DNA of 64,000 nt, taken from the NCBI GenBank assembly GCA_965644315.1, contig CBFFRQ010000042.1:186001-250000 (forward strand), read 5' to 3'. This document shows, in pieces, positions 1 through 64,000 of the stretch. The stretch is from Caecitellus pseudoparvulus (lineage: Eukaryota > Protista > Bigyra: Bicosoecida). How positions within the stretch are numbered: the first letter of the stretch is position 1; every line of letters begins with the position of its first letter. Under the pieces are notes generated by a model. That model did no database searches and was not told the origin of the DNA. It saw only the letters and a program-made list of their open reading frames with translations. The translations under genes and the position numbers were made by a program.

Positions 1-48
1 CGCCCTGCCCTGGTCGGCTTGGGGGCGGCGAGGTCGTGACTCCCAGCC

Positions 49-3000
49 ATGGCAGCCAAGGGCGATGTCCTGACACGATCAGGAATCTGCAGCAAGTACT
101 TGAGCGTGAAGATTCACAGGTGGCGTGGCAAGTGAGTGGGAGCGGGACGGCTCTGCTGCAGTGATGCAGTGCACCACGCCATCGTCCCTGCCTTGTTTGT
201 GGGGGCAGGGCGGGGGGCCAGCCAATGCTTCGGGCAGCCACCCACGAGATTTGTCTCGTGGAGAAGCTGTTCTGCCGGCTTGGTGGCGTCTCGAGCGGCT
301 TCGCGTATCCCTCATGGTGCTCCCTCGCCGCTCAGGTATAGCCGCCTGTTTGTGCTGACCAAGAGCCAGCTGTTAAATGTGGACCCGGACAATTTCCAAG
401 TCACAAACACATGGAAGCTGGCAGAAGAGGTGGTTGACTTCGAGCCATCTGTCTCGTCAGACACCGAGTTCACGGTGACAGTGCGCAGTGGGCGCAGCAA
501 TGAGGTACGGGCCGCGCTGGTGCAGGCTGCCCTCCGCCGCCGTCACTCTGCCAGCCTCCGTGACCTTCCCCAGGTGTTCAAGTACGGCTCTGACTTCCGC
601 TCCGACTTGCTGTGTGATCTAGCAGAAGCTGTCACGGGCTCCCAGCCCGTCAGAACCTTCAGTGCGCTGAAGCTCACTCGAGATGCCCGGCGTGTGGACT
701 GTGGCTTAGCAGCGCGGGGGTGGGGCTTGGTCATGTACGCACCGGACGGCAAGCTTGTGCAGACGTACTCATTCAAGGAAATCACTCGCATTCAAGCTGT
801 TCTGGAGGACCCCTCACAGCTTGCGGTATGGGTTGCTGGGCGCGCCCGCCTCTTCGCCTGCCCTGACCGCTCTGACCTGATCAAGGGCATTGCTGCTGCG
901 GCCACTCGGGTGGGGAAGCCTGGCATCATCGCCGACTCCGCCATTAGCTCTTCTGAGCTACGCAAGGCGCGTGCCGAGTATGGCGCAGATTCGTCTCCCC
1001 AGCTCCTGCAGCTGGACGTGCTGAAGCGCACGCCCAAGTACCACACTCCGCGCTCGCGCAAGCTTGTGGTCACGGAGAAGCACATTTTGGAGCGAGACGT
1101 CGCAACTTACCAAGTGATATCTGCGAGACCTTTGGCTTCCCTGCACGCCATCGTCCGCCATGACGACGAGCCTCAGACTCTCACCTTCGAGTTCAAGGAT
1201 TCCTCCTCTCGCACCTTCATCACTTCCAAGCGGGACCAGCTCCTGGCGGCGGTCCTGGACGGCGCCCACTTGGGTGGGAATGTGAATGTGGACGTGAAGC
1301 CCACCGTGTCCCTGCCAGGCTCCAGAGCCCTCCCACGCGCCGCAGCAGGGGGGGAAGCACAGGGTGTCGTGGACACGATGTACCTTGCTGCTCTGGGCCG
1401 AGCCTGCAAGGGCGCCGCAGGTGTCACACCCTACTCATCAGAACTCTTAGCTGCTGCGCAAGAGTTCAACGACAATGTCCCACCTACAGGCGTGCCGTAC
1501 ACGACTCGGAAGAGCTCTGTGAACACGCAGATCGCGACACTCTTGCAAGTGCTGTCGTCCACCATCATTGTTCCGGGCGTGCCAGGCAGGGTCCTCGTGA
1601 CCTTACTCGGGTCCCTCAAGCGCCTCATTACGTCAAAGGAGGGGTATAAGTTGGCGATGACCCTTCCGGAAGCGGGTCCAGTGCTGCTCAAGAGCCTTCA
1701 GCACCATGATGATGGCGTGCTGCACGCTGCTTGTGAACTGCAGCGACGCCTGCTGCACAACCCCCGTCGTCCACCAGGAACAGACTCCGACTCTGAGGCT
1801 CAAGTGAAGGGCTTGGTGCTGACAGAGGCCGTGCGTGTCGCTTTGATTGGCCTGGTGGATTCGCACTCAAGCGCCGCTGGTGGCAGCCTGGCGGCTGGTT
1901 CTGAAGGCACGCTGGTTGTGTCCTCAGTTGTGGCTGCACTAGACTCCATCCTCATCTCGAATGTGGACACGACGTCTCCAGAGGCAGCGGACCATCTCAT
2001 GCAGCTGGTTGCGTCTCGATACGCGTCTCTCCTTGCCATGTTCCGGTCAGACGTGCCTTCCATTGTGGAGTGCGCCGCCATGCTCATGCGCGCTATCGTC
2101 ACCAAGGCAGACCAAGGCACTGTCCGTGCCATGCAAGCCGCAGCGTTGTCGACGGGTGTCTTGCTCCGGCACTTCTACAATGCGCTGTGTGCAGCCTCTT
2201 TTGATCAGCGCTATGTCTCGCGCTACCTCGTCGAGCTGTGGTCCACAGGCAACCCCACTGCTCATGATTTTTTCAGGCACAGTCTACCCGCTGGCTTGCT
2301 GGTGTACTTGGACATGCCCCCGCTATCAGATGCAGAGCGCCTGAACCTCGAGATGATGGAGCGTGCGACGGTTGATGACGCCGCGGCAGCGGCAGCGGCT
2401 GCGGGGGTGTCGAACCCTTTGGAGGGTGCAAGCTCGACTGGTGCAGCAGCATCGACAGATGGTGCGGCAGGCTCTGTGGCTGGAGCCAGCGGGCTTGCCT
2501 CCCGCCTTCGTCGGCGGCTGGCTGCAGCCGATGCCGCTGAGAAGGGGCGCGCCATCCGCCGCATGAAGGCTCTCACACCTGAAGTGGCTGGCTCAGCTCG
2601 CCGCACGCGGTTTGGCAAGGACAACGCCGCCGAGGCCGCGCTGAAAGCTGCCCACGCAGCTGCTGCCGAGGCAGCAGTCGCAGCGCAAGCCATCATGACG
2701 AAGGCCAAACTTGAAGCGGGCGGGCGTAGGGAGAACTACGTCATTTTCTTCCACATGATCATGCAAGACCACAACTTGCCCGATTTGATCTGGAACCAGC
2801 AAACACGGGGCGAACTTCGTGCCGCGCTGGACAATGAGTTGAGGGAGGTGGAGATGGAAATCGTCCTTGGCGGCCCTGCCACCCGCAAAGGGTCTGTCTT
2901 GGGCGCAGACACCTCCGCCAAAGCAGCCAGTGCTGTGGCTGCGGCCAAGGCTGCGGCTGAGGCTGGAAAGGCGCCTGTTGCCACGGCAGCCGGGGACGGT

Positions 3001-6000
3001 CCACTGCACCGGCCGCGCGCGGGCTCCACCCGCGCCAGCATGGATGCGAAGGAGCTTGAGGCGGCGACTGGCGTGGCAGAAGCCGATGCTGGCGGGCAGG
3101 CGATGGACGTTGCTGTGCAGCTGCGGTATGCATGGAATCATGCCGAGTTTCAAGTTCAGTACCCGTCCCTTGCCCAAGAGCTGAAGGTTGGAGACCAGTA
3201 TCTGAGGCTGTTCTTGGAGGGTGGCACTGCCGGTGTCCGCTCTTTGCGTGAACCCAGCGTGTTCTGGGATGCTCTGTACCGCCGAGCTCTGCGTGAGACG
3301 GCACCAAACTTGAAGTCCATGTGTTTGAAAGGCATGGCTCGCGTGTACGAGGTGCACTGGAAGGTGCTGGGTCCATTTGAGGACACTGACTACATTGTTT
3401 GGATGCTTGCCCAGACGTGGAACAACAATGTCCGCGATCACTTGCTACTGCTCCTGCACGCCTTGGCGTTGCACCCGATTAACTGCGAGAAGATGATTAA
3501 CGACGATGCCATGCGCCTGTTTGTCGACCTGCTGGCGACCGCCCACACGGTGGACTCTGATCGGCGCGCCATGCCAGTGGCAAAGGTCGGCGGAGGGCTC
3601 CTCCTCACAGACGGCTCGACAGGCGGCCGGTCCTCCGGGGCGGCACCAGGTGCGCCACCTGTCCCGTCTGACGAGGGTGCTGCATCCGAAGTAGAGGGAC
3701 ACAGCATGAAGGTGTGGCACTACCAAGCCTCGGCACGGGACCTGAGGGAGGGCGAGGAGGCTGACAAAGGCCCCTTCTCGCTGCAAGACATGCACCAGCT
3801 GGGGCAATCCGGAGCCATCACGAACATCACCATGGTTTGGGCACACGGCATGCGCAACTGGGTGCGTTTGGACTCCCTTCGGCCCGTTGCCTGGTACGTT
3901 CTGAGCGAAGGTGAGGCGAAGATGACCCCGCTTCAGCGTGGTGAGCTGGCTGCCAAGCTGCTGTTGCGGCTGGCAAAGCTGAGGCCCCCTGTTGACGCTG
4001 AAGGCAATCCTGTGCGACCAGTGCCCAAGGTGAAGCGGGTGCTAACCTCGGCAGCTTGCCTGCCACACATTGCACAGGCAATGCTGGCAGGCTCCACGGA
4101 GCTTGTCGACCTCGTGGCAGAATTGGTGATGGTATTGCTGGAGCACAACCCGAAGGCAAACGTGAAACTGTACCTGACTGGCATCTTCTTTTTCATCATG
4201 GTGTATCCCCGCAGCAACTGGGACAAAATGGCGCAGCTGCTTGCAGCTACGCACTTGGAGCAGTCCTTCCATCATGAGGCTTCCTCTATCGCCAGGGAGA
4301 ACACCCTTTCGAAGCAGAGCATCCTGGGTGACATGCTGCCCGAGAGCCTGCTGCATGTGCTCGTAAACGAAGGGGGTGTTAAGTTTGTCCACACCTTCCT
4401 GTCGAATGTGGACAACCCAGAGGTGATTTGGAAGTACGGCATGCGCAACCACTTGGTGGAGATGGTGACGCAGCACCTGGGCGATCTTCCCGGGCGTCTG
4501 GCAGCCAACCCGTGCACGCTGTACGACTACTGCCCCATCCCCAGGGTGGTGTACGAAGAGCTTGACAACGAGCTGTGGTGCGCCAACTTTTACCTGGCCA
4601 ACTTGACGGACGAGTCACGCTTCCCAGATTGGGAAATCAAGGACCCTGTGAACCTTCTCCGGGCTGTTCTGGATGCCTGGCGACTGGAGATGGACAAGGA
4701 GGACAGCGAGGAAATGGTGTCAGCCGATGACGCGGCGCAGTTGCTGGGCGTGGACAAGGACGCGGACGACAAAACCATCCGCAAGGCTTACCGAAAGGCT
4801 GCGATGAAGTTTCATCCAGACAAGAACCCAGCTGGGCGTGAGATGTTCGAGAAGATTCAAGTCGCGTACGAAATGCTCACCTCTGCCCGCCCCGAGGCCA
4901 TCTCAGGCCCGGACCCTGTCGCCATCACCCTCATGATCAAGACGCAGTGCATCCTGTTCAAGCGCTACGCAGCGCCACTGAAGCCGTACAAGTACGCGGG
5001 CTACCCACTACTTCTCGGCCAAAACTCCCTGACACATCCACCGGAGGTCTCTGTGACGGGTCCCGAGGCGGCGTTGATCGAAGCTGCAGCAAACTGCGTG
5101 TACCTCACCTGCCTGGCGTCCCCCCGCAACGCGGAGGAGCTCGTTCGAGAGCAAGGCGTGGACATCCTACTGGACATCCTTGCACGCGCAGTACGGGATG
5201 TGGACCCGCTCACCGAGCCCAAGGACAGCCAAGCAGGTATCGGCTCCTCAGCCGCAGGTGCTGCTGTGCCGTCTGACACGCCCCCTGCTCACGGCGATGC
5301 GACTGCTCGTGGTGCAGGAGCAGCTGGGAGGGAGGCTCGCACCGCTCCTGGCCAACTGCACGGAATCGGAACTCTTGAGCACGTACTTCACACCCTCAGT
5401 GGACTGGCAACCCTGCCAGATGCTCGTGGGCGGATGCAAGCGACTGCCGGGTTCTCAGAGAACATGGTGAAGACAATTCGCTACCAGCTTGCTCCGCGAG
5501 TTATGCAGTACAGCTTGGACTGTATTTGCAGGCTTGCGGTGGAGACTTCCTTGCAAGATTCATTGGTGGACGCAGGAGTGTTGTGGCGGTTGATTCCGCT
5601 CCTGTTCAGGTACGACCTCACCCTGGAAGCTGCCCAGTCCGCTGGGGACGGCTCTGTGGCGAACACCCAAAAAGCTGCTAACCTGCAAGCCAAGCTCTCC
5701 GCCCGCGCCTTCTCTCGCTTGGGAGGCTACCTGGACGGTGCTCTGACAACGCCCAAGAATGACAGAGTGCAGCGCATGCTGCGGGCCATCCTCACCCCCA
5801 TCCTGGCTCGCCGCCTTGTTCGTACCAAGCCAGATGCGCTTTTGGACACGCTCGTGAACACGACAGAGCGAGCAGACGTAGTCTGGACTGCAGCCATGCG
5901 GACCGAGTTGTTGGAGTTGGCCACGAGCCATATCGAAGCCATGGATAGAGGCGAGCCTCCTGCGGCCGACGACGCCCTGGGCTTCAGCTTCAAGGCGCTT

Positions 6001-8769
6001 GCTGACCTCTTGCAGCTGTCTGGCATCTACGTCAAGTTTTACTTGGCCGACCCGGGCTTGACGTTGGACGACCCGTACGCTTTCCTGCGTGATGTCTTCC
6101 GCCACATCGTGTACTCAAAGGCAGGGGCAGGGCCACGTTTGGCGTCCGGCCAGGCACTGCCTGCTGCCTCGTCGCCTGGAGAGCTCAGTCTGCTGGATCC
6201 TGAAGACGCAGAAGTTGCGGAGGAGTGTGCGAAGTGCACCCTGGAAGCCGCCCGGCGTCACCTGCGCACTGCCCTGCGGGCACTGCACCTGGTGATTGTG
6301 CACAACCCTGGCCTTGAAGATGAAGTGTCTGGGGATAGCTCTAAGTACCTCCCGAGCTTGTTTGCGTTGCTGTCAGTGTCGGAGGAAGGCATGCCGGTCA
6401 TCGACGACTTGGCTGAGCTGTCCGACAAGAAGGGCGGAGTGGGCGGCGGGGTGGCACTGCAGTCGGCTGCAGGCTCAGGCATGTCTGCTGGCGCAGGGGG
6501 CGCGCGCTCCACGGCTGCCAGCTCCACGGCACCCTTGCGAGAGCTAGTGCTGACTGCAATCGCAGCCTTCATTTCTGAAGAGTCCTGCACCTCTGCTGTC
6601 ACGTCTCTGCACCTCATTCCAGGCCTCATCCGGCTTCTCCCCCACGACGCAGCAGGCGTCGGCGGAGTCTTGCGAAGCATGTTCACGCACGCTTCCGCGG
6701 TGGAAGAGGTTGGCGCCACGGGCTGCATCATCGACTTGTGCACGATTTTTGCGGGTGGTGTGGCCTCTGGGCCTGCGCCTGGCACTCCCGGGGGGCCTCC
6801 GCTGTCTCAACGCCCCTCATTGTCCATGCCCTTGGCTGCTCGGCAGCAAGCAGGCGCCCTGTTGTCTCTCATGTGCTCTGACAGTACGTACGGACCGCCA
6901 AACTTGCTCTCATTGTCGCAGCTGCTGCCGGAGGCCATGGCCATGAACGTGAAGCAGAGCTTGAGCGCAGCCACTGGCACTGGTGGTGGCGCGGCTGGAG
7001 TTGGCACCACAGGCACAGGCACTGGCGCGGCAGGCGCCGGCAATGACACTGGGGACCTGGGGGATGCTGTGAAAATCTTGGATGCAGACCACGAGACGCC
7101 TGAACTTGTTTGGGACATCACAAGTCGGCATGAACTTCGAGTTGCTCTGGGAGAGTTGGGTCGCGGCCTGACTGGCTTTCGCAAACGCTTGGGGGCGAAG
7201 GAGGGCGCGGCTGGGCCGGACAGTGTCAGGTGGAGCATGCCAGCAACTTTCAGGGTGCAGTACTCCGTCACTGAGGGGGAGCTTCGTGTAGGCGGCGTGT
7301 ACGTAAGGCTGTTCTTGAAGGAGCCAACGTTCCCTCTGCGTGACCCGAAGGGCTTCTTGGAAGCTTGCTTGCGGCGTTTGATGCAGGAAGGCAACCATTT
7401 GATTGGCATGACTTCTGAGGATGCCTCAGAAGTCAGCCGTGCCACTGCAGCTGCGAAGGCAGAGGCCGCGGAGGAGGAGAAGGCGGGCGGGGTCAAGGCC
7501 TCGCACATTGGCGCCAAGGGAGAAGCTGGGAAAGCCGGCGAGTCTCTCGTCCTTCGCGGCGAAGATGTCGCGACGCAAGTGACTCACGCGATTGTGTGCC
7601 TCCTGCGCACCCGTGTGACTCTCCGTGAGCATGTAAGCGCGCTCGGATATGTGGACCAGCTTGTTCCCATGCTCGGCAGGTGCGCTGGGAAGCCTGCCCG
7701 CTTTGACCTGGGCATTCAGTGCGTGCGCATTCTGCAGGTGCTTGCTGCAGACAAGGTGTGCGTCGTCGCCATGGCCAAGTGCAACGCTGTGCGGGAAATC
7801 TTGCGCTCCCTGTCTCCGCTGCATCGCGATGCGGCCTTCACGCTTGAAATGCTCAAGGACATCCTCACGACAGACCAGACTGTCGGGCATGGCATGGTTG
7901 CACAGATGTTGCAGTGCAAGGCCATCGAAACTCTCATGGCCTGGCTGCGCAAGGATGATGTCTCGGATCTGAAAGACCCTTCCGCGTTCAAGGTGCACCT
8001 AGTCGCCATCCTGAAGCTGCTCGAAGGCGACCAGCTGCACGGTGCGCGAGCCAGTGCGGAGCTGGCGGGGCACGCAGCCCTCTGGGACCGCTACAAGCAC
8101 CAGCGGCACGACCTGTTCATCTCCAAGAACGACACCCGGGACTACTTCCTCACGGATGTGGAGAAGGCGCCCAGCCTCCTGTTGAAGAATGCTGCAGAGC
8201 ACCAGGGCAGTGCGGGGGCCGCCGGCGGCTCCCCCAAGCGTGGGGCGTCAGGAGCCCCCCTCATGATTGCGGATGACACGAAGCCGCCCCCTCCGCCATC
8301 GTTCGGTGGTTCCAGCCAAGCAACTACTGGCGGCTTCGGCGGCTTCCAAGCTCCAGCACCTGCACCCTCTGCAGGGTTTGGCGGCTTCCAGGCCCCAGCC
8401 CCTGCTCCCCGCTCGTACGCAGCGCCCCCTGCATCCGCCAGCTTGTACAGCGCACCAGCTCCCGCTCCAGCGCGCAGTGCAGCTGCCGACCCATTTGCTG
8501 GCCTTGGCTCGGCAGCCCCCGCACCGGCCCCAGCGCAGGCAGCTGATCCCTTTGCAGGCCTGGGATCCTCGGCACCTGCACCTGCCCCAGCTGCGGCCGC
8601 CAGCGGAGACCCCTTTGCAGACCTTGGCTTGGCCCCGAGCCCAGCACCTGCCCCGGCAGCCAGCGGCGAGGACGACCTCTTCGCCGGCATGAGCACAAGT
8701 TCCGCCCCCGCCCCTGCATCTGCGACGGCTCGCAAAGGGTACGTTGACCCTTTCGCGGGGCTGGACTGA
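49..8769 (+). CDS. DNAJC13: RME-8/DNAJC13 endosomal J-domain protein; exons 49-131, 336-504, 574-8769
   Basis: Splicing GT-AG intron 132-335 gives ...KIHRWRGKYSRLF, matching the RME-8 N-terminal WRGKY motif. A 69-nt in-frame intron at 505-573 is likely. Four IWN-type repeats (LIWNQQTRGEL, VIWKYGMRNHL, VVWTAAMRTEL, LVWDITSRHEL), a GYF_2-like domain (KGPFSLQDM...VWAHGMRNW) and a central J domain with HPD (KFHPDKNPAG) are present. Confidence 0.95.
8332..8766 (+). repeat. Coding low-complexity repeats in the RME-8 C-terminal tail: 2x GFGGFQAPAPAP, 4x DPFA(G/D)L, 1x DDLFAGM, separated by AP-rich spacers
   Basis: Read directly from the translation and from the degenerate DNA repeats (gacccatttgctggcctt, gatccctttgcaggcctg, gacccctttgcagacctt, gaccctttcgcggggctg). 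Confidence 0.9.
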
Positions 8770-8906
8770 GCTCTCAACCCCAGCACTTGGAAGTTGCGTG
8801 CAAATGCAGCCGCCCCTGAAATGTAGCACACCTCACTCCTTGCTCTGGACAGCTTTGAAATCGTGCGACACAATCGCAAGAGGCTCCCTGTGCACACTCT
8901 GCTAAG

Positions 8907-10146
8907 ATGCGGAAAAAGGGTGTGGGCTTCTCCGGCCTCACGTGGTGGGGCGTCTTTATGTTTGCCCATGCGACGCTGACGTTTTACTACCCCGGCGTAT
9001 ATGGAGCTGTAACGCTAGCCTTTGCTGTCTCGGGGTTTTGGACTGAGCGCAGCGAGTTGCTGGTGACTGCCGCGCTGCTACTGGTGCGGCTCACGCGCAC
9101 GCGACGCACGCCACCTCACACGAACTGCAGGCCAACACGCCAACGTCACACCTGTGCAGATTGCCTTCGCTCTGTATGCCGTCGTGTCGTATGGCTTCCT
9201 GAAGTCAGCTTACGAGGCCGGGTCATACATGCATGTGCCCTACTTCTCCCAGTTCCTGCACACCCACCCGTACTTCCCTGTGACAACCTGGCTGTGGGAT
9301 GGCAAGGAGTACACCTCCACTCCTTGCGAAGCGCACCGCCAGATTTTCGACATGCACACACGCCGGCATGTGATCGCCCAGCATCCACATGGTCCCGTAG
9401 CGATAGGTGCAGGGATGACTCTGCCGCAGCTGTCGCGGTGGGGTAGCGACTTTTTGTCCCCCCTTCGTGTGGGCACCGCGTCAGCTGTGATGAATGCTCC
9501 GTTCATTCGGGATCTGTATGCCCTGTTCGGCGCTATTGATGCCTCCAGGCCCGTGCTAGATGCTGCCATGCACGCAGGCAAGTCCATTATGCTGCTCCCT
9601 GGTGGCATTCGGGAGCAGCTCATGAGCGGTAATAGCTTGTACGAGCCAGTGCTGCTGCGTTCTCGTCTGGGCTTCATCAAGCTGGCCTTGCGCCACGGCG
9701 CGAAGCTGACGCCCAGCCTTGTGTTTGGAGAGCGCAGGTTATATAACCACTCCCCCATGCTGCAGGTGGTGGCGAAGCTCATCAAGAAGGCCTTCAACAT
9801 GGGCATTCCTGCCATCGGGGGGCGATGGGGCACCCTCGTGCCGTTCGCACGCCCCATAGACATTGTGCTGGGCCGTCCCATTGACACTGTCAAGTGGCTT
9901 GCCCAGCACCGCCGCGAGAAACTTGCAGCTGCAGGCGGACATGGGGGGGACAGCACGAGTGCGGCCCGAAAGCGAGGCAGCGTTGCCGAGCCCCCAGGTG
10001 CTGCCGAGGCAGACAAGGCCGAAGTGGATTTTACACTGGAAGAGGCAGAGGCGCTGTCGGAGTACTACATTCACCACTTGACGGACATGTTTGAAGAGCT
10101 GAAGGACCGGTTTGATTACGGCGACGTGACTCTGCAAGTGCGATGA
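8907..10146 (+). CDS. DGAT2: Diacylglycerol/monoacylglycerol acyltransferase, DGAT2 family; exons 8907-9083, 9160-10146
   Basis: A 76-nt GT-AG intron joins the two ORF-track frames. N-terminal hydrophobic segments, YFP, HPHG, PGGxxE and RLGFIKLALRHGAKLTPSLVFGE motifs are present. Confidence 0.92.
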
Positions 10147-10214
10147 GGCAATGCATTCTTCAACACGCAGCAGGCACGCAGGCGCAAGGGGCGGTATCTG
10201 GGCTGGGCAAGGCA

Positions 10215-13200
10215 TCACCCTTCAGCCGCATCCGGGGCACGGCCAGCTTCAGGCCGCGCACGCTTGCTGGCAGGCGTGACAGGCCATTGGCGTGGTGTCG
10301 CCTCAGATGTGTTGGCGGCGGGGGACGGCATGAGCACCGCCTTGGGTGCTGCCAACGCTGCCAACCCGGCAGCACTGCCCCCGTCAACGGGTTCCAACCT
10401 ACGCTTGCCTTTACGGCTCTGCACCACGGGGGAGGCCTTCGCCACACGCGCCCTCTTGACACGGGGGGTGGGAGTGCTGGCGAGCGCTGCAGCTGCTCCA
10501 CCCACTGGTGGGGCTGAGTTGGGGGGCGAAGCAGGCGACCTTGGAAGTGTGCGCTGTGTCGCAGGTGTGTCGGAGCCAGCACCGGCAGCGGCAAACAATT
10601 CCTGGGCAGGTGCTGCTCCACCCATGCTGTCCCTTGCCCGCGCTGCAAGTCCGCGAGCGCTGCGGCCTCCCTGCATGTGCTCCATGTCGTACTTGAGCTC
10701 AGCCAGCAGCTGGGGATCACTGGCGAGTGCATCCTGAATGTCATCACCGCACTCTCTCCACAACAAGCGCAGGTATCGTGTCAGTTCTCCGATGAGGGGG
10801 GACCGCCGCTCCAGGAGAACACCCCTCAGTGCCACCAGCACAGGCACGAGGTTTTCCACAGTGTGCTTTCGGGCCATCTTCCCGAGCAGACGGCTCTTCG
10901 CCGCTTCGAGGCCTGCCGCGACGGCGGCGGCACCACCCAGCTCCACGCCTTCCGGAGCAGGCACTGTGCCAGCATCAGCCTCCCCTGCACCCGCAGCCAC
11001 GCCAGAGCGAATGTCTTTGGACCGCAGTATGGAGAACACTTCCTTGCAGAGGTCTGTCGTGGTCATGTTCTCGTCTGAGCCAGCACCGCAAGGGGTGCCC
11101 AAGGCAGCGGAGCCGCCCTCCTCCAGAGGCATGGTGCCATCTACAACTGCACCCAGCACATCCAGCGTTAGTTTGGAGGCGACTGTCAAACGCTGCTCTG
11201 GAGTCATGAGCCCCAACAGGCGACTGTACACCGTCGCGCGCAGGCGCTGCCCGCTCTGCCCTGGCATGGCCAAGTTGGACCAAGCTGCGGCAGCACTCCC
11301 TCCATCTTTGCGCAGTCCAACTGAGGCCTTCAGCTGCGCAATCACGTCACGGGCTGCGGGGTGTGACTCACATCCCGTTAGCACAAACAGCGTGTCAACG
11401 AAATGGGAGCTGAGCAGGTGTGGGTTTTTCGTCAGCAGCGGTCCGCTGAGGGCAGCGGTTGCAAGCCCACGCACGCCTTCGTCCGAGTCCACCAAGCATG
11501 CAACGTAGCGGTAAAACAGCGGCCCTCGCCACTTGACATAGTCTTGTGCCAGCAATTGAGTCAGCACACCCAGTGCTTGGCGCCGCACCAGCGGATGGTC
11601 GTCGCGCAGGCATGCTGCAATGTCGGGGATGTACCGGTCCACCATGGATGTGTACCGGCAGCAGAGGTCGGCCAGGATGATGAGCGAGTTGCAGCGCACT
11701 GATACAGGCGTGGAAGCAGACACAAGTTCCCGTACCAGAGCCGGCACCATGCGCTTGGCCAAGGAGCTGTCGCGCAGGCACAGCTTGCCGAGTGTGATGA
11801 AGGCATGTGCGCGGAGTTGCCTGGCACGGGACGCACTGCCCAGCCCGGTGGCAGCTGAGCCCATCGTTACCATAGTGGCATCCACGGAAGTAGATCCATC
11901 AGAGCTGCCAGGCATGACAAGCGCCTGCACAAGTGTGACAACGTGTGCTGAAATGGCGGCCCGGGGCAACTTGGAGCAGTCGCCACAGGCCAGCTTGCGA
12001 GCGCCCTCGCTGAGAGCAGTGCTGGCGGCAGCAGGCGCTGTGGCCTTGTCATCATCACTGTCTGGCGTCACCCCCAGCAGGGCCAGTTCCCCAAGCACCG
12101 AGAGGTACTTCAAGGCCAGGGCCTCATTGCGCTGCCCCGAGCTACCAACGCTGCTGGACAAGGCCTTCTCAATCGCAGCGACGACATCCGCATGCCACTC
12201 CTGCGCGCCTGCCCCTCCTGTGGCGAAAGCCGTCGCAGCTGTCGCGTGGACCGCTGCGGACAGGGCATCGCCAGTCAGAGCCTCCACGGTTGACGCTCGG
12301 CACAGCGCGGTTGCCAGCTTGGCACTCGCAGCGGCAGCAGTGGCGGCAGGAAGATATGCGGCAAGGGTGGCGACGAGGCGAAGCATGTCGCCTAGGGCAG
12401 GCAGGGTGTCCTGAGTTGGGGCGCTCATGACTGCCAGCGCCTGCTCCCACCCCCACCCAGCAAGGGGCGCCACAGCACGCAGGGTCGCGGAACTGAGCTG
12501 CGCCCCTACCTGTGCAAGGGCATCAGCCAAGCCGCCCAGAAGGGTCCACGCCCCGGTGAACTCCCTGTGGGACGCGGAAGCCGCCCCGCTGGCGCGAAGG
12601 GACTTGATGAGGGATGCCACCTTGATGGACGCCTGGCTGGGCTTGGCCCCCGTGTCGCTTGCCCGCAAGACACCCTGCAGTGCTGCAGACAGGCACGTGC
12701 TCAAGTCGGGGGACATGGCGACGGAGCCCAGCATCGTCCACGCTGGGGCAGCCACGGCTGACTCCCCGGTCAGGATGGGCTGCAGCGCGCAGCGCGCGAA
12801 GCACTCTGCAGCTCTTGCCGCCTCGCTCGCCTCATTGGAACAGGCGATGGGCAAGACGCCTGCCAGCCAAGCCTCCTGCACGCAGGGCGTGCCAGGCTCC
12901 AGGACGAGGATGTCTGACAATGCTGCCATGGCAGCCTTGCGTACCAACACCGACGAGTCGTCGCACTTCGTGGCCATGACTTGCAACGCATAGGCCCCCA
13001 CGCACCTGCTGGGGGGCTGCATGAGGGTTTTCTCGGCAGCCTCTTGCAGCTCCGCGAGGGTGACGCCCTCTTGCACAGGCAAGGCGTCGGCGATGGACGC
13101 AAAGCACTGCCCACCCAACTGTGCCGCAGTGACAATGGCCTGGATGGCTGCTCGACGAACGTGCGAGCGTTCATCGTCCATGCGCTTGATCAGCAGGGGC

Positions 13201-14921
13201 AGGAGGGAGAAGGAGCCATCTTTGGCCAGGATGCTGCTCGTGCCTGTGCGGCCCGGCGCAGTGCCTTCTTCGGCTCCCTGGCGGTGTGCCATGACACAGT
13301 TCAATGCCACGAGTGCGGCCGCTCCACGACCCACTGCGGGCGCTGCAGGCATGGCCTCTGTAACCAGCATGACATCGCAGAGTGCTGCCAGAGCCTTGGC
13401 TCGCACGCTGGGCGACTTGTCGCTGACGCGTCGGACAAGCATGTCCAGGAGCACCACGGCAGTCGCAATGCCTGGGCCGTCACCCACCGTCTCCACGCTC
13501 AGCAAGGGTGCACCAGGGGACAATGAACCACCGCCAGAGTGCGGCGTGAGGGATGGGAAGGGTGTGAATGGGGACGCACAGGCGGAGCCACCACCCATGG
13601 ACCTGCGGGCCGATGCTGGTCGAGATGTCACTGGAGAGGCAAGTTTTCCACGGGGGGATGAGAAAGCACCTTCCTCGTCGTCTGCCTCCTCGTCGTCGCT
13701 GTCGTCTGGGGTCGGCATGGCTCGAGCCAAGTGTGCCTGTGCGGCGTTGGCCTGAGCATCATCCATCCACACTGTCCCCGAACACTGCACAAGCAAAGAG
13801 GATAACACCTCCACGCCCATGGCCCGGAAGCCTGCCTTGCGGTGTGTGCACAGGCGCCCGAGGAAGCGGGTGAAGTGGCGCCGGAGGTTGTGCGGCAGCA
13901 AGGTGTACACCGACACAACGGCATCAGCAGCCACCGCTCGTGCATCTGCTCGGTCTGGAGTCCCAACACAAAGGTGCTGCGCAAGGGCTGCCGCCCCTGG
14001 CAGGCGTTCCCACACCGAGAGCGGGAGAATGGCATCGTCACCCGCGCTGGCTCGCTGCTCAGGGGACATGGCCTCAACGACTGGCACTGTCCATGGGGCG
14101 GAGGGGAGGGAGACCGTTGTGCCTCGGAGGGGTGGTGGCGGCGTCCAGGACAGCAGCCGCTCCAGCACACGGGTGCCTGCCAGCTGCACGCGCCTGCGGG
14201 CAGAGCCCTGCACCAGCACATCCTTCAGGGCTTTCATGACGAGACGGGACACCATCGTGACCTCTCCGTGTCGGGCATGCACGACGTGCACCATGGCATC
14301 TTCTGTGATAGAGGGGATGTCCCCCAAAGCTGGAAAGGCAGCGAGGCTCATGGCAGCCGCGATGGTGGACACCAGCTGGGGCAACAGGTCAGCCGTTAGC
14401 GCAAGGGAGAAAGCTCCGCAGGCCAGCAGGCTGGACAGAGACCGCAAGGCGAATGAGATGGCAGCCACGGAATCTGATTCATATACATCGTCGCTGGATC
14501 CTTTCTTTGCCAGCTCTGTTTGAGCGCTTTCGACTGCATCCCGCAGAGTGCGTGCGGCACTGCGGAAAGTGAAGGATTGCCACACGCCTGCCAGTCTGCC
14601 AGGGCTGTGCAGCAGGCAGAAGTACACTCCCGCAGCCGAAACTTGGATGGCATCAAAGCCATCAGCGACAACACAGTTGTGCAGTTGCACCAGCAGTTTG
14701 ATGTGCGCGGCAGGGTCCACCTGGGCAAATGCTTGCCAGACAGCGTCCCCAGCGTTTCCAGCCAAGGCCGTGCCGAGCTCTTGCAAGTGCTCCGCGCTGA
14801 GCGATCCAGTTGGGACACTGGGCACTGCTTCAATCATTGAAGGCGGAAGATCATCTACAGGCACATCAAGTGTGCCCAGGCTCGCCAGGCAATCAGCCAG
14901 TGCCGTGTCTGTCAAGGCCAT
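10215..14921 (-). CDS. NCAPD3: Condensin II HEAT-repeat subunit CAP-D3
   Basis: Cnd1-type block HAFITLGKLCLRD...LAKR...RCNSLIILADLCCRYTSMVDRYIP...LVRRQAL...DYVKWRG, HEAT repeats (DKSPSVRAKAL, DERSHVRRAA, DSSVLVRKAA) and an S/T-P-rich basic tail. Start placed at ATG 14921 (MALTD); the upstream open frame overlaps RRP7. Confidence 0.9.
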   Translation of the reverse strand: MALTDTALADCLASLGTLDVPVDDLPPSMIEAVPSVPTGSLSAEHLQELGTALAGNAGDAVWQAFAQVDPAAHIKLLVQLHNCVVADGFDAIQVSAAGVYFCLLHSPGRLAGVWQSFTFRSAARTLRDAVESAQTELAKKGSSDDVYESDSVAAISFALRSLSSLLACGAFSLALTADLLPQLVSTIAAAMSLAAFPALGDIPSITEDAMVHVVHARHGEVTMVSRLVMKALKDVLVQGSARRRVQLAGTRVLERLLSWTPPPPLRGTTVSLPSAPWTVPVVEAMSPEQRASAGDDAILPLSVWERLPGAAALAQHLCVGTPDRADARAVAADAVVSVYTLLPHNLRRHFTRFLGRLCTHRKAGFRAMGVEVLSSLLVQCSGTVWMDDAQANAAQAHLARAMPTPDDSDDEEADDEEGAFSSPRGKLASPVTSRPASARRSMGGGSACASPFTPFPSLTPHSGGGSLSPGAPLLSVETVGDGPGIATAVVLLDMLVRRVSDKSPSVRAKALAALCDVMLVTEAMPAAPAVGRGAAALVALNCVMAHRQGAEEGTAPGRTGTSSILAKDGSFSLLPLLIKRMDDERSHVRRAAIQAIVTAAQLGGQCFASIADALPVQEGVTLAELQEAAEKTLMQPPSRCVGAYALQVMATKCDDSSVLVRKAAMAALSDILVLEPGTPCVQEAWLAGVLPIACSNEASEAARAAECFARCALQPILTGESAVAAPAWTMLGSVAMSPDLSTCLSAALQGVLRASDTGAKPSQASIKVASLIKSLRASGAASASHREFTGAWTLLGGLADALAQVGAQLSSATLRAVAPLAGWGWEQALAVMSAPTQDTLPALGDMLRLVATLAAYLPAATAAAASAKLATALCRASTVEALTGDALSAAVHATAATAFATGGAGAQEWHADVVAAIEKALSSSVGSSGQRNEALALKYLSVLGELALLGVTPDSDDDKATAPAAASTALSEGARKLACGDCSKLPRAAISAHVVTLVQALVMPGSSDGSTSVDATMVTMGSAATGLGSASRARQLRAHAFITLGKLCLRDSSLAKRMVPALVRELVSASTPVSVRCNSLIILADLCCRYTSMVDRYIPDIAACLRDDHPLVRRQALGVLTQLLAQDYVKWRGPLFYRYVACLVDSDEGVRGLATAALSGPLLTKNPHLLSSHFVDTLFVLTGCESHPAARDVIAQLKASVGLRKDGGSAAAAWSNLAMPGQSGQRLRATVYSRLLGLMTPEQRLTVASKLTLDVLGAVVDGTMPLEEGGSAALGTPCGAGSDENMTTTDLCKEVFSILRSKDIRSGVAAGAGEADAGTVPAPEGVELGGAAAVAAGLEAAKSRLLGKMARKHTVENLVPVLVALRGVLLERRSPLIGELTRYLRLLWRECGDDIQDALASDPQLLAELKYDMEHMQGGRSARGLAARARDSMGGAAPAQELFAAAGAGSDTPATQRTLPRSPASPPNSAPPVGGAAAALASTPTPRVKRARVAKASPVVQSRKGKRRLEPVDGGSAAGLAALAAPKAVLMPSPAANTSEATPRQWPVTPASKRARPEAGRAPDAAEG

Positions 14922-15075
14922 GGTGCTAACGGCTGATGGCGAGAGTCGGCAGCTCGCCAGGGGCGTGCGCCCGCTTGGCTCGCCCAAACAAGCGGGGAAA
15001 CCCAGAGCAAGCAAGGCAGGCCAGGGCCTTTCGTCCTTAAAAAGGCATCGTGGACTTGTCGCCTGTGCGCTGAGT

Positions 15076-15981
15076 TCATTTGAATTTGCGCTGTGCGCGC
15101 TTTGCCTTGGCGGCTGCCACCTTCGCCCGGTCAGCTTCGAATGCCGCTTGCAGAGCCGTGAGCCGAGAAGCGCGCGCCTCCTTGCGCTGAAAGCGATAGA
15201 AGTCAGTCTTCTCCAGGTTGCCGCGCTTGAGCTTGCGTTTGGCGTTGCTGCTGAGCATGTGGCTGGCAGAACGACCAACGCCAGCCATGCCCGCCGCAGC
15301 AGCTGCTGCAGCGGATAGCTCGGCACCCGCGCCTGCGGACACAGCCCGGTGTCCCGAGCGGTGCCGCTTCGCTTTCTTCCTGGATACCTTGATGAAGCCA
15401 TCGGCGTCTGGGCCGTCCCCAGCGGCGTCTGCCGCAGCTTCCGCTGCAGCCTCGGCAGCATCGAACTGCGTCATGAACACGTCCAGTGCGCGCTGCAGCA
15501 CGCGTTCCCCGAGCACAGAGTCTGTCTGACGATATCGCCACGCGTCCAGCCCTGCGTCTGAAAGGCCGCCCTCTGGCACTGGCGCGCCGCTGGCTTGCAC
15601 GGCACTGCCAGCATACTGAAGACGTCGCAAGGAGCGTGCAGCTTCCGGGGTGTCCATGGTCACGCCCCACAGCGTCAAGTGATCACCCGGAATAGGTGCG
15701 GCACTCGCACTCTGTACGTCGCCTGCCCTTGCAAGGTGGGTGTGAAGGTCCTCTTCAGACATGCTGGCTGGAGCCAGGACAGTGGAAAAGTTGTTCGGCT
15801 GCGCTCCGCAGGCAGGGGCTACAAGGAGGTGCACGGGCTCCATGCGCCCTTCATCCCCAACAGCAACATGATTGAACCGGGGGGGGAGCGTGAGATCGGA
15901 AGGGGGGCTGCGAGGGCGCTTCTGACCACGCTTGTGGCCGCTGCCTGAAGCGGTTGCGGAAATTGCCTTCCCCCGTGGCAT
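15076..15981 (-). CDS. RRP7: Ribosomal RNA-processing protein 7 (SSU processome/CURI)
   Basis: C-terminal RRP7 signature PDADGFIKVSRK...DFYRFQRKEAR...FEADRAKV...RKFK, plus a degenerate RRM-like N-terminal part. First ATG is 15981. Confidence 0.88.
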   Translation of the reverse strand: MPRGKAISATASGSGHKRGQKRPRSPPSDLTLPPRFNHVAVGDEGRMEPVHLLVAPACGAQPNNFSTVLAPASMSEEDLHTHLARAGDVQSASAAPIPGDHLTLWGVTMDTPEAARSLRRLQYAGSAVQASGAPVPEGGLSDAGLDAWRYRQTDSVLGERVLQRALDVFMTQFDAAEAAAEAAADAAGDGPDADGFIKVSRKKAKRHRSGHRAVSAGAGAELSAAAAAAAGMAGVGRSASHMLSSNAKRKLKRGNLEKTDFYRFQRKEARASRLTALQAAFEADRAKVAAAKAKRAQRKFK

Positions 15982-16095
15982 GCTGTTGCTCGTGACGTGA
16001 CGCTCCCAGTGGGCGACAAGGAGGCGGCCGCACGGCAGGAATGCCAACGTGAACGGGAGTGCGTGGGCTGTCGGGCTTCGATTGTGTTCAAGGTC

Positions 16096-18967
16096 CTAGC
16101 TATGCACAACGGCGTCCACTGCGGCCACGATGCTGGGGGGGATGAAGGGGATGCGTAAGACAGCCTCCCAGTCCTTGGCCGCCTCCTCATCATCGCACAC
16201 GACAGAGTTCATGGGAACGACCCACTGACCAAGGTCCAATTCTTTCAAGGCGGCTTCCGCGCCCTCCTTGCCCACTGCACCCTCGCTCGACAGCGGTTCC
16301 CACACCACGTCTGTGCTTGCCAAGGGCTCCCCGGACAACTTGCCCGTGGGCACTTGCTGGCGGACTTCCTTGCCTAGCACTGCACGCTGGACCCACGCCG
16401 GCAAAATGTGGTACGAGGCAGGCGGCAGGACGCTGATGAGCTGGGTAAGTGGGTCCACTGGTGCCCCTAGCACGAACGGCTGTACCGCCTCGGAGCTCGG
16501 AGCGGAAGGCGCAAGCGACGCCACCAGGCTCAGCGCTGCAAGGTCCGAGGCAAATGGCGCGTAGTGGTGCGGGTAGAACCACGCCCAGTCCGGCACCCCC
16601 CTGAAGTAGTACTGCATGACGAAGGCCAGCCCCCGCAAGAAGCCCTGTGTGATGTGCAAAAGCTCTGGCGCTGTGGGGTAGCTGTCCCGGGTGGGCTGAG
16701 ACACCACCGCAGCCAGTGCACCCCACTCCAGCGTGGCACTGTTCTCCGTCATCCAGCCAAGCTTGGAGAAGTAGTGCTCGGCACGTGCAGCTTCCCAGGT
16801 GATGTTGCCTGCTCCAGTGTGCGGGTCCACGCCGTGCGGCTGCTGAGCCACGTGCAGAACACGCCCAGCGTCGCCGATGTCTGCCAGCGCCGCTGCTGCT
16901 ACCGCCAAATCATCAGTCTGGGAAGACTGCGTGGAGCCCAGCGACTGGGCGTCAGCTTCCGGGGGTGCCCTGTCCTCATCCGTGTCGTCGCCGAACACGG
17001 CCGCTGCGATGTCGTACGGGTCGAAGGGCGCCTCCCCTTCGCCAGAGCCTACAGGCACCTCGGGCGCAGCGGGGCCATCTTCAGGCACGCCCGGTGCCTC
17101 CTTGGCCAGAGCAGTGTGCAAGGCGTCCAGGGCAGATGTGAGGGCGGCGTGCTCTGCTCGAAGGACTGCTTGGGAGGCACACACTCGCACGAGGCACCCA
17201 ATAGACAACCCATGCAGCAGGAACGCCACGGCCCGTTCTTGCCCAGTTGCAGCAGCCCGGCAAGGCAGTCGCATCGTGGTTTCTGGCAGGTGCTGTGTGC
17301 TGAGCAGCGTTACAGGCAAGCCAGATGGGTGGTGGGGCCACGGCTCACCCCCACACAAGCTGCTGAGAGCTGGGATCAAGACCCCTGTCCACAGCCCTTC
17401 AATGAGAGCATCCAGCCCCAGCCCCTTGTGGCCAGAGAGAGCGCTGCGGACTGTTTTCCGCATGGACAGGCCGGGGAGGGGTGGCAGAAAGTCATTGCCC
17501 ACCAGCGTCAAGAGAGCGATAAAGTCGTCAACTGCGGCTGTGAGCAGCCAATACAACATCGGGTGCACGGGCACAGACGTGTCACCGACGGAGAAGAGGC
17601 GGCGTGCAGCTCCAAGCTGTGCGCCTGTGAGCCAGGCAGGGGTGGGGCTTGACTTCCCCGCATCTTGCAACGCAGCAGCGAGGGCTGTGCCTCTGGACAG
17701 CAGCATGGTGGACAGGGCCACCCATAAAGCCTGCACATCAACCACTTCAAACGTGACAGGCTGCTCGTGTCCCGGCGCTGTCGCTGCGCCTGAGCTGGGT
17801 GCGGCGCCTGAGGGTAGCGCTGAGTCTGAGGCGCCTGGCTCCGTGACAAGCTCCGTGTCAGCGCCTTCGCCAGGCGGCGCACCGTCAGTCTGTATCGCAT
17901 GACACTCTTGTGCGGCTCTTGCGGCACGCTGCTCTTTGCGCAGCCGGTGCTTGCGCCCGCGACTGCGCCCGTTTCGCCCCCTCGCAGGTGTGGCAGCCTC
18001 CTTCCGCCGCTGGGTGGCTCGGGAAGCTGGCCGTAAGATACTGCACAGGATCGGAACATCTGCTGGATGAACACAGGGCAAGGGATCGCTTGCTGGGTGG
18101 CTGGCTTGCTCGTGTGCTGCCTGCTTATGCCACTGGTTGGACAGGCCGAGCAGAAGCGGCAGCCAGTCGGCGTCGTTTCCGAAAACTGTCACGCGCAAGG
18201 GCAGTACCAATGCATCCCGCCAGGCAGCCGTCCCGGTGAAAACAAGGGGCGCCTCGCCGACGAAGACTTCTTCAACCGCTGCTCGCAGCTGCGTGGCACC
18301 TGGGCTTGCGGCCACGGCACGGAGCACAGCCATGATCTTGTGCTCACCTTCTCCAGAGGAGGCTGTTGTGCTCAAGACAACATCAACTTGACACCAGGGC
18401 TCCGCGTGGTCCCCACGAGAAGCCAGGCCTTCGGCCAACGCAGTCTGCAGGGCTGCCATGAAAGCTGTGCCAGGTGTGAGCCCGTTGCTCTCGTACAGTG
18501 GCAGGTTAGCGCTGTGCTTGCGTGCAGGCTGCCCTGCCTCAGCCGGCATGCCTGCCATGTAGGCAGCCCACTCTGTTCCAGAGGCGTACCTTCGGGAGCG
18601 CTGCTGGTTCATCTTTGCGCGAGGAGCCACGCCATCGATGGAGATGTACACGCAGCCCGTCGGACTGACGGCATTTGTCATGTCCCTCAGCATGCCCAGT
18701 GCAACCTCAGTTACCAAGCCCGCAGCTGCTGGGGTGGCTGGCAGGGCACATTGTATTCTTTTGGCAGCTTCCGCGGCTGCCACGTGCAGGATGGCTGTGA
18801 GGGGCGAAGTCCAGTCAAGATGGCCGGTGGGGCCAGTCGTGCTGGGGCTTGGCAATCTTACCGTTTGCATCTACGAAGAGCACACTGGCTCTGTGATCCG
18901 GCTGCTTGAAAGCCTTCGCTATTTTTAAGTGCTTCACAGCCCAGTAGAAGAACACTGGGATGCCCAT
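16096..18967 (-). CDS. XRN-family 5'-3' exoribonuclease, catalytic core only; exons 18967-18862, 18794-16096
   Basis: An exon missed by the ORF track gives MGIPVFFYW...LFVDAN|AILH across a 67-nt intron. Conserved motifs DGVAPRAKMNQQRSRR, SNGLTPGTAFM, GEGEHKI, GNDAD, VGNDFLP, YYFRGVPDWAWFYPHHYAPFASDL, QLISVLP and WEAVLRIPFI are present. Confidence 0.93.
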
Positions 18968-19129
18968 GGCTGACTGGCGAAGTGCGGCGTGGGTGGCCCG
19001 AGAAAGTCCTCACCACGCCAACCTTGCCGCCAAGCTAGGTGGGCAAAGGTTGGGCCAAGCAGCCTGAAGGTGCACGGGCGGGCATTCGTGGCTGCAAGTG
19101 GACACTGGAGATTCGACACCACGTCATAG

Positions 19130-19370
19130 GTGAGAGATTGCGTTTCGGTGGGATGGGAAGTGTACTGGGCCGACACCTGCACGGGCAACCAGTTCTGGGG
19201 GCCTCGCCAAGGCAGCGGGCAGGGTCGAGAGAGGGCGATGGCTGTACACTTTCCCATGCCAGGCAACCCCCGAACCCCGTTGACTGGATACTTGCAGCAG
19301 GCCCCAGGTTGTTGCGCAAGTCCTCGCAGGAGGCAGGGTTCGGGCAAAGTTCGCCTCTTCGCTTCTGCAG
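19130..19370 (+). other. Putative 241-nt 5'-UTR intron of the NIPA-like gene containing two long hairpins
   Basis: AG|GTGAGA donor and a pyrimidine-rich TGCAG acceptor 2 nt before ATG 19373. Inverted repeats 19153-19165/19244-19257 and 19269-19277/19336-19344 with nested inner stems. Confidence 0.5.
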
Positions 19371-19372
19371 AA

Positions 19373-21367
19373 ATGGGCCAGCGCACCTGGGCTTTCGTAG
19401 TCCTCTGCCTTGTCTTCGCCGGTGTGGCAAGGAAGGGCCGGTGCACCACAGTGCACCTGTGCGGCACGTCATGTGGGATGCACATGCAGGGGGACGGCGT
19501 GTGTGCAGGGCGCGCGAGCTACCGGGCCTGCCCCGTGGCCAACGCCAGCAGAATGCTTGCGGGATTTGCCAGCACCATCGCTCCTCAACGGCCGCAGCTG
19601 GCCGGTGCTTGCATGGAAGCTGTGCAACTGCTGGCCTGCCGGACGTCCTACGAAGTGTGCGAATTCGAGCGAGTTACGGTTCCCCTCTGCGCCGGCGATG
19701 CGGCCAGCGTGATTGAATCAGCTTGCGGGTCCGCAGTGGCCAGGCTGGTGGCAGAGGCTCCAGCCCTGGCACAGCTGTCCGCTGCTCAGGGCTCAGGGAC
19801 TGACACTTGCGCCCCAATGCGGTTTGCAGAGTACTCGTCTTGGGTTTGGGCAGTAGGCCTGGCGGTGCTGGTGGTGGCAGACATGATCACAGGCGTCGGA
19901 GCCAAGATGATGCTGATGGGCTCGTGGCAAGCTGGCGCGAGAGGCTCCAGCGCCAGGTGCAACGCTACATGGCTGACTGGCTCTGCATTTGCCCTGGCAG
20001 GGGTAGTGGGTCACACTGTTGCATTAGGCATGGCCCCGTTGGCCGCTCTAGCGCCCTTGATGGCCTTGGCTGTGCTGGCGTACCGCAGCCAAGGCGGCGC
20101 TGGGCAGCCAGCTGGCATCGGCGGCTGGCGTGCTGGGGCAATGCTTTTGTTGATCCTCTGTCTCCTCTTACTGGCCCCGAGCAGCAACCCACGCTACACA
20201 CTGTACGGCATCGCGTGGCTGCTCTCACAAGACCGCGCGCTCGTGGGCGGCGTGCTCTGCGCGGCAGCTCTCTTGGCGCTGGCTGTCGTGTACACTTACG
20301 CAGCACGCAGCCCGACGCCTGCTGGGCTGGCGGTGCAGGACAGCATGTCCCCTGCGCACTTGGGCGCATGCGCTCAACTGCGCTCCGCCTCCACGAGGGT
20401 GTCGGCTCTGGCCAGCGCTGCAGGCTTGCTGTGCGCTGTGGGTGCTGTGTGTGGGAAGGGGTTCGTGGAGATCGCGCTGGGCGTTGGCGTGGGGTACAAG
20501 GGGCAGCCATTTCAAGCAGCTCTACCATTCATTCTTGGTGCTGTGTGGCTTGCAGCTGCGTGTGGGCAGGCAAGCCTCCTCTCGCCAACACTGCAGCGAA
20601 GCGGGTCGGCCGGCGCTCTCGGCGTGTACTACGCAGTCGTCACGTTTGCCACTGGAGTTGGCGGGGGGGCATTTTGGGGCGAGTTGGCTTCTGTGTCCTC
20701 TGTTCGCGCCGCTGGATATGTAGCTTTGATGGCATTACTAGCCGTGGTGCTGGCCAGTGCAGTGGTGCCGACGCTGTCGTGGGCAGGAGCACCAACACCT
20801 CGCGTCGGCTCAGTGGGTGCAGGGGTGCCTCACCGCGTGGCCCTGCCCAATTCCACGGTGCTGCCCCCGCTGCCCACTGCAGAGAGCTTGGAAGCTGGCT
20901 CCATGAAGCCATCCCTGGTGCCTGGTGCTATTGTCCCACCTGGCAATGTGGCCACTGCAGCTCCCGGAACAGCGCGGCGGCTGCTTGGATGGTTCAACAA
21001 AGCTTCTGGAGACCCCTTCCACTATTCTGCTGTGGGCACGGAGGAGGCCAGGAGTGATGTGAGGCAGGAGAGGGTGGCGTCTGAGGCAGACTCATTGCTC
21101 AGTGAGCAGGGCTTGCGTGAAGGGGAGTATATGCTAGAGCTGGGGGAGTTTGGCGAGGCGGACGTCACATGGGCCGGCGTAGCGGAGGACACCGCTGGGG
21201 ATGGCGTCGACGTTTTCAGGGGAAGCGATGCTGGGGATAGTGATGCAGAGGTGCGAGGTGACACGAGCTCAGCACGCACTGTGTCCACGGCGCAGGGCCA
21301 GCGAAGCAGGGGTGGCTCGAGCTCCCCTCGCAGCAGCTCAGGCAGCTCGTTTTCAGGCTCCGAGTGA
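19373..21367 (+). CDS. NIPA-like (DMT superfamily) Mg2+ transporter with signal peptide and N-terminal Cys-rich, Frizzled-CRD-like domain
   Basis: Signal peptide (WAFVVLCLVFAG), Cys pattern ACMEAVQLLACRTSYEVC...PLC...SAC, then about 9 TM segments with NIPA-like blocks (WLTGSAFALAG...ALGMAPLAALAPLMAL; AVCGKG; VYYAVVTFATGVGGGAFWGE) and an acidic/Ser-rich tail. Confidence 0.7.
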   Translation: MGQRTWAFVVLCLVFAGVARKGRCTTVHLCGTSCGMHMQGDGVCAGRASYRACPVANASRMLAGFASTIAPQRPQLAGACMEAVQLLACRTSYEVCEFERVTVPLCAGDAASVIESACGSAVARLVAEAPALAQLSAAQGSGTDTCAPMRFAEYSSWVWAVGLAVLVVADMITGVGAKMMLMGSWQAGARGSSARCNATWLTGSAFALAGVVGHTVALGMAPLAALAPLMALAVLAYRSQGGAGQPAGIGGWRAGAMLLLILCLLLLAPSSNPRYTLYGIAWLLSQDRALVGGVLCAAALLALAVVYTYAARSPTPAGLAVQDSMSPAHLGACAQLRSASTRVSALASAAGLLCAVGAVCGKGFVEIALGVGVGYKGQPFQAALPFILGAVWLAAACGQASLLSPTLQRSGSAGALGVYYAVVTFATGVGGGAFWGELASVSSVRAAGYVALMALLAVVLASAVVPTLSWAGAPTPRVGSVGAGVPHRVALPNSTVLPPLPTAESLEAGSMKPSLVPGAIVPPGNVATAAPGTARRLLGWFNKASGDPFHYSAVGTEEARSDVRQERVASEADSLLSEQGLREGEYMLELGEFGEADVTWAGVAEDTAGDGVDVFRGSDAGDSDAEVRGDTSSARTVSTAQGQRSRGGSSSPRSSSGSSFSGSE

Positions 21368-21512
21368 ACGTAAGCCGGGCAAGCTTTGGCAGTGCCGACG
21401 CAGGCCTACATCTCCATTCCCGAGTGCTAGCAGAGTCGACACCATCATTTTCCGTAGTGAATCTTCTAGAGCAAGGTCGCTTCGCGCTTCTTTGTGTTGG
21501 GAGCTGCCGAGC

Positions 21513-23445
21513 ATGGGCTCAGGCGCAAGCAGCCACGGAGCGCCACCCCGCGACGCCTCAGGACCCACATCCACTGTGGCAAACGTCGGGACAGGGAAGC
21601 CCCCTGGCCTGCGAAATGAAGGGAATACGTGCTTCTTGAATGCAGCACTTCAGGTGCGGTGGGGCCAAGCATGCCCGAAGGTCGAGCCGCGTTGCAACGG
21701 CGTTTCACGTGCTGCCCACGCAGGCAGCAGCCTCTTGCCCTCCGTTTCTGCACTTCCTGAAAGAAATGGTGCTCCTGCATGCGCCAAGGATAGCTGCAGA
21801 ACACGATGGATTGGCACTCCAAGCCCCTGGGGACGGCACTGGGGCAGCCCTTGTCTTCCATCTCGCAGCACTGATGTCTGGTGCGTGGTGCACGGAATAC
21901 GCAGCTGCTGCGCCGCCCCCACATGCTGCTGTGGTGCTCTCACACGTGCTTGCAGAGCTGGCGTCTTTCAGTATTGATGGGCCATCATCACTCGCCCTTA
22001 GCAAGTGCCTTCCAGCAGCCCCGCTGCAAGCCATCGCAGATGGCCAACAGCAGGTATGCTCTTCGCACTAGCGTACGCCTTCCTGTTGCCCGTCACGCTC
22101 GTTGTGCACCATGCAGGATGCCCACGAGGCCCTCTTCAGTACGTTGATGTGTGCGCTGTCCGACGAGCAGCAGTTTCACCTGGAGTTGCAGCAAGAGGTG
22201 CAGCTGCGGGCCAGGGTACAGTCCATGCTGGCCCACTACGCCAGCGCAGCGCAGGATGGTTCCCAGATTGAACGCTACCTCGAGGAAGACTCTGGGACGG
22301 ATGTCACAAGCGATGCAGCTTCAGTTGCATCCATGGCATCCATTCGTTGGCGCCCAGGAGGCCTCAAGGCTCGTAAAACCAACTCACTTCGCCGGCCTGT
22401 GCGCAGTGCTCAGGCCCTGGCGCCGCCCACCTTGCCGACATCACCGCCCCTGTCTCCGCGTGGTTTTCTCACACCCACACCTCCAGTATCAGCTGCTGCC
22501 CACGACAGGGTGGCAGAGGCAACCAATCCTTTCACGGGCTGGCTGTTGCGCTCAGTGGTGCCCACTGGTTGCTCGCCAAGCTGCACAGCCGTGCGGGTGG
22601 CCAGCCCTGAACCCTTCCAGTGCCTGTCGGTCGCACTTCCCCAGATTCCAGGTGCTCTGACTCTGAGTGGGTGCCTGGCAGCGTACTTTCGATCGGACAG
22701 GGTGCAGGGCTGGAAGTGCGAGTGTGGGGGATTGGGCTGCATCCGCCGTGTACGCCTGGCACGCCCGCCCCCTGTCCTAGCTGTGCATTTGCAGAGGGCC
22801 CCCTTACTTGGGGGGGCGCCCGATGCGCGCCATGTCTCGTTCCCAGAGGTGCTTGACATGCAGCCTGCCTGGCTGCCACGCGGGGCTCGTCGGCGGCAGT
22901 ATGTTCTGTGCAGCGTCGTGCAGCACGTTGGCGCGTCAGGCGCAGGGCACTACTTCGCCTTTCGAAGGAGACCTCAGCAACCTACTGACCTTGGTAGCTC
23001 TGCGGGGCAGTCCTGCGCGGGCTGGCTTCTGATGAATGACGCTGTCGTTCGGGAGGCTACGGAGCAGCAGGTCTTGGCCTGCACAGCGTACATGCTCTTC
23101 TACATCCGAAGCGACTGCATGGTCCCTGCTTGTGGCCAAGGTCGAGGGGTGAGTGGGGCGAAGCTGTCGTTGGTGAGCGTTCCGTCCCGGCAAGCTTGGA
23201 AGGAGGTGGGCAGCACCCTCGCAAGCATGGCAGCGGGTGCCGCGGAAGAGAGCACCACAAAGCCAGTGACGCCCATGGCAACTGAGGAGCGCCTTCGGAC
23301 CCTCTTGGGGCTGCAGCGTAGTACGCCTGCCTCCACTGCTGCTGAAGGCGCAGAGGGCTTCGCCAAGGACTTCGCCGTCGTCGCTTGTGGTGACTGGGCA
23401 GCCGCCCCCCCCCTTCACGCCCCCCCTGCGGCTGCACAAGCATGA
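21513..23445 (+). CDS. Ubiquitin-specific protease (USP/peptidase C19); exons 21513-21653, 21724-22053, 22117-23445
   Basis: Cys box GLRNEGNTCFLNAALQ, QQ|DAHE restored by splicing, His box VVQHVGASGAGHYFAF, WLLMNDAVV and AYMLFY. Introns are 70 and 63 nt GT-AG. N-terminus is MGSGAS. Confidence 0.93.
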
Positions 23446-23590
23446 GACGCGCCTCACAGCACAAAAATGCAGAACATATCACAATCTGCATTTGGGGCTC
23501 TGATGATCGCGAGCGGTGCAGGTGTCCAGACTGCGCACGCTGATCGACGCATTGTCACAAGCCACTTGACGGCCACCCCGTTCAACCGAG

Positions 23591-24141
23591 ATGGCCATCT
23601 CTGCCGTGGCACCTGGTGCTACCCTAGCGGCTGCGCGGTGTTTGAGCAAGGCTGTGTGCCCTGCACGGCAGCTTGCGTTGCCAGGCACTCCCGTTCTGAA
23701 GCCCAGCTTGGCCTGCTTGATGTGCACAGCGCCTCCACGACACTCAGAGGCGCTGCCTGCCCCAGGCAGAGATGCAAGTGGGAATCAGCCCTTCGTGAAT
23801 CTAGGAGAACGTTACTGGCATATTCAGCGCCGAAGGTGGCTTACAACAGATCGCACCTCCCGAGCCCAGCGGAAGCGAAGGTACGGCGTGGTGGTGCGGA
23901 ATTTGTGACTGAGTTCAGCTTTCCATACCGCGTGCCCGGTCGTCGCTGAGACTGCAGCGACATTCAAAGTGCCCCACCCCTTGAGGACCACAGGTTGAAG
24001 GCAGTTGCAGTGGATCTGACACGCTTTGAAGCGCTCTTCCGCACGCCGGATCGAAAGGTGACGCTGCCTCAGGCAATGCCACTGGGGCAAATGGTGGACA
24101 TACTCGTGGAGCTGTGGGAAGATTCAAGCAAGCTTCATTGA
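23591..24141 (+). CDS. DUF4050 / Gag1-like clamp-domain small protein; exons 23591-23880, 23994-24141 (start could be ATG 23720)
   Basis: Splicing a 113-nt GT-AG intron joins FVNLGERYWHIQRRRWL to LPQAMPLGQMVDILVELWED, the two conserved blocks of DUF4050 as recalled (FVNHGLxxWxxxRxxW; PxPIPLxEMVDFLVDxWE). Exon 2 is absent from the ORF track. Confidence 0.8.
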
Positions 24142-26862
24142 GAAGGCAGTGACACAGCAACCTTGCGGCGTGCTCGCGGCTGCTGTGCGCGCACAAGGTA
24201 CTGGACCTGTCGCCCGTCAGCCAGCAAGCGCATCGAGCCAACGTCGTGCATGAGACTGACGTATTCGTGTAGCGGCCCCAGTAGGGGCCACCTGCGAAGT
24301 CAAGCGGCGGCGCAGTGAGGGAGGCATGCAAGCAGCATGGTTGCGCACTCGAAGTGACTCACCCACAGTCCAAGCAACGCCACGCGACAGCATCATGCAC
24401 CATGTTCACTTCTGCCTCGCCCCAGCTGCTGTCCATGGCTGCTATCTCAGCCCGGAGGCGCTGCGAGGTCGCGCGGAAACAGGGCTTGTGAAGGGGAGGG
24501 GGGCTGTGAATCGCCGGATGACGAGAGCCCCACTTACTCGAGGCAAGAAGGCTTGCCCTGCGGCAGTGATGCGGACGAGGGGCGACAGGGCTCCCTCGAC
24601 CCCGCTGTGCTTCAATCGCTCCTGTGCAGGCACTGCCTCCCAGTCAATCAAATTTCGTGGCTTGCGGGGTGACGCTGCGGGCATGGCGTCCACTGCTTCT
24701 TGCAGCACTTCCCCAGGCATCCCTCGTCGCAAGAGGGGTGTCTGTGCCGTCTGTTGTGGATCAGCTGCAAGGAGGTCAGATACGCTGCGAAGTGCAGCCT
24801 GGGGGGGCAGTCCTTCAAAAACCGCCTCAGCATCGCTCTGGGCTTGGAGTTGCAGCTCGTCTCGCTCATCTTGAACGAGGCTGTCCCATGGTAGGTCTGA
24901 CAGCAGGTCCGCCTTGCCTCCCGCGAAGGACGGCGCCGTGCCTGAGAGCTCCTCAGAAATGGGTCTGGAGGTGGTGGGTGTCATGAACACGCCCAAGCCC
25001 CTCGCGAACAATTCAGCGTTGAGAAGCCGCCTCGCTGGGAGCAGCCGCAGCAAGGCCCTCTGCCTGCGCAACACTGCGGCAAGTTCGGCCTGTCTGTGAA
25101 GGGGCTGCCAGGCAGTGGACCACAGGTCCCACCTGCGGCTCAGCGCAGCGCTTCGGGCTGCGGCTGCAGGCCCCGAGTACACATGGGCCATGGTGGCGAG
25201 CCAGCCTCCAGCAGAGTGCGCGATGCCCCGCATCATCGGCGACTGCAGCACCTCGGCGTGTTCTACCCGTGCGGCATCGCACTGGTCAGGCCCCAGGCTT
25301 CGGGCTGCACGCAAAGCCGACACCGCTGCTGCGCGTTTGGGAATGTACTGCGCAAAAGCTGGGGTCTCTGCAGCAGAAGCTGCAAAAGCAGCCAAGTCCG
25401 GCAGAATGTGCTGCGAGAAGAAATCGCGCGCTGCTTGAGCGTGGGCTGGCAGCAGCAGGGCAAGCCTTGGGGCCCTGCCTGGAGCTCCTCCCGTCTCTAA
25501 ATGGTGCCACACTTCCTCAGTCGATAAAACTGGGGCCTCATCTTCCTTTTGCCAGCTGGGGAGGTCCTGGCTGATGTTGGTGGAGGCAGCCCAATCGGCC
25601 CCGCGAAGCACAAGCCCACCTGCTGGAGCCAGAGGCAAAGGCGGGCAGCGGGGCATGGACAGGGCCGCAGGGATGGAACTGGGAGGCAAGAAGCCCCGTG
25701 TCACGGCCACAATCATGCCCACCATGTGCCGTATTTGGTTGTAGATGAAGCCGCTGCCTGCGAAGTGCACCGGCAGCAGTGCGACAGCACCACCCGATTC
25801 ACGGTGGGGGGCAAGAAAAGGAGTCCCAGTTTCACAGCGTGAGACAAGGCGGAAACTGCCAGGGGAGATCTTCCACATGCGCGGGTCGCCGAAGAGTTCG
25901 TCCGGCAAGTGTGTGAAGTCGTCATACCCCCCACCGTCGCTTCGGAGCCCGCCGGCTTGTAGGTCTGAATCCCCGCAGAACCTGCAGGGGGAGAGGCCAA
26001 GTGAAAAGCAGCCAAGGATTTGCAATGGTCTACATACTCACGAAACAAGGGCATTCCTCTGCTTCGCCTGCGTGAAATTGTGCCAAGGGTGTGTGCCGAC
26101 CAGCTGCGAGGCAGCTGCTCTGCAAGCAGCCACTGCCGCCTGCACCTTGGGATGCTGCAGCACGAACTCGTGCCCAACTTCACCTTGGAGCAGCTCCAAA
26201 GCTAACGCAGAGTCATCCACGAGGCATGCCAGCGGCATGAAGTACGTGTACTTGCGCGACACGACTGCCTGCCGAGCTTGCATGCGCTTGGACGCGCGAA
26301 CTGCAGAAAGAACCTGCACGTCAGCTGGCAAGTGGCTGTTGAGGTCCCTTACAAGGCTTGGGATGTGTTTTGAGGGTTCGACTTCCTGGTCCGCGACGGA
26401 CAACTGCGTTGCGGCAGGCCCGCTGCAAGTGCATGCGCAAACAGTGCTGTGGCGGAAATTGACGCTATCCGCACCTGAGCTGACACCACGTAGTTCTGTG
26501 CGTGAACCTGAGGGAAGAAGCAATGGGTGATTCCAACTAAAGCAAGAAGCCTTTCGGCTCAGTCCACCCACCCCCTTGTCAGTTCTGCTGGCGCGACTGA
26601 ACACCTTTGCATCAGCGGGCGGGGCAGACAAGTCGCGGCTGGCATCTTTCAACGTCAGCCGGCCGGCGGCCTCTGCTGCCTTCCACAGCACACTGTCGAC
26701 CGTTGTCTCAGGGGAAGAGGGTATTCCAAAGGAGCCATGGAAGTTGCTCCCATTGAAAGCGGCTGTTAGAATGACCTTCCTGCGTTTCGTACTGCCCGCG
26801 GCAGTACACATGCGTCTGGCAGCCCTGCCATCTTGCGACAGGCAGCGTCGCACGTGAAGCAT
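24135..26862 (-). CDS. tRNA pseudouridine synthase TruA/Pus1 family, probable organellar targeting peptide; exons 26862-26572, 26507-26475, 26403-26042, 25981-24538, 24460-24363, 24291-24135
   Basis: FNGSNFHG, catalytic SRTDKG|VHA restored by splicing, LNSHLPADVQV, RKYTY, GTHPWHNFT and GSGFIYNQIRHMVG. Five GT-AG introns of 64, 71, 60, 77 and 71 nt, all phase-consistent. The last two bypass the ORF-track stop at 24442 and are less certain than the core. Confidence 0.88.
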
Positions 26863-26986
26863 GGCAGTTATGGAACACACAGAAACACAATAAAAACCAC
26901 ATGTTCATGGACGTGGGTGCCTCAAATTTAAGCTGTGCGACGTAAATATGGCTATGGAAGCTGCCTGAGGAATGGGCTGGGGGCAC

Positions 26987-26998
26987 CAATTTCCGCAC
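26987..26998 (+). promoter_or_regulatory. Candidate cis element CAATTTCCGCAC in the TruA/DUF4504 divergent intergenic region
   Basis: An identical 12-mer lies in the HECT/CLU divergent region (54457-54468), and variants occur near the 5' ends of other genes. Confidence 0.35.
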
Positions 26999-27056
26999 AC
27001 ACGCACAGCATCACTCCCCCCCCGCTTTGCCTGCTGCGACAGGCACCTGCTTCAGC

Positions 27057-28265
27057 ATGGCTGCGAGAGAGATGCTAGGAGCCCCCTCGTTGGGGCGGCG
27101 ATCCTTTGTCTGGAGCACCGTTGTGCACATCTTGCTCGCTCATGGTTGGCTCGAGGATGAAGGAGCAGCAAGGCTAGCAGTGGATGCCTTGGGACAGCCG
27201 AGCGCTCTCATCAACCCAGACACGAAAGCACCGCTCGTGGCTGACGTAGAAGCACTGCTCTTTTTGCCGCAGCTCCTCTTTCGCGCCCGAACTGCCAGCA
27301 TGCCACGCCGCCAAGCCAGGCGCGCTGTGCTGTCCGACACCGATCGGCACAATGGTTTGCGTGTGGCAGCAGTTTTGCTCGGCCTTCGCAGGGGCTGCAT
27401 GCTGGAGGGAGTGGGGAGTGAGGGGGCAGCACACAAGCTTGCCCATGGCTTGGGAGACTTCTGTGCCGTCGTACTGCACATGGGTGGCTGCATTCTCGTC
27501 TGCAGACGAGATGAGCTCGTGGGGAGCTTGAACCGCTGCGTGCGAGCAGTGGCGAGGGTTACAGACGCATTGCCTCAAACTTGCACCACTATGGGGCTTT
27601 TAGCATACAACACCTTGTATACAGGTGTTGGCATGGGCGTGCCCCTGCCAATGTCTTTCACCCCGCTCACCGCATCGCAAGGCTCGGTGGGCAAGGCGAC
27701 GCTGCACACAGTCACCTCTCCTGACGCACTCAGCGTGTACTGTTCAGAAGTTAGGAACACTTGCTCTGCCCTTCTTGGCCACATTGCCTCTCAAGAATCT
27801 CTCGCTGTCCCCCTGTCTCTGCATGGATACGACGTGACTGCTTCCTGCAGTGTTGTGGATGCCGTGTGGCTCGTGGGCTTCCTCTTGCAATACCCGCTTG
27901 TGTACTGCGGCACATCCTCAGCTGCACAACTGGCTGGCCCCTTTCTACCAGATGTGCCAATGCAGTTGGTTCAGTTGCATTGGCGCACAGGGTCGGCGCG
28001 GGTACTTGGGCAGGCCTACTCCATGCCGCCAGCGGACAGCCCTGCGTGGGGGATCAGGAGCTGCCACAGAGAGTGCCTTGTAAATCGCGCCCAGGCTGCA
28101 TGGAGATGCACCATGTCGCAGCAAGCCCAAATCCTTCAACATGCGCAAGTGGGGAATACGCTTGCGTGGATTTCCACGGGGCAGCAGCCAGGCAGTGGGG
28201 AAGCACAAGGTTCTGTGGAGTTCTCGACACACCCGGTTTCTTGGCCCGGAGGACTTTCGCTATAG
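27057..28265 (+). CDS. DUF4504 / UPF0739 (C1orf74-like) uncharacterised protein
   Basis: Blocks AVLLGLRRGCMLE, LVGFLLQYPLVY and AYSMP resemble the recalled DUF4504 motifs (AVxxGLKPAxLxD, GxLLGYPVxY, SFSVP). Single exon. Confidence 0.6.
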   Translation: MAAREMLGAPSLGRRSFVWSTVVHILLAHGWLEDEGAARLAVDALGQPSALINPDTKAPLVADVEALLFLPQLLFRARTASMPRRQARRAVLSDTDRHNGLRVAAVLLGLRRGCMLEGVGSEGAAHKLAHGLGDFCAVVLHMGGCILVCRRDELVGSLNRCVRAVARVTDALPQTCTTMGLLAYNTLYTGVGMGVPLPMSFTPLTASQGSVGKATLHTVTSPDALSVYCSEVRNTCSALLGHIASQESLAVPLSLHGYDVTASCSVVDAVWLVGFLLQYPLVYCGTSSAAQLAGPFLPDVPMQLVQLHWRTGSARVLGQAYSMPPADSPAWGIRSCHRECLVNRAQAAWRCTMSQQAQILQHAQVGNTLAWISTGQQPGSGEAQGSVEFSTHPVSWPGGLSL

Positions 28266-28278
28266 TGGGGTCAGCAGG

Positions 28279-29079
28279 CTATACATCATCGAAGATGTCT
28301 CCGCTGTCACTTGAAACAGCATCAACTTGCAGAGGGACGTCCGGCCGTCCACTTCTTGGAGTCGCTCTGCGGTGCAAGGCATGTAGCGGCAGGCGCGGCA
28401 CAGCCAAAGGAGTCGAGGGAGCCGGCCCACCTCCTTGCCACTTCCTCAGTGAAAAATTTCCATCCAAGGGGGCCATTGAATCCGGCGGCGGTGTGCGGGG
28501 CATGGGCTGCCCAGCGTCTGCGTTCCTTGACACCTGCCGCAGGTACTGCCGCACGTCAACAAGGTCTGAAGCAGTCAGCCTGAAGACGTCCTTCACTGGG
28601 GGTCGCCCATTCACACTCCGGTCCCAGTTTCGCCCCCATATCTGCCGTGCCTTGGCTTCCATGGTCGGGCCCATGACTTTGGGGATATCGAGGCCCCCTC
28701 CCGACGTCCCATGCTCCTGCTGCAGGCGGTGCAGGACGCGCTCCAAAGCTGGCGCATCCCTCGCTATGCCTGCCTCGGCCAGCTCCAATGCCTGCGCCTG
28801 TCCCCGTGCAGTGTGCAAGATGTGCTTTTGCTCAGCCATCTCTTGATGCAGCTGCCTGATCCGTGCTTCTGCGGCCTCAGCAACCAGGCCACAATCATGC
28901 ACAGCACGCTGCGTTGGGTGTAGCAGCTGCTCCCGTTCGCGCTGCTGCCGTGCTTGAAAGCGCCGCCTCATAGATTCAACGGGGTCATTGCCGGTTTCAT
29001 GGGATTCACGTGCCCTGGACCGGTCTGGAGGCATGCAGGGGGTTTCGCGGGCTGTTGGGCAGTTTCCTTTGCGTTTCAT
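28279..29079 (-). CDS. Hypothetical protein with a predicted coiled-coil segment (start uncertain: 29079 or 29034)
   Basis: Long ORF filling the gap between genes, with Q/E/R-rich helical stretches (RRRFQARQQREREQ; EARIRQLHQEMAEQ). No recognised domain. Confidence 0.6.
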   Translation of the reverse strand: MKRKGNCPTARETPCMPPDRSRARESHETGNDPVESMRRRFQARQQREREQLLHPTQRAVHDCGLVAEAAEARIRQLHQEMAEQKHILHTARGQAQALELAEAGIARDAPALERVLHRLQQEHGTSGGGLDIPKVMGPTMEAKARQIWGRNWDRSVNGRPPVKDVFRLTASDLVDVRQYLRQVSRNADAGQPMPRTPPPDSMAPLDGNFSLRKWQGGGPAPSTPLAVPRLPLHALHRRATPRSGRPDVPLQVDAVSSDSGDIFDDV

Positions 29080-29287
29080 CGGCAGGTCACAGACCTGCAA
29101 AGAACTCTGCTGAGAGCCGATTCAGGAATATCCCCACGCACAAGCACACGAGGAGACAGCTACCCACAGCTATGCCGATCCACGCACTTTGTGACATGTC
29201 AGCTCTCTGCTCCAGTTGGGGCTCCCAAGAATTGGCGCAAACTTGGCTTTGGGTAATGTGCTGCGAAGTGAATTTTGCCGCCTCTTC

Positions 29288-30621
29288 TCAATAGCGAGGG
29301 CGATCGTATCTGCCACCACCATCGCCACCTCGAGAGTAGCTATCATGGCGATCGTCACGGCGATACCCGCCACGGTAGCCGCCTCCGTCACGTGGCGTGT
29401 CATAGCCACCGTGATACCTGCTGCCTCCCCTGTGATCTCGCATAGGAGGGGCGCCTCTGCTCCGTGGGTCATATGCCCCCCCACGCTCTCGCCCACGATC
29501 AAAGTGCCCAGCAGCTGCTGCAGGCCTCACGTGCGCTGGGTCACTGCTCGCTGAGGGAGTGGATGGCACGTTGGGGGGGAGCATGGTGGCCATCTTTTCC
29601 TGCAGCTCCTTGAGTTTCTGGCGGATCGTGAAGTACCCGAGATGAACCTTCCCGGCAAAGTGCTCGGCAAGTCGACTGCGAACAGGTCAGCGGCAAGGAA
29701 GCTTCATGGCGGCGGCCCGCAGCACAGATCAGGGGGCATGCTACGCACTCGTCGCTGTCACGTGAGGACAGCTTCGCTCCACACACGTTGCAAACCCGAA
29801 GCTGCTGCTTGTCACCGAGGCCGCCAGTAATCTCCCTAATGCGGGCAGTTTGCAGGGCGGCTTTTTTCTGCCGCAGCGCCTCCGCTTGCTCTAGCAACGC
29901 CATGGACTCGTCCACGTTCCCTTCCTCACCTTCTGCCTCGCTCTTTTGCACCTTCTCGTCGATCTCTGCGGTCAGTGCCAACATCTCCGGGTCATTCTCG
30001 ACGTCCACAGTGTCACCGTGGCCTTCACCGCGTTGTCGGAGCTGGGATTTGGAAATCTGCATCGCCCAGGGAAATGCACGTGCTTCGCAGTTCTGCAAGG
30101 GCTAGCAGGCATGGCTGCGTGCCTCACCTCTATCTTGCGGTCGGCCTTGCGCTCCCCATTCTGCAATTCGCGAAGAAGCATGGACTCGTAGCCGAACCTT
30201 GCGCCCTTGGCCACTTCCGCTTGGTACCTGCGTCCGAGGAGGAGGCACAGTGAACTCAAGCAAGCCAAGGGCCGAGCCAGTGCACTTGCCTCTTGCGCAG
30301 CTTCAGGGCCTGCTTGTCGTTGCACACTTCAGAAGGGCAGTCGCCGAGGTCATCGTTCGTGTTCTTGAACATGGTATAGGGACAAAGTCCAAGGAGGAAC
30401 AGCTTGCACACGCGCGGGTCTCGAAAGTCCTGGGGGACAAGGGGGCAAACGAGGGTGCGGAACTTGGCCACCCCTGCGCACCTGGCGTGTTGCCCGCCTC
30501 GAGGCGCCGCAGCGCGCGGCCCACGTACTTCGATGATCTCCACCTTCTTATCCTGGTTCCTGTTTGGGCCCATCAGCTCGTCCAGGAGCAAAGTGGCCTT
30601 CTCATACTTGAACTTCGCCAT
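29288..30621 (-). CDS. LUC7: LUC7-family U1 snRNP splicing factor; exons 30621-30529, 30429-30290, 30227-30128, 30056-29749, 29675-29288
   Basis: LLDELMGPNRN, ZnF1 DPRVCKLFLLGLCP...DLGDCP, ZnF2 LRVCNVCGA...DDRLAEHFAGKVHLGY (restored by splicing) and an R/D/G/Y-rich tail. Introns are 99, 62 (GC-AG), 71 and 73 nt. Confidence 0.95.
30228..30289 (-). other. Non-canonical GC-AG intron (62 nt) in LUC7
   Basis: The AG|GCAAGT donor restores frame (...KLRKR|YQAE...) with acceptor GACGCAG|G. The nearby GT (CAA|GTGCAC) is out of phase. Confidence 0.75.
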
Positions 30622-30908
30622 GCTGGAGCGTGCTGGTGGAGCGGACCAGCTACAGTGACAACAGCAGGGGTAGGCCAGTTGCCAAGCTAGGCTTCACCAC
30701 TCAACACGTAAGGCCTGACAGTGGAGAAGCCTGCTGCGTCTCCAAATGCACTCAAATTTGCATTGTTTGATCCTCGGAAGCAGCTCAGTGGGATGGGCAG
30801 TGCCAGAGCAACAACGCCAAAAAGGGGGATTGCCCCTCCCCCATGAAAGCGCATCGCGTGGCACCACCGTCCGCTAAGGAGCCTGATTCCATCCTATGGT
30901 ACATCACC

Positions 30909-33900
30909 TCAATCTGCTCTGCTGGCAGCGGCACCGCCCCCTTCCTCTGCTTCGTCTCCCTCCTCCACGACATCCATAAAGTCAAAGCCCTCCATCACAC
31001 CTGCCCTGCTGCCAACTTGCCAGTCAGCGTCCATAGTCCAGGAATTGAGAATGCCGAGCTCCAGCTTGGCTCGGAGCGTATCCTCGTCAGTGTACTCAGG
31101 CAGCTGTAGAGTGAAGAAGCATGAGATGCCCTTTGGCAGCTTGCCCTGCTGTGCTGCTTCAGCCCCGAGTGACACCACCTTGAAGGGCTGCAGGAAGCCA
31201 TCGGGAGAAGCTGGCAGGCGCTGCCGCGCAGACACAAAGTCGAGGAACTTGCGCAGCATGCTCTGCGGCATGCTGCGCAAGACCTTCCAGAGAGCTACAA
31301 TCGTGGGGTGAGCCGAATCGAACCCGCCATCGTAACGCACGACACGCTCCAACAAGCCCACGTCCACGTGTGGCCTGCCAGCGAGCAGGGTCTCAAGCTC
31401 TTCGTGCGTCCACATGGGAAGCAGTTCGTGGGGCACAACGCTTCCTAGGCCGTGCATGAACGGCAACAGGGGCGCCTCCGTCGCGCGAGCAGCCGCTTCA
31501 ATAACTGCCTTCACGAAAGGTTCGCGCTTAGCGAAAGTCAGGCGCTGAGCTGCGCGCTCCAGCCGAGCTTTCCTGCTTGCATCATCGTCGCGGACACAGC
31601 CGACGGCAGCCACAGCCGATTCAGTCAGGGCGCGCTCCGCAAGCGCACGCTCCTCCGCCGATGCACCCTCCGCTGGCGGCTGCAAGGCTCGAAGGTGCGC
31701 GATGGCAGAGGAGAAGTCGTGGTCCAGCTCGAACACTTCTCGCTCTGATACGGGCTGACCCACCAGCGGGCGCCACACGAGGGCAGGCAGATTGACGCCC
31801 ATGAGGGCATCGTGTCGGAGCGCAGTGCCAGCCAGCACACCCAAGAAGCGCAGTGCTCGCTTGCGCGCCAAAGTCGCTTCCTTGGCTGCTGCCGCCAGGG
31901 CATCCGAGTCGGAGGTGCGCGAGCCAGACGAGGCACGAGCAATCTCTGCAACTTCTTCGTCTGAAACGCCAGCAAATACCAGCTTGTCTCGATTACCGCC
32001 CTTGCCCATAACTGCGTTCTGGCAGGGCACCAGCAGTCCCAGAGGACCAGGTGCTTCGGACCGCAGGGCAGTCTCAATAACTTGCCGGTATGGGCCACCG
32101 TTGTCGTCCACACCCTCGTTGTCAAGCTTGACGAAGAAGTTACGCTGCTGGCCAAGATCTGCCTCGTACGAGTAGTCCCTGCGGAACTGCGCAGCTTCCC
32201 ACCCCTTCACCTGAGACATCAATTGCCCGAAGACCGACGTGCGCATGCGCTCCTTGTGTGATGGGATCTGCTTCAGCTTCAGGACGTGTGCCTTCACGCG
32301 GTTCACGCTCAGCTCCGGAACAGAGCTCGCGCGCATGAAGTTCTCGCCGGCCGGCTCAGTGTACAGCACCGTCGCTGCCAGCACGCGACGCCAGTGCTGC
32401 AATTTGGTGCGGGTGAAGGCCAGGCCCCTCAGTGCCGCAACACGCCGACCCAGCGCTGAGGGGTACGAAATCTTGCCTGCATGTGCAGCAACAAGGTGAG
32501 GCCTGCTAACCGTCAAGTCTACCAACGGCAACAAGCCCTTCAAGCGCGCATTCAGTCTCAGCAGCACTGCAAAGCGAGCCTGCATGAGGGAAAGGTTGCT
32601 GGACTCAGACATCCACGCGGGGTGCCCTTCCTCGCGTGCTGCCGGGCGCAAGGCCAAGTTCTCAGGCTCCACCCCAGACTCGTCACACTGCATGTTCACG
32701 AGGCGCACAAGAGCCATGTCAGCGGCAATTGTCCACCTATCGTCATCAAGCAGCGCATCAAAGGCTTCCCGCGTCATGTCGGCACCCTTTGTGGCAGCGA
32801 GCGACGCCTTGACTGGGGTTGAGCCAGCTTCAATGGCAGCCTTCCAAGCTGCGTCAGCGGCGGCCTCAGCTGCCAACTCCCTGTCTTCTTCTGCCTGAAC
32901 ATCTGCTGGCCTGGCGTGGACAGCAACCTCGTTCAGGTCGTCAGCCTTGAAGTACCATGCCTCGGCATCTCCATCCTTGCGGTACCAGAGGCGCTGGCGG
33001 TACACCCCTACGATGGTGCTGCCCTTGCCCTGGAAGGTCACGCGGTCTCCTCCACGGAGGGCCTTGCCAGCCTTGCCCAAGCGGGCCAACACTGCTGCGC
33101 AGGCGGTGGTGGACCTGTCGTACGCCACCGCGACACCAATTCGTGTGGTGGCCTGGACGTGATGGCCCGCTGACATTGACAGCCACCTGGAGTAGCTCTC
33201 AGCTCGGAGAGCTTCTGGGATGCGCGCTCTCGCCGCTGCAGGGCGATCCCAGCGCTGCAGCAGCGTTGCAGCCTCGAGGACTGAATCCAAGTGAGCCGCA
33301 GGGGGCACAGCAGGGATGGACAGCCACTTTGTATCAGCGAGAGTAACGGGGTCGGCAGGTGAGGACAGGCCAATGATGGGGTACAGCACTCGAGAGGTTG
33401 GCCCTCCCCGGGTGCCCGAGCGAATGTACCTGAACGCGGGCCCAAAGTTGTCGTACTTGAACTCACCAAACATTTCGCCATCACGCGTGAAGGTCAGCGT
33501 GCCTTCATCCATATTCAGCAGCACTCCAATGCGGTCGTTTGGCATCATGTGCTGACCGTACAGCCGCTCAGACTGGAAAGACGACTTGACAGCCATGTAG
33601 TTCATGTACCCGTAGTCGCGCCAGGACTCCGCGTCCGACACTCGTCGTTCCGCGACGCCGACGTACAGCATGGCTCCCCCAGAGTTCGTCATGAGCTGCT
33701 CGTGCAGCATGCGCCCTTCATCTGTGAACTCGGCCTTCAAGTACACTTCCCAGTAGTGCACGCCCCCAGAGAATCCTCGAGAGCCCATGATCATGCCGCT
33801 GGATGACCTGCTGTGGGAGACCTTCTTGAGGTCATCCGTCACGTTGATACTGCGCCCCGCGACAGACTTCATCCACACGAAAGGCGTGTCTTGATCAGCC

Positions 33901-36900
33901 TGGAAGCTTCCTCGAATGGGAGCGACCCGGGGTTTCGGGCGTGGCGCACTGTTCGCTGCCAGCTTGGCTTCGTCCAGACTCTTGGCGACCGCAGCAGCGC
34001 GTTGCTCATGGTCAGCTGAGCAGGCGGCCTCATCCACTTCCTCACCCTTCACGCCATCCTCAAACTTGAAGTACTTGGGTGTCGGCTCAGCGTCGCCGTC
34101 CGCCCCGCTTGACGGCACCCACTTGTGCACTCCTTGTTGGATGCCGGCAAGCCAGTAGCCTGACCAAGTGCCTGCTTCGTCACCGGCGACAGTGAGCTCG
34201 CCAAGCCCATGCATCTGACCCAGGTGCCATTGCCCTTCGTATCGCCGGCGCACACCAGAGTGAGAGTCCTCTTCGCTCCACGTCCTCACACCGTGGCCCG
34301 TTTTCAAACCCAGGAGCTTCACTGCATCGCCCTGAGCGTAAGTCGTGAGGCCGGGCACAACCCCCTTGCCATCTGGGATGTGGCAAACACTGGAATGCTC
34401 CATGGCTTGATCGCGAAGGTCAGTGTATGCAATGCCAAGCCCTGTGCCGTTCACAAGCCACTCGATAGTGCCGTTGTCCATGTCCACTTCCACGCCGATC
34501 ACATCACCGCCAGAGAAGGGCTTGCCGTATGACCTGGAGCTGCCCTTGTGGAAGCACTCGCGGTTGGACTTGAAGCCCCATGACTGGCGCTCGCACCCCA
34601 GGTGGTTCCGCACCACAGCGCCACGGGTAGCCATGCCGACGACCACGTGGCCCTGGACGCTGAGTACCTTGGCTTCCCACATCCACTTGCCAGATGTGAT
34701 AGCCCCATCCATGACTTGCTTCCAGTTCTGCAGCTTTTCTTCGTCGGAGCCCCCAGCACGAGAGCGACTGCGCTGCAGACCCTGACGTCCGCTGGGATCA
34801 TCGTCTGCTTCGTCCGGCTTTGAGCTTGGCTCGCAATTCTGGCGGGCGGCAGCGGGCACACCCAAGATGCCGAGGGCCGTGGAGAACTCCCCTGAGCTGC
34901 GCTGCATGCTCCAAGTCGAGCCAGACGCATCTAGTTCCGCACCATCACCATGCAATGCCGGGTGAAGCACGCTGGACCCCAGGCGGGGGGCAGCGAAAGC
35001 AGGTACTGCAGCTATGGAGGCCCAGGAGCCCTGGACGACTTCACTGCTGAGAGATGCCTCAAATCGGGAGCCAGGCAGCCAAGAAAGGGCATCAGGTGCA
35101 CCTGTGAGCAGGTCGCGGAGGAAGAATGTAATCTTGCCGGGATTGTTGTGCACGTCCAGGACCGGCTCGCGTCGAGACGGCGAAAAGGGCTCAGCGGGCT
35201 CGAACCACCCTACCAGCGGTGCCTGGGCCAAGGACTCGGGCAGCTCCATTTGTCCGAGGACAATAACTGCCCCAGTCGGAAGGCTCCACGGTGTTGGAGC
35301 ATCTCCGGACGCTCCCTCCTTACTCTCGGCTGCGCCGCCTTGAACCACATCCTCTTCTTTGCTGTCACCCTCTCCCAAGCTTGCGTCTGTCCCCACACAG
35401 TGAGCGTTCCCGCAAGCCGCAAAGTTCGCCTGGAGTGCGTGCAGCGTCTCTGCAGCGCTGCTTGCCTGGGATGCACTGTTCACGCGATGCCACTTCACGT
35501 GCACAGCCTGTCGGCTCGTGCGCGCCCAAGTGCCGCCTAGCTGCTCGCACTTGTCCCTGACCAGGTACCCCACAAATTCTTTCCACCCGCTTGCATCCCC
35601 GGCGAACGCGTCCTGTACAGCCTGAACGTCAGCTTCGCTGACGTCTTCCGCAGAGAAAGGTGGTGCAGTGCCTGCGCAGTCAGCCGAAACCTTCGAGACT
35701 GACTCCAGGGCCCTCGTGTCTGCAGCGCCAGACACGTCATCTTGCTGCATCACCGGTGGCTCCGCGATAGATACCCAAGAAGTCCCACGAGTGAAGCAGC
35801 GATCTTGCTGCTCTGTCATGTCTGCCACATACTTGCCCATCCCGTCTGCCATGCGCCAGTAGCCAGCCAGGGTGGTGGGCAAGTGACCTTGGGGCAGCAT
35901 GGTATTCATGTCCCTTCGCAATTCCCCCGTGGTTCGCGCGCAGCGCCATAAACGCACTTCCATCAAGTCGCCACGAAGTGCAGAAGTTTGCGAGCCAAGC
36001 CTAGCTGCTGGAGGGGGCAGCATGTCAGAGGCCGACGGCAGTTCCAACGCATGCTGCTGGGCCGCTCCTCGTCGCTGACCGTTCACGGCGAGGGAAATTG
36101 TGCTGCCGTTTGCGACGAATGCCAGGTGGGTCCACTCGCCAACGGGAGCTTCATAACCGAAAGAGACGATCTGTCCATCTGGAGTGCCAGTGACCCGTGC
36201 ACCACTCGGCAGCTTGCCCAGCGGTCCCACCCCGCGCTTGCGACGGCGCCCTTGCTTCCCCTTCTTTGAGGCTGGGAGCGCCGAAACGCCCTTGGGCAGC
36301 ATGATTCCCACAGAGCGGCGATCCTCCCGCGCAGCAGCTCCACACTCCAACAACAACGAGAAGCCTTCCTGGGCAGAGGCGAGGATCTTGGGCTGGCCGG
36401 ACTTCGAGGCCTTTCCTGCTTCTCGGGTGCTCGCGCTTTTCTTTACTGATTCCAGCGCAGAACCACCTGAAACGTTCCGGGGAAGGCCGTCTCCTTGTGA
36501 GGGGAACCCCTTGGGCTGAGTCAAACTGGCAACGTCGCGGTCAAAACTGCTGTAGGGCTCGCGGCCCAAGGTACTCTTGAAGCCGCTGGGCGCGCCAAAG
36601 GAAGAGGTGAAATCGATGCCACCACCCCCTGGCATGGAATCGCCAGTACGCCCTCGCCCCTGAGAGGCAGGCTCCGTGCCGACACCGCCTGATGCAGCGA
36701 CGCCATCCAATGCAGCGCCACTATCAACCACCTCGATGCCGTTGAGCGCCCCAGCTCTGCCACGGCGGCGCACCCACACTTCCAAGGTCCAAGGTCCCTT
36801 GAAGTTCGGTGCTCCTCTCGCCCCTCTCACACTCACGTAGCTCATGCCGCCATGGAAAGACAACGCACTCGTGCCCTTGCTTTGTTCCTCTGCCCCAGAT

Positions 36901-39900
36901 GATGCCTCGCCCTCCGCTTGTTCCTTGGCAAAACGGAGCATGGAGGCAAACTCCACGAGGGTTTGCAGGTACCTGCTGCAGCGGGGAGAATCCTCCATCT
37001 CCGCATGCAAACGGCGCTGAGCGAGGGCCTCAAGCCTTGCAGTGGGGACGCGGCGCAGGTAGTCTCCCCACTGCACTCCGGGGAGGCCCCTGGCATGTGC
37101 CGCTTCGTCGAGGCGCCACGCACGCCCCAAGATGCCGCCTAGTCGTCTGAAGCCAGCCTCCTTGAGCCCCATGCTCGGGGACCGCAGGGTCACAGCCCAG
37201 GCAGAGAACAGCTGGCGCAGCGCAGCGTCAGCTTGCTCAATGTCTTCCACACCCCCCGCATCGCCGCTCTCGAGCAGTAAGTCAGTCAGCCACTGGATAA
37301 ACTGTAGGGACGGCTGACGCATGATGTCCCTGTCAGTAAACGACATCGATGCTGAGCCCGACCAGTTGAAAGACGCAAAATCACGATGGGCTGCCTGCTG
37401 CAATTGCAGTGCCAAGGCTTCAGCGGCAGCCATCCGCAAGGCGACTCCCTCGGTCTTGGCTTCCGAACCTTCGCCCGCCCCTTCAAGAGGGGACGCCGAC
37501 ACGATGGCCTGCTGCAGCATTCGGTGCAGCAGACTCTGCAGCGACGGCTTGCTGCCATCTAAGCAAGCAGCCCCTGAGACACCTTGACAGTGCCGGCCCT
37601 CGGCAGAGAGAGTTGCAGCGGTCGCCGCCGTGCCAGCACCCACTTCGCCTGTGCTCAAACTCGACAAGGCAGAGGTGAGGGCAGCCGCTGCCGGCGGAGC
37701 AGTCGAAGTGTGAGACGAGTGCGTTGAGCCGGCCTCGTGCTGACCCACACCCACAGTGGGCGGCCACCAAATTGGCGCAAAGCCCCGCCCAGTCTCCAAG
37801 CGAAGCAACGCGAGGAACGCCGTCACAGGGGACTGCAGTGAAGCACTTACTCGGAGGTACGCATCTTTTGTAGCGGCTGGCTTCACCTCTAGGTCTGCCC
37901 CTGCAGCGCTTGGGGTACTCGGGTCTTGAGGGGTGAGGTTCAGCCCGTTCCCCCACTCGCCCATGTACGCAGGGGCCCTGTCCCACCCTGTAACGAGGAA
38001 CTCAGTTCCAAAGAAGCCCACCAGGGAAAATGGTGCATCCTGAGGGGCAGCGTGCACCGGGTCTGCCAGAGTCCCCGTGATGCTGTCATCCCTTGCCAAG
38101 CTGAGGGAGCTCCCAGAAGCGCCCGCTGCCAGGGGCGGCGGTTGCACAGGCGCGTCGCTCTTCCCGGTAGCCCCTGGGCTGCATGTTGGCCACTGCAGAA
38201 CAAGGGCGATCAGGGTTTCTCGCGCCAGCAAAGCTGCAACGCTGGTTGCAGTGTGCACGACAGAGCTTCGTGGCTCTCGAATGTCACGAGCTCTGCTGAG
38301 ATCCTCCACCTGGGAGAAAGGAGTCGGCCCCTGCAGGTGCTTCATGCGATTACTTGCCACGGCTTGCTGCAGGCCAACAACGTCAGTGGTATCAACCTCA
38401 GCACTGCTGTCAAGGCCAAGGAAGCCTGCATCGTCATCAGCAAAGAGTATGCGGCCATCATCGCCCTGGCTGGAGCCTGGGATTTCACCGCCAAACGAGC
38501 CGAAGTCGTGCGAGCGGCGGGATCGACGGGAGAAAGGGGGGCGTGTGTCGGGGAAGTAACGGCCCGATGGGTTGTAGTGCTCGCCGCCCATTTCCTCCTC
38601 CAAAAAGTCTTCAACCTCACCGTCGAGGGGCTCCAGTTCCTCATCGGTGCTCTCCTCGCCGTCTGAAGCAAACCCACTCCCTGCATCGTCTTCTTCTCCA
38701 CCTTCGTCGAGACCCTCGTCCACACCCCCGGGCGTTGCGGCGCCGTCCTGCTCCTCAAGTGGTAGTGCTGGCGAGCCCGATTGTGGCGCAGGCGGGACAG
38801 GAGAGGCACCATCACTTGCTGTGTAGGACTGGACTCCTGCAGGAGACATCGCTGGCATGCCCCCCATGGGGCCGCCAGTGCTCGCTACCATCGACTGCAA
38901 GTCTCCCCCATGAGCGAACAGGAAGTCCGCAGCAGAAGCGACGTCGCCGCCATTTGCCGCTAAGGCATGCATGGCAGCGTCTTGGTTGAACCCAAACTCC
39001 AGAAGCTGCTGCACAGCGTGCTCCATTTGAATGGCCTGCTCTGTTGCTGAGGCAGCCTGAGCAACTTGGAAAGCCTGCATGGCATCGCCGTCAGCAGCTA
39101 GGCTGCCTTGCTGCAGCATGGCCCCAACTTCCTCGGCAATACTGGCAGCTGCAGCAGCTGCAGGGCCGCCCTCTGCGCCTGGAGAAGCGCTGCCACTCCT
39201 TTCGCGAGGACTGGATGCCCCCGTGGAGGTGCTGCCAGCTCGCTCCGAACCCAATGCAGGAATGGCAGGAGGGAGAGCACCGCCTTCGGTGGCTGTGGCT
39301 GGAGCAGCACCTTCCTCGCCAGCTTCGACGAGCTGCGGGATATCAGAATCCACTTCCTGTGGGGTCCCGAGTGAAACTGAGAAAGTCACTGCTCCCTCAG
39401 CTGGGGTCTGGAGCACTTCACTTGGCACTGCAGCTGGAGTGAGTGACGGAGAATCTGCCACAGGGGCCACCTGGGTGGCCGAGCTTGGCTGTGCAGGTGT
39501 CATGGGCGCAGCTGGAGCGCTGTCACTCCCGGGTTTGTCAGCACCGTCAGACTTTCCTTCTGTCACCCCCTCTTGATCGGCTGCAGAAGCTGGTGTAGCT
39601 TCCTCCCGCTTAACGTACGACGAGGGGTTTGCAGTAACGAGCGCCGCAGCATTCTTCAGTTTGTCACTAGCACGGGTCACGTCGGATGCCTGCTTCAGCA
39701 CCTTGAGGGCACCAGCAAGCGCTGAGCGCTTGCTCCGGTTGACAAGGGCACCACTGAGCAGCTGCAGAAGCTCATGCGCCGTCCCTCGATCCGCCAGACC
39801 ACTCAACGAGGTAGTCTGCAAGGCCATGCGTGCCAGGAGCTGGCGAGCTGGCACACCAGCGCCCACATCGTCAGGACTGCCTGACTCGGACAGGAAGGCC

Positions 39901-42900
39901 CGCGCGAAAGCGGGGAAGATGCACATAGTTCTCAGGCAAGCAAGGGAGGCAACACCAGTCCGCCAGAGAAGGCCGGAATCCATGAGGGGCCGGAGGTTTG
40001 GCACTTTGAGAGCTGCGCAAATGCTCTCCACCGATGACTCAGCACGCAGATCTGGGGCATCACCCTCCACAGGCAGCGGGGCAGAGGCAACCGTGGCAAT
40101 ACCTCGGAAAGAAAAGACAGTACCGGCACGCCAGCTGAACACTGCTGGGTACAATGTGGTGCCAGGTTCAACTCGAGCGACCAACCCAACAGTGCGCCAG
40201 CCAGAGGTATCACTCCCAAATGTCGGTTCAGCAGGGAGGGTAGGAGCCTTGTTTGACTTTGGTGGAGCCGCACCTTGCCCGAATGCTCCCCGCTGTGCAT
40301 CCCTCTTCGTACCAGCCAGAAGCTGCTCCATGTCCTCACGAGACTTTGCCCCTCGCCAGATGGCCATGAATACTTCGCCCGCCTCGGCGTTGTACACAAA
40401 GCGGACCGAGTCTCCGGTGCTGTACCTGCGGGCAAAAAATGGCCTCTCGGGCTGGCTGCGCTGGCCTGCAGGCACATCCAGCCCCAAAAACTCATACTGG
40501 TTGCCTTTTCCAGCCGCATAGTCAGGGTTTGATTCGCCGAACACCTCCAGTTTGCCACAGCCAGCTTGGACCATCATGGCATCTCGAGAGCTGTGCGAGC
40601 GGGGAAGTGGCGTGCGTGCAGCCCCAAAGTGCATGCCCTCTTCGCCTTGCGTGTCTGAGATGACCTGCATCTCCCACACCCACACGCCTTCTTGCATAGG
40701 ATGGTCCATTATTGCCACAGACTGCTCATCGTCGTCGCCGTCCAGACACAGGGCTTCAAATGGTGTCGCAGACGCCACCGACGCCCCACGTAGGGAGTGC
40801 AAATGCAAGGTGCGCTGCTTTGGTTGCAGACACAGCCCAAGGTGGAGCTCTTCATGGCTCCCCCCCGCCGCCTGACACTCTGCACCTGTGGCACTGCCGC
40901 CATGAGCTACCACACTGCCACTGTCAGCGTCAGTGCGAGGAAGGGATGCCAAGTCCACTGAGCACCCCGCCAGCCCGACACAGCCAACCGGTGCAAGGGA
41001 TCCAGAAACGAGAGCATCAGCACCGGACTGATCAGCAGCAGCAGCCTGCCTCGCGACCTGCATGTCGTCACTGGCACCCCATTGAATCGCAGCTTGCACG
41101 ACCAATGGCCACAAGCGCTGTGGAACGTGCGCGGGAACGAGGGGAACAGCGGAAATGGGCCGCATTGCTGCGATGCCGACACTCAGAACGACCTGCGGAA
41201 CTGGAACTGCAAGCGGGTCTAGCTGGAGCATGTGGCCTTGCTGCGCTCCCAGTCCTTTTGCGACATCGGCATGGAAAGCATCCTGCTCCTCCGCTTCGGT
41301 ACTCACAAGCACCGAGTAGGAACCACTTGCGCTCCCGCCCAGCGACAGCAGCACACCACTGCCGCCACGCTTCTTTACCCGGTTCACCACAGCTTGGCAC
41401 ATGCGGTTCGCGGCACCCTGCGTGTGCTCTGCAGCTGAGAGCGTTGCTGGGTGCCTGCCTGTCGCCTGTACCCCTTCACAAGACCACGTGCAAGGGTGGT
41501 TGGTGGCGGACTGAGAGAGAACCTCCACTGCCCCACCAACACGAAGGACACTGGCTTCCCCACCCAAAACCTCCAGAGCACCCATGCCCCGAGCTACTTG
41601 AATGGCAGCATCAAGCGCGGCTGACATTGTCGTATCGTCTTGGCTCGGGTTCATCAATGCGTCGTTTGATGCCACCTCCAGGTCCAGAGCTGTTTCGAGC
41701 GCGGTCGCAAGCTCTCCTGCAACGAGCCCTCGCCATGCAGGTTGGGCAAGCAGTGTGCGCAAGAGGGCAACTACTTCGCCTGAAATTTGGCTTCGGCGGA
41801 AGGGCGTGTCCACGTCAATTGCCCATGTATCAGCACGAAGGTGCTCGGAGGCTGCCAGTGTGGCAGCGACGGATTCTTCACTTTGGACTGAAGCCCCCTC
41901 ACCATACAGACGCGTGAGCATGAGCGACAGCCAGTGCGAGTCCGCGTGCACGTCTGGGGCTGCTGCTCGACCAAGCTCGTAGAGAAGAAACTGCACCAGC
42001 TCCTGGGACCCGCAATCGCTACCTGCGCTGACTGTCTTGCCGGACCACCTTGCGTGGGGCAAGTTCAAGGTAATGCTGCCAGGAGCGATGGAGGAAAGCA
42101 GCCCACGCAGCAGACGAAGCACTCGTCTGTGTACGGCCAAGGGGCCGTATTGTGCGGCAAAGAGCAGCAACGACAACCACGGGGCAGCCGTCAAGTGTTT
42201 TGCAGCAGCAGGAGACTGTGCCATAACTTCAAGAGCAGAGGTCAGCTCGTTCAACACGATGTCTGCCGCGCCCAGGTCGGCAGACGCTGAAGGGGAAGCC
42301 GAAGCTGGCTGATCACCCCACTGCTGCCCCTGAGAGTCGCCAGCGCCACTGCCGCTTGGAAGACTTGCCTCCCACCCCCAGCCTTCTGGGGCGTCCCAGC
42401 CATCTGTAAACTCGTCTGCATCATCGCCCTTTGGCACCTCTTGTGCTGCCAGCACAAGGTCCTGCCCACTCTCCAGCAGAGCCACCACATCATCTTGCAT
42501 CGAACTGGCCTGTGTTGCAGTTGGCGGCTGCTCGTCTTTTTGACCGGAGCGGGAACTGTAGCCCCCTCGGGACAGCCTGGGCTCTGTGCCAGTCGGCGGG
42601 AGGTCTGGGATGCTATCTCTGCCGTACACTCGCGACTTCTGCTCGATGCGATGTCCCTTTCGGGCCGAGCGGTACTGCTCTCCCCCTCGGCCTGACTGAA
42701 ACAGGTTGCCCCGAGCGTGCTCTTCTTGAGGTGCTCGATGCGGGGTTCCGCTCGTGTCTCGCTCACCTTGTAAGAAGTTCCCGTAATACGGAGCGCCTGA
42801 CCCTGCCGGCTGCCAGCCACCAGAAGGTGCCCCAGTCATGGCAGAGAAATCAGGCAGCCCAGAAGAGCCCCGGCCACTTTCCCGAACATGTGCCATGAAG

Positions 42901-45900
42901 CTGTTGAAGGCGTCCCTGTCTCCTGCGCTAACCGGCATAGGCATAGGGGTTGCTTGCCAGGGAAACTGCGGCTGTTCATGGCTTTCCGGTCGCGCGGGGG
43001 CGTCTGTGGCACTCCACCCCTGGCGTTGCATCTGCATGAAGGAGAGATGCTGTGCATCACTCTCCAATGCTTGAGCACCACTAAGGGCAGAGAAGGCCTG
43101 CGCGGGGGAAGCAAACGGCCGGCTCGGCTCCCTGCTTAAACCGCCGGTGCGCGTCTCCCCACCCGTGCGAGAGACGGCAGAGCCAGACACAGCCGCAGGG
43201 GCCGAGGATTTGATGGCCGGTGCCGATTCTTCTTCCTTTGAATCAGAAACAGCGCCTGAAGAAACTCCGAGAGTGGCGGCGTCTTGTGCGGCTGCAAGAG
43301 CAGCCAATGCAACGGCACGTTCTTGCTCAGCGACAGAAGCACGATCAGCTGCTTGTTTGCTCGCAGACTTGGCAGCTTCGGAGGGCGTCAAGTGGCTGCG
43401 CCGGTAATCTTCAACGCGCAAAACCACCCCAAGGGCTTCTCGCAGCTGTGTGTACAGCACCATAAACGCAGCATCTGGCAGAGCTCCTGCATCTGCAGCC
43501 TCGTCCACATCTGGGCTGAGAAGAGAGGCCGCAGCTTTCGTTTCTTCGGGGGAAAGGCCGGCAGAGAATCGCTGGGGGCTTGGTAATGCTGCCTCAGTTG
43601 CGGACATCTGCCCTGCAGAGCTCTCTCCGACAGTCAGGCTCGCAGAAGCAACAAGGGGCGCTGGACCTGGAGGGGGCGGAATCGGCTCTGAGCTGATTCC
43701 TGTGCCAACTTCAGCGGCAGCTTGCAAGAGAGTCTGGGCACTGGCCTCTGAGGTGAGGGCAGCTGGGCTAGGCTTCAAGCAGCACGAGCCAGACGCAGCT
43801 TGGAGAAGGCAGGAAGTCAGGGCTTTGGTGGCGCTGTTCTCCAGCAGCAGAACATGACCGCCAATGCCATCCACAAGAGGGCCTCGGGGCACTGGCCTCG
43901 TGGAGAGCCCAACGATGTCCGTGGGAGGCTTGGGGTGGGATGCCACCGGTGCAAACTTGCCAGTTGTCAACGCTCGCACACGGGAGAGCAGACTGGTGAG
44001 GAGTGGAATGGTGCCACATCGAGCCGCAAGAGCTGCTATGCGGGGTGTCCAGCGAAGCATGACAGCGCGACACAGAGTGGTCGCAGCAGCCAGAGCGTGC
44101 AGCATGAGAGGCGCGGTCGCTTGGGCAGTCAAGCTCTCCTGCCCAAAGGACGACAGGGCTTGTCCAAGCAGTGCCAGACCTGCTCGCTGCACAGAAATGT
44201 CCGCTTTCTGTTTGGAGTTCGGAATGCTCGGAAAGTGGAGGCCGTTGCAATCGCCCCCATCCTCGGCTGCACCAGACCACTGCATGACATGGTACGCTGG
44301 CAACTGCAGGGTTGTTGCCTTGACACAGTCGCTGGCCGTCGCAATGGCTCGAGACGCAGCTGCGAACAGTTGGGAGTGGGACTTCTCCAATTCTGCCACC
44401 AAGCGTGGAGGGCAGCTCGCGAGGTTCTGTCCAGTGCGAGGAAGCACCGCGTCGACACCGTGGCGACTTGCTGCACTGTGCATCATGTACGTCGGGGCCC
44501 GTTGCGCTGATCTACCATTGAGTTTGAAAGGGAACGGCAGTGCACCAGAGGGAACCTTGGTTCTGCTGTACGCTGCGTTTGTCCCTGTCATAGGTCCCGA
44601 CAGAAGGCGAATGACCTGCCATGTCACGGCACTCCGGACAACTGAGGTGGCTCGCGAGACTTTCTGGCGCACATCGTTGGCCCACGCAAGCCGCATCAGC
44701 TCTTCTGCTTGAACCATACCTTGGCACATGAGACTCGCTTGGCACTGAGCGGAGTTTGCCTCGAGCAGCAAAGCAGGGATGCTAAGGGAACGCTCTGCAG
44801 TGAATGCCGAGATGAGAGACACTACCTCGGCCGCAGCCAGAGGCACAGCGTGAGGGCTGTCGCTGCCAATAGCAGGGCTCAGGCCCGTCACGAGCAGTCG
44901 ACAGCGTCGAGAGACCAGGGCAATTGCTTCTGCAACCGAGAACGGTGCGAACGTGCTGCCTGGAACAGGCTTCGAGTCGGACGGCAAGGTAATCGGCAAC
45001 TCCCCTCCGCACCAGGAGACCTTCCCACCTACGACGCTCATCCAGTGCTGACGAGCACTTTTGGCAGCAGCCCAAGCAGTCAGTAGCAGCTCTGATGGTT
45101 GAGGCTCAGCCCCATCCTGAAGCTGCCTGCAAAGCTCCCTGGCGGCACTCACAGCACCCGTGTGCAGAACAACTGCAGCTGCCACCGCTCGGCCAAGAGC
45201 GTCAAAGGGAGCCAGCCTCCGGCGCAGTGCACCAGCATCTTTGCAACCTGCTTGCTTGATCATGAATGTGTGGAGAGGCAGCGCGGATGGAGCCCCTTCA
45301 AGCAAGTCAAGAGCAAACGAGGTGTCTGAACAGGGCGGGTGCGCCCCAGCCACTCGCCCACTGCAGGTCACATCGAGAGAGAGAGGACCTTCGACAAACC
45401 CACCTTGCATCAAGGGGGACGTGCACCATCGAGCTGCGGTGGCCCTGACAGAACTGTAAGATTCTTGGGCCACTCGGTCTTGCACACCTCCAGGTCGCTT
45501 GGCGGCATCGGCATCCCATACTGATTTCAAGTGGAAGCCCTCGCGGAGCCGTTCGTGCTCAGTGCTCCCAGCAGTGTACTCAACCATACTGGACGCCTGA
45601 GATAGCGGGGACACAGCCATCTTGGCCGCACAGTGTGCCGCTAGACCTGCGTTCAATACGACCATGTTCAAACTGGACAGGGGAGAGTCACGCAGAGTAC
45701 CAAGAGCACACCGCTGCATCGACATGGCACGCTGAAGCGGACGCAGGGCGTCTTGAAGGCTGGTGTGGCCACGGCGGACGAGTCGCATCAACACCAAGGA
45801 CGCGTCGTCGAAGGATAAACCAGGCTCGTCGCTGGAAGCTGCCTCCACACCCTCGTCTTCCCCGTCTGAACTGTCAGCATCACCTTGTGTGGCTGCCTGT

Positions 45901-48900
45901 CCAGCCTGCCCCATAGTGTCCAACTTTGTTTCAGTAGCCACAGACCCCTGGCGGTCTGGGTGAGGGGGTGCGTCGGGCAGGTCGTCACTAGGATCAGCCC
46001 TCATGCGACGCTGAGCAGCACGTAGACACCTAGAGCTTTCCAGGGACCATTGGACTGAAGCAGAAATGTGCAGCAGCCGCTCCGCATGCTCCCCGATCTG
46101 CATGAAGAGCTCGCTGAGGCGGCGAAGTGGGGCCGACAACTCGCTCAAGGCTAGCGGCGAATGCAAGCTGAGCGCGAGAGTCGCAAGCGCTGGGGTCAGG
46201 ACTCGACTCAACATTTGCTGGCGCAGGGCCGAATCCAAGGCGACCATCCCCTTGTGTCTGCTAGCACTGCTTTGGTCAGGCAGCTGGGCAGATGCAGCAC
46301 GCTCCAGCGCCCGTTCCAAAATTCCACACGATGCTACAATTACATGCTTGAAGTAGCACACCGCCGAGGGCTGAAGTGGCTGCAGCGGGACCAAGTTCGA
46401 GGGCCCGTGCCGACGGGACGAGGCTTCCGCAGCGCCGGACGTCAGCATGCGAGACTGCATCGCATGGGACAAGGAGGTCGGCGCCATGGCCAGTCGGTGC
46501 AAGCCGTCCCCTTCGCTAAGCAAGGCCAGCAGGCCGTTGGCAGATAACTTGCCATCCTCCCACAAAGCAGCTTTTGCAATTTCTTCATCCCCAGGCTCGC
46601 AGTCCTCGTCCTCCTTCGAGTCACACACTGCATAGCCAAGCAGCTCGATTTCGTCACCAGGCTCGTAAGCAGTCACTGCGGCGAACAGGCGGTCACCGAC
46701 ATCCAGGTCTGTAAATGCTGGGGGGAGCCACTTGACGTCTTCTGTCGAGTACAGCAACCTAGCGATCGGCGTGCCTTCTTCTGAGCCTGCCGCAGCAGCA
46801 GCAGCAGCAGCAGCCGTCTCTTCGGCTGTAACCTCCGCTTCACTGCCCGGACCCGACTCACCCCGAGGCGACGTATACATGGCGCGGGCAGCGTCTTCCA
46901 TCCTTTCAGCAGCAGAGCGGCCTCCGCGTACGATGCCCCAGCGGACAGCCTTGGTTGTGTAGTTTGCCTCTGCAAACACAACGCTGCCAGTTTTGATGCG
47001 AGGGGAGTAGTTCGCGATCTTTGAATCGCCCGGTGACTGATGGTACGCATCGCCCCTCAGCAGCAAGCCATAGCCGTGCTGGTCGGACCCAAGGTAGTGG
47101 TTGCGGTTGGTCCTGGAACCTCCAAAGCCAAGGAAGGCGTAACCCCTGGAGCAACCAGACTTCACGAAGAACGCGATGGTGACAACGCCGCCTTGGCCAA
47201 CAAATGGCAGAGACTGGTCCGCTGGAGGGGGAGTTGTCATTGGTTGCAGCAGTTGCCGACGGCTGGGAACCACACACCACTTGCTGTCCTTGTCATTCAC
47301 CATTTGGCGGACGGTCACACCGTCGTCATCCACGGTGGCCCTAGGGTCATCACTTGGGGCAGCCATGAGAATCTTTGTCCAGAAAGAAGTGACAGGTTTG
47401 CTTTGAGCGGCAGCAGCACTCTTCCTCTCAGCCGCGTCCTGGGACAGCCACGTGTTTGACACGGTCTGCAGCACTTCTTGGCGGTCGTCAGTCATGCTCG
47501 AGAAGCAACTGTCCAGATTGCGAGACAGGCTCTGCGCGGCGTACGCGTGCAACGCAGACTTGGGGAGCGTGACCTCTGAGCTACTGGACAAAGCCCCTTC
47601 AACTAAGCTTGCCGAAGCAGCGCGGCTAGGGCCACTAGCGCGGAAGGGCGCGAGAGCAGTGATGGGTAGCTCACCCGTGCCAGCGGTTGGTGAATCTTTT
47701 GGCGCTTCAAGAGCCTGTGGTCCGGCTGCCACTTCGACGATTTCTGCACCAGCCCGTTTTGTTGTGCTCTGGGACGGAGGCCTTGCTCTCGAACGTGTCT
47801 GCTCAGAGTATGTTCCATAAGGCGAGTACTTAGAGCCGCCGCTGCCTTCGGGAAGCGCCCGGAAAGGAGAGTGTCCAGTTATCACTTCACCCATGGCCCT
47901 GACGAGGGCAATGGACGGGTGGCTTTGTGTCGCAACGGAAGTGGGCAGTCCCTTACGCCCCCTGCACTTGATGTGAGACAGGTGCTGCATGGACTCCAGC
48001 AGCACGGAGTCTGATGCTGCAGAGCTCTCCTCAGCGTACAACAAGAGCGACCCCAGAAGAACTGGCAAGTGACTGCGCTGCCAGGCAAAAAGCGAGGCTG
48101 CAGCTTTAGCTTGCAGAGTTGCAGCAGAAACCCTGGTGTCGGGTTCCGAAGGAAGGCCAGCTTGCCTCGAGAAATCAAGGTCTGGGACGGGCATCCCGTC
48201 TATGTCTTCACGTGACCCCGAGCCTGGTGCCAGGTGTGCTGCAGCCAAGGCTGCCGGCGCGTGCGTGCAAGCCATGTGTAGACGCTGGTACAGGGCAGCG
48301 AGTCCATGCGGGGAGACTTGGGCTGCAAAATCAGCGGCCGTGGGCAACGCGCCAGATGAGAACAAAATAGACTGCCTCCACGCTTCCACGGAAAGTGGCT
48401 GGCCAGCTGCCTTCAGCAGTTGCTGTGCATCCCTCGCAGTAAAGGAGGCCAGTGCCGGCTTTTCACTTGCCACGACGCTGGCGGAGTCGATCGCCTGTTG
48501 CAGAGCTCGAGACTCAGGGCACGCCTGCAGGGCGGTCAGGATTGCCTCAGCCACTGCTATGGGTGTGATTTGCGACTCACAACCCAAGGAGAGTGAAGCA
48601 ACAACATCTTCGGGGGAAAATGGCAAGCTGGCTGCAGCTGGAAGCGCAGTTAGGCGCAGCTCCTTAGCAACGTCTCCATCGGCTGCAGGCACCTCGGTGG
48701 TGGCTTCCTTGCTCTCCACTGCCGAGGAGGGTGCGGCTTCTTCTTCTTTGCTGTCTGTGCCTGTTGCTTCTTCAGCGCTTTCGGGCGCCTGCTCCTCCTC
48801 AGCTGGCACCGTGGAGCTTGGGATGAGCTGGACAGACGTGATCTGGACAGACACAGAGCCTGTCTCGAGCCCGTTGCCAACAATTCCCAGGAACGGAAAC

Positions 48901-51900
48901 AGCGTGGCCTTGCGGGAGGAAGACGAGTGCACACTGCCCAACAAGGGTACCCGATCCGACGCCTTGGCCGGGAACGCTGCGACGTCTTTCAGAGCGGGGT
49001 TTCGGCAACCAGCCGAGGGTCTGCGGCTGCCTGTTGCAGCAGTGTGCTTTGATGCCGCCCACGGGGCGACAATGCCGCTTGCAGTCATGGACGTGCACGG
49101 AGAGTCCCACAAGGCCTTGCGTGGCGAACTCGGGTGCACCGCGTCAGGTACCAAAGCGCCCACGCTTTTTGGCCCAGACATTGGAGAGTCACCGCTCGTG
49201 CACACCGGCTTTCCGTTCAGGAGGATTGTCATGTACCCCGACGAGTACTGCGCAGACGAGCCTACGTCCATGATCACGGTGATGCTGTCGCCCTCCTTTG
49301 CATACCGCAGTTCTTGTGCCGACGTGAACGTACTCGAAGAGCCCTTGCTCCACACGCTGCCAGGCCCAGGGACGCTGCCCCTGCCGCCGAGGCCTCCTTG
49401 GGACATGCCCAAGAGACCGCCACCATACCCCCCGCCACGCTTGCCGCCGCCTCTGCCAGCACCAGACGTGTCAACCCTGGTACCATTGCCAACCACGACG
49501 CAATGCATAGGGCAGCCATGCTCAAAGAAGTCACGCGAGGCCTTGACTCCGCTCTCTGCGAAGCCCAAGAGCACAGTCGGGCACGAGTCCATGCCTGGGA
49601 CATAACCCATGGCATCCACTTCACTGCCTTCCTTCACAGGGAAGCTAGTAAGCTTGAATGTCACAGCCATTGCACCAGACTTAAGCTCCTCAGTGCCCAA
49701 CGCAAACTGGGTTTGCTTCTCGGCCGAGCTCAAAGCAGCTTCACTGCTCTCCTTTGCAAATGACAGAGCGTCTGACTTATCTTTCCACGTGGCGGCGCCT
49801 GCCACAGCCTTACCGTCAGGCTCGTCGAGTGCAGAGACGGCAGGGAGGCGGAGAGGCACACTCATGCGCTCGGTAGTGGTGGCACCACCAGCAGAAGAGC
49901 CAGACCCAGAGCAAGAGCCACCATCGCCCTCCGAGTCTTGGGAGACTTCAATTGCGCAAGCCGCAGCGGCAGACAAGGCTGACTTGGACTTGAGCGAGCG
50001 AGAAAAGGCCGCCCCGTACGCGGCCCAGCTCTGGTCGCCAAGCGTGTTCAGAAGCAAGTCGATGGCGGGAATCGTGAAGCGGTCCATCCACGAAGTCTCG
50101 TAGCGGTTGAAGCCAGTGCTCCTGAATGCAGTGAGTGATCCAGCGAATGCTGGTTTTCCCTTGCTCCCGTCGCCTGCTGCTCCTGACTCGCAAGATCTCC
50201 ACATGTCAAACTCTGCAGGTACCGATGATGAGCTGCTATCAGGTGAGTACGAATATGCAGCAGGCCCCGATGGGGTGGCCGAGCTTGCTCCGAAAGAGAT
50301 GATCTGAGAGGTGCGACCCGAATCATCTGTCGAGCTACTAGACCAAGCTGACCCAAGCCCAACATCAGTGGGTGCCACAAGTGACAGCAAAGCTGACAGC
50401 CCGGACAGCCTCCCCTCCCATGCTGATGGAGTCACTGACGTGCCCAACGGGACGGATGCAAGGGAGGGCAGAACGGCACCAATGCGACCGACCAAGTTTG
50501 ACCACGCCGCCTGGGGAGATACTCTTCCCACCTTGTTGGGCTCGGACCGTACGCCTGTCGCCAGCAGCATCGGCGAGGAGGCCGGCGCCTCGGCGATTGC
50601 CGCCTGCAGCTGGGCTGATACTGCCTTTGATGAGCCTTCAGCGAGATGAGAAAAGCCAAACGCAGCCTGGATCTCCACCCCGCGTCGGGCCATGCGCACT
50701 GCTGGACCTGACAGCGTGCCTGACATGAAACGCATGAGCATGTGCAACAAGTAGAAGGCTCCTGGACCACGTGCCAAAGCCTGGGGGGAGGAATTGTCAA
50801 CTTCAAATAGAGTCGGAGAGACAATTGCCTCACGGTGCGACACAACGCCTGCACCAAGCTCTCCCACCAGGGACTGCACAATCGCGGCATGTTCTGCTTT
50901 GTCCGCAGATTGCTCGCCTTTGCAACTATCCGCCACAGTCTGCACGATGCTCTCCAAAGCCTCTGGTACCCAAGGCAAATGCGGGGGGGGCTTGCCCTCT
51001 TCCAGCAGAGCCATCAGCAAAGAAGAAACGTCAACCGGCGAAGGAAGCCAAATGAGAACGTCGTCGACAATGACTGAAGCTGCAGTGTCTCGTGCAGTTC
51101 GTAGAAGAACAGCAAACAGGTCCGCTTCTACGTCCGACAACGCTGCGGACAGGGGTGGCACACTCTCGCCCATAATGGCAGCTGCTTGGACCTTGTGGAT
51201 GTTGGCTGCAAGGCTGACATTCAAGGCGTGGCTGCTACCTCCGAGACCTAGGCTTGCTTCTTCCGCTGTCAGACGAGTTGCACTGGCGAGTGTGTGCACA
51301 GTGCTCACCAGGGCGGGCAACACTGCCGTTTGGACCAGGGAAGGGGGGATGATGGCATCCAAGCCAGCGCCACCAAAGTACGCAGAGATGTCTGCCTGTG
51401 TGGCGCCTGCAGCCGCCGCTGAAGCCAGCACCATGTGCTTCGCAACAGCCGTCGTCTCTCGCAGCAGGCGCGTCGCGGTGAGCACAAGGAAGGCACCCAA
51501 GACCGCTGTAGGGGTTGCCATCTGCTGAGCAGACAGCGCCGGGACCAACAGCTCAGAGAGAGCCAAGCGAAGGAGGCCAGAAAGCAACGCAAACGTCCTG
51601 GGGGTGGGGTCGTGGATGAAGGCGTGAGGTGGTGGGGGCGCGCCCAGCGCAACGCCAGCCCCAGCAGCCTCAGACATGACTGCCATGGAGTGCTCGTCGA
51701 GCAGTCTCAACAGCGTCCCTGCCACTTGCGCCAGCAGGGTCGCGCCCGAGGTGGCCTCGACATCAGCAGCGGGAGGTGCAAAGCTAGGAGCATGCAGCAG
51801 CGCTGCGCCCATGAAGGGCGGCGCCATCCCTGCCAGAAGTGGGGCCTGCCCAGCAACGTCAGGCACATCGGAACCCTCTGCCTTGGACTCAGCAGGTTCG

Positions 51901-54194
51901 CTCCCTGCAACAGCGCCATTTACGAACAGTGCCTTGAGCGCGGTAGCGACGGAGCGGCAAGTGCGCAGGCGCGTTTCTCCCTCAGACTTGACGATTCCTG
52001 GTAGGTCGACGTTGTCTGCTTCACGAATGCTTTGGTCAACTTCCTCTTTGGACAGGGCCGGTGCCCACGCAACCGAGCCACACAGTTGACCCCAGCAGAC
52101 TCCGCCTTGAGTGGAGTTCACTCGGCGTCCTGCGCCTTCGTTCAAAAGCCACTGCGCCATCAGGACCTTGTTGCTGACATGTTGCAGGACAGCGGACCTC
52201 GGGCCTTCTGCAGCGATGTCTGCCCCAGCCCTCGCTTCGCACCACAGGCGCACATACGCAACTTTGCCCTTGAGTTGATAAGAGCGGGAGCTGTCTGATG
52301 GAGAGTAGTTACCCTCAGGCGGCGGGCTGTCAGAGGCAATGAAGAATCGCTGACCCCTGAATGGAAGAGACTGCACAGAGCTGTTCTTGTCCTTCAGCAC
52401 CGCGGCACCATCAACGTACAGCACGACGCGACCAGCCTTGAAGGTGGCTGCCACAGCTGCCCACTTGCCGCCTGCGATCACCCCAGTCTTGCTCTTGAAC
52501 GCAGTCACGCGCGTGCCTTGCCGCACGGCAAACTCAAGGGAACCGTCACGGCAAACACTCAGTGCCCAGGCGCCTGCGCCGTCGCTGTCGGAGGTCGTCG
52601 CACGAGCTTCCTGCCAGACGCGGCCGCGACAGAAAATGATTTGGCGGTCGGTCGACACATTGTCCAAGCACACCAAGGCTTGTACGGTCATCTCAAGCTT
52701 TGCGCACAAGCGGTCCCCAGAGTCATGAATGTGCACTCCAGAGCCGCCCTTGAACCGCAGGCAGCGCGGGGACAGGGGCAGCACTGCCCTGGGCTTCCGG
52801 CCACCCCTCGCAGCGCCATCGGCTGACGCAGCGGCAGACCCATCTGCCCCAGGGCGCACCTGCTCAGCAACTGCTTGCTGAAACTGGCGCAGTCTCGCAA
52901 GTGGGACAGCAGACACGCCGCCTGGGATGGCAGCTGCCACCGGCAAGTAGCCAGCTGGTGCGTGTTGGAGGGGAGCAGATGGGTTGCCCCCCGCATTGAT
53001 CACACAAACGACGTTGGAGTTCTGAGAGACGGATACTTGAGGCACGAGGGGGTGCTGTGAGGCTACGGAAGTGCCGGGGCCGACAGTCACATCGTCGAAG
53101 GCCCACCCAAGGTCCCTGCCGTTGATCGAGTAGCCAATGCGGCCATTTCCGGGACCGGACATGTCCAAACGGCAGCCGATGACGTCATTTGGCTGCCAGG
53201 AAGAAGCCAAGCCAAACTTGGACGACGAATCGCCGTGAAAGAGGACGTTACGAGAACCACACCAAGACCAGGACTGAGGGGTGTCACCAACTCCTCGGCT
53301 GCGGTCCGAATCATACACTGAGTTCTCACACGCCCACCCGATCTGTGCGATGCCTGAGTCCCGGACGGTAACTTCAAAATACCATCTGCCGCGGGTGATA
53401 GTTGGTCCGGCCACTGCGATGGTCGTGAAGCGCCCACGGGGATTCGCCACCTGCCCTGTCGTGGAGTCAAGGTTTGCTGTACCCGTGACAGCCACAAGCG
53501 GCACCTCTGTTCGGCACTTCAGCAGCGCTGACTTGGACTGGGCAAAGGCGTGTCGAGCAACGAGGCTAGGGAGAGGCACCCCCAGCTCGTACAGCGCGGA
53601 GAAGTCGAACGGCAGAGCTGCGTCGGGTGAACCCTCCTTGACGGCCGGCACTAGCAGCAGCAGTGCTGAGAGCATGCTGTGCAGGGGATGAGCGCTCTCG
53701 CGAGCATGCTGAATGGCCAACGCTGCAGCTTGCATGGCTGACGTTGGCTCTCCCTCTGCACCAGGTACCACTGACTGCAGCACCTTAGCTACGATGTCCG
53801 ACAGTGGAGCAGGCAAGGAGGAAACCGCAGATGAGAACGAATGGCTAGACTTTGCATCAGTGGGCAGGGACTCATCAAAGCCGTACGCTGCAGTGGCCGC
53901 TAACAGCTGGCGGAAAGCCAAGGCACTGGGCGGCGCCGTGGACACGCCAATGACCGATGCAGGAGGGGGCTCGGCAGTGGCACCGAACCGGGCGAGGGCG
54001 TGCAGAGTGTTGTCATCGAAGGCATTGCTAGCGGAACCCTTTGCCAAGGAAGACGCATCTGACATCAATTCAGCGGTGCGCTGGGCTGCCACCAACCCGA
54101 CGTCTGGCGTGTCAGCAGCTGGGGAAGCCGCAGGGGAGGCTCCAACTCCCCCAGCACGGAGGAGTGAGTCCGCTCGGAGCAAGGGCACAGACAT
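30909..54194 (-). CDS. Giant HECT E3 ubiquitin ligase (7761 aa) with multiple SPRY/B30.2 domains, two LamG/concanavalin-like domains, UBA and MORN repeats
   Basis: C-terminal HECT (FFVKLDNEGVDDNGGPYR...KFLDFVSARQRLP...LPKGISCFFTLQLPEY, catalytic Cys). SPRY motifs GRWYFEV...QIGW...DVIGC, GVWVWEM, GKWMWEA...GDVIGVEVDMDNG and GVHYWEV...DRIGVLLNMDEG. LamG motifs GKWAAVAATF...VLYVDG and GEWTHLAFV...LAVNG...EVRLW. UBA VQQLLEFGFNQDAAMHALAANGGDVASAADFLF. MORN RYEGQWHLGQMHGLG. Confidence 0.93.
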   Translation of the reverse strand: MSVPLLRADSLLRAGGVGASPAASPAADTPDVGLVAAQRTAELMSDASSLAKGSASNAFDDNTLHALARFGATAEPPPASVIGVSTAPPSALAFRQLLAATAAYGFDESLPTDAKSSHSFSSAVSSLPAPLSDIVAKVLQSVVPGAEGEPTSAMQAAALAIQHARESAHPLHSMLSALLLLVPAVKEGSPDAALPFDFSALYELGVPLPSLVARHAFAQSKSALLKCRTEVPLVAVTGTANLDSTTGQVANPRGRFTTIAVAGPTITRGRWYFEVTVRDSGIAQIGWACENSVYDSDRSRGVGDTPQSWSWCGSRNVLFHGDSSSKFGLASSWQPNDVIGCRLDMSGPGNGRIGYSINGRDLGWAFDDVTVGPGTSVASQHPLVPQVSVSQNSNVVCVINAGGNPSAPLQHAPAGYLPVAAAIPGGVSAVPLARLRQFQQAVAEQVRPGADGSAAASADGAARGGRKPRAVLPLSPRCLRFKGGSGVHIHDSGDRLCAKLEMTVQALVCLDNVSTDRQIIFCRGRVWQEARATTSDSDGAGAWALSVCRDGSLEFAVRQGTRVTAFKSKTGVIAGGKWAAVAATFKAGRVVLYVDGAAVLKDKNSSVQSLPFRGQRFFIASDSPPPEGNYSPSDSSRSYQLKGKVAYVRLWCEARAGADIAAEGPRSAVLQHVSNKVLMAQWLLNEGAGRRVNSTQGGVCWGQLCGSVAWAPALSKEEVDQSIREADNVDLPGIVKSEGETRLRTCRSVATALKALFVNGAVAGSEPAESKAEGSDVPDVAGQAPLLAGMAPPFMGAALLHAPSFAPPAADVEATSGATLLAQVAGTLLRLLDEHSMAVMSEAAGAGVALGAPPPPHAFIHDPTPRTFALLSGLLRLALSELLVPALSAQQMATPTAVLGAFLVLTATRLLRETTAVAKHMVLASAAAAGATQADISAYFGGAGLDAIIPPSLVQTAVLPALVSTVHTLASATRLTAEEASLGLGGSSHALNVSLAANIHKVQAAAIMGESVPPLSAALSDVEADLFAVLLRTARDTAASVIVDDVLIWLPSPVDVSSLLMALLEEGKPPPHLPWVPEALESIVQTVADSCKGEQSADKAEHAAIVQSLVGELGAGVVSHREAIVSPTLFEVDNSSPQALARGPGAFYLLHMLMRFMSGTLSGPAVRMARRGVEIQAAFGFSHLAEGSSKAVSAQLQAAIAEAPASSPMLLATGVRSEPNKVGRVSPQAAWSNLVGRIGAVLPSLASVPLGTSVTPSAWEGRLSGLSALLSLVAPTDVGLGSAWSSSSTDDSGRTSQIISFGASSATPSGPAAYSYSPDSSSSSVPAEFDMWRSCESGAAGDGSKGKPAFAGSLTAFRSTGFNRYETSWMDRFTIPAIDLLLNTLGDQSWAAYGAAFSRSLKSKSALSAAAACAIEVSQDSEGDGGSCSGSGSSAGGATTTERMSVPLRLPAVSALDEPDGKAVAGAATWKDKSDALSFAKESSEAALSSAEKQTQFALGTEELKSGAMAVTFKLTSFPVKEGSEVDAMGYVPGMDSCPTVLLGFAESGVKASRDFFEHGCPMHCVVVGNGTRVDTSGAGRGGGKRGGGYGGGLLGMSQGGLGGRGSVPGPGSVWSKGSSSTFTSAQELRYAKEGDSITVIMDVGSSAQYSSGYMTILLNGKPVCTSGDSPMSGPKSVGALVPDAVHPSSPRKALWDSPCTSMTASGIVAPWAASKHTAATGSRRPSAGCRNPALKDVAAFPAKASDRVPLLGSVHSSSSRKATLFPFLGIVGNGLETGSVSVQITSVQLIPSSTVPAEEEQAPESAEEATGTDSKEEEAAPSSAVESKEATTEVPAADGDVAKELRLTALPAAASLPFSPEDVVASLSLGCESQITPIAVAEAILTALQACPESRALQQAIDSASVVASEKPALASFTARDAQQLLKAAGQPLSVEAWRQSILFSSGALPTAADFAAQVSPHGLAALYQRLHMACTHAPAALAAAHLAPGSGSREDIDGMPVPDLDFSRQAGLPSEPDTRVSAATLQAKAAASLFAWQRSHLPVLLGSLLLYAEESSAASDSVLLESMQHLSHIKCRGRKGLPTSVATQSHPSIALVRAMGEVITGHSPFRALPEGSGGSKYSPYGTYSEQTRSRARPPSQSTTKRAGAEIVEVAAGPQALEAPKDSPTAGTGELPITALAPFRASGPSRAASASLVEGALSSSSEVTLPKSALHAYAAQSLSRNLDSCFSSMTDDRQEVLQTVSNTWLSQDAAERKSAAAAQSKPVTSFWTKILMAAPSDDPRATVDDDGVTVRQMVNDKDSKWCVVPSRRQLLQPMTTPPPADQSLPFVGQGGVVTIAFFVKSGCSRGYAFLGFGGSRTNRNHYLGSDQHGYGLLLRGDAYHQSPGDSKIANYSPRIKTGSVVFAEANYTTKAVRWGIVRGGRSAAERMEDAARAMYTSPRGESGPGSEAEVTAEETAAAAAAAAAGSEEGTPIARLLYSTEDVKWLPPAFTDLDVGDRLFAAVTAYEPGDEIELLGYAVCDSKEDEDCEPGDEEIAKAALWEDGKLSANGLLALLSEGDGLHRLAMAPTSLSHAMQSRMLTSGAAEASSRRHGPSNLVPLQPLQPSAVCYFKHVIVASCGILERALERAASAQLPDQSSASRHKGMVALDSALRQQMLSRVLTPALATLALSLHSPLALSELSAPLRRLSELFMQIGEHAERLLHISASVQWSLESSRCLRAAQRRMRADPSDDLPDAPPHPDRQGSVATETKLDTMGQAGQAATQGDADSSDGEDEGVEAASSDEPGLSFDDASLVLMRLVRRGHTSLQDALRPLQRAMSMQRCALGTLRDSPLSSLNMVVLNAGLAAHCAAKMAVSPLSQASSMVEYTAGSTEHERLREGFHLKSVWDADAAKRPGGVQDRVAQESYSSVRATAARWCTSPLMQGGFVEGPLSLDVTCSGRVAGAHPPCSDTSFALDLLEGAPSALPLHTFMIKQAGCKDAGALRRRLAPFDALGRAVAAAVVLHTGAVSAARELCRQLQDGAEPQPSELLLTAWAAAKSARQHWMSVVGGKVSWCGGELPITLPSDSKPVPGSTFAPFSVAEAIALVSRRCRLLVTGLSPAIGSDSPHAVPLAAAEVVSLISAFTAERSLSIPALLLEANSAQCQASLMCQGMVQAEELMRLAWANDVRQKVSRATSVVRSAVTWQVIRLLSGPMTGTNAAYSRTKVPSGALPFPFKLNGRSAQRAPTYMMHSAASRHGVDAVLPRTGQNLASCPPRLVAELEKSHSQLFAAASRAIATASDCVKATTLQLPAYHVMQWSGAAEDGGDCNGLHFPSIPNSKQKADISVQRAGLALLGQALSSFGQESLTAQATAPLMLHALAAATTLCRAVMLRWTPRIAALAARCGTIPLLTSLLSRVRALTTGKFAPVASHPKPPTDIVGLSTRPVPRGPLVDGIGGHVLLLENSATKALTSCLLQAASGSCCLKPSPAALTSEASAQTLLQAAAEVGTGISSEPIPPPPGPAPLVASASLTVGESSAGQMSATEAALPSPQRFSAGLSPEETKAAASLLSPDVDEAADAGALPDAAFMVLYTQLREALGVVLRVEDYRRSHLTPSEAAKSASKQAADRASVAEQERAVALAALAAAQDAATLGVSSGAVSDSKEEESAPAIKSSAPAAVSGSAVSRTGGETRTGGLSREPSRPFASPAQAFSALSGAQALESDAQHLSFMQMQRQGWSATDAPARPESHEQPQFPWQATPMPMPVSAGDRDAFNSFMAHVRESGRGSSGLPDFSAMTGAPSGGWQPAGSGAPYYGNFLQGERDTSGTPHRAPQEEHARGNLFQSGRGGEQYRSARKGHRIEQKSRVYGRDSIPDLPPTGTEPRLSRGGYSSRSGQKDEQPPTATQASSMQDDVVALLESGQDLVLAAQEVPKGDDADEFTDGWDAPEGWGWEASLPSGSGAGDSQGQQWGDQPASASPSASADLGAADIVLNELTSALEVMAQSPAAAKHLTAAPWLSLLLFAAQYGPLAVHRRVLRLLRGLLSSIAPGSITLNLPHARWSGKTVSAGSDCGSQELVQFLLYELGRAAAPDVHADSHWLSLMLTRLYGEGASVQSEESVAATLAASEHLRADTWAIDVDTPFRRSQISGEVVALLRTLLAQPAWRGLVAGELATALETALDLEVASNDALMNPSQDDTTMSAALDAAIQVARGMGALEVLGGEASVLRVGGAVEVLSQSATNHPCTWSCEGVQATGRHPATLSAAEHTQGAANRMCQAVVNRVKKRGGSGVLLSLGGSASGSYSVLVSTEAEEQDAFHADVAKGLGAQQGHMLQLDPLAVPVPQVVLSVGIAAMRPISAVPLVPAHVPQRLWPLVVQAAIQWGASDDMQVARQAAAADQSGADALVSGSLAPVGCVGLAGCSVDLASLPRTDADSGSVVAHGGSATGAECQAAGGSHEELHLGLCLQPKQRTLHLHSLRGASVASATPFEALCLDGDDDEQSVAIMDHPMQEGVWVWEMQVISDTQGEEGMHFGAARTPLPRSHSSRDAMMVQAGCGKLEVFGESNPDYAAGKGNQYEFLGLDVPAGQRSQPERPFFARRYSTGDSVRFVYNAEAGEVFMAIWRGAKSREDMEQLLAGTKRDAQRGAFGQGAAPPKSNKAPTLPAEPTFGSDTSGWRTVGLVARVEPGTTLYPAVFSWRAGTVFSFRGIATVASAPLPVEGDAPDLRAESSVESICAALKVPNLRPLMDSGLLWRTGVASLACLRTMCIFPAFARAFLSESGSPDDVGAGVPARQLLARMALQTTSLSGLADRGTAHELLQLLSGALVNRSKRSALAGALKVLKQASDVTRASDKLKNAAALVTANPSSYVKREEATPASAADQEGVTEGKSDGADKPGSDSAPAAPMTPAQPSSATQVAPVADSPSLTPAAVPSEVLQTPAEGAVTFSVSLGTPQEVDSDIPQLVEAGEEGAAPATATEGGALPPAIPALGSERAGSTSTGASSPRERSGSASPGAEGGPAAAAAASIAEEVGAMLQQGSLAADGDAMQAFQVAQAASATEQAIQMEHAVQQLLEFGFNQDAAMHALAANGGDVASAADFLFAHGGDLQSMVASTGGPMGGMPAMSPAGVQSYTASDGASPVPPAPQSGSPALPLEEQDGAATPGGVDEGLDEGGEEDDAGSGFASDGEESTDEELEPLDGEVEDFLEEEMGGEHYNPSGRYFPDTRPPFSRRSRRSHDFGSFGGEIPGSSQGDDGRILFADDDAGFLGLDSSAEVDTTDVVGLQQAVASNRMKHLQGPTPFSQVEDLSRARDIREPRSSVVHTATSVAALLARETLIALVLQWPTCSPGATGKSDAPVQPPPLAAGASGSSLSLARDDSITGTLADPVHAAPQDAPFSLVGFFGTEFLVTGWDRAPAYMGEWGNGLNLTPQDPSTPSAAGADLEVKPAATKDAYLRVSASLQSPVTAFLALLRLETGRGFAPIWWPPTVGVGQHEAGSTHSSHTSTAPPAAAALTSALSSLSTGEVGAGTAATAATLSAEGRHCQGVSGAACLDGSKPSLQSLLHRMLQQAIVSASPLEGAGEGSEAKTEGVALRMAAAEALALQLQQAAHRDFASFNWSGSASMSFTDRDIMRQPSLQFIQWLTDLLLESGDAGGVEDIEQADAALRQLFSAWAVTLRSPSMGLKEAGFRRLGGILGRAWRLDEAAHARGLPGVQWGDYLRRVPTARLEALAQRRLHAEMEDSPRCSRYLQTLVEFASMLRFAKEQAEGEASSGAEEQSKGTSALSFHGGMSYVSVRGARGAPNFKGPWTLEVWVRRRGRAGALNGIEVVDSGAALDGVAASGGVGTEPASQGRGRTGDSMPGGGGIDFTSSFGAPSGFKSTLGREPYSSFDRDVASLTQPKGFPSQGDGLPRNVSGGSALESVKKSASTREAGKASKSGQPKILASAQEGFSLLLECGAAAREDRRSVGIMLPKGVSALPASKKGKQGRRRKRGVGPLGKLPSGARVTGTPDGQIVSFGYEAPVGEWTHLAFVANGSTISLAVNGQRRGAAQQHALELPSASDMLPPPAARLGSQTSALRGDLMEVRLWRCARTTGELRRDMNTMLPQGHLPTTLAGYWRMADGMGKYVADMTEQQDRCFTRGTSWVSIAEPPVMQQDDVSGAADTRALESVSKVSADCAGTAPPFSAEDVSEADVQAVQDAFAGDASGWKEFVGYLVRDKCEQLGGTWARTSRQAVHVKWHRVNSASQASSAAETLHALQANFAACGNAHCVGTDASLGEGDSKEEDVVQGGAAESKEGASGDAPTPWSLPTGAVIVLGQMELPESLAQAPLVGWFEPAEPFSPSRREPVLDVHNNPGKITFFLRDLLTGAPDALSWLPGSRFEASLSSEVVQGSWASIAAVPAFAAPRLGSSVLHPALHGDGAELDASGSTWSMQRSSGEFSTALGILGVPAAARQNCEPSSKPDEADDDPSGRQGLQRSRSRAGGSDEEKLQNWKQVMDGAITSGKWMWEAKVLSVQGHVVVGMATRGAVVRNHLGCERQSWGFKSNRECFHKGSSRSYGKPFSGGDVIGVEVDMDNGTIEWLVNGTGLGIAYTDLRDQAMEHSSVCHIPDGKGVVPGLTTYAQGDAVKLLGLKTGHGVRTWSEEDSHSGVRRRYEGQWHLGQMHGLGELTVAGDEAGTWSGYWLAGIQQGVHKWVPSSGADGDAEPTPKYFKFEDGVKGEEVDEAACSADHEQRAAAVAKSLDEAKLAANSAPRPKPRVAPIRGSFQADQDTPFVWMKSVAGRSINVTDDLKKVSHSRSSSGMIMGSRGFSGGVHYWEVYLKAEFTDEGRMLHEQLMTNSGGAMLYVGVAERRVSDAESWRDYGYMNYMAVKSSFQSERLYGQHMMPNDRIGVLLNMDEGTLTFTRDGEMFGEFKYDNFGPAFRYIRSGTRGGPTSRVLYPIIGLSSPADPVTLADTKWLSIPAVPPAAHLDSVLEAATLLQRWDRPAAARARIPEALRAESYSRWLSMSAGHHVQATTRIGVAVAYDRSTTACAAVLARLGKAGKALRGGDRVTFQGKGSTIVGVYRQRLWYRKDGDAEAWYFKADDLNEVAVHARPADVQAEEDRELAAEAAADAAWKAAIEAGSTPVKASLAATKGADMTREAFDALLDDDRWTIAADMALVRLVNMQCDESGVEPENLALRPAAREEGHPAWMSESSNLSLMQARFAVLLRLNARLKGLLPLVDLTVSRPHLVAAHAGKISYPSALGRRVAALRGLAFTRTKLQHWRRVLAATVLYTEPAGENFMRASSVPELSVNRVKAHVLKLKQIPSHKERMRTSVFGQLMSQVKGWEAAQFRRDYSYEADLGQQRNFFVKLDNEGVDDNGGPYRQVIETALRSEAPGPLGLLVPCQNAVMGKGGNRDKLVFAGVSDEEVAEIARASSGSRTSDSDALAAAAKEATLARKRALRFLGVLAGTALRHDALMGVNLPALVWRPLVGQPVSEREVFELDHDFSSAIAHLRALQPPAEGASAEERALAERALTESAVAAVGCVRDDDASRKARLERAAQRLTFAKREPFVKAVIEAAARATEAPLLPFMHGLGSVVPHELLPMWTHEELETLLAGRPHVDVGLLERVVRYDGGFDSAHPTIVALWKVLRSMPQSMLRKFLDFVSARQRLPASPDGFLQPFKVVSLGAEAAQQGKLPKGISCFFTLQLPEYTDEDTLRAKLELGILNSWTMDADWQVGSRAGVMEGFDFMDVVEEGDEAEEGGGAAASRAD

Positions 54195-54456
54195 TGCTGA
54201 CTTTCGAACACTCGCGCCGTCCCGAGGTGTGCACTAGGGGGCAATGGCACTCCTCGAGGCAGAACTGAGCACGGAAAGCACACACCTGCAGCGTGGCTGG
54301 CGCTGCGATCACCACGCCGTTCTGCCGCGAAGGCGGAAGGCGCAAGTCGCAGGTAAGAGACATACTCTACCGGACAGCTGAAGACAGCTGCGCAGGCCAC
54401 GTCGGTTGAAAATTGCGGGGAGGGATCCTGGAACGGGGGAGGGGCGACAGACATGT

Positions 54457-54468
54457 CAATTTCCGCAC
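54457..54468 (+). promoter_or_regulatory. Candidate cis element CAATTTCCGCAC in the HECT/CLU divergent intergenic region
   Basis: Identical to 26987-26998. Confidence 0.35.
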
Positions 54469-54662
54469 CCCAATCCGTGTAGCAGGGTCTCGACGGGAAG
54501 AAGCAACCGCCACAATACTCCAAGCAGGAGACTGAGTCCCGGTATACATCCTGTCATTCTGCTGCTCTCAAGCTGCCGTGGTCGGCGGTGCCTTTGGAGG
54601 GAACGGCTTGCATAAGCCGCACACACACCACGACGGGCTTTGGCATCCTCTGTTGAGCAAAT

Positions 54663-57600
54663 ATGCAAGTGGCCACAGCGACTGCTGCCGACGTCAGCTA
54701 CTATACCGATTTCGTAGGCCTCTCACATGAACCTGAAGGAGGTTCGTCTTCCGCATGTGGCGCAGGCCGGTCGCCTGAGCTGCAGGCGCGTGAGCTACTG
54801 GCCGTGCCAAGCAACTCTGCCTTTGAGCAAGGTCTTGTCGGTACGACGCCCACGGATGCGGCATTGTATGAAGGGGGGAGTTCAAGAGGGACAGCCTCTC
54901 CATCTCACGCGCTTGACTTGGCTCTGGAAGACGCAGCAACCGTGGACTGGGCCACTCGCCTTCACGACATCATGCAGCTGCCGGCCGAAGACTCCACCTC
55001 CACACTCGAGAAGGCACAGCAGCTGCACCGCTTACATTGCGAGTTTAGCCATGTTTGCGCTGTAATTTGTCGCCAGATCATTCAGCAGCTTGGTCAAGCC
55101 AGGGAATCTTGGCGCATTCAGCCAGACAGTGCCGCGGGAGGCATCGCTGGAGGGGAAAAGTACTTGGCAGGCAACATTTTCATCAAGTTCGCGAGAGATT
55201 CGGGGGTGTATGGGGGTGACGATGGCGCCAGTAAGGCTGCGAGGCAAGAGCTGTGCGCTCTGCGAAGCTTGCTGACAGCGTCAGTGCCTGGGCTCTCGCT
55301 GCCCCTCATGGCTACGGTGGATGTGGGTGGATTCCGCCTTGTGTGTGCCAGCAAGCTCCCTCTCACGGGAGAGTCGCTCGTTTATGGCAGTGCAGATGCC
55401 GGTAAGACTGTCCACACGGATGATGCTGAGTTCAATAGGATCATGCGAACTGTCTGTGAGCAGCTCGGGCTAGCAGGGCACAACGTTGGCAGGCCTCGTG
55501 TTGACTCCCATGGCCAGCTGCAGCACACAGTGAAGCTGCTGTGGGGGCCAGTTGACATTGAAGGTCACAGACTGCACATGCGGTCTACATGCGAGGATGC
55601 TGCTGCCTGCAGGCGGTATGTCCTGGACACTGCCCGTTTGTTCCCGCCCATGTCTCAGTCTGACCTGCCGAACCACCCCCGGGTGCCAATGAGCACTTTC
55701 CCAGCAGATGAAGCGAAGGCTGTGCACCAGACGTTTGCTTTTAGTCGCTCAAGAGGCAATTGGGCCTTGGCCTCGAGCCGTGGCCAGCAAAAGTCTCTGC
55801 TCACGCGTGTCAAGGAGGAACTCTTGTCCTGCCTGGCTCAGGACACCGTGACCGCCATCCGTGCCCGACTTGCAGCACCTGCTCAAGGTGCCAAAGAGGC
55901 TGAAGAGGAGCACTTGCACGAAGAAGACCTCATAAAGGTGCTCCCCGTGCGCCGCCAGGTCGTTTCCGAGGGTTGGCTGTTCTCACTCCCCAGGGCACTG
56001 GCAGAGGAGGTGCAAGACGCTCGCGACATGGGAGCAAACTCGAGGGTCGCACAGCACTGCGGTATGGACATCACTGGGCCAGCTGTCCTCGTCCAAGACG
56101 TAGGCACTGTGTTTTTCCGGCTCTTCCGCCCAGAAATCCTCTCCCAGTCGGCTCTTGCTTTGTCCTCTGACGTGTTCACTGGATTCGGGGCATGCGGCGA
56201 TTGCTCCTCCTTGCGATGCGCGCATGGAAGCCGCCCTGACTTTGGCAAGGCACGACAACTCACGATAGCATTGTTGCAATGTGTTCTTCCGGCACTTGCT
56301 GCTGATATTTGCAGTGGTGGGGTGCTACTCCCGGACTCCGCTTCCCTGGTTCGGGTGATGCACAAGCGAGGGGTGCCTCTTTGCCTGCTTGGTGAGCTGC
56401 TCCTTCGTGCCCTCACGGAGTGGAACGAACAAGGCCCAAAGCCAGATGACTCGGGTGAGTCTTTGTGGTTTAGGCAGGTGATTCACACGGAAATGTTGGC
56501 CCGGTGCCTCAAGAGTCTGCTCAAGCGGCGAATGCGTCGAGCCGTGCTGTCATGCTCAGACTCGGTAGACGAAGCCATTGGACGGTGCACTGTCGACTTC
56601 TTGGCTGAGGCCTTCCTGCAGCCTGTCAGTTGTGAATCTCGTGGTGCTGGCCATGCAGGCCAAGATTTCTGGGAAGTTGTGCGATTCGAAGGTGAACGGA
56701 AATTTGGCACCTGGGCTTGCTGCCGCGACTGGCCCAGCATGGCCAGCGCTGGCACAATTGCAGACTTTCTGCCCCATGCCACCCCGAAGGGCATGCTATT
56801 CAGTCGGCTGGCGGAGCTGCTGCACCTGAACCATGCACACCCTGCCTTCCAACTTCTGCTTGACCATGCCGCGGGGGAAGGGCCAAGTGTAGGACCCTCA
56901 TTGCCTGTGCAACAAGTTCTTCAGGGCGCCCTGCAAGCCATCGAAGAATCTGACACCCCCATCTTGTTTCCAAAGGTCAAGTCAATGTTTGACGCAGACT
57001 TGATGATGGATGTGGTGCAGTCCCACATCCGGTGTGAGCGGGGGGGGTCTGGCGCCGCTGTTGCAGCAGATGCAGCGAACCAAAGTGCTCGAGACGTGTT
57101 AGCGCTTGCACTCGATAGTTTTCGAGCAACTGATCGGTCCATGCGCCTCATTCTGGCTGATCCGAGTGCCATAGCGCCCCGGGCAGTCTTTTGGGGTGGC
57201 CGCTCGATGCAGCTGGGCAGTCCTGCGGAGGAACGGCTTGTATTTGTTGCCCTCAGGCAGCTGGTGCAAGCTGCCCTGCGGAGCCGAGACTTAGCTATGG
57301 CCTCCAGCGTGGCCACTACGCTTGCGAAAGGTACGAGTTCTGTCAAGGTTCTCAGTGTCGCGCAGTGCGGTCGACTGGCCACGCTTGCCAAGTGTCAGGC
57401 GGCCACTGGACACCCGGATCTTGCCATCAACACTGTCAAGACAGCCATGCTTCACCTACAGCGGCTTGCACCTGTGCACCCTCTTCTTGGTCAACTCAAT
57501 TGCACGCTGGCTCAGGCAATGCTAGAGCACCCCAGTCCACGGGGGCGAGCCCTTGCAGCGGTCGCAGTGGATGATGCATTCAAAACGTTCCATGCGCTCT

Positions 57601-59339
57601 ACGGCACCGCCGTGCGGATTGCAGTCCAGAAGTCAGCAACATCCCGTGCGGTCTCGTCCATTGATGTCTTGATTCCGCTGATCCTTATGGGCTGTGCTGA
57701 CCAGGTCGGGGAATACCTCGGGGGCCTTGTCGCTTCCATGACCAGCGTCAGCCAAGGGTCCACAACACCAGACGTCACCCCACCGGCTCCAAGTCGCAGG
57801 TCCGTCGACCGCTTCCTTGATAGTCGTGATGCTGGAAACTTGGAAGTACTCGATCAGCCTTGCCTGTGGAGAGCCGAGGCGAGAAGCGCCTTCAGCAACC
57901 ACGACATTCCACCCGAACCCAGTTTGAGCGTCGCTGGTAGCGGACAAGCTGCCCCCCTCCATTTACCACCCCAAGCACAACCCCTTGCTCGGCAAGTGAC
58001 ATCGTCTCTCAGCATGCTTGACTCGCTTGATGAGCCTAAGCCTGGGCAGACAGCTGTGAATCCCATGGAGGCCGACGCTGCGACGAGGTGCATTCAAAGA
58101 TCGGTCGCGAGCATGCGCGTGTTAGAGCAGTTCTTGGGCCTTGAGAACGGGTATTTTGACCAGGTCTCAACGTCGGACCAGTCAATTGTCTTGTCTTCCG
58201 CGCGGCAGAGCATGGTAGCGAGCGCCCCGACCTCGTCAGCTGCAACCCCTGAGGCTACCTTTCAAGTTCACATGCCAGCCTGCCCAATCAGCGCTGGTAC
58301 CATGATTGCCGTTGTCATCCATGGAATTGACGCAAGACGGCTGACGTGTGTTGCCACTCGTGGCGTACATGTTCACGAAGCGTTCGTAGAAGCAACGCAA
58401 GAGCTGCGGTGCACGGCCTCCTTTCGCCTCGTGAAAGCCGGGGAATATACCGTGCGCATCTTCACCACATCCGACGCAGGCCAACCCTTGCAGGTGTACG
58501 AAGGTGCACTGAATGTTGTGCCTGGGGCCATTGACTCTGAAATGTGCACATTCGAAGCCCCGAGCACCGTAGAGGAAGGAGATGAATTGCTGGCCCGTGT
58601 CATCGTGAGGGACAGCTTTGGGAACATCAGGTCGGACCCAGAAGACGCCTTGCAGCTGAGTTGGAGGGCTGGGTTTGGAAGAGACAAGACTGTCGACATG
58701 GACTTTGTTGAAGACCTGCCGGTCGAAGGGGCCATCAAGCACAACACTCGGTTCGCGTGGAGAGCTGCAGCTGCAGGATGTGCTGAGGCAGCTCCAGGCA
58801 AGGTTGCCCCTGCACATTGCAGTGCGGTCTCTCTCCTTGAAGGAAAGACACACCCCAGTAGTGCACGTGTGCAGCTTGAAGATGTGGAGCCCGCTTGCTT
58901 TGCCTGGCGCTGTGTACTGCTAGCTGATGTAGTAGTTGGCAAGGTGTCTCTGACTTGGACAGCTAGGGGGGCCAGGTACAGGGACCATGGCGCTCCATAC
59001 CACACTCTCACAGTACGCAGGAACCCTGCAGCGCATTCAAGGTACTGTGGGCAGCGCATCACGATGTCCATCGGCGGGGGTGCGATCCCTGCAAAAGTCT
59101 GCCAAACCTGCACCCTCAGCTTGGGGAACACTTGCCTCCGGTGCAGTGGACGAGTATTTCATGGAGGGCGACACCTTCTGCTGTGTCAGTTTTGTGCACG
59201 GTCTCATCAGATTGGCATGAACCAACGCTGCTGCGTGTGCAAGGGCTGTATAATGCCGGCCACTCCAAGCAGTGATGCGAAAGAGTGTCAAGCATGTGCA
59301 AGGCGCCAGCATCTGCAAACCTGCATTGGTCTCAAGTAG
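54663..59339 (+). CDS. CLU (clustered mitochondria)-domain protein with CLU-central region, TPR-like helices, filamin-type Ig repeat and C-terminal PHF5-like zinc domain
   Basis: CLU motifs GGIAGGEKY...IFIKFARD...ASKAARQEL, PLMATVDVGGFRL, LVYGSADAGKTV, GPVDIEGH and RYVLDTARLFPP. Central MHKRGV...LGEL and EMLARCLK. Filamin-like VVPGAID...VIVRDSFGN. Terminal C + 5xCxxC + C. Confidence 0.88.
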   Translation: MQVATATAADVSYYTDFVGLSHEPEGGSSSACGAGRSPELQARELLAVPSNSAFEQGLVGTTPTDAALYEGGSSRGTASPSHALDLALEDAATVDWATRLHDIMQLPAEDSTSTLEKAQQLHRLHCEFSHVCAVICRQIIQQLGQARESWRIQPDSAAGGIAGGEKYLAGNIFIKFARDSGVYGGDDGASKAARQELCALRSLLTASVPGLSLPLMATVDVGGFRLVCASKLPLTGESLVYGSADAGKTVHTDDAEFNRIMRTVCEQLGLAGHNVGRPRVDSHGQLQHTVKLLWGPVDIEGHRLHMRSTCEDAAACRRYVLDTARLFPPMSQSDLPNHPRVPMSTFPADEAKAVHQTFAFSRSRGNWALASSRGQQKSLLTRVKEELLSCLAQDTVTAIRARLAAPAQGAKEAEEEHLHEEDLIKVLPVRRQVVSEGWLFSLPRALAEEVQDARDMGANSRVAQHCGMDITGPAVLVQDVGTVFFRLFRPEILSQSALALSSDVFTGFGACGDCSSLRCAHGSRPDFGKARQLTIALLQCVLPALAADICSGGVLLPDSASLVRVMHKRGVPLCLLGELLLRALTEWNEQGPKPDDSGESLWFRQVIHTEMLARCLKSLLKRRMRRAVLSCSDSVDEAIGRCTVDFLAEAFLQPVSCESRGAGHAGQDFWEVVRFEGERKFGTWACCRDWPSMASAGTIADFLPHATPKGMLFSRLAELLHLNHAHPAFQLLLDHAAGEGPSVGPSLPVQQVLQGALQAIEESDTPILFPKVKSMFDADLMMDVVQSHIRCERGGSGAAVAADAANQSARDVLALALDSFRATDRSMRLILADPSAIAPRAVFWGGRSMQLGSPAEERLVFVALRQLVQAALRSRDLAMASSVATTLAKGTSSVKVLSVAQCGRLATLAKCQAATGHPDLAINTVKTAMLHLQRLAPVHPLLGQLNCTLAQAMLEHPSPRGRALAAVAVDDAFKTFHALYGTAVRIAVQKSATSRAVSSIDVLIPLILMGCADQVGEYLGGLVASMTSVSQGSTTPDVTPPAPSRRSVDRFLDSRDAGNLEVLDQPCLWRAEARSAFSNHDIPPEPSLSVAGSGQAAPLHLPPQAQPLARQVTSSLSMLDSLDEPKPGQTAVNPMEADAATRCIQRSVASMRVLEQFLGLENGYFDQVSTSDQSIVLSSARQSMVASAPTSSAATPEATFQVHMPACPISAGTMIAVVIHGIDARRLTCVATRGVHVHEAFVEATQELRCTASFRLVKAGEYTVRIFTTSDAGQPLQVYEGALNVVPGAIDSEMCTFEAPSTVEEGDELLARVIVRDSFGNIRSDPEDALQLSWRAGFGRDKTVDMDFVEDLPVEGAIKHNTRFAWRAAAAGCAEAAPGKVAPAHCSAVSLLEGKTHPSSARVQLEDVEPACFAWRCVLLADVVVGKVSLTWTARGARYRDHGAPYHTLTVRRNPAAHSRYCGQRITMSIGGGAIPAKVCQTCTLSLGNTCLRCSGRVFHGGRHLLLCQFCARSHQIGMNQRCCVCKGCIMPATPSSDAKECQACARRQHLQTCIGLK

Positions 59340-59348
59340 GCTCCCGAG

Positions 59349-62300
59349 TCATTCCTGAGCCGCTGTTTGTGAGCCAGCTCCATCGGGCAACTGGCTGCCT
59401 TGCTGGCGCTTTCGGGCCAACACGGCGGTAGCGATGGAAATGATCGCAGCTTGAGACTGAGCGTCCTTCGCAGCCATGCTGTACATGCGAGCCAGCTTCT
59501 TCACAGGCGCTCTTGCGTTTGCTTGAAGGCCCAGCAATTTCCGAGCTCTGGACATTGAGTCCAAAGACCCCAGGCTGTCTTGTCTGCCGAGAAGCGCTGT
59601 GCCTCTGGTGGCCTTTCGGCTTGTGCCGGATTCACGGGGCTTCGCGGGCAATGGTGCGGAAGTGCGAGGCGCATCTTCGTCAGAGGATGATTCATCCCCC
59701 TCTTCGATCGCGTCTAGGTGTGCGGGGGTCATAGAGTGTGTCACAGATGATGCAGACAAGGACCGATCCATGCGGGACAAAAGAGAAACAGCTGCCTCAA
59801 GCTTTGCACTTTCCTCTTCCTCAGTTTGTGCTGTCAGGTCATGTGGGTCCTTGGCTACTGCAAGGTCGTCGCTACCCTTACCTTCAACTCTTGGCGATGG
59901 GGCAGGTGTGCCTTTTTGTGAAGTACCCGCCTCCTCAGGAGGGCGGAGCGCTGGCGCTGGTGCAGCAAGTGGGGCCTCTGAGCCGATGGCTTCATCAGCC
60001 TTCTTGCCTGATTCAGATTCAGTTGCCTCACTCACTGAGTCCCTGGCTCGCTTTACATGCACGGTATCAGCGCCCGCAATAGGCCCTCCTGCAGCTGGGG
60101 GAGTTTCAAGTGAACTCTCACACTCAAGCTCCGCATGCGGCGCTGCTGTACGCGATTCTGAGTTTTCCTGGCGCATTAGTGTAATTTGTGACTCAACAGT
60201 CGGGCAGTCCGTCGAGTCATGGGCTGGCTCAGCAAGCCTTGGCACTGGTTCCGCTGCAGGGCAGGCAGCAGCGGTGGGAAGAAGTGTGTGTTGCACGTCA
60301 ACCTCTTGCTCCTCCTCGCGTGATTGCGTTGTCTCCAGTTTCGTGTCGCACGTCTCTTTACCAGCGCTACCCAGACCGTCTTCGGACGCGCTGAACCTCT
60401 GTAATTGCACTGACTCTGAGGGTGCCAGCTGCAGTGGGCTGGTTCCTGCATGAGTTGCCAAAACGCTTTCCACTGGCTCGCCCGAGGTGTCTGCTTCTTC
60501 AGGTGGACACGGATGGCTTGATGCAGGGTTCGTGGAGAAAGGGCTTGTCACACCCCCGCCGGTTGAAGGCTCAGTGCTTGCGACTTTTCCAGTCTCGGTT
60601 TCACCATGGTCACCTTCATCTGCAGCAGTGGAATGTTTTTCAGTGTAGCCAAATCCATACCGGCGATGGCCTGCTGTGAGTTTCCTCCACTCTGTGAACA
60701 TTGCAGACTGAGCCTTGGTTTGAATGATTGATGATTGTTTAGCCCTCGCGCTGGGGCTGCATGCCTCCGCTGCAGGCGAAGCTTCGCAGACTGAGCTGTC
60801 CGACTCCCGACTGCGCCGGATAGCTTCAGACATGGGGCCCAGCGTTTCGAGGAGCTCCTGTTGCGCAAATGTCAGGGGCTGAACGAGGTTTCCCTCTCCG
60901 CCTGGGCTTGCATGCGTACCACTCGAGTCCGAGCCTTGCTTTTCCATGTCCTTGGTCTTCTCCTGTACGAGTGCCAAATCAGACAAGACCTGTGCGAGAG
61001 TGGGGCTTCTAGGCCTTTGTGGAAAGCTCCCCTCTTCATCTTGTTCCTTTGCGTTGGGGCTGTGCTCGTGTGGGCTGCTTGGAGGACTGACTTGGCTGGT
61101 CGTAGTCTCCACTCTGGCTGGCAGCATGTTACCACCAGTTCCCTGGGAGGCGCTCACATACTCAGCACTCTGTGGACGACGTCCTCCCATCCATGCTCTT
61201 GATTCCAAGGCCTCTGCCTTCCGGTACAGGTTTGCAAGCTCTGCGCCCGCCGGGGACAAAGGTTTTACAGGATAAACTTGGCTGCCTACTGGACGCCTCT
61301 TCACCAAGCCATGGACCAAGCCTCGAATTGGGCCGTCCGTCACGTGCTGGGTCACTTGCTTGCCTGCATACCATGCAATGCTCTCCTGTTGTCTCGGAAC
61401 CTCCGCATACCACCCACGCTCCGCCGCCTCCCGGACTCGCTCAGCGTGGGCGTGGAGCAGTTGCACGTGCATCGGCCTGGCAGATGTCATTGATTGCGGC
61501 CGATCTGGATCGCTGGGCAGCCCAGACACGAAATGTGTCTTACTGGTCACTGGAGCTTGCCCTCTTTCGTAGCCATCTTCAACATGAGCGCTTTCTTGGT
61601 ACCGCATTGGTGTGCCTGACTTGACACGCCGCTGCTCCTTGGCAGCACCAAGCACATTCAGGGTGTCCACTCTGGAGACTTCAGTCCTTGGGTTCCAGTG
61701 AAGACAATGAGCTATGAACTCTCTGTCAGAATGGGCGGCATGAAGACGCCCCTGCAGGACAGCGCTGGAGTGCTCGCGCTGGCCGTCTTCAGCTCCGCGC
61801 GACACTTTCGGGGCGGGGGTGCAAAGGAAGTGCTGTGCGGCAAACTCTCGGTTCAAAGTGGACCCTCCTTTGAGAGCTTGTTGGGCATTCAGCTGTGCCG
61901 AGAGTGTGTCTTTTCCGAAGGGCAGGGGGTCTCCTTGGACTGCAGCTCCAGCCGCGTGTGGCTGGGCAGCCCTCCTCGCAATGTCCGCTTCGTGTTCCAG
62001 CGTCATACTCTGCATAAAATGTAAGAATTCTTCCCCATGATCTCGAGTTCGCAGAGGCTCAATCACAAGTGCCTTGGACTTCGGGGCAGGACTAGCTGAG
62101 AAAGTATGGGGAGTCTCGGGGTAGCGATTGAGCTCGCTCCCTTCACGAAACCAGTCCAGAGAGCTGCCACGGCCGGACGCAGAGGACCCAGGCTTGATGG
62201 AGTAGTCCGGGAGCTCAATGTGACGCACACCAGACCCAGGCGAAATCTTGTCTGGCCCCTGCGTTGCTGGGGCACGCAAGGGGGAAGCTGGCGAAGTAGG

Positions 62301-62978
62301 AGGCTGCCTCGTTTGTTGCTGGCCGGCAGAGCTCGCTCCGCCTCTGTGTCGAGCTGCTTGAAGGTGTAGGACTTGGTCGCCTTCCCACCTCAGGTATGAA
62401 GCTCTACGGCGTTGTGGCAGGTCTGAAGCCCCTGCCGTTGGTGTCAGCAACTGCCTATGGCGGGCACTCATCTGCGCCAGGCAGGAGCTTCCGATCACCT
62501 GCGCAGGGACCAGTGCCGCAGTGCTCCTCGCTTCCTCCTCGTGAACAAGCCAAGCTCCAGAACCTTGGTCTATGGGATGCAGAGGTGGCTCAACTGATCT
62601 CCCGTGTCTTTCGGATAGGGAAACGTCTTCTTTCACTGCAAACTCAGTATTGCTGAAGTGCCCAGGTGCCGGAGCGATTGCTGTGCCTCTGGGGAGCGGC
62701 GTGGCCTGTGGCTCTTCCATGCGCAAGTGCGAAGCCGAGGCACGCGGTTGTGGCGCTCCATCGGCAAGAATCGGGGGTGGAGGAGGAGGTGGAGGTGGTA
62801 CAGCTCTGTATGCCTGTTCTTTTCCAAGCTGCTGCCTTGAGTGGACCGGGCTCAGGCTGTGCTGTGCAGGCGAAGCGGAAGTTCCGCGGGTCACAAGTGG
62901 TGATGGGCAGGCTACGAAAGCCCTCCCGCCCAACCCAAGACCACCCTTGAAGCTATCGAATGTAGGTGTGGGGTCCAT
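59349..62978 (-). CDS. Large, mostly disordered hypothetical protein (P/S/E-rich); start uncertain
   Basis: Uninterrupted ORF of more than 1200 codons with a poly-Pro tract, an acidic stretch and a short internal duplicated motif. ATG 62978 (MDPTP) preferred over the upstream GTG. Confidence 0.7.
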   Translation of the reverse strand: MDPTPTFDSFKGGLGLGGRAFVACPSPLVTRGTSASPAQHSLSPVHSRQQLGKEQAYRAVPPPPPPPPPILADGAPQPRASASHLRMEEPQATPLPRGTAIAPAPGHFSNTEFAVKEDVSLSERHGRSVEPPLHPIDQGSGAWLVHEEEARSTAALVPAQVIGSSCLAQMSARHRQLLTPTAGASDLPQRRRASYLRWEGDQVLHLQAARHRGGASSAGQQQTRQPPTSPASPLRAPATQGPDKISPGSGVRHIELPDYSIKPGSSASGRGSSLDWFREGSELNRYPETPHTFSASPAPKSKALVIEPLRTRDHGEEFLHFMQSMTLEHEADIARRAAQPHAAGAAVQGDPLPFGKDTLSAQLNAQQALKGGSTLNREFAAQHFLCTPAPKVSRGAEDGQREHSSAVLQGRLHAAHSDREFIAHCLHWNPRTEVSRVDTLNVLGAAKEQRRVKSGTPMRYQESAHVEDGYERGQAPVTSKTHFVSGLPSDPDRPQSMTSARPMHVQLLHAHAERVREAAERGWYAEVPRQQESIAWYAGKQVTQHVTDGPIRGLVHGLVKRRPVGSQVYPVKPLSPAGAELANLYRKAEALESRAWMGGRRPQSAEYVSASQGTGGNMLPARVETTTSQVSPPSSPHEHSPNAKEQDEEGSFPQRPRSPTLAQVLSDLALVQEKTKDMEKQGSDSSGTHASPGGEGNLVQPLTFAQQELLETLGPMSEAIRRSRESDSSVCEASPAAEACSPSARAKQSSIIQTKAQSAMFTEWRKLTAGHRRYGFGYTEKHSTAADEGDHGETETGKVASTEPSTGGGVTSPFSTNPASSHPCPPEEADTSGEPVESVLATHAGTSPLQLAPSESVQLQRFSASEDGLGSAGKETCDTKLETTQSREEEQEVDVQHTLLPTAAACPAAEPVPRLAEPAHDSTDCPTVESQITLMRQENSESRTAAPHAELECESSLETPPAAGGPIAGADTVHVKRARDSVSEATESESGKKADEAIGSEAPLAAPAPALRPPEEAGTSQKGTPAPSPRVEGKGSDDLAVAKDPHDLTAQTEEEESAKLEAAVSLLSRMDRSLSASSVTHSMTPAHLDAIEEGDESSSDEDAPRTSAPLPAKPRESGTSRKATRGTALLGRQDSLGSLDSMSRARKLLGLQANARAPVKKLARMYSMAAKDAQSQAAIISIATAVLARKRQQGSQLPDGAGSQTAAQE

Positions 62979-63442
62979 GAGATTGGAAAGCACTCGCGCG
63001 TGTGGATCCTGACGCAAGCAGCCTTGGGGCAGCAAAGCGTACAGGCAGCAGCTTCCTTGCACAGGCGATGAAACGCGGGGTCTGCTATGTGCCACACACA
63101 ACTGTTCAGTGCGCAGCACGGCGTAGGAAGCAGTCTGAAAAGGACAGTAGCTTGTAGCTGGTGGGTTGACCCGGGTCTCGAGCTGCTGATGTGGCCAGTT
63201 CAGCTCATTGCTGCCCATCATCGTTCCAGGCACAGAAAGTCAAGAGCAGCGCATACACTGCACTGCTGCCAGGCACGGAGCGTCTAACTCGCGGTGTACA
63301 CGGATGCGGGCACAGACGGCAACAGAGCAGCTGGAGCGCCAGCGGGTACACGCAAAACCAAGAACGATCCCACTACTCCCACAGAGTGCCTTGGGATACC
63401 TTGCCCTGTTCAAGTGAATCAGCGTGCTGCTTACACTGGAGC

Positions 63443-64000
63443 ATGGCCCTGGCACGTCGCTGGGGCGCAGCGGCCTCCATGCCGCTTCGTTCCCCGGCAA
63501 CGCAGCGCTTCCTGTCCTTGTACCGGGCGAGAGTTGTTGAATCCTCTGGAGACACTGCAACATTGGCTGGACTGAGGGGTGCTGTTGTTGGAGGTGTTGC
63601 CCGATTCGATGGCCAGGGACTCGGTGCGTCGCTGTTTTCGCGGAGGCCTGCTGCCGATTTCCGCAAGTCCGCCAGCTGTACACACAGGCGTGGTCACGGA
63701 CATTATGGAAAACGGGCACGCCAAGGTATACATGGTGCATCGGCCTGGTGTGGCTGATGCGCGGGCCAACGCTGCCCCTGCTTTGATGGCCCCGAAAATG
63801 GAGGCCTCAGACTTTCGGGGCGCCGAGCTGGATGGCACTGGCGTCAAGAAGGGTAGCAGTCGGCCCTCCTGCGATCGCGTAGGCCAAGGCCTCCCCTTGC
63901 TCCCAGTGTGGGCTGTGCCACTGGCGCAGAGGGTTGCCTCTTCTGACAAGGCCACATCAAAGCTCGTGCCGTCAGGGTTTCGCATGCTGGATGCGTTGCT
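63443..64000 (+). CDS. Divergent F1/V1-ATPase alpha/beta-superfamily protein (F1-alpha-like), 5' part only; exons 63443-63623, 63688->64000
   Basis: Arg/Ala/Ser presequence (MALARRWGAAASMPLRSPATQRFLS), then ARVVESSGDTATLAGLRG...ARFDGQGL|GVV (cf. GRVLSIGDGIARVxGL...VEF), FRGAELDGTG (cf. LLGRVVDALG), AVPLAQR (cf. APGIxxR) and VPSGFRMLDAL (cf. xTGIKAVDxL). A 64-nt GT-AG intron; the frame stays open to the window end. Confidence 0.7.

What the first reader, a model, noticed from the sequence alone, without database searches (positions are those of the whole stretch)
59043..59339. CLU-domain protein ending in a complete PHF5A/Rds3-type triple-zinc knot
Seen: the last ~98 aa read YCGQ...KVCQTC...NTCLRC...LLCQFC...QRCCVC...SDAKECQAC...QTC, that is one Cys, five CxxC and one Cys. 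Known: this is the 12-ligand pattern of PHF5A/Rds3 (SF3b subunit, triquetra knot), and local matches are close (RCVIC vs RCCVC, SDAYYCKEC vs SDAKECQAC). PHF5 is normally a small stand-alone spliceosomal protein, while CLU proteins are RNA-binding/translation-associated. Inference: a PHF5 fold recruited as a module of a CLU/TPR/filamin protein, possibly a non-spliceosomal RNA- or HEAT-protein-binding system. I know of no description of this architecture.
Basis: partly seen in the sequence, partly recalled or inferred. Interest (0 to 1): 0.8.

Follow-up and report, generated by a model that had tools for sequence, protein, structure and literature searches.

The report
CLU protein with PHF5-like zinc tail
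One of eleven CLU-family proteins of a marine stramenopile protist ends in a conserved 12-cysteine, probably three-zinc module whose cysteine layout matches the spliceosomal knot protein PHF5A, but no independent test here shows that it shares that knotted fold or descent.

Summary
Window 54663-59339 (+) is one 1558-aa open frame. It has a Pfam CLU domain, a weak eIF3_p135 match, an Ig-like stretch, and a 98-aa tail reading C, five CxxC, C.

The tail is real and under selection. Three other proteins carry it at the end of a CLU protein: one near-identical, one syntenic at 34% identity, one non-syntenic. All 12 Cys are invariant in them.

It is rare. A search of 1.84 billion representative proteins found only this small family, and the genome holds one copy.

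Membership of PHF5/Rds3 is not shown:
- The Pfam PHF5 model hits none of the tails.
- The tail profile does not hit PHF5A among solved structures or the genome's own intron-split PHF5 gene.
- Profile-profile comparison gives 29% probability, with all five CxxC in register.
- 4 of 200 cysteine-fixed shuffles reach that score.
- AlphaFold failed on the family alone (pLDDT 38). It gave a PHF5A-like model (TM 0.56-0.72) only when PHF5 rows were added, and then in one of five models.

Verdict: a new C-terminal zinc module on a lineage-specific CLU paralogue. I put a PHF5-like fold at about 45-50%. The scan's notes list this same stretch once more, as my own finding re-read.

The parts
54663..59339 (+). 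Whole gene: a single uninterrupted 1558-codon ORF plus stop, a CLU-family paralogue
   Evidence: ORF list and translation. Same length and 98-99% identity in metagenome protein P0001. Full-length collinear alignment with the 1622-aa syntenic orthologue P0122.
54945..55649 (+). CLU (clustered mitochondria) domain, residues 95-329
   Evidence: Pfam PF13236, E 6.5e-40, 137.7 bits against a 24-bit cut-off. This is the best-conserved region against P0122, at 51% identity.
56334..56543 (+). Partial eIF3_p135 / CLU central domain, residues 558-627
   Evidence: Pfam PF12807, E 4.2e-05, 24.1 bits against a 22-bit cut-off.
58230..59027 (+). Probable beta-rich, Ig/filamin-like region, residues 1190-1455, directly before the zinc tail
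   Evidence: Conserved G-x-Y-x-V ... P-G-x-x-D ... R-D-x-x-x-N pattern in alignment A6. Pfam Filamin reaches only E 0.1 in one orthologue, and there is no PDB sequence hit. The label is therefore tentative.
59043..59336 (+). C-terminal 12-Cys module, residues 1461-1558: C1462, C1480/1483, C1491/1494, C1508/1511, C1523/1526, C1542/1545, C1554. Presumed to bind three Zn.
   Evidence: Translation. The 12 Cys are invariant in three other proteins, two of them divergent. They align in register with the 12 PHF5 ligands in MAFFT and hhalign. A metatranscriptome contig covers 58948-59149 collinearly.

Best explanation
The gene encodes a lineage-specific paralogue of the CLU (clustered-mitochondria / TIF31 / CLUH) family. 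It keeps the CLU and central domains, has no Pfam-detectable TPR end like the canonical copies, and instead carries an Ig-like stretch and a roughly 95-residue C-terminal module.

Shown: the module is translated as part of the CLU protein. It is conserved in three divergent marine protist lineages with 12 invariant cysteines in the formula C, 5 x CxxC, C.

Inferred: the 12 Cys bind three structural Zn ions. The most likely wiring is the interleaved PHF5A/Rds3 scheme: CxxC 1+4, CxxC 2+5, and CxxC 3 plus the two lone Cys. That would give a compact, possibly knotted module, perhaps derived from the organism's PHF5 gene.

Inferred function: this genome has 11 CLU-domain genes with different C-terminal ends (TPR, SUFU+UIM, or none recognised). 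The zinc tail is therefore most likely the docking module that gives this paralogue its own protein or RNA partner on a shared CLU scaffold. It is not an SF3b subunit. The canonical PHF5 is encoded elsewhere, and the tail lacks PHF5's C-terminal stem and basic end.
For: - One ORF with CLU and eIF3_p135.
- The same CLU-plus-tail architecture occurs in P0001, P0122 (syntenic: giant HECT ligase, CLU, orphan, ATP-synthase-alpha paralogue) and P0125 (non-syntenic).
- All 12 Cys are invariant. Tail identity to P0122 is 34%, against 25% in the preceding region.
- PHF5A ligand wiring and formula come from PMC5458519.
- MAFFT places all 12 Cys of the tails and of PHF5 in the same columns from end to end.
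- hhalign aligns 60 columns with all five CxxC in register, P 5.8e-4.
- Only 4 of 200 shuffles with the Cys columns fixed reach that score, and the reversed tail scores 13.8 against 25.7.
- BLASTP against the organism's own PHF5 exon gives a local RCCVC...SDA..C..C match, E 0.022.
- The hybrid-alignment AlphaFold model (pLDDT 67, pTM 0.58) matches PHF5A/Rds3 chains at TM 0.56-0.72, and nothing else scores above 0.27.
- There are 11 CLU loci with different C-terminal domains, and canonical CLU+TPR copies are present. CLU paralogues with RCC1, FYVE/ankyrin, MORN/PH, C2 or LRR/UBC modules occur in other protists.
Against: - Pfam PHF5 hits no tail at E<=10.
- phmmer of the tail against 1.84 billion proteins returns no PHF5.
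- The tail profile misses PHF5A/Rds3 in the PDB; its best hits are the MDM2 RING at E 0.1 and the PriA Cys-rich region at 0.23. It also misses the genome's own PHF5.
- hhalign probability is only 29%.
- AlphaFold on the family's own four sequences failed, at pLDDT 37.8.
- The PHF5-like model needed PHF5 rows in the alignment, and only one of five models adopted it.
- Most PHF5 signature residues outside the Cys are absent: GDGKC, CDSxVRP, CDECNYGS, RDGCPKI and the basic tail.
- Zinc binding, the partner and the location in the cell are all untested.
Confidence: 0.5

Rival explanations
1. The tail is a real three-zinc module but is unrelated to PHF5 and not knotted. One possible form is two consecutive treble-clef or zinc-ribbon fingers (CxxC 2+3 and CxxC 4+5) with a third site that clasps the two lone Cys to CxxC 1. 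Another is a C1/PHD/RING-like cross-brace with an extra site. On this reading the match to the PHF5 formula is convergence. The function would still be that of a docking module on the CLU paralogue.
For: No HMMER-level similarity to PHF5 in either direction. The tails do give sub-threshold Pfam hits to C1_1 (25.2 bits against a 26.5 cut-off in P0125, 19.4 in P0122, 14 in P0001), PHD and Prok-RING, and PDB hits to the MDM2 RING. These hits fall on either CxxC 2-3 or CxxC 4-5, as expected for repeated knuckle-plus-helix treble-clef units. Even the failed family-only AlphaFold model puts helices after CxxC 1, 3 and 5 and strands at CxxC 2, which fits both wirings. Loops are 1-6 residues longer than in PHF5 at five places.
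Against: Every one of those hits is below its family cut-off, and they move between members. No other known family that I could name has the formula 1+2+2+2+2+2+1 with lone Cys at both ends. Non-Cys residues add to the PHF5 alignment score, with 4 of 200 shuffles reaching it.
Confidence: 0.38
2. The core of the tail (CxxC 2, 3 and 4) is an MDM2/IAP-type RING finger. The protein would then be a CLU-scaffolded ubiquitin ligase, with the other Cys forming accessory knuckles.
For: The best PDB profile hits are MDM2 RING domains (E about 0.1). The alignment runs C-L-R-C ... F-H-G-G-x-H ... C-x-x-C ... C-x-V-C, and the window protein has His at both MDM2 His-ligand positions.
Against: E-values are not significant. 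The two His are not conserved: P0122 has F and R there, and P0125 keeps only one. A RING site 2 therefore has no conserved third and fourth ligands. No Pfam RING family hits any tail apart from Prok-RING_1 at E 0.096 in one member.
Confidence: 0.07
3. The Cys-rich end is not a functional domain. It would be a chance Cys-rich read-through, or sequence that belongs to or is constrained by the convergent neighbouring gene.
For: The neighbour's stop codon lies only 9 bases beyond this gene's stop, and a possible poly(A) hexamer for the neighbour lies inside the last codons. dN/dS against the 98% identical copy is uninformative for the tail, with 3 synonymous and 4 non-synonymous changes.
Against: All 12 Cys and the frame are kept in lineages at 34-36% identity, including a non-syntenic one with different neighbours. 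The tail is better conserved than the region before it.
Confidence: 0.03

Closest known systems
PHF5A / Rds3 (Pfam PF03660), the SF3b subunit with a three-zinc trefoil ('triquetra') knot
   Same: Twelve Cys in the same formula and order: lone C, five CxxC, lone C. The size is similar, and all 12 align in register from end to end. There are a few shared local residues: a hydrophobic residue before the first Cys, [KR]-[VL]-C before CxxC 1, RCxVC, and D-A before CxxC 5. The sequence is compatible with the fold when threaded through a hybrid alignment.
   Different: - No HMM-level similarity.
- Loops are 1-6 residues longer at five places.
- It ends 4 residues after the last Cys, so it lacks PHF5's C-terminal stem strand and basic tail.
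- It lacks nearly all invariant PHF5 non-Cys residues.
- It is a C-terminal module of a 1558-aa CLU protein, not a stand-alone protein of about 110 aa.
- The genome has its own canonical, intron-split PHF5.
CLU family (Clu1/TIF31, CluA, CLUH, plant FRIENDLY/REC)
   Same: CLU domain at 137.7 bits and a partial eIF3_p135 central domain, in the usual order.
   Different: - No Pfam-detectable TPR region.
- The C-terminus is replaced by an Ig-like stretch plus a zinc module.
- It is one of 11 CLU-domain genes in the genome.
- Canonical CLU+eIF3_p135+TPR copies are elsewhere, at C67 about 604-607 kb and on C32.
Cross-braced binuclear treble-clef fingers (C1, PHD, MDM2-type RING)
   Same: CxxC pairs alternate between knuckle and helix. 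The spacings of 13-15 residues are typical of these domains. There are sub-threshold hits to C1_1, PHD and MDM2 RING.
   Different: The tail has twelve ligands rather than eight and no conserved His ligands. The hits fall below the cut-offs and land on different parts of the tail in different members.

Membership tests
PHF5/Rds3 (PF03660) | Sequence matches the family profile above its curated cut-off (26.7 bits) | tested here: not met
   No PF03660 hit for the whole protein or for any of the four tails, even at E<=10. A six-frame genome search with PF03660 finds only the canonical gene on C13.
PHF5/Rds3 (PF03660) | Twelve Cys ligands as lone C, five CxxC, lone C, in that order | tested here: met
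   The formula is as described for PHF5A in PMC5458519.
PHF5/Rds3 (PF03660) | Three Zn wired CxxC 1+4, CxxC 2+5, CxxC 3 plus both lone Cys, giving a left-handed trefoil knot | tested here: inconclusive
   AlphaFold on the family alone gave pLDDT 37.8. With PHF5 rows added, one of five models reached pLDDT 67 and matched PHF5A at TM 0.56-0.72. That result is biased by construction. Metal content and ligand pairing cannot be tested with these tools.
PHF5/Rds3 (PF03660) | Invariant non-Cys signature (GDGKC, CDSxVRP, CDECNYGS, SDAYYC, RDGCPKI) and the basic C-terminal stem | tested here: not met
   Alignment A5: only D-A before CxxC 5 is nearly invariant across both groups. The tail ends 4 residues after the last Cys.
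PHF5/Rds3 (PF03660) | Stand-alone protein of about 110 aa serving as an SF3b subunit | tested here: not met
   It is the C-terminal module of a 1558-aa protein. A separate canonical PHF5 is present. SF3b association cannot be tested here.
CLU family (PF13236) | CLU domain above its cut-off | tested here: met
   137.7 bits against 24, E 6.5e-40.
CLU family (PF13236) | Central eIF3_p135 domain followed by C-terminal TPR repeats | tested here: inconclusive
   eIF3_p135 is partial, at 24.1 against 22 bits, covering profile positions 6-67 of 171. No TPR family hit at E<=1. Paralogues in the same genome do show TPR.
RING finger (MDM2/IAP type) | Eight conserved Cys/His ligands in a cross-brace, including ligands 3 and 4 between the first two CxxC of the finger | tested here: not met
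   The His at those positions are not conserved in P0122 or P0125. The PDB hits have E about 0.1.
Filamin/ABP280 repeat (PF00630) | Profile match above its cut-off in the region before the tail | tested here: inconclusive
   Only E 0.1 in one of four members, and no PDB sequence hit. The motif pattern is suggestive by eye.

The most novel reading that the evidence does not exclude
The tail is a true PHF5A/Rds3-type trefoil-knotted three-zinc domain, descended from the spliceosomal PHF5 gene and recruited as the C-terminal docking module of a non-spliceosomal CLU scaffold. It would be the first example of this fold outside SF3b. PMC5458519 reports Rds3 as the only other protein with that fold in the PDB.
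Probability: 0.45. Interest if true: 0.7.

Novelty: new variant of a known kind. Interest (0 to 1): 0.45.

Why it matters
PHF5A/Rds3 is known only as a small, extremely conserved, stand-alone spliceosome subunit. Its knotted three-zinc fold has no reported relatives. A diverged copy working as a module of a CLU-type protein would show three things. The knot can tolerate loop insertions and loss of its stem. It can be reused outside splicing. It would also offer a natural system for studying how a zinc knot folds when tethered to a large protein. Whatever the fold turns out to be, the finding shows that some marine protists have expanded the CLU family. This genome has 11 genes with different C-terminal ends. 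That suggests a shared CLU scaffold directed to different partners, which bears on the still unclear molecular role of CLU proteins.

Tried and rejected
- Pfam scan of the whole protein and of the tails for PHF5: nothing. One search failed on a frame slip and was corrected.
- PDB sequence search with the tail and with its profile: only non-significant Dmf1, DnaJ-CR, MDM2 RING and PriA hits.
- ESM Atlas feature search of the tail: best score 0.76, below the useful range.
- Word-based homologue search of residues 1200-1558: only P0001.
- Exhaustive phmmer search: P0001, P0122 and two low-complexity repeat proteins (P0123, P0124). I rejected those two as spurious after reading them.
- Metagenome locus scan with the tail profile: only the P0122 contig.
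- AlphaFold on the four-sequence family alignment: unusable, pLDDT 37.8.
- Hybrid alignment with PHF5 rows: PHF5A-like in one of five models. I count this as compatibility only.
- First PHF5 alignment (A1) was unusable. Most public gene models found with the middle exon are intron read-throughs. I rebuilt it from natural full or partial pieces.
- The genome's own PHF5 was searched by reference to the open frame around its middle exon only.
- dN/dS against the 98% identical copy has too few changes in the tail to say anything.
- RNA support is thin. It rests on short Logan contigs from one metatranscriptome and three runs of uncertain type. None spans the gene, and there are no joints.
Full report
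**What is there**

It is the in-frame end of one uninterrupted ORF, 54663-59339 on the + strand, 1558 aa.

Pfam finds a strong CLU domain (residues 95-329, E 6.5e-40). It also finds a partial eIF3_p135 central domain (residues 558-627, 24.1 bits against a 22-bit cut-off) and nothing else at E<=1.

The tail holds 14 Cys in 98 residues (14.3%), against 2.6% in the rest of the protein. Five of the protein's six CxxC motifs lie in it.

The genome (G000, 30.6 Mb, about 60% G+C) is called a marine stramenopile protist in earlier notes of this scan. I did not test that assignment. Public runs holding the stretch are mostly marine metagenomes.

**Is it real and conserved**

Three other proteins carry the same architecture:
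- P0001 is 98-99% identical and 1558 aa, on a metagenome scaffold with the same neighbours.
- P0122 is 1622 aa, 34% identical and collinear over the full length. It lies in the same gene order: giant HECT ligase, CLU gene, an orphan protein of about 1100-1290 aa on the other strand, then an ATP-synthase-alpha paralogue.
- P0125 is 1880 aa and comes from a different gene neighbourhood.

In the tail alignment (A3) the 12 Cys at 1462, 1480/1483, 1491/1494, 1508/1511, 1523/1526, 1542/1545 and 1554 are invariant. Overall tail identity to P0122 and P0125 is only 34-36%. Cys 1529 is Ser in P0001, and Cys 1524 is not kept either. The conserved set is therefore exactly C, 5 x CxxC, C.

The tail (34% identity to P0122) is better conserved than the preceding 265 residues (25%).

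A contig from a marine metatranscriptome lies collinearly on 58948-59149, across the start of the tail, with no joint. That is weak evidence of transcription and says nothing about the full transcript.

**How rare is it**

- An exhaustive phmmer search of the last 119 residues against 1.84 billion representative proteins returned only P0001, P0122 and two low-complexity repeat proteins that are clearly spurious.
- A metagenome scan with the tail profile found only the P0122 contig.
- The tail profile finds only itself in the organism's own genome.
- The next-closest CLU proteins (P0126, P0131 and others) have no Cys-rich end.

**Is it a PHF5/Rds3 domain**

Evidence for:
- PHF5A has five CXXC motifs and two lone Cys binding three Zn. 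They are wired CXXC 1+4, CXXC 2+5, and CXXC 3 plus the lone Cys, in a trefoil knot. Its authors found only Rds3 with that fold in the PDB (PMC5458519).
- The tail has the same formula in the same order.
- MAFFT places all 12 Cys of the tails and of natural PHF5 pieces in common columns from end to end, with 22-29% identity.
- hhalign aligns 60 columns with all five CxxC in register, P 5.8e-4.
- I shuffled the non-Cys columns while fixing the 12 Cys columns. The score fell from 25.7 to a mean of 16.3 (sd 3.7), and 4 of 200 shuffles reached the real value. The reversed tail scores 13.8. So non-Cys residues add a modest signal.

Evidence against:
- The Pfam PHF5 model hits none of the four tails even at E<=10, and phmmer found no PHF5.
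- The tail profile does not find PHF5A or Rds3 among PDB sequences. The MDM2 RING (E about 0.1) and the PriA Cys-rich region lead the list.
- The tail profile does not find the genome's own PHF5.
- hhalign probability is 29%.
- Most invariant PHF5 residues are absent.
- The protein ends four residues after the last Cys, so PHF5's C-terminal stem and basic tail are missing.

**Structure prediction**

AlphaFold2 on the four-sequence family alignment failed, at mean pLDDT 37.8. No more natural relatives could be found, so I used the second job on a hybrid alignment of tails plus PHF5 pieces.
- One of five models reached pLDDT 67 and pTM 0.58. The other four stayed at 31-35.
- That one model matches PHF5A/Rds3 chains at TM 0.56-0.72 (rmsd 2.7-3.4 A over about 100 columns). 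The next fold scores below 0.27.
- In the ESM Atlas it matches only a PHF5 cluster.

Because PHF5 rows were in the input, this shows compatibility and is not independent evidence. The fold question stays open. I put a PHF5-like wiring at about 45-50%.

**Rival wirings**

The tails give sub-threshold Pfam hits to C1_1 (25.2 bits against a 26.5 cut-off in P0125; 19.4 and 14 bits in P0122 and P0001), PHD and a prokaryotic RING family. These hits land on CxxC 2-3 in one member and on CxxC 4-5 in others. That is what repeated knuckle-plus-helix treble-clef units would give. It is compatible with a sequential, unknotted arrangement as well as with PHF5's interleaved one.

A true MDM2-type RING is unlikely. 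The two His that would be ligands are not conserved.

**Context**

- A canonical PHF5 gene exists separately on contig C13. It is split by introns into several short exons, and the middle exon scores 79.7 bits against a 26.7-bit cut-off. I searched it only by reference to the open frame around that exon and did not join exons.
- The genome has 11 CLU-domain loci. They include canonical CLU+eIF3_p135+TPR copies, two large paralogues with a SUFU domain (one also with a UIM), and several with no recognised C-terminal domain. None of the others has a Cys-rich end.
- In other protists, CLU paralogues carry RCC1, FYVE+ankyrin, MORN+PH, C2 or LRR+UBC modules.

The most economical reading is a shared CLU scaffold with swapped C-terminal partner-binding modules, of which this zinc tail is one.

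**Other labels**

The 'filamin' label for residues of about 1190-1455 is plausible by eye. It is not supported by Pfam (E 0.1 in one member) or by PDB sequence search. No TPR was detected.

**Literature**

I found no paper describing a PHF5 domain inside a larger protein, or a CLU protein with a zinc module. This search covers open-access text only.

**Verdict**

- Observation: confirmed.
- Interpretation: partly supported.
- The architecture is a new variant within the CLU family, restricted so far to a few uncultured marine protists.
- PHF5 family membership fails the profile test.
- A PHF5-like fold remains a live possibility of roughly even odds, and a structure or metal-ligand map would settle it.

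Noticed in passing
G000 loci L010-L031 (for example C67:123120-131191 = L030:1120-9192, and C59 = L024:1329-8705): The genome holds 11 CLU-domain loci. Two very large paralogues (2691 and at least 2459 aa) combine CLU with a C-terminal SUFU domain, and one also has a UIM. Canonical CLU+eIF3_p135+TPR copies are at C67 about 604-607 kb and on C32. This looks like a CLU paralogue expansion with swapped C-terminal modules.
   Followed up: partly
window 59322-59349: The convergent neighbour (ORF 59349-63233, minus strand) stops 9 bases after this gene's stop. The only AATGCA hexamer nearby is on the minus strand at 59322-59327, inside the last codons of the zinc tail. If so, the neighbour's 3' end overlaps this gene's coding end. 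No AATGCA or AATAAA follows this gene on the + strand within about 860 bases.
   Followed up: partly
L004/L005/L006 against window 30909-64000: The gene order giant HECT ligase, CLU-zinc gene, orphan of about 1100-1290 aa, ATP-synthase-alpha paralogue is kept in a relative whose CLU protein is only 34% identical. That is strong synteny at deep divergence.
   Followed up: no
L001:1340-2001 (G000:C13 about 447130-447790, minus strand): The organism's canonical PHF5 gene is split into several very short exons. It reads RCCVC at the fourth CxxC, the same doubled Cys as the window's CLU tail.
   Followed up: partly
proteins P0002-P0121: Most public PHF5 gene models retrieved with the middle exon are mis-predicted. 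They show intron read-through, exon duplication or missing first and last exons. Only a handful cover all 12 Cys.
   Followed up: no
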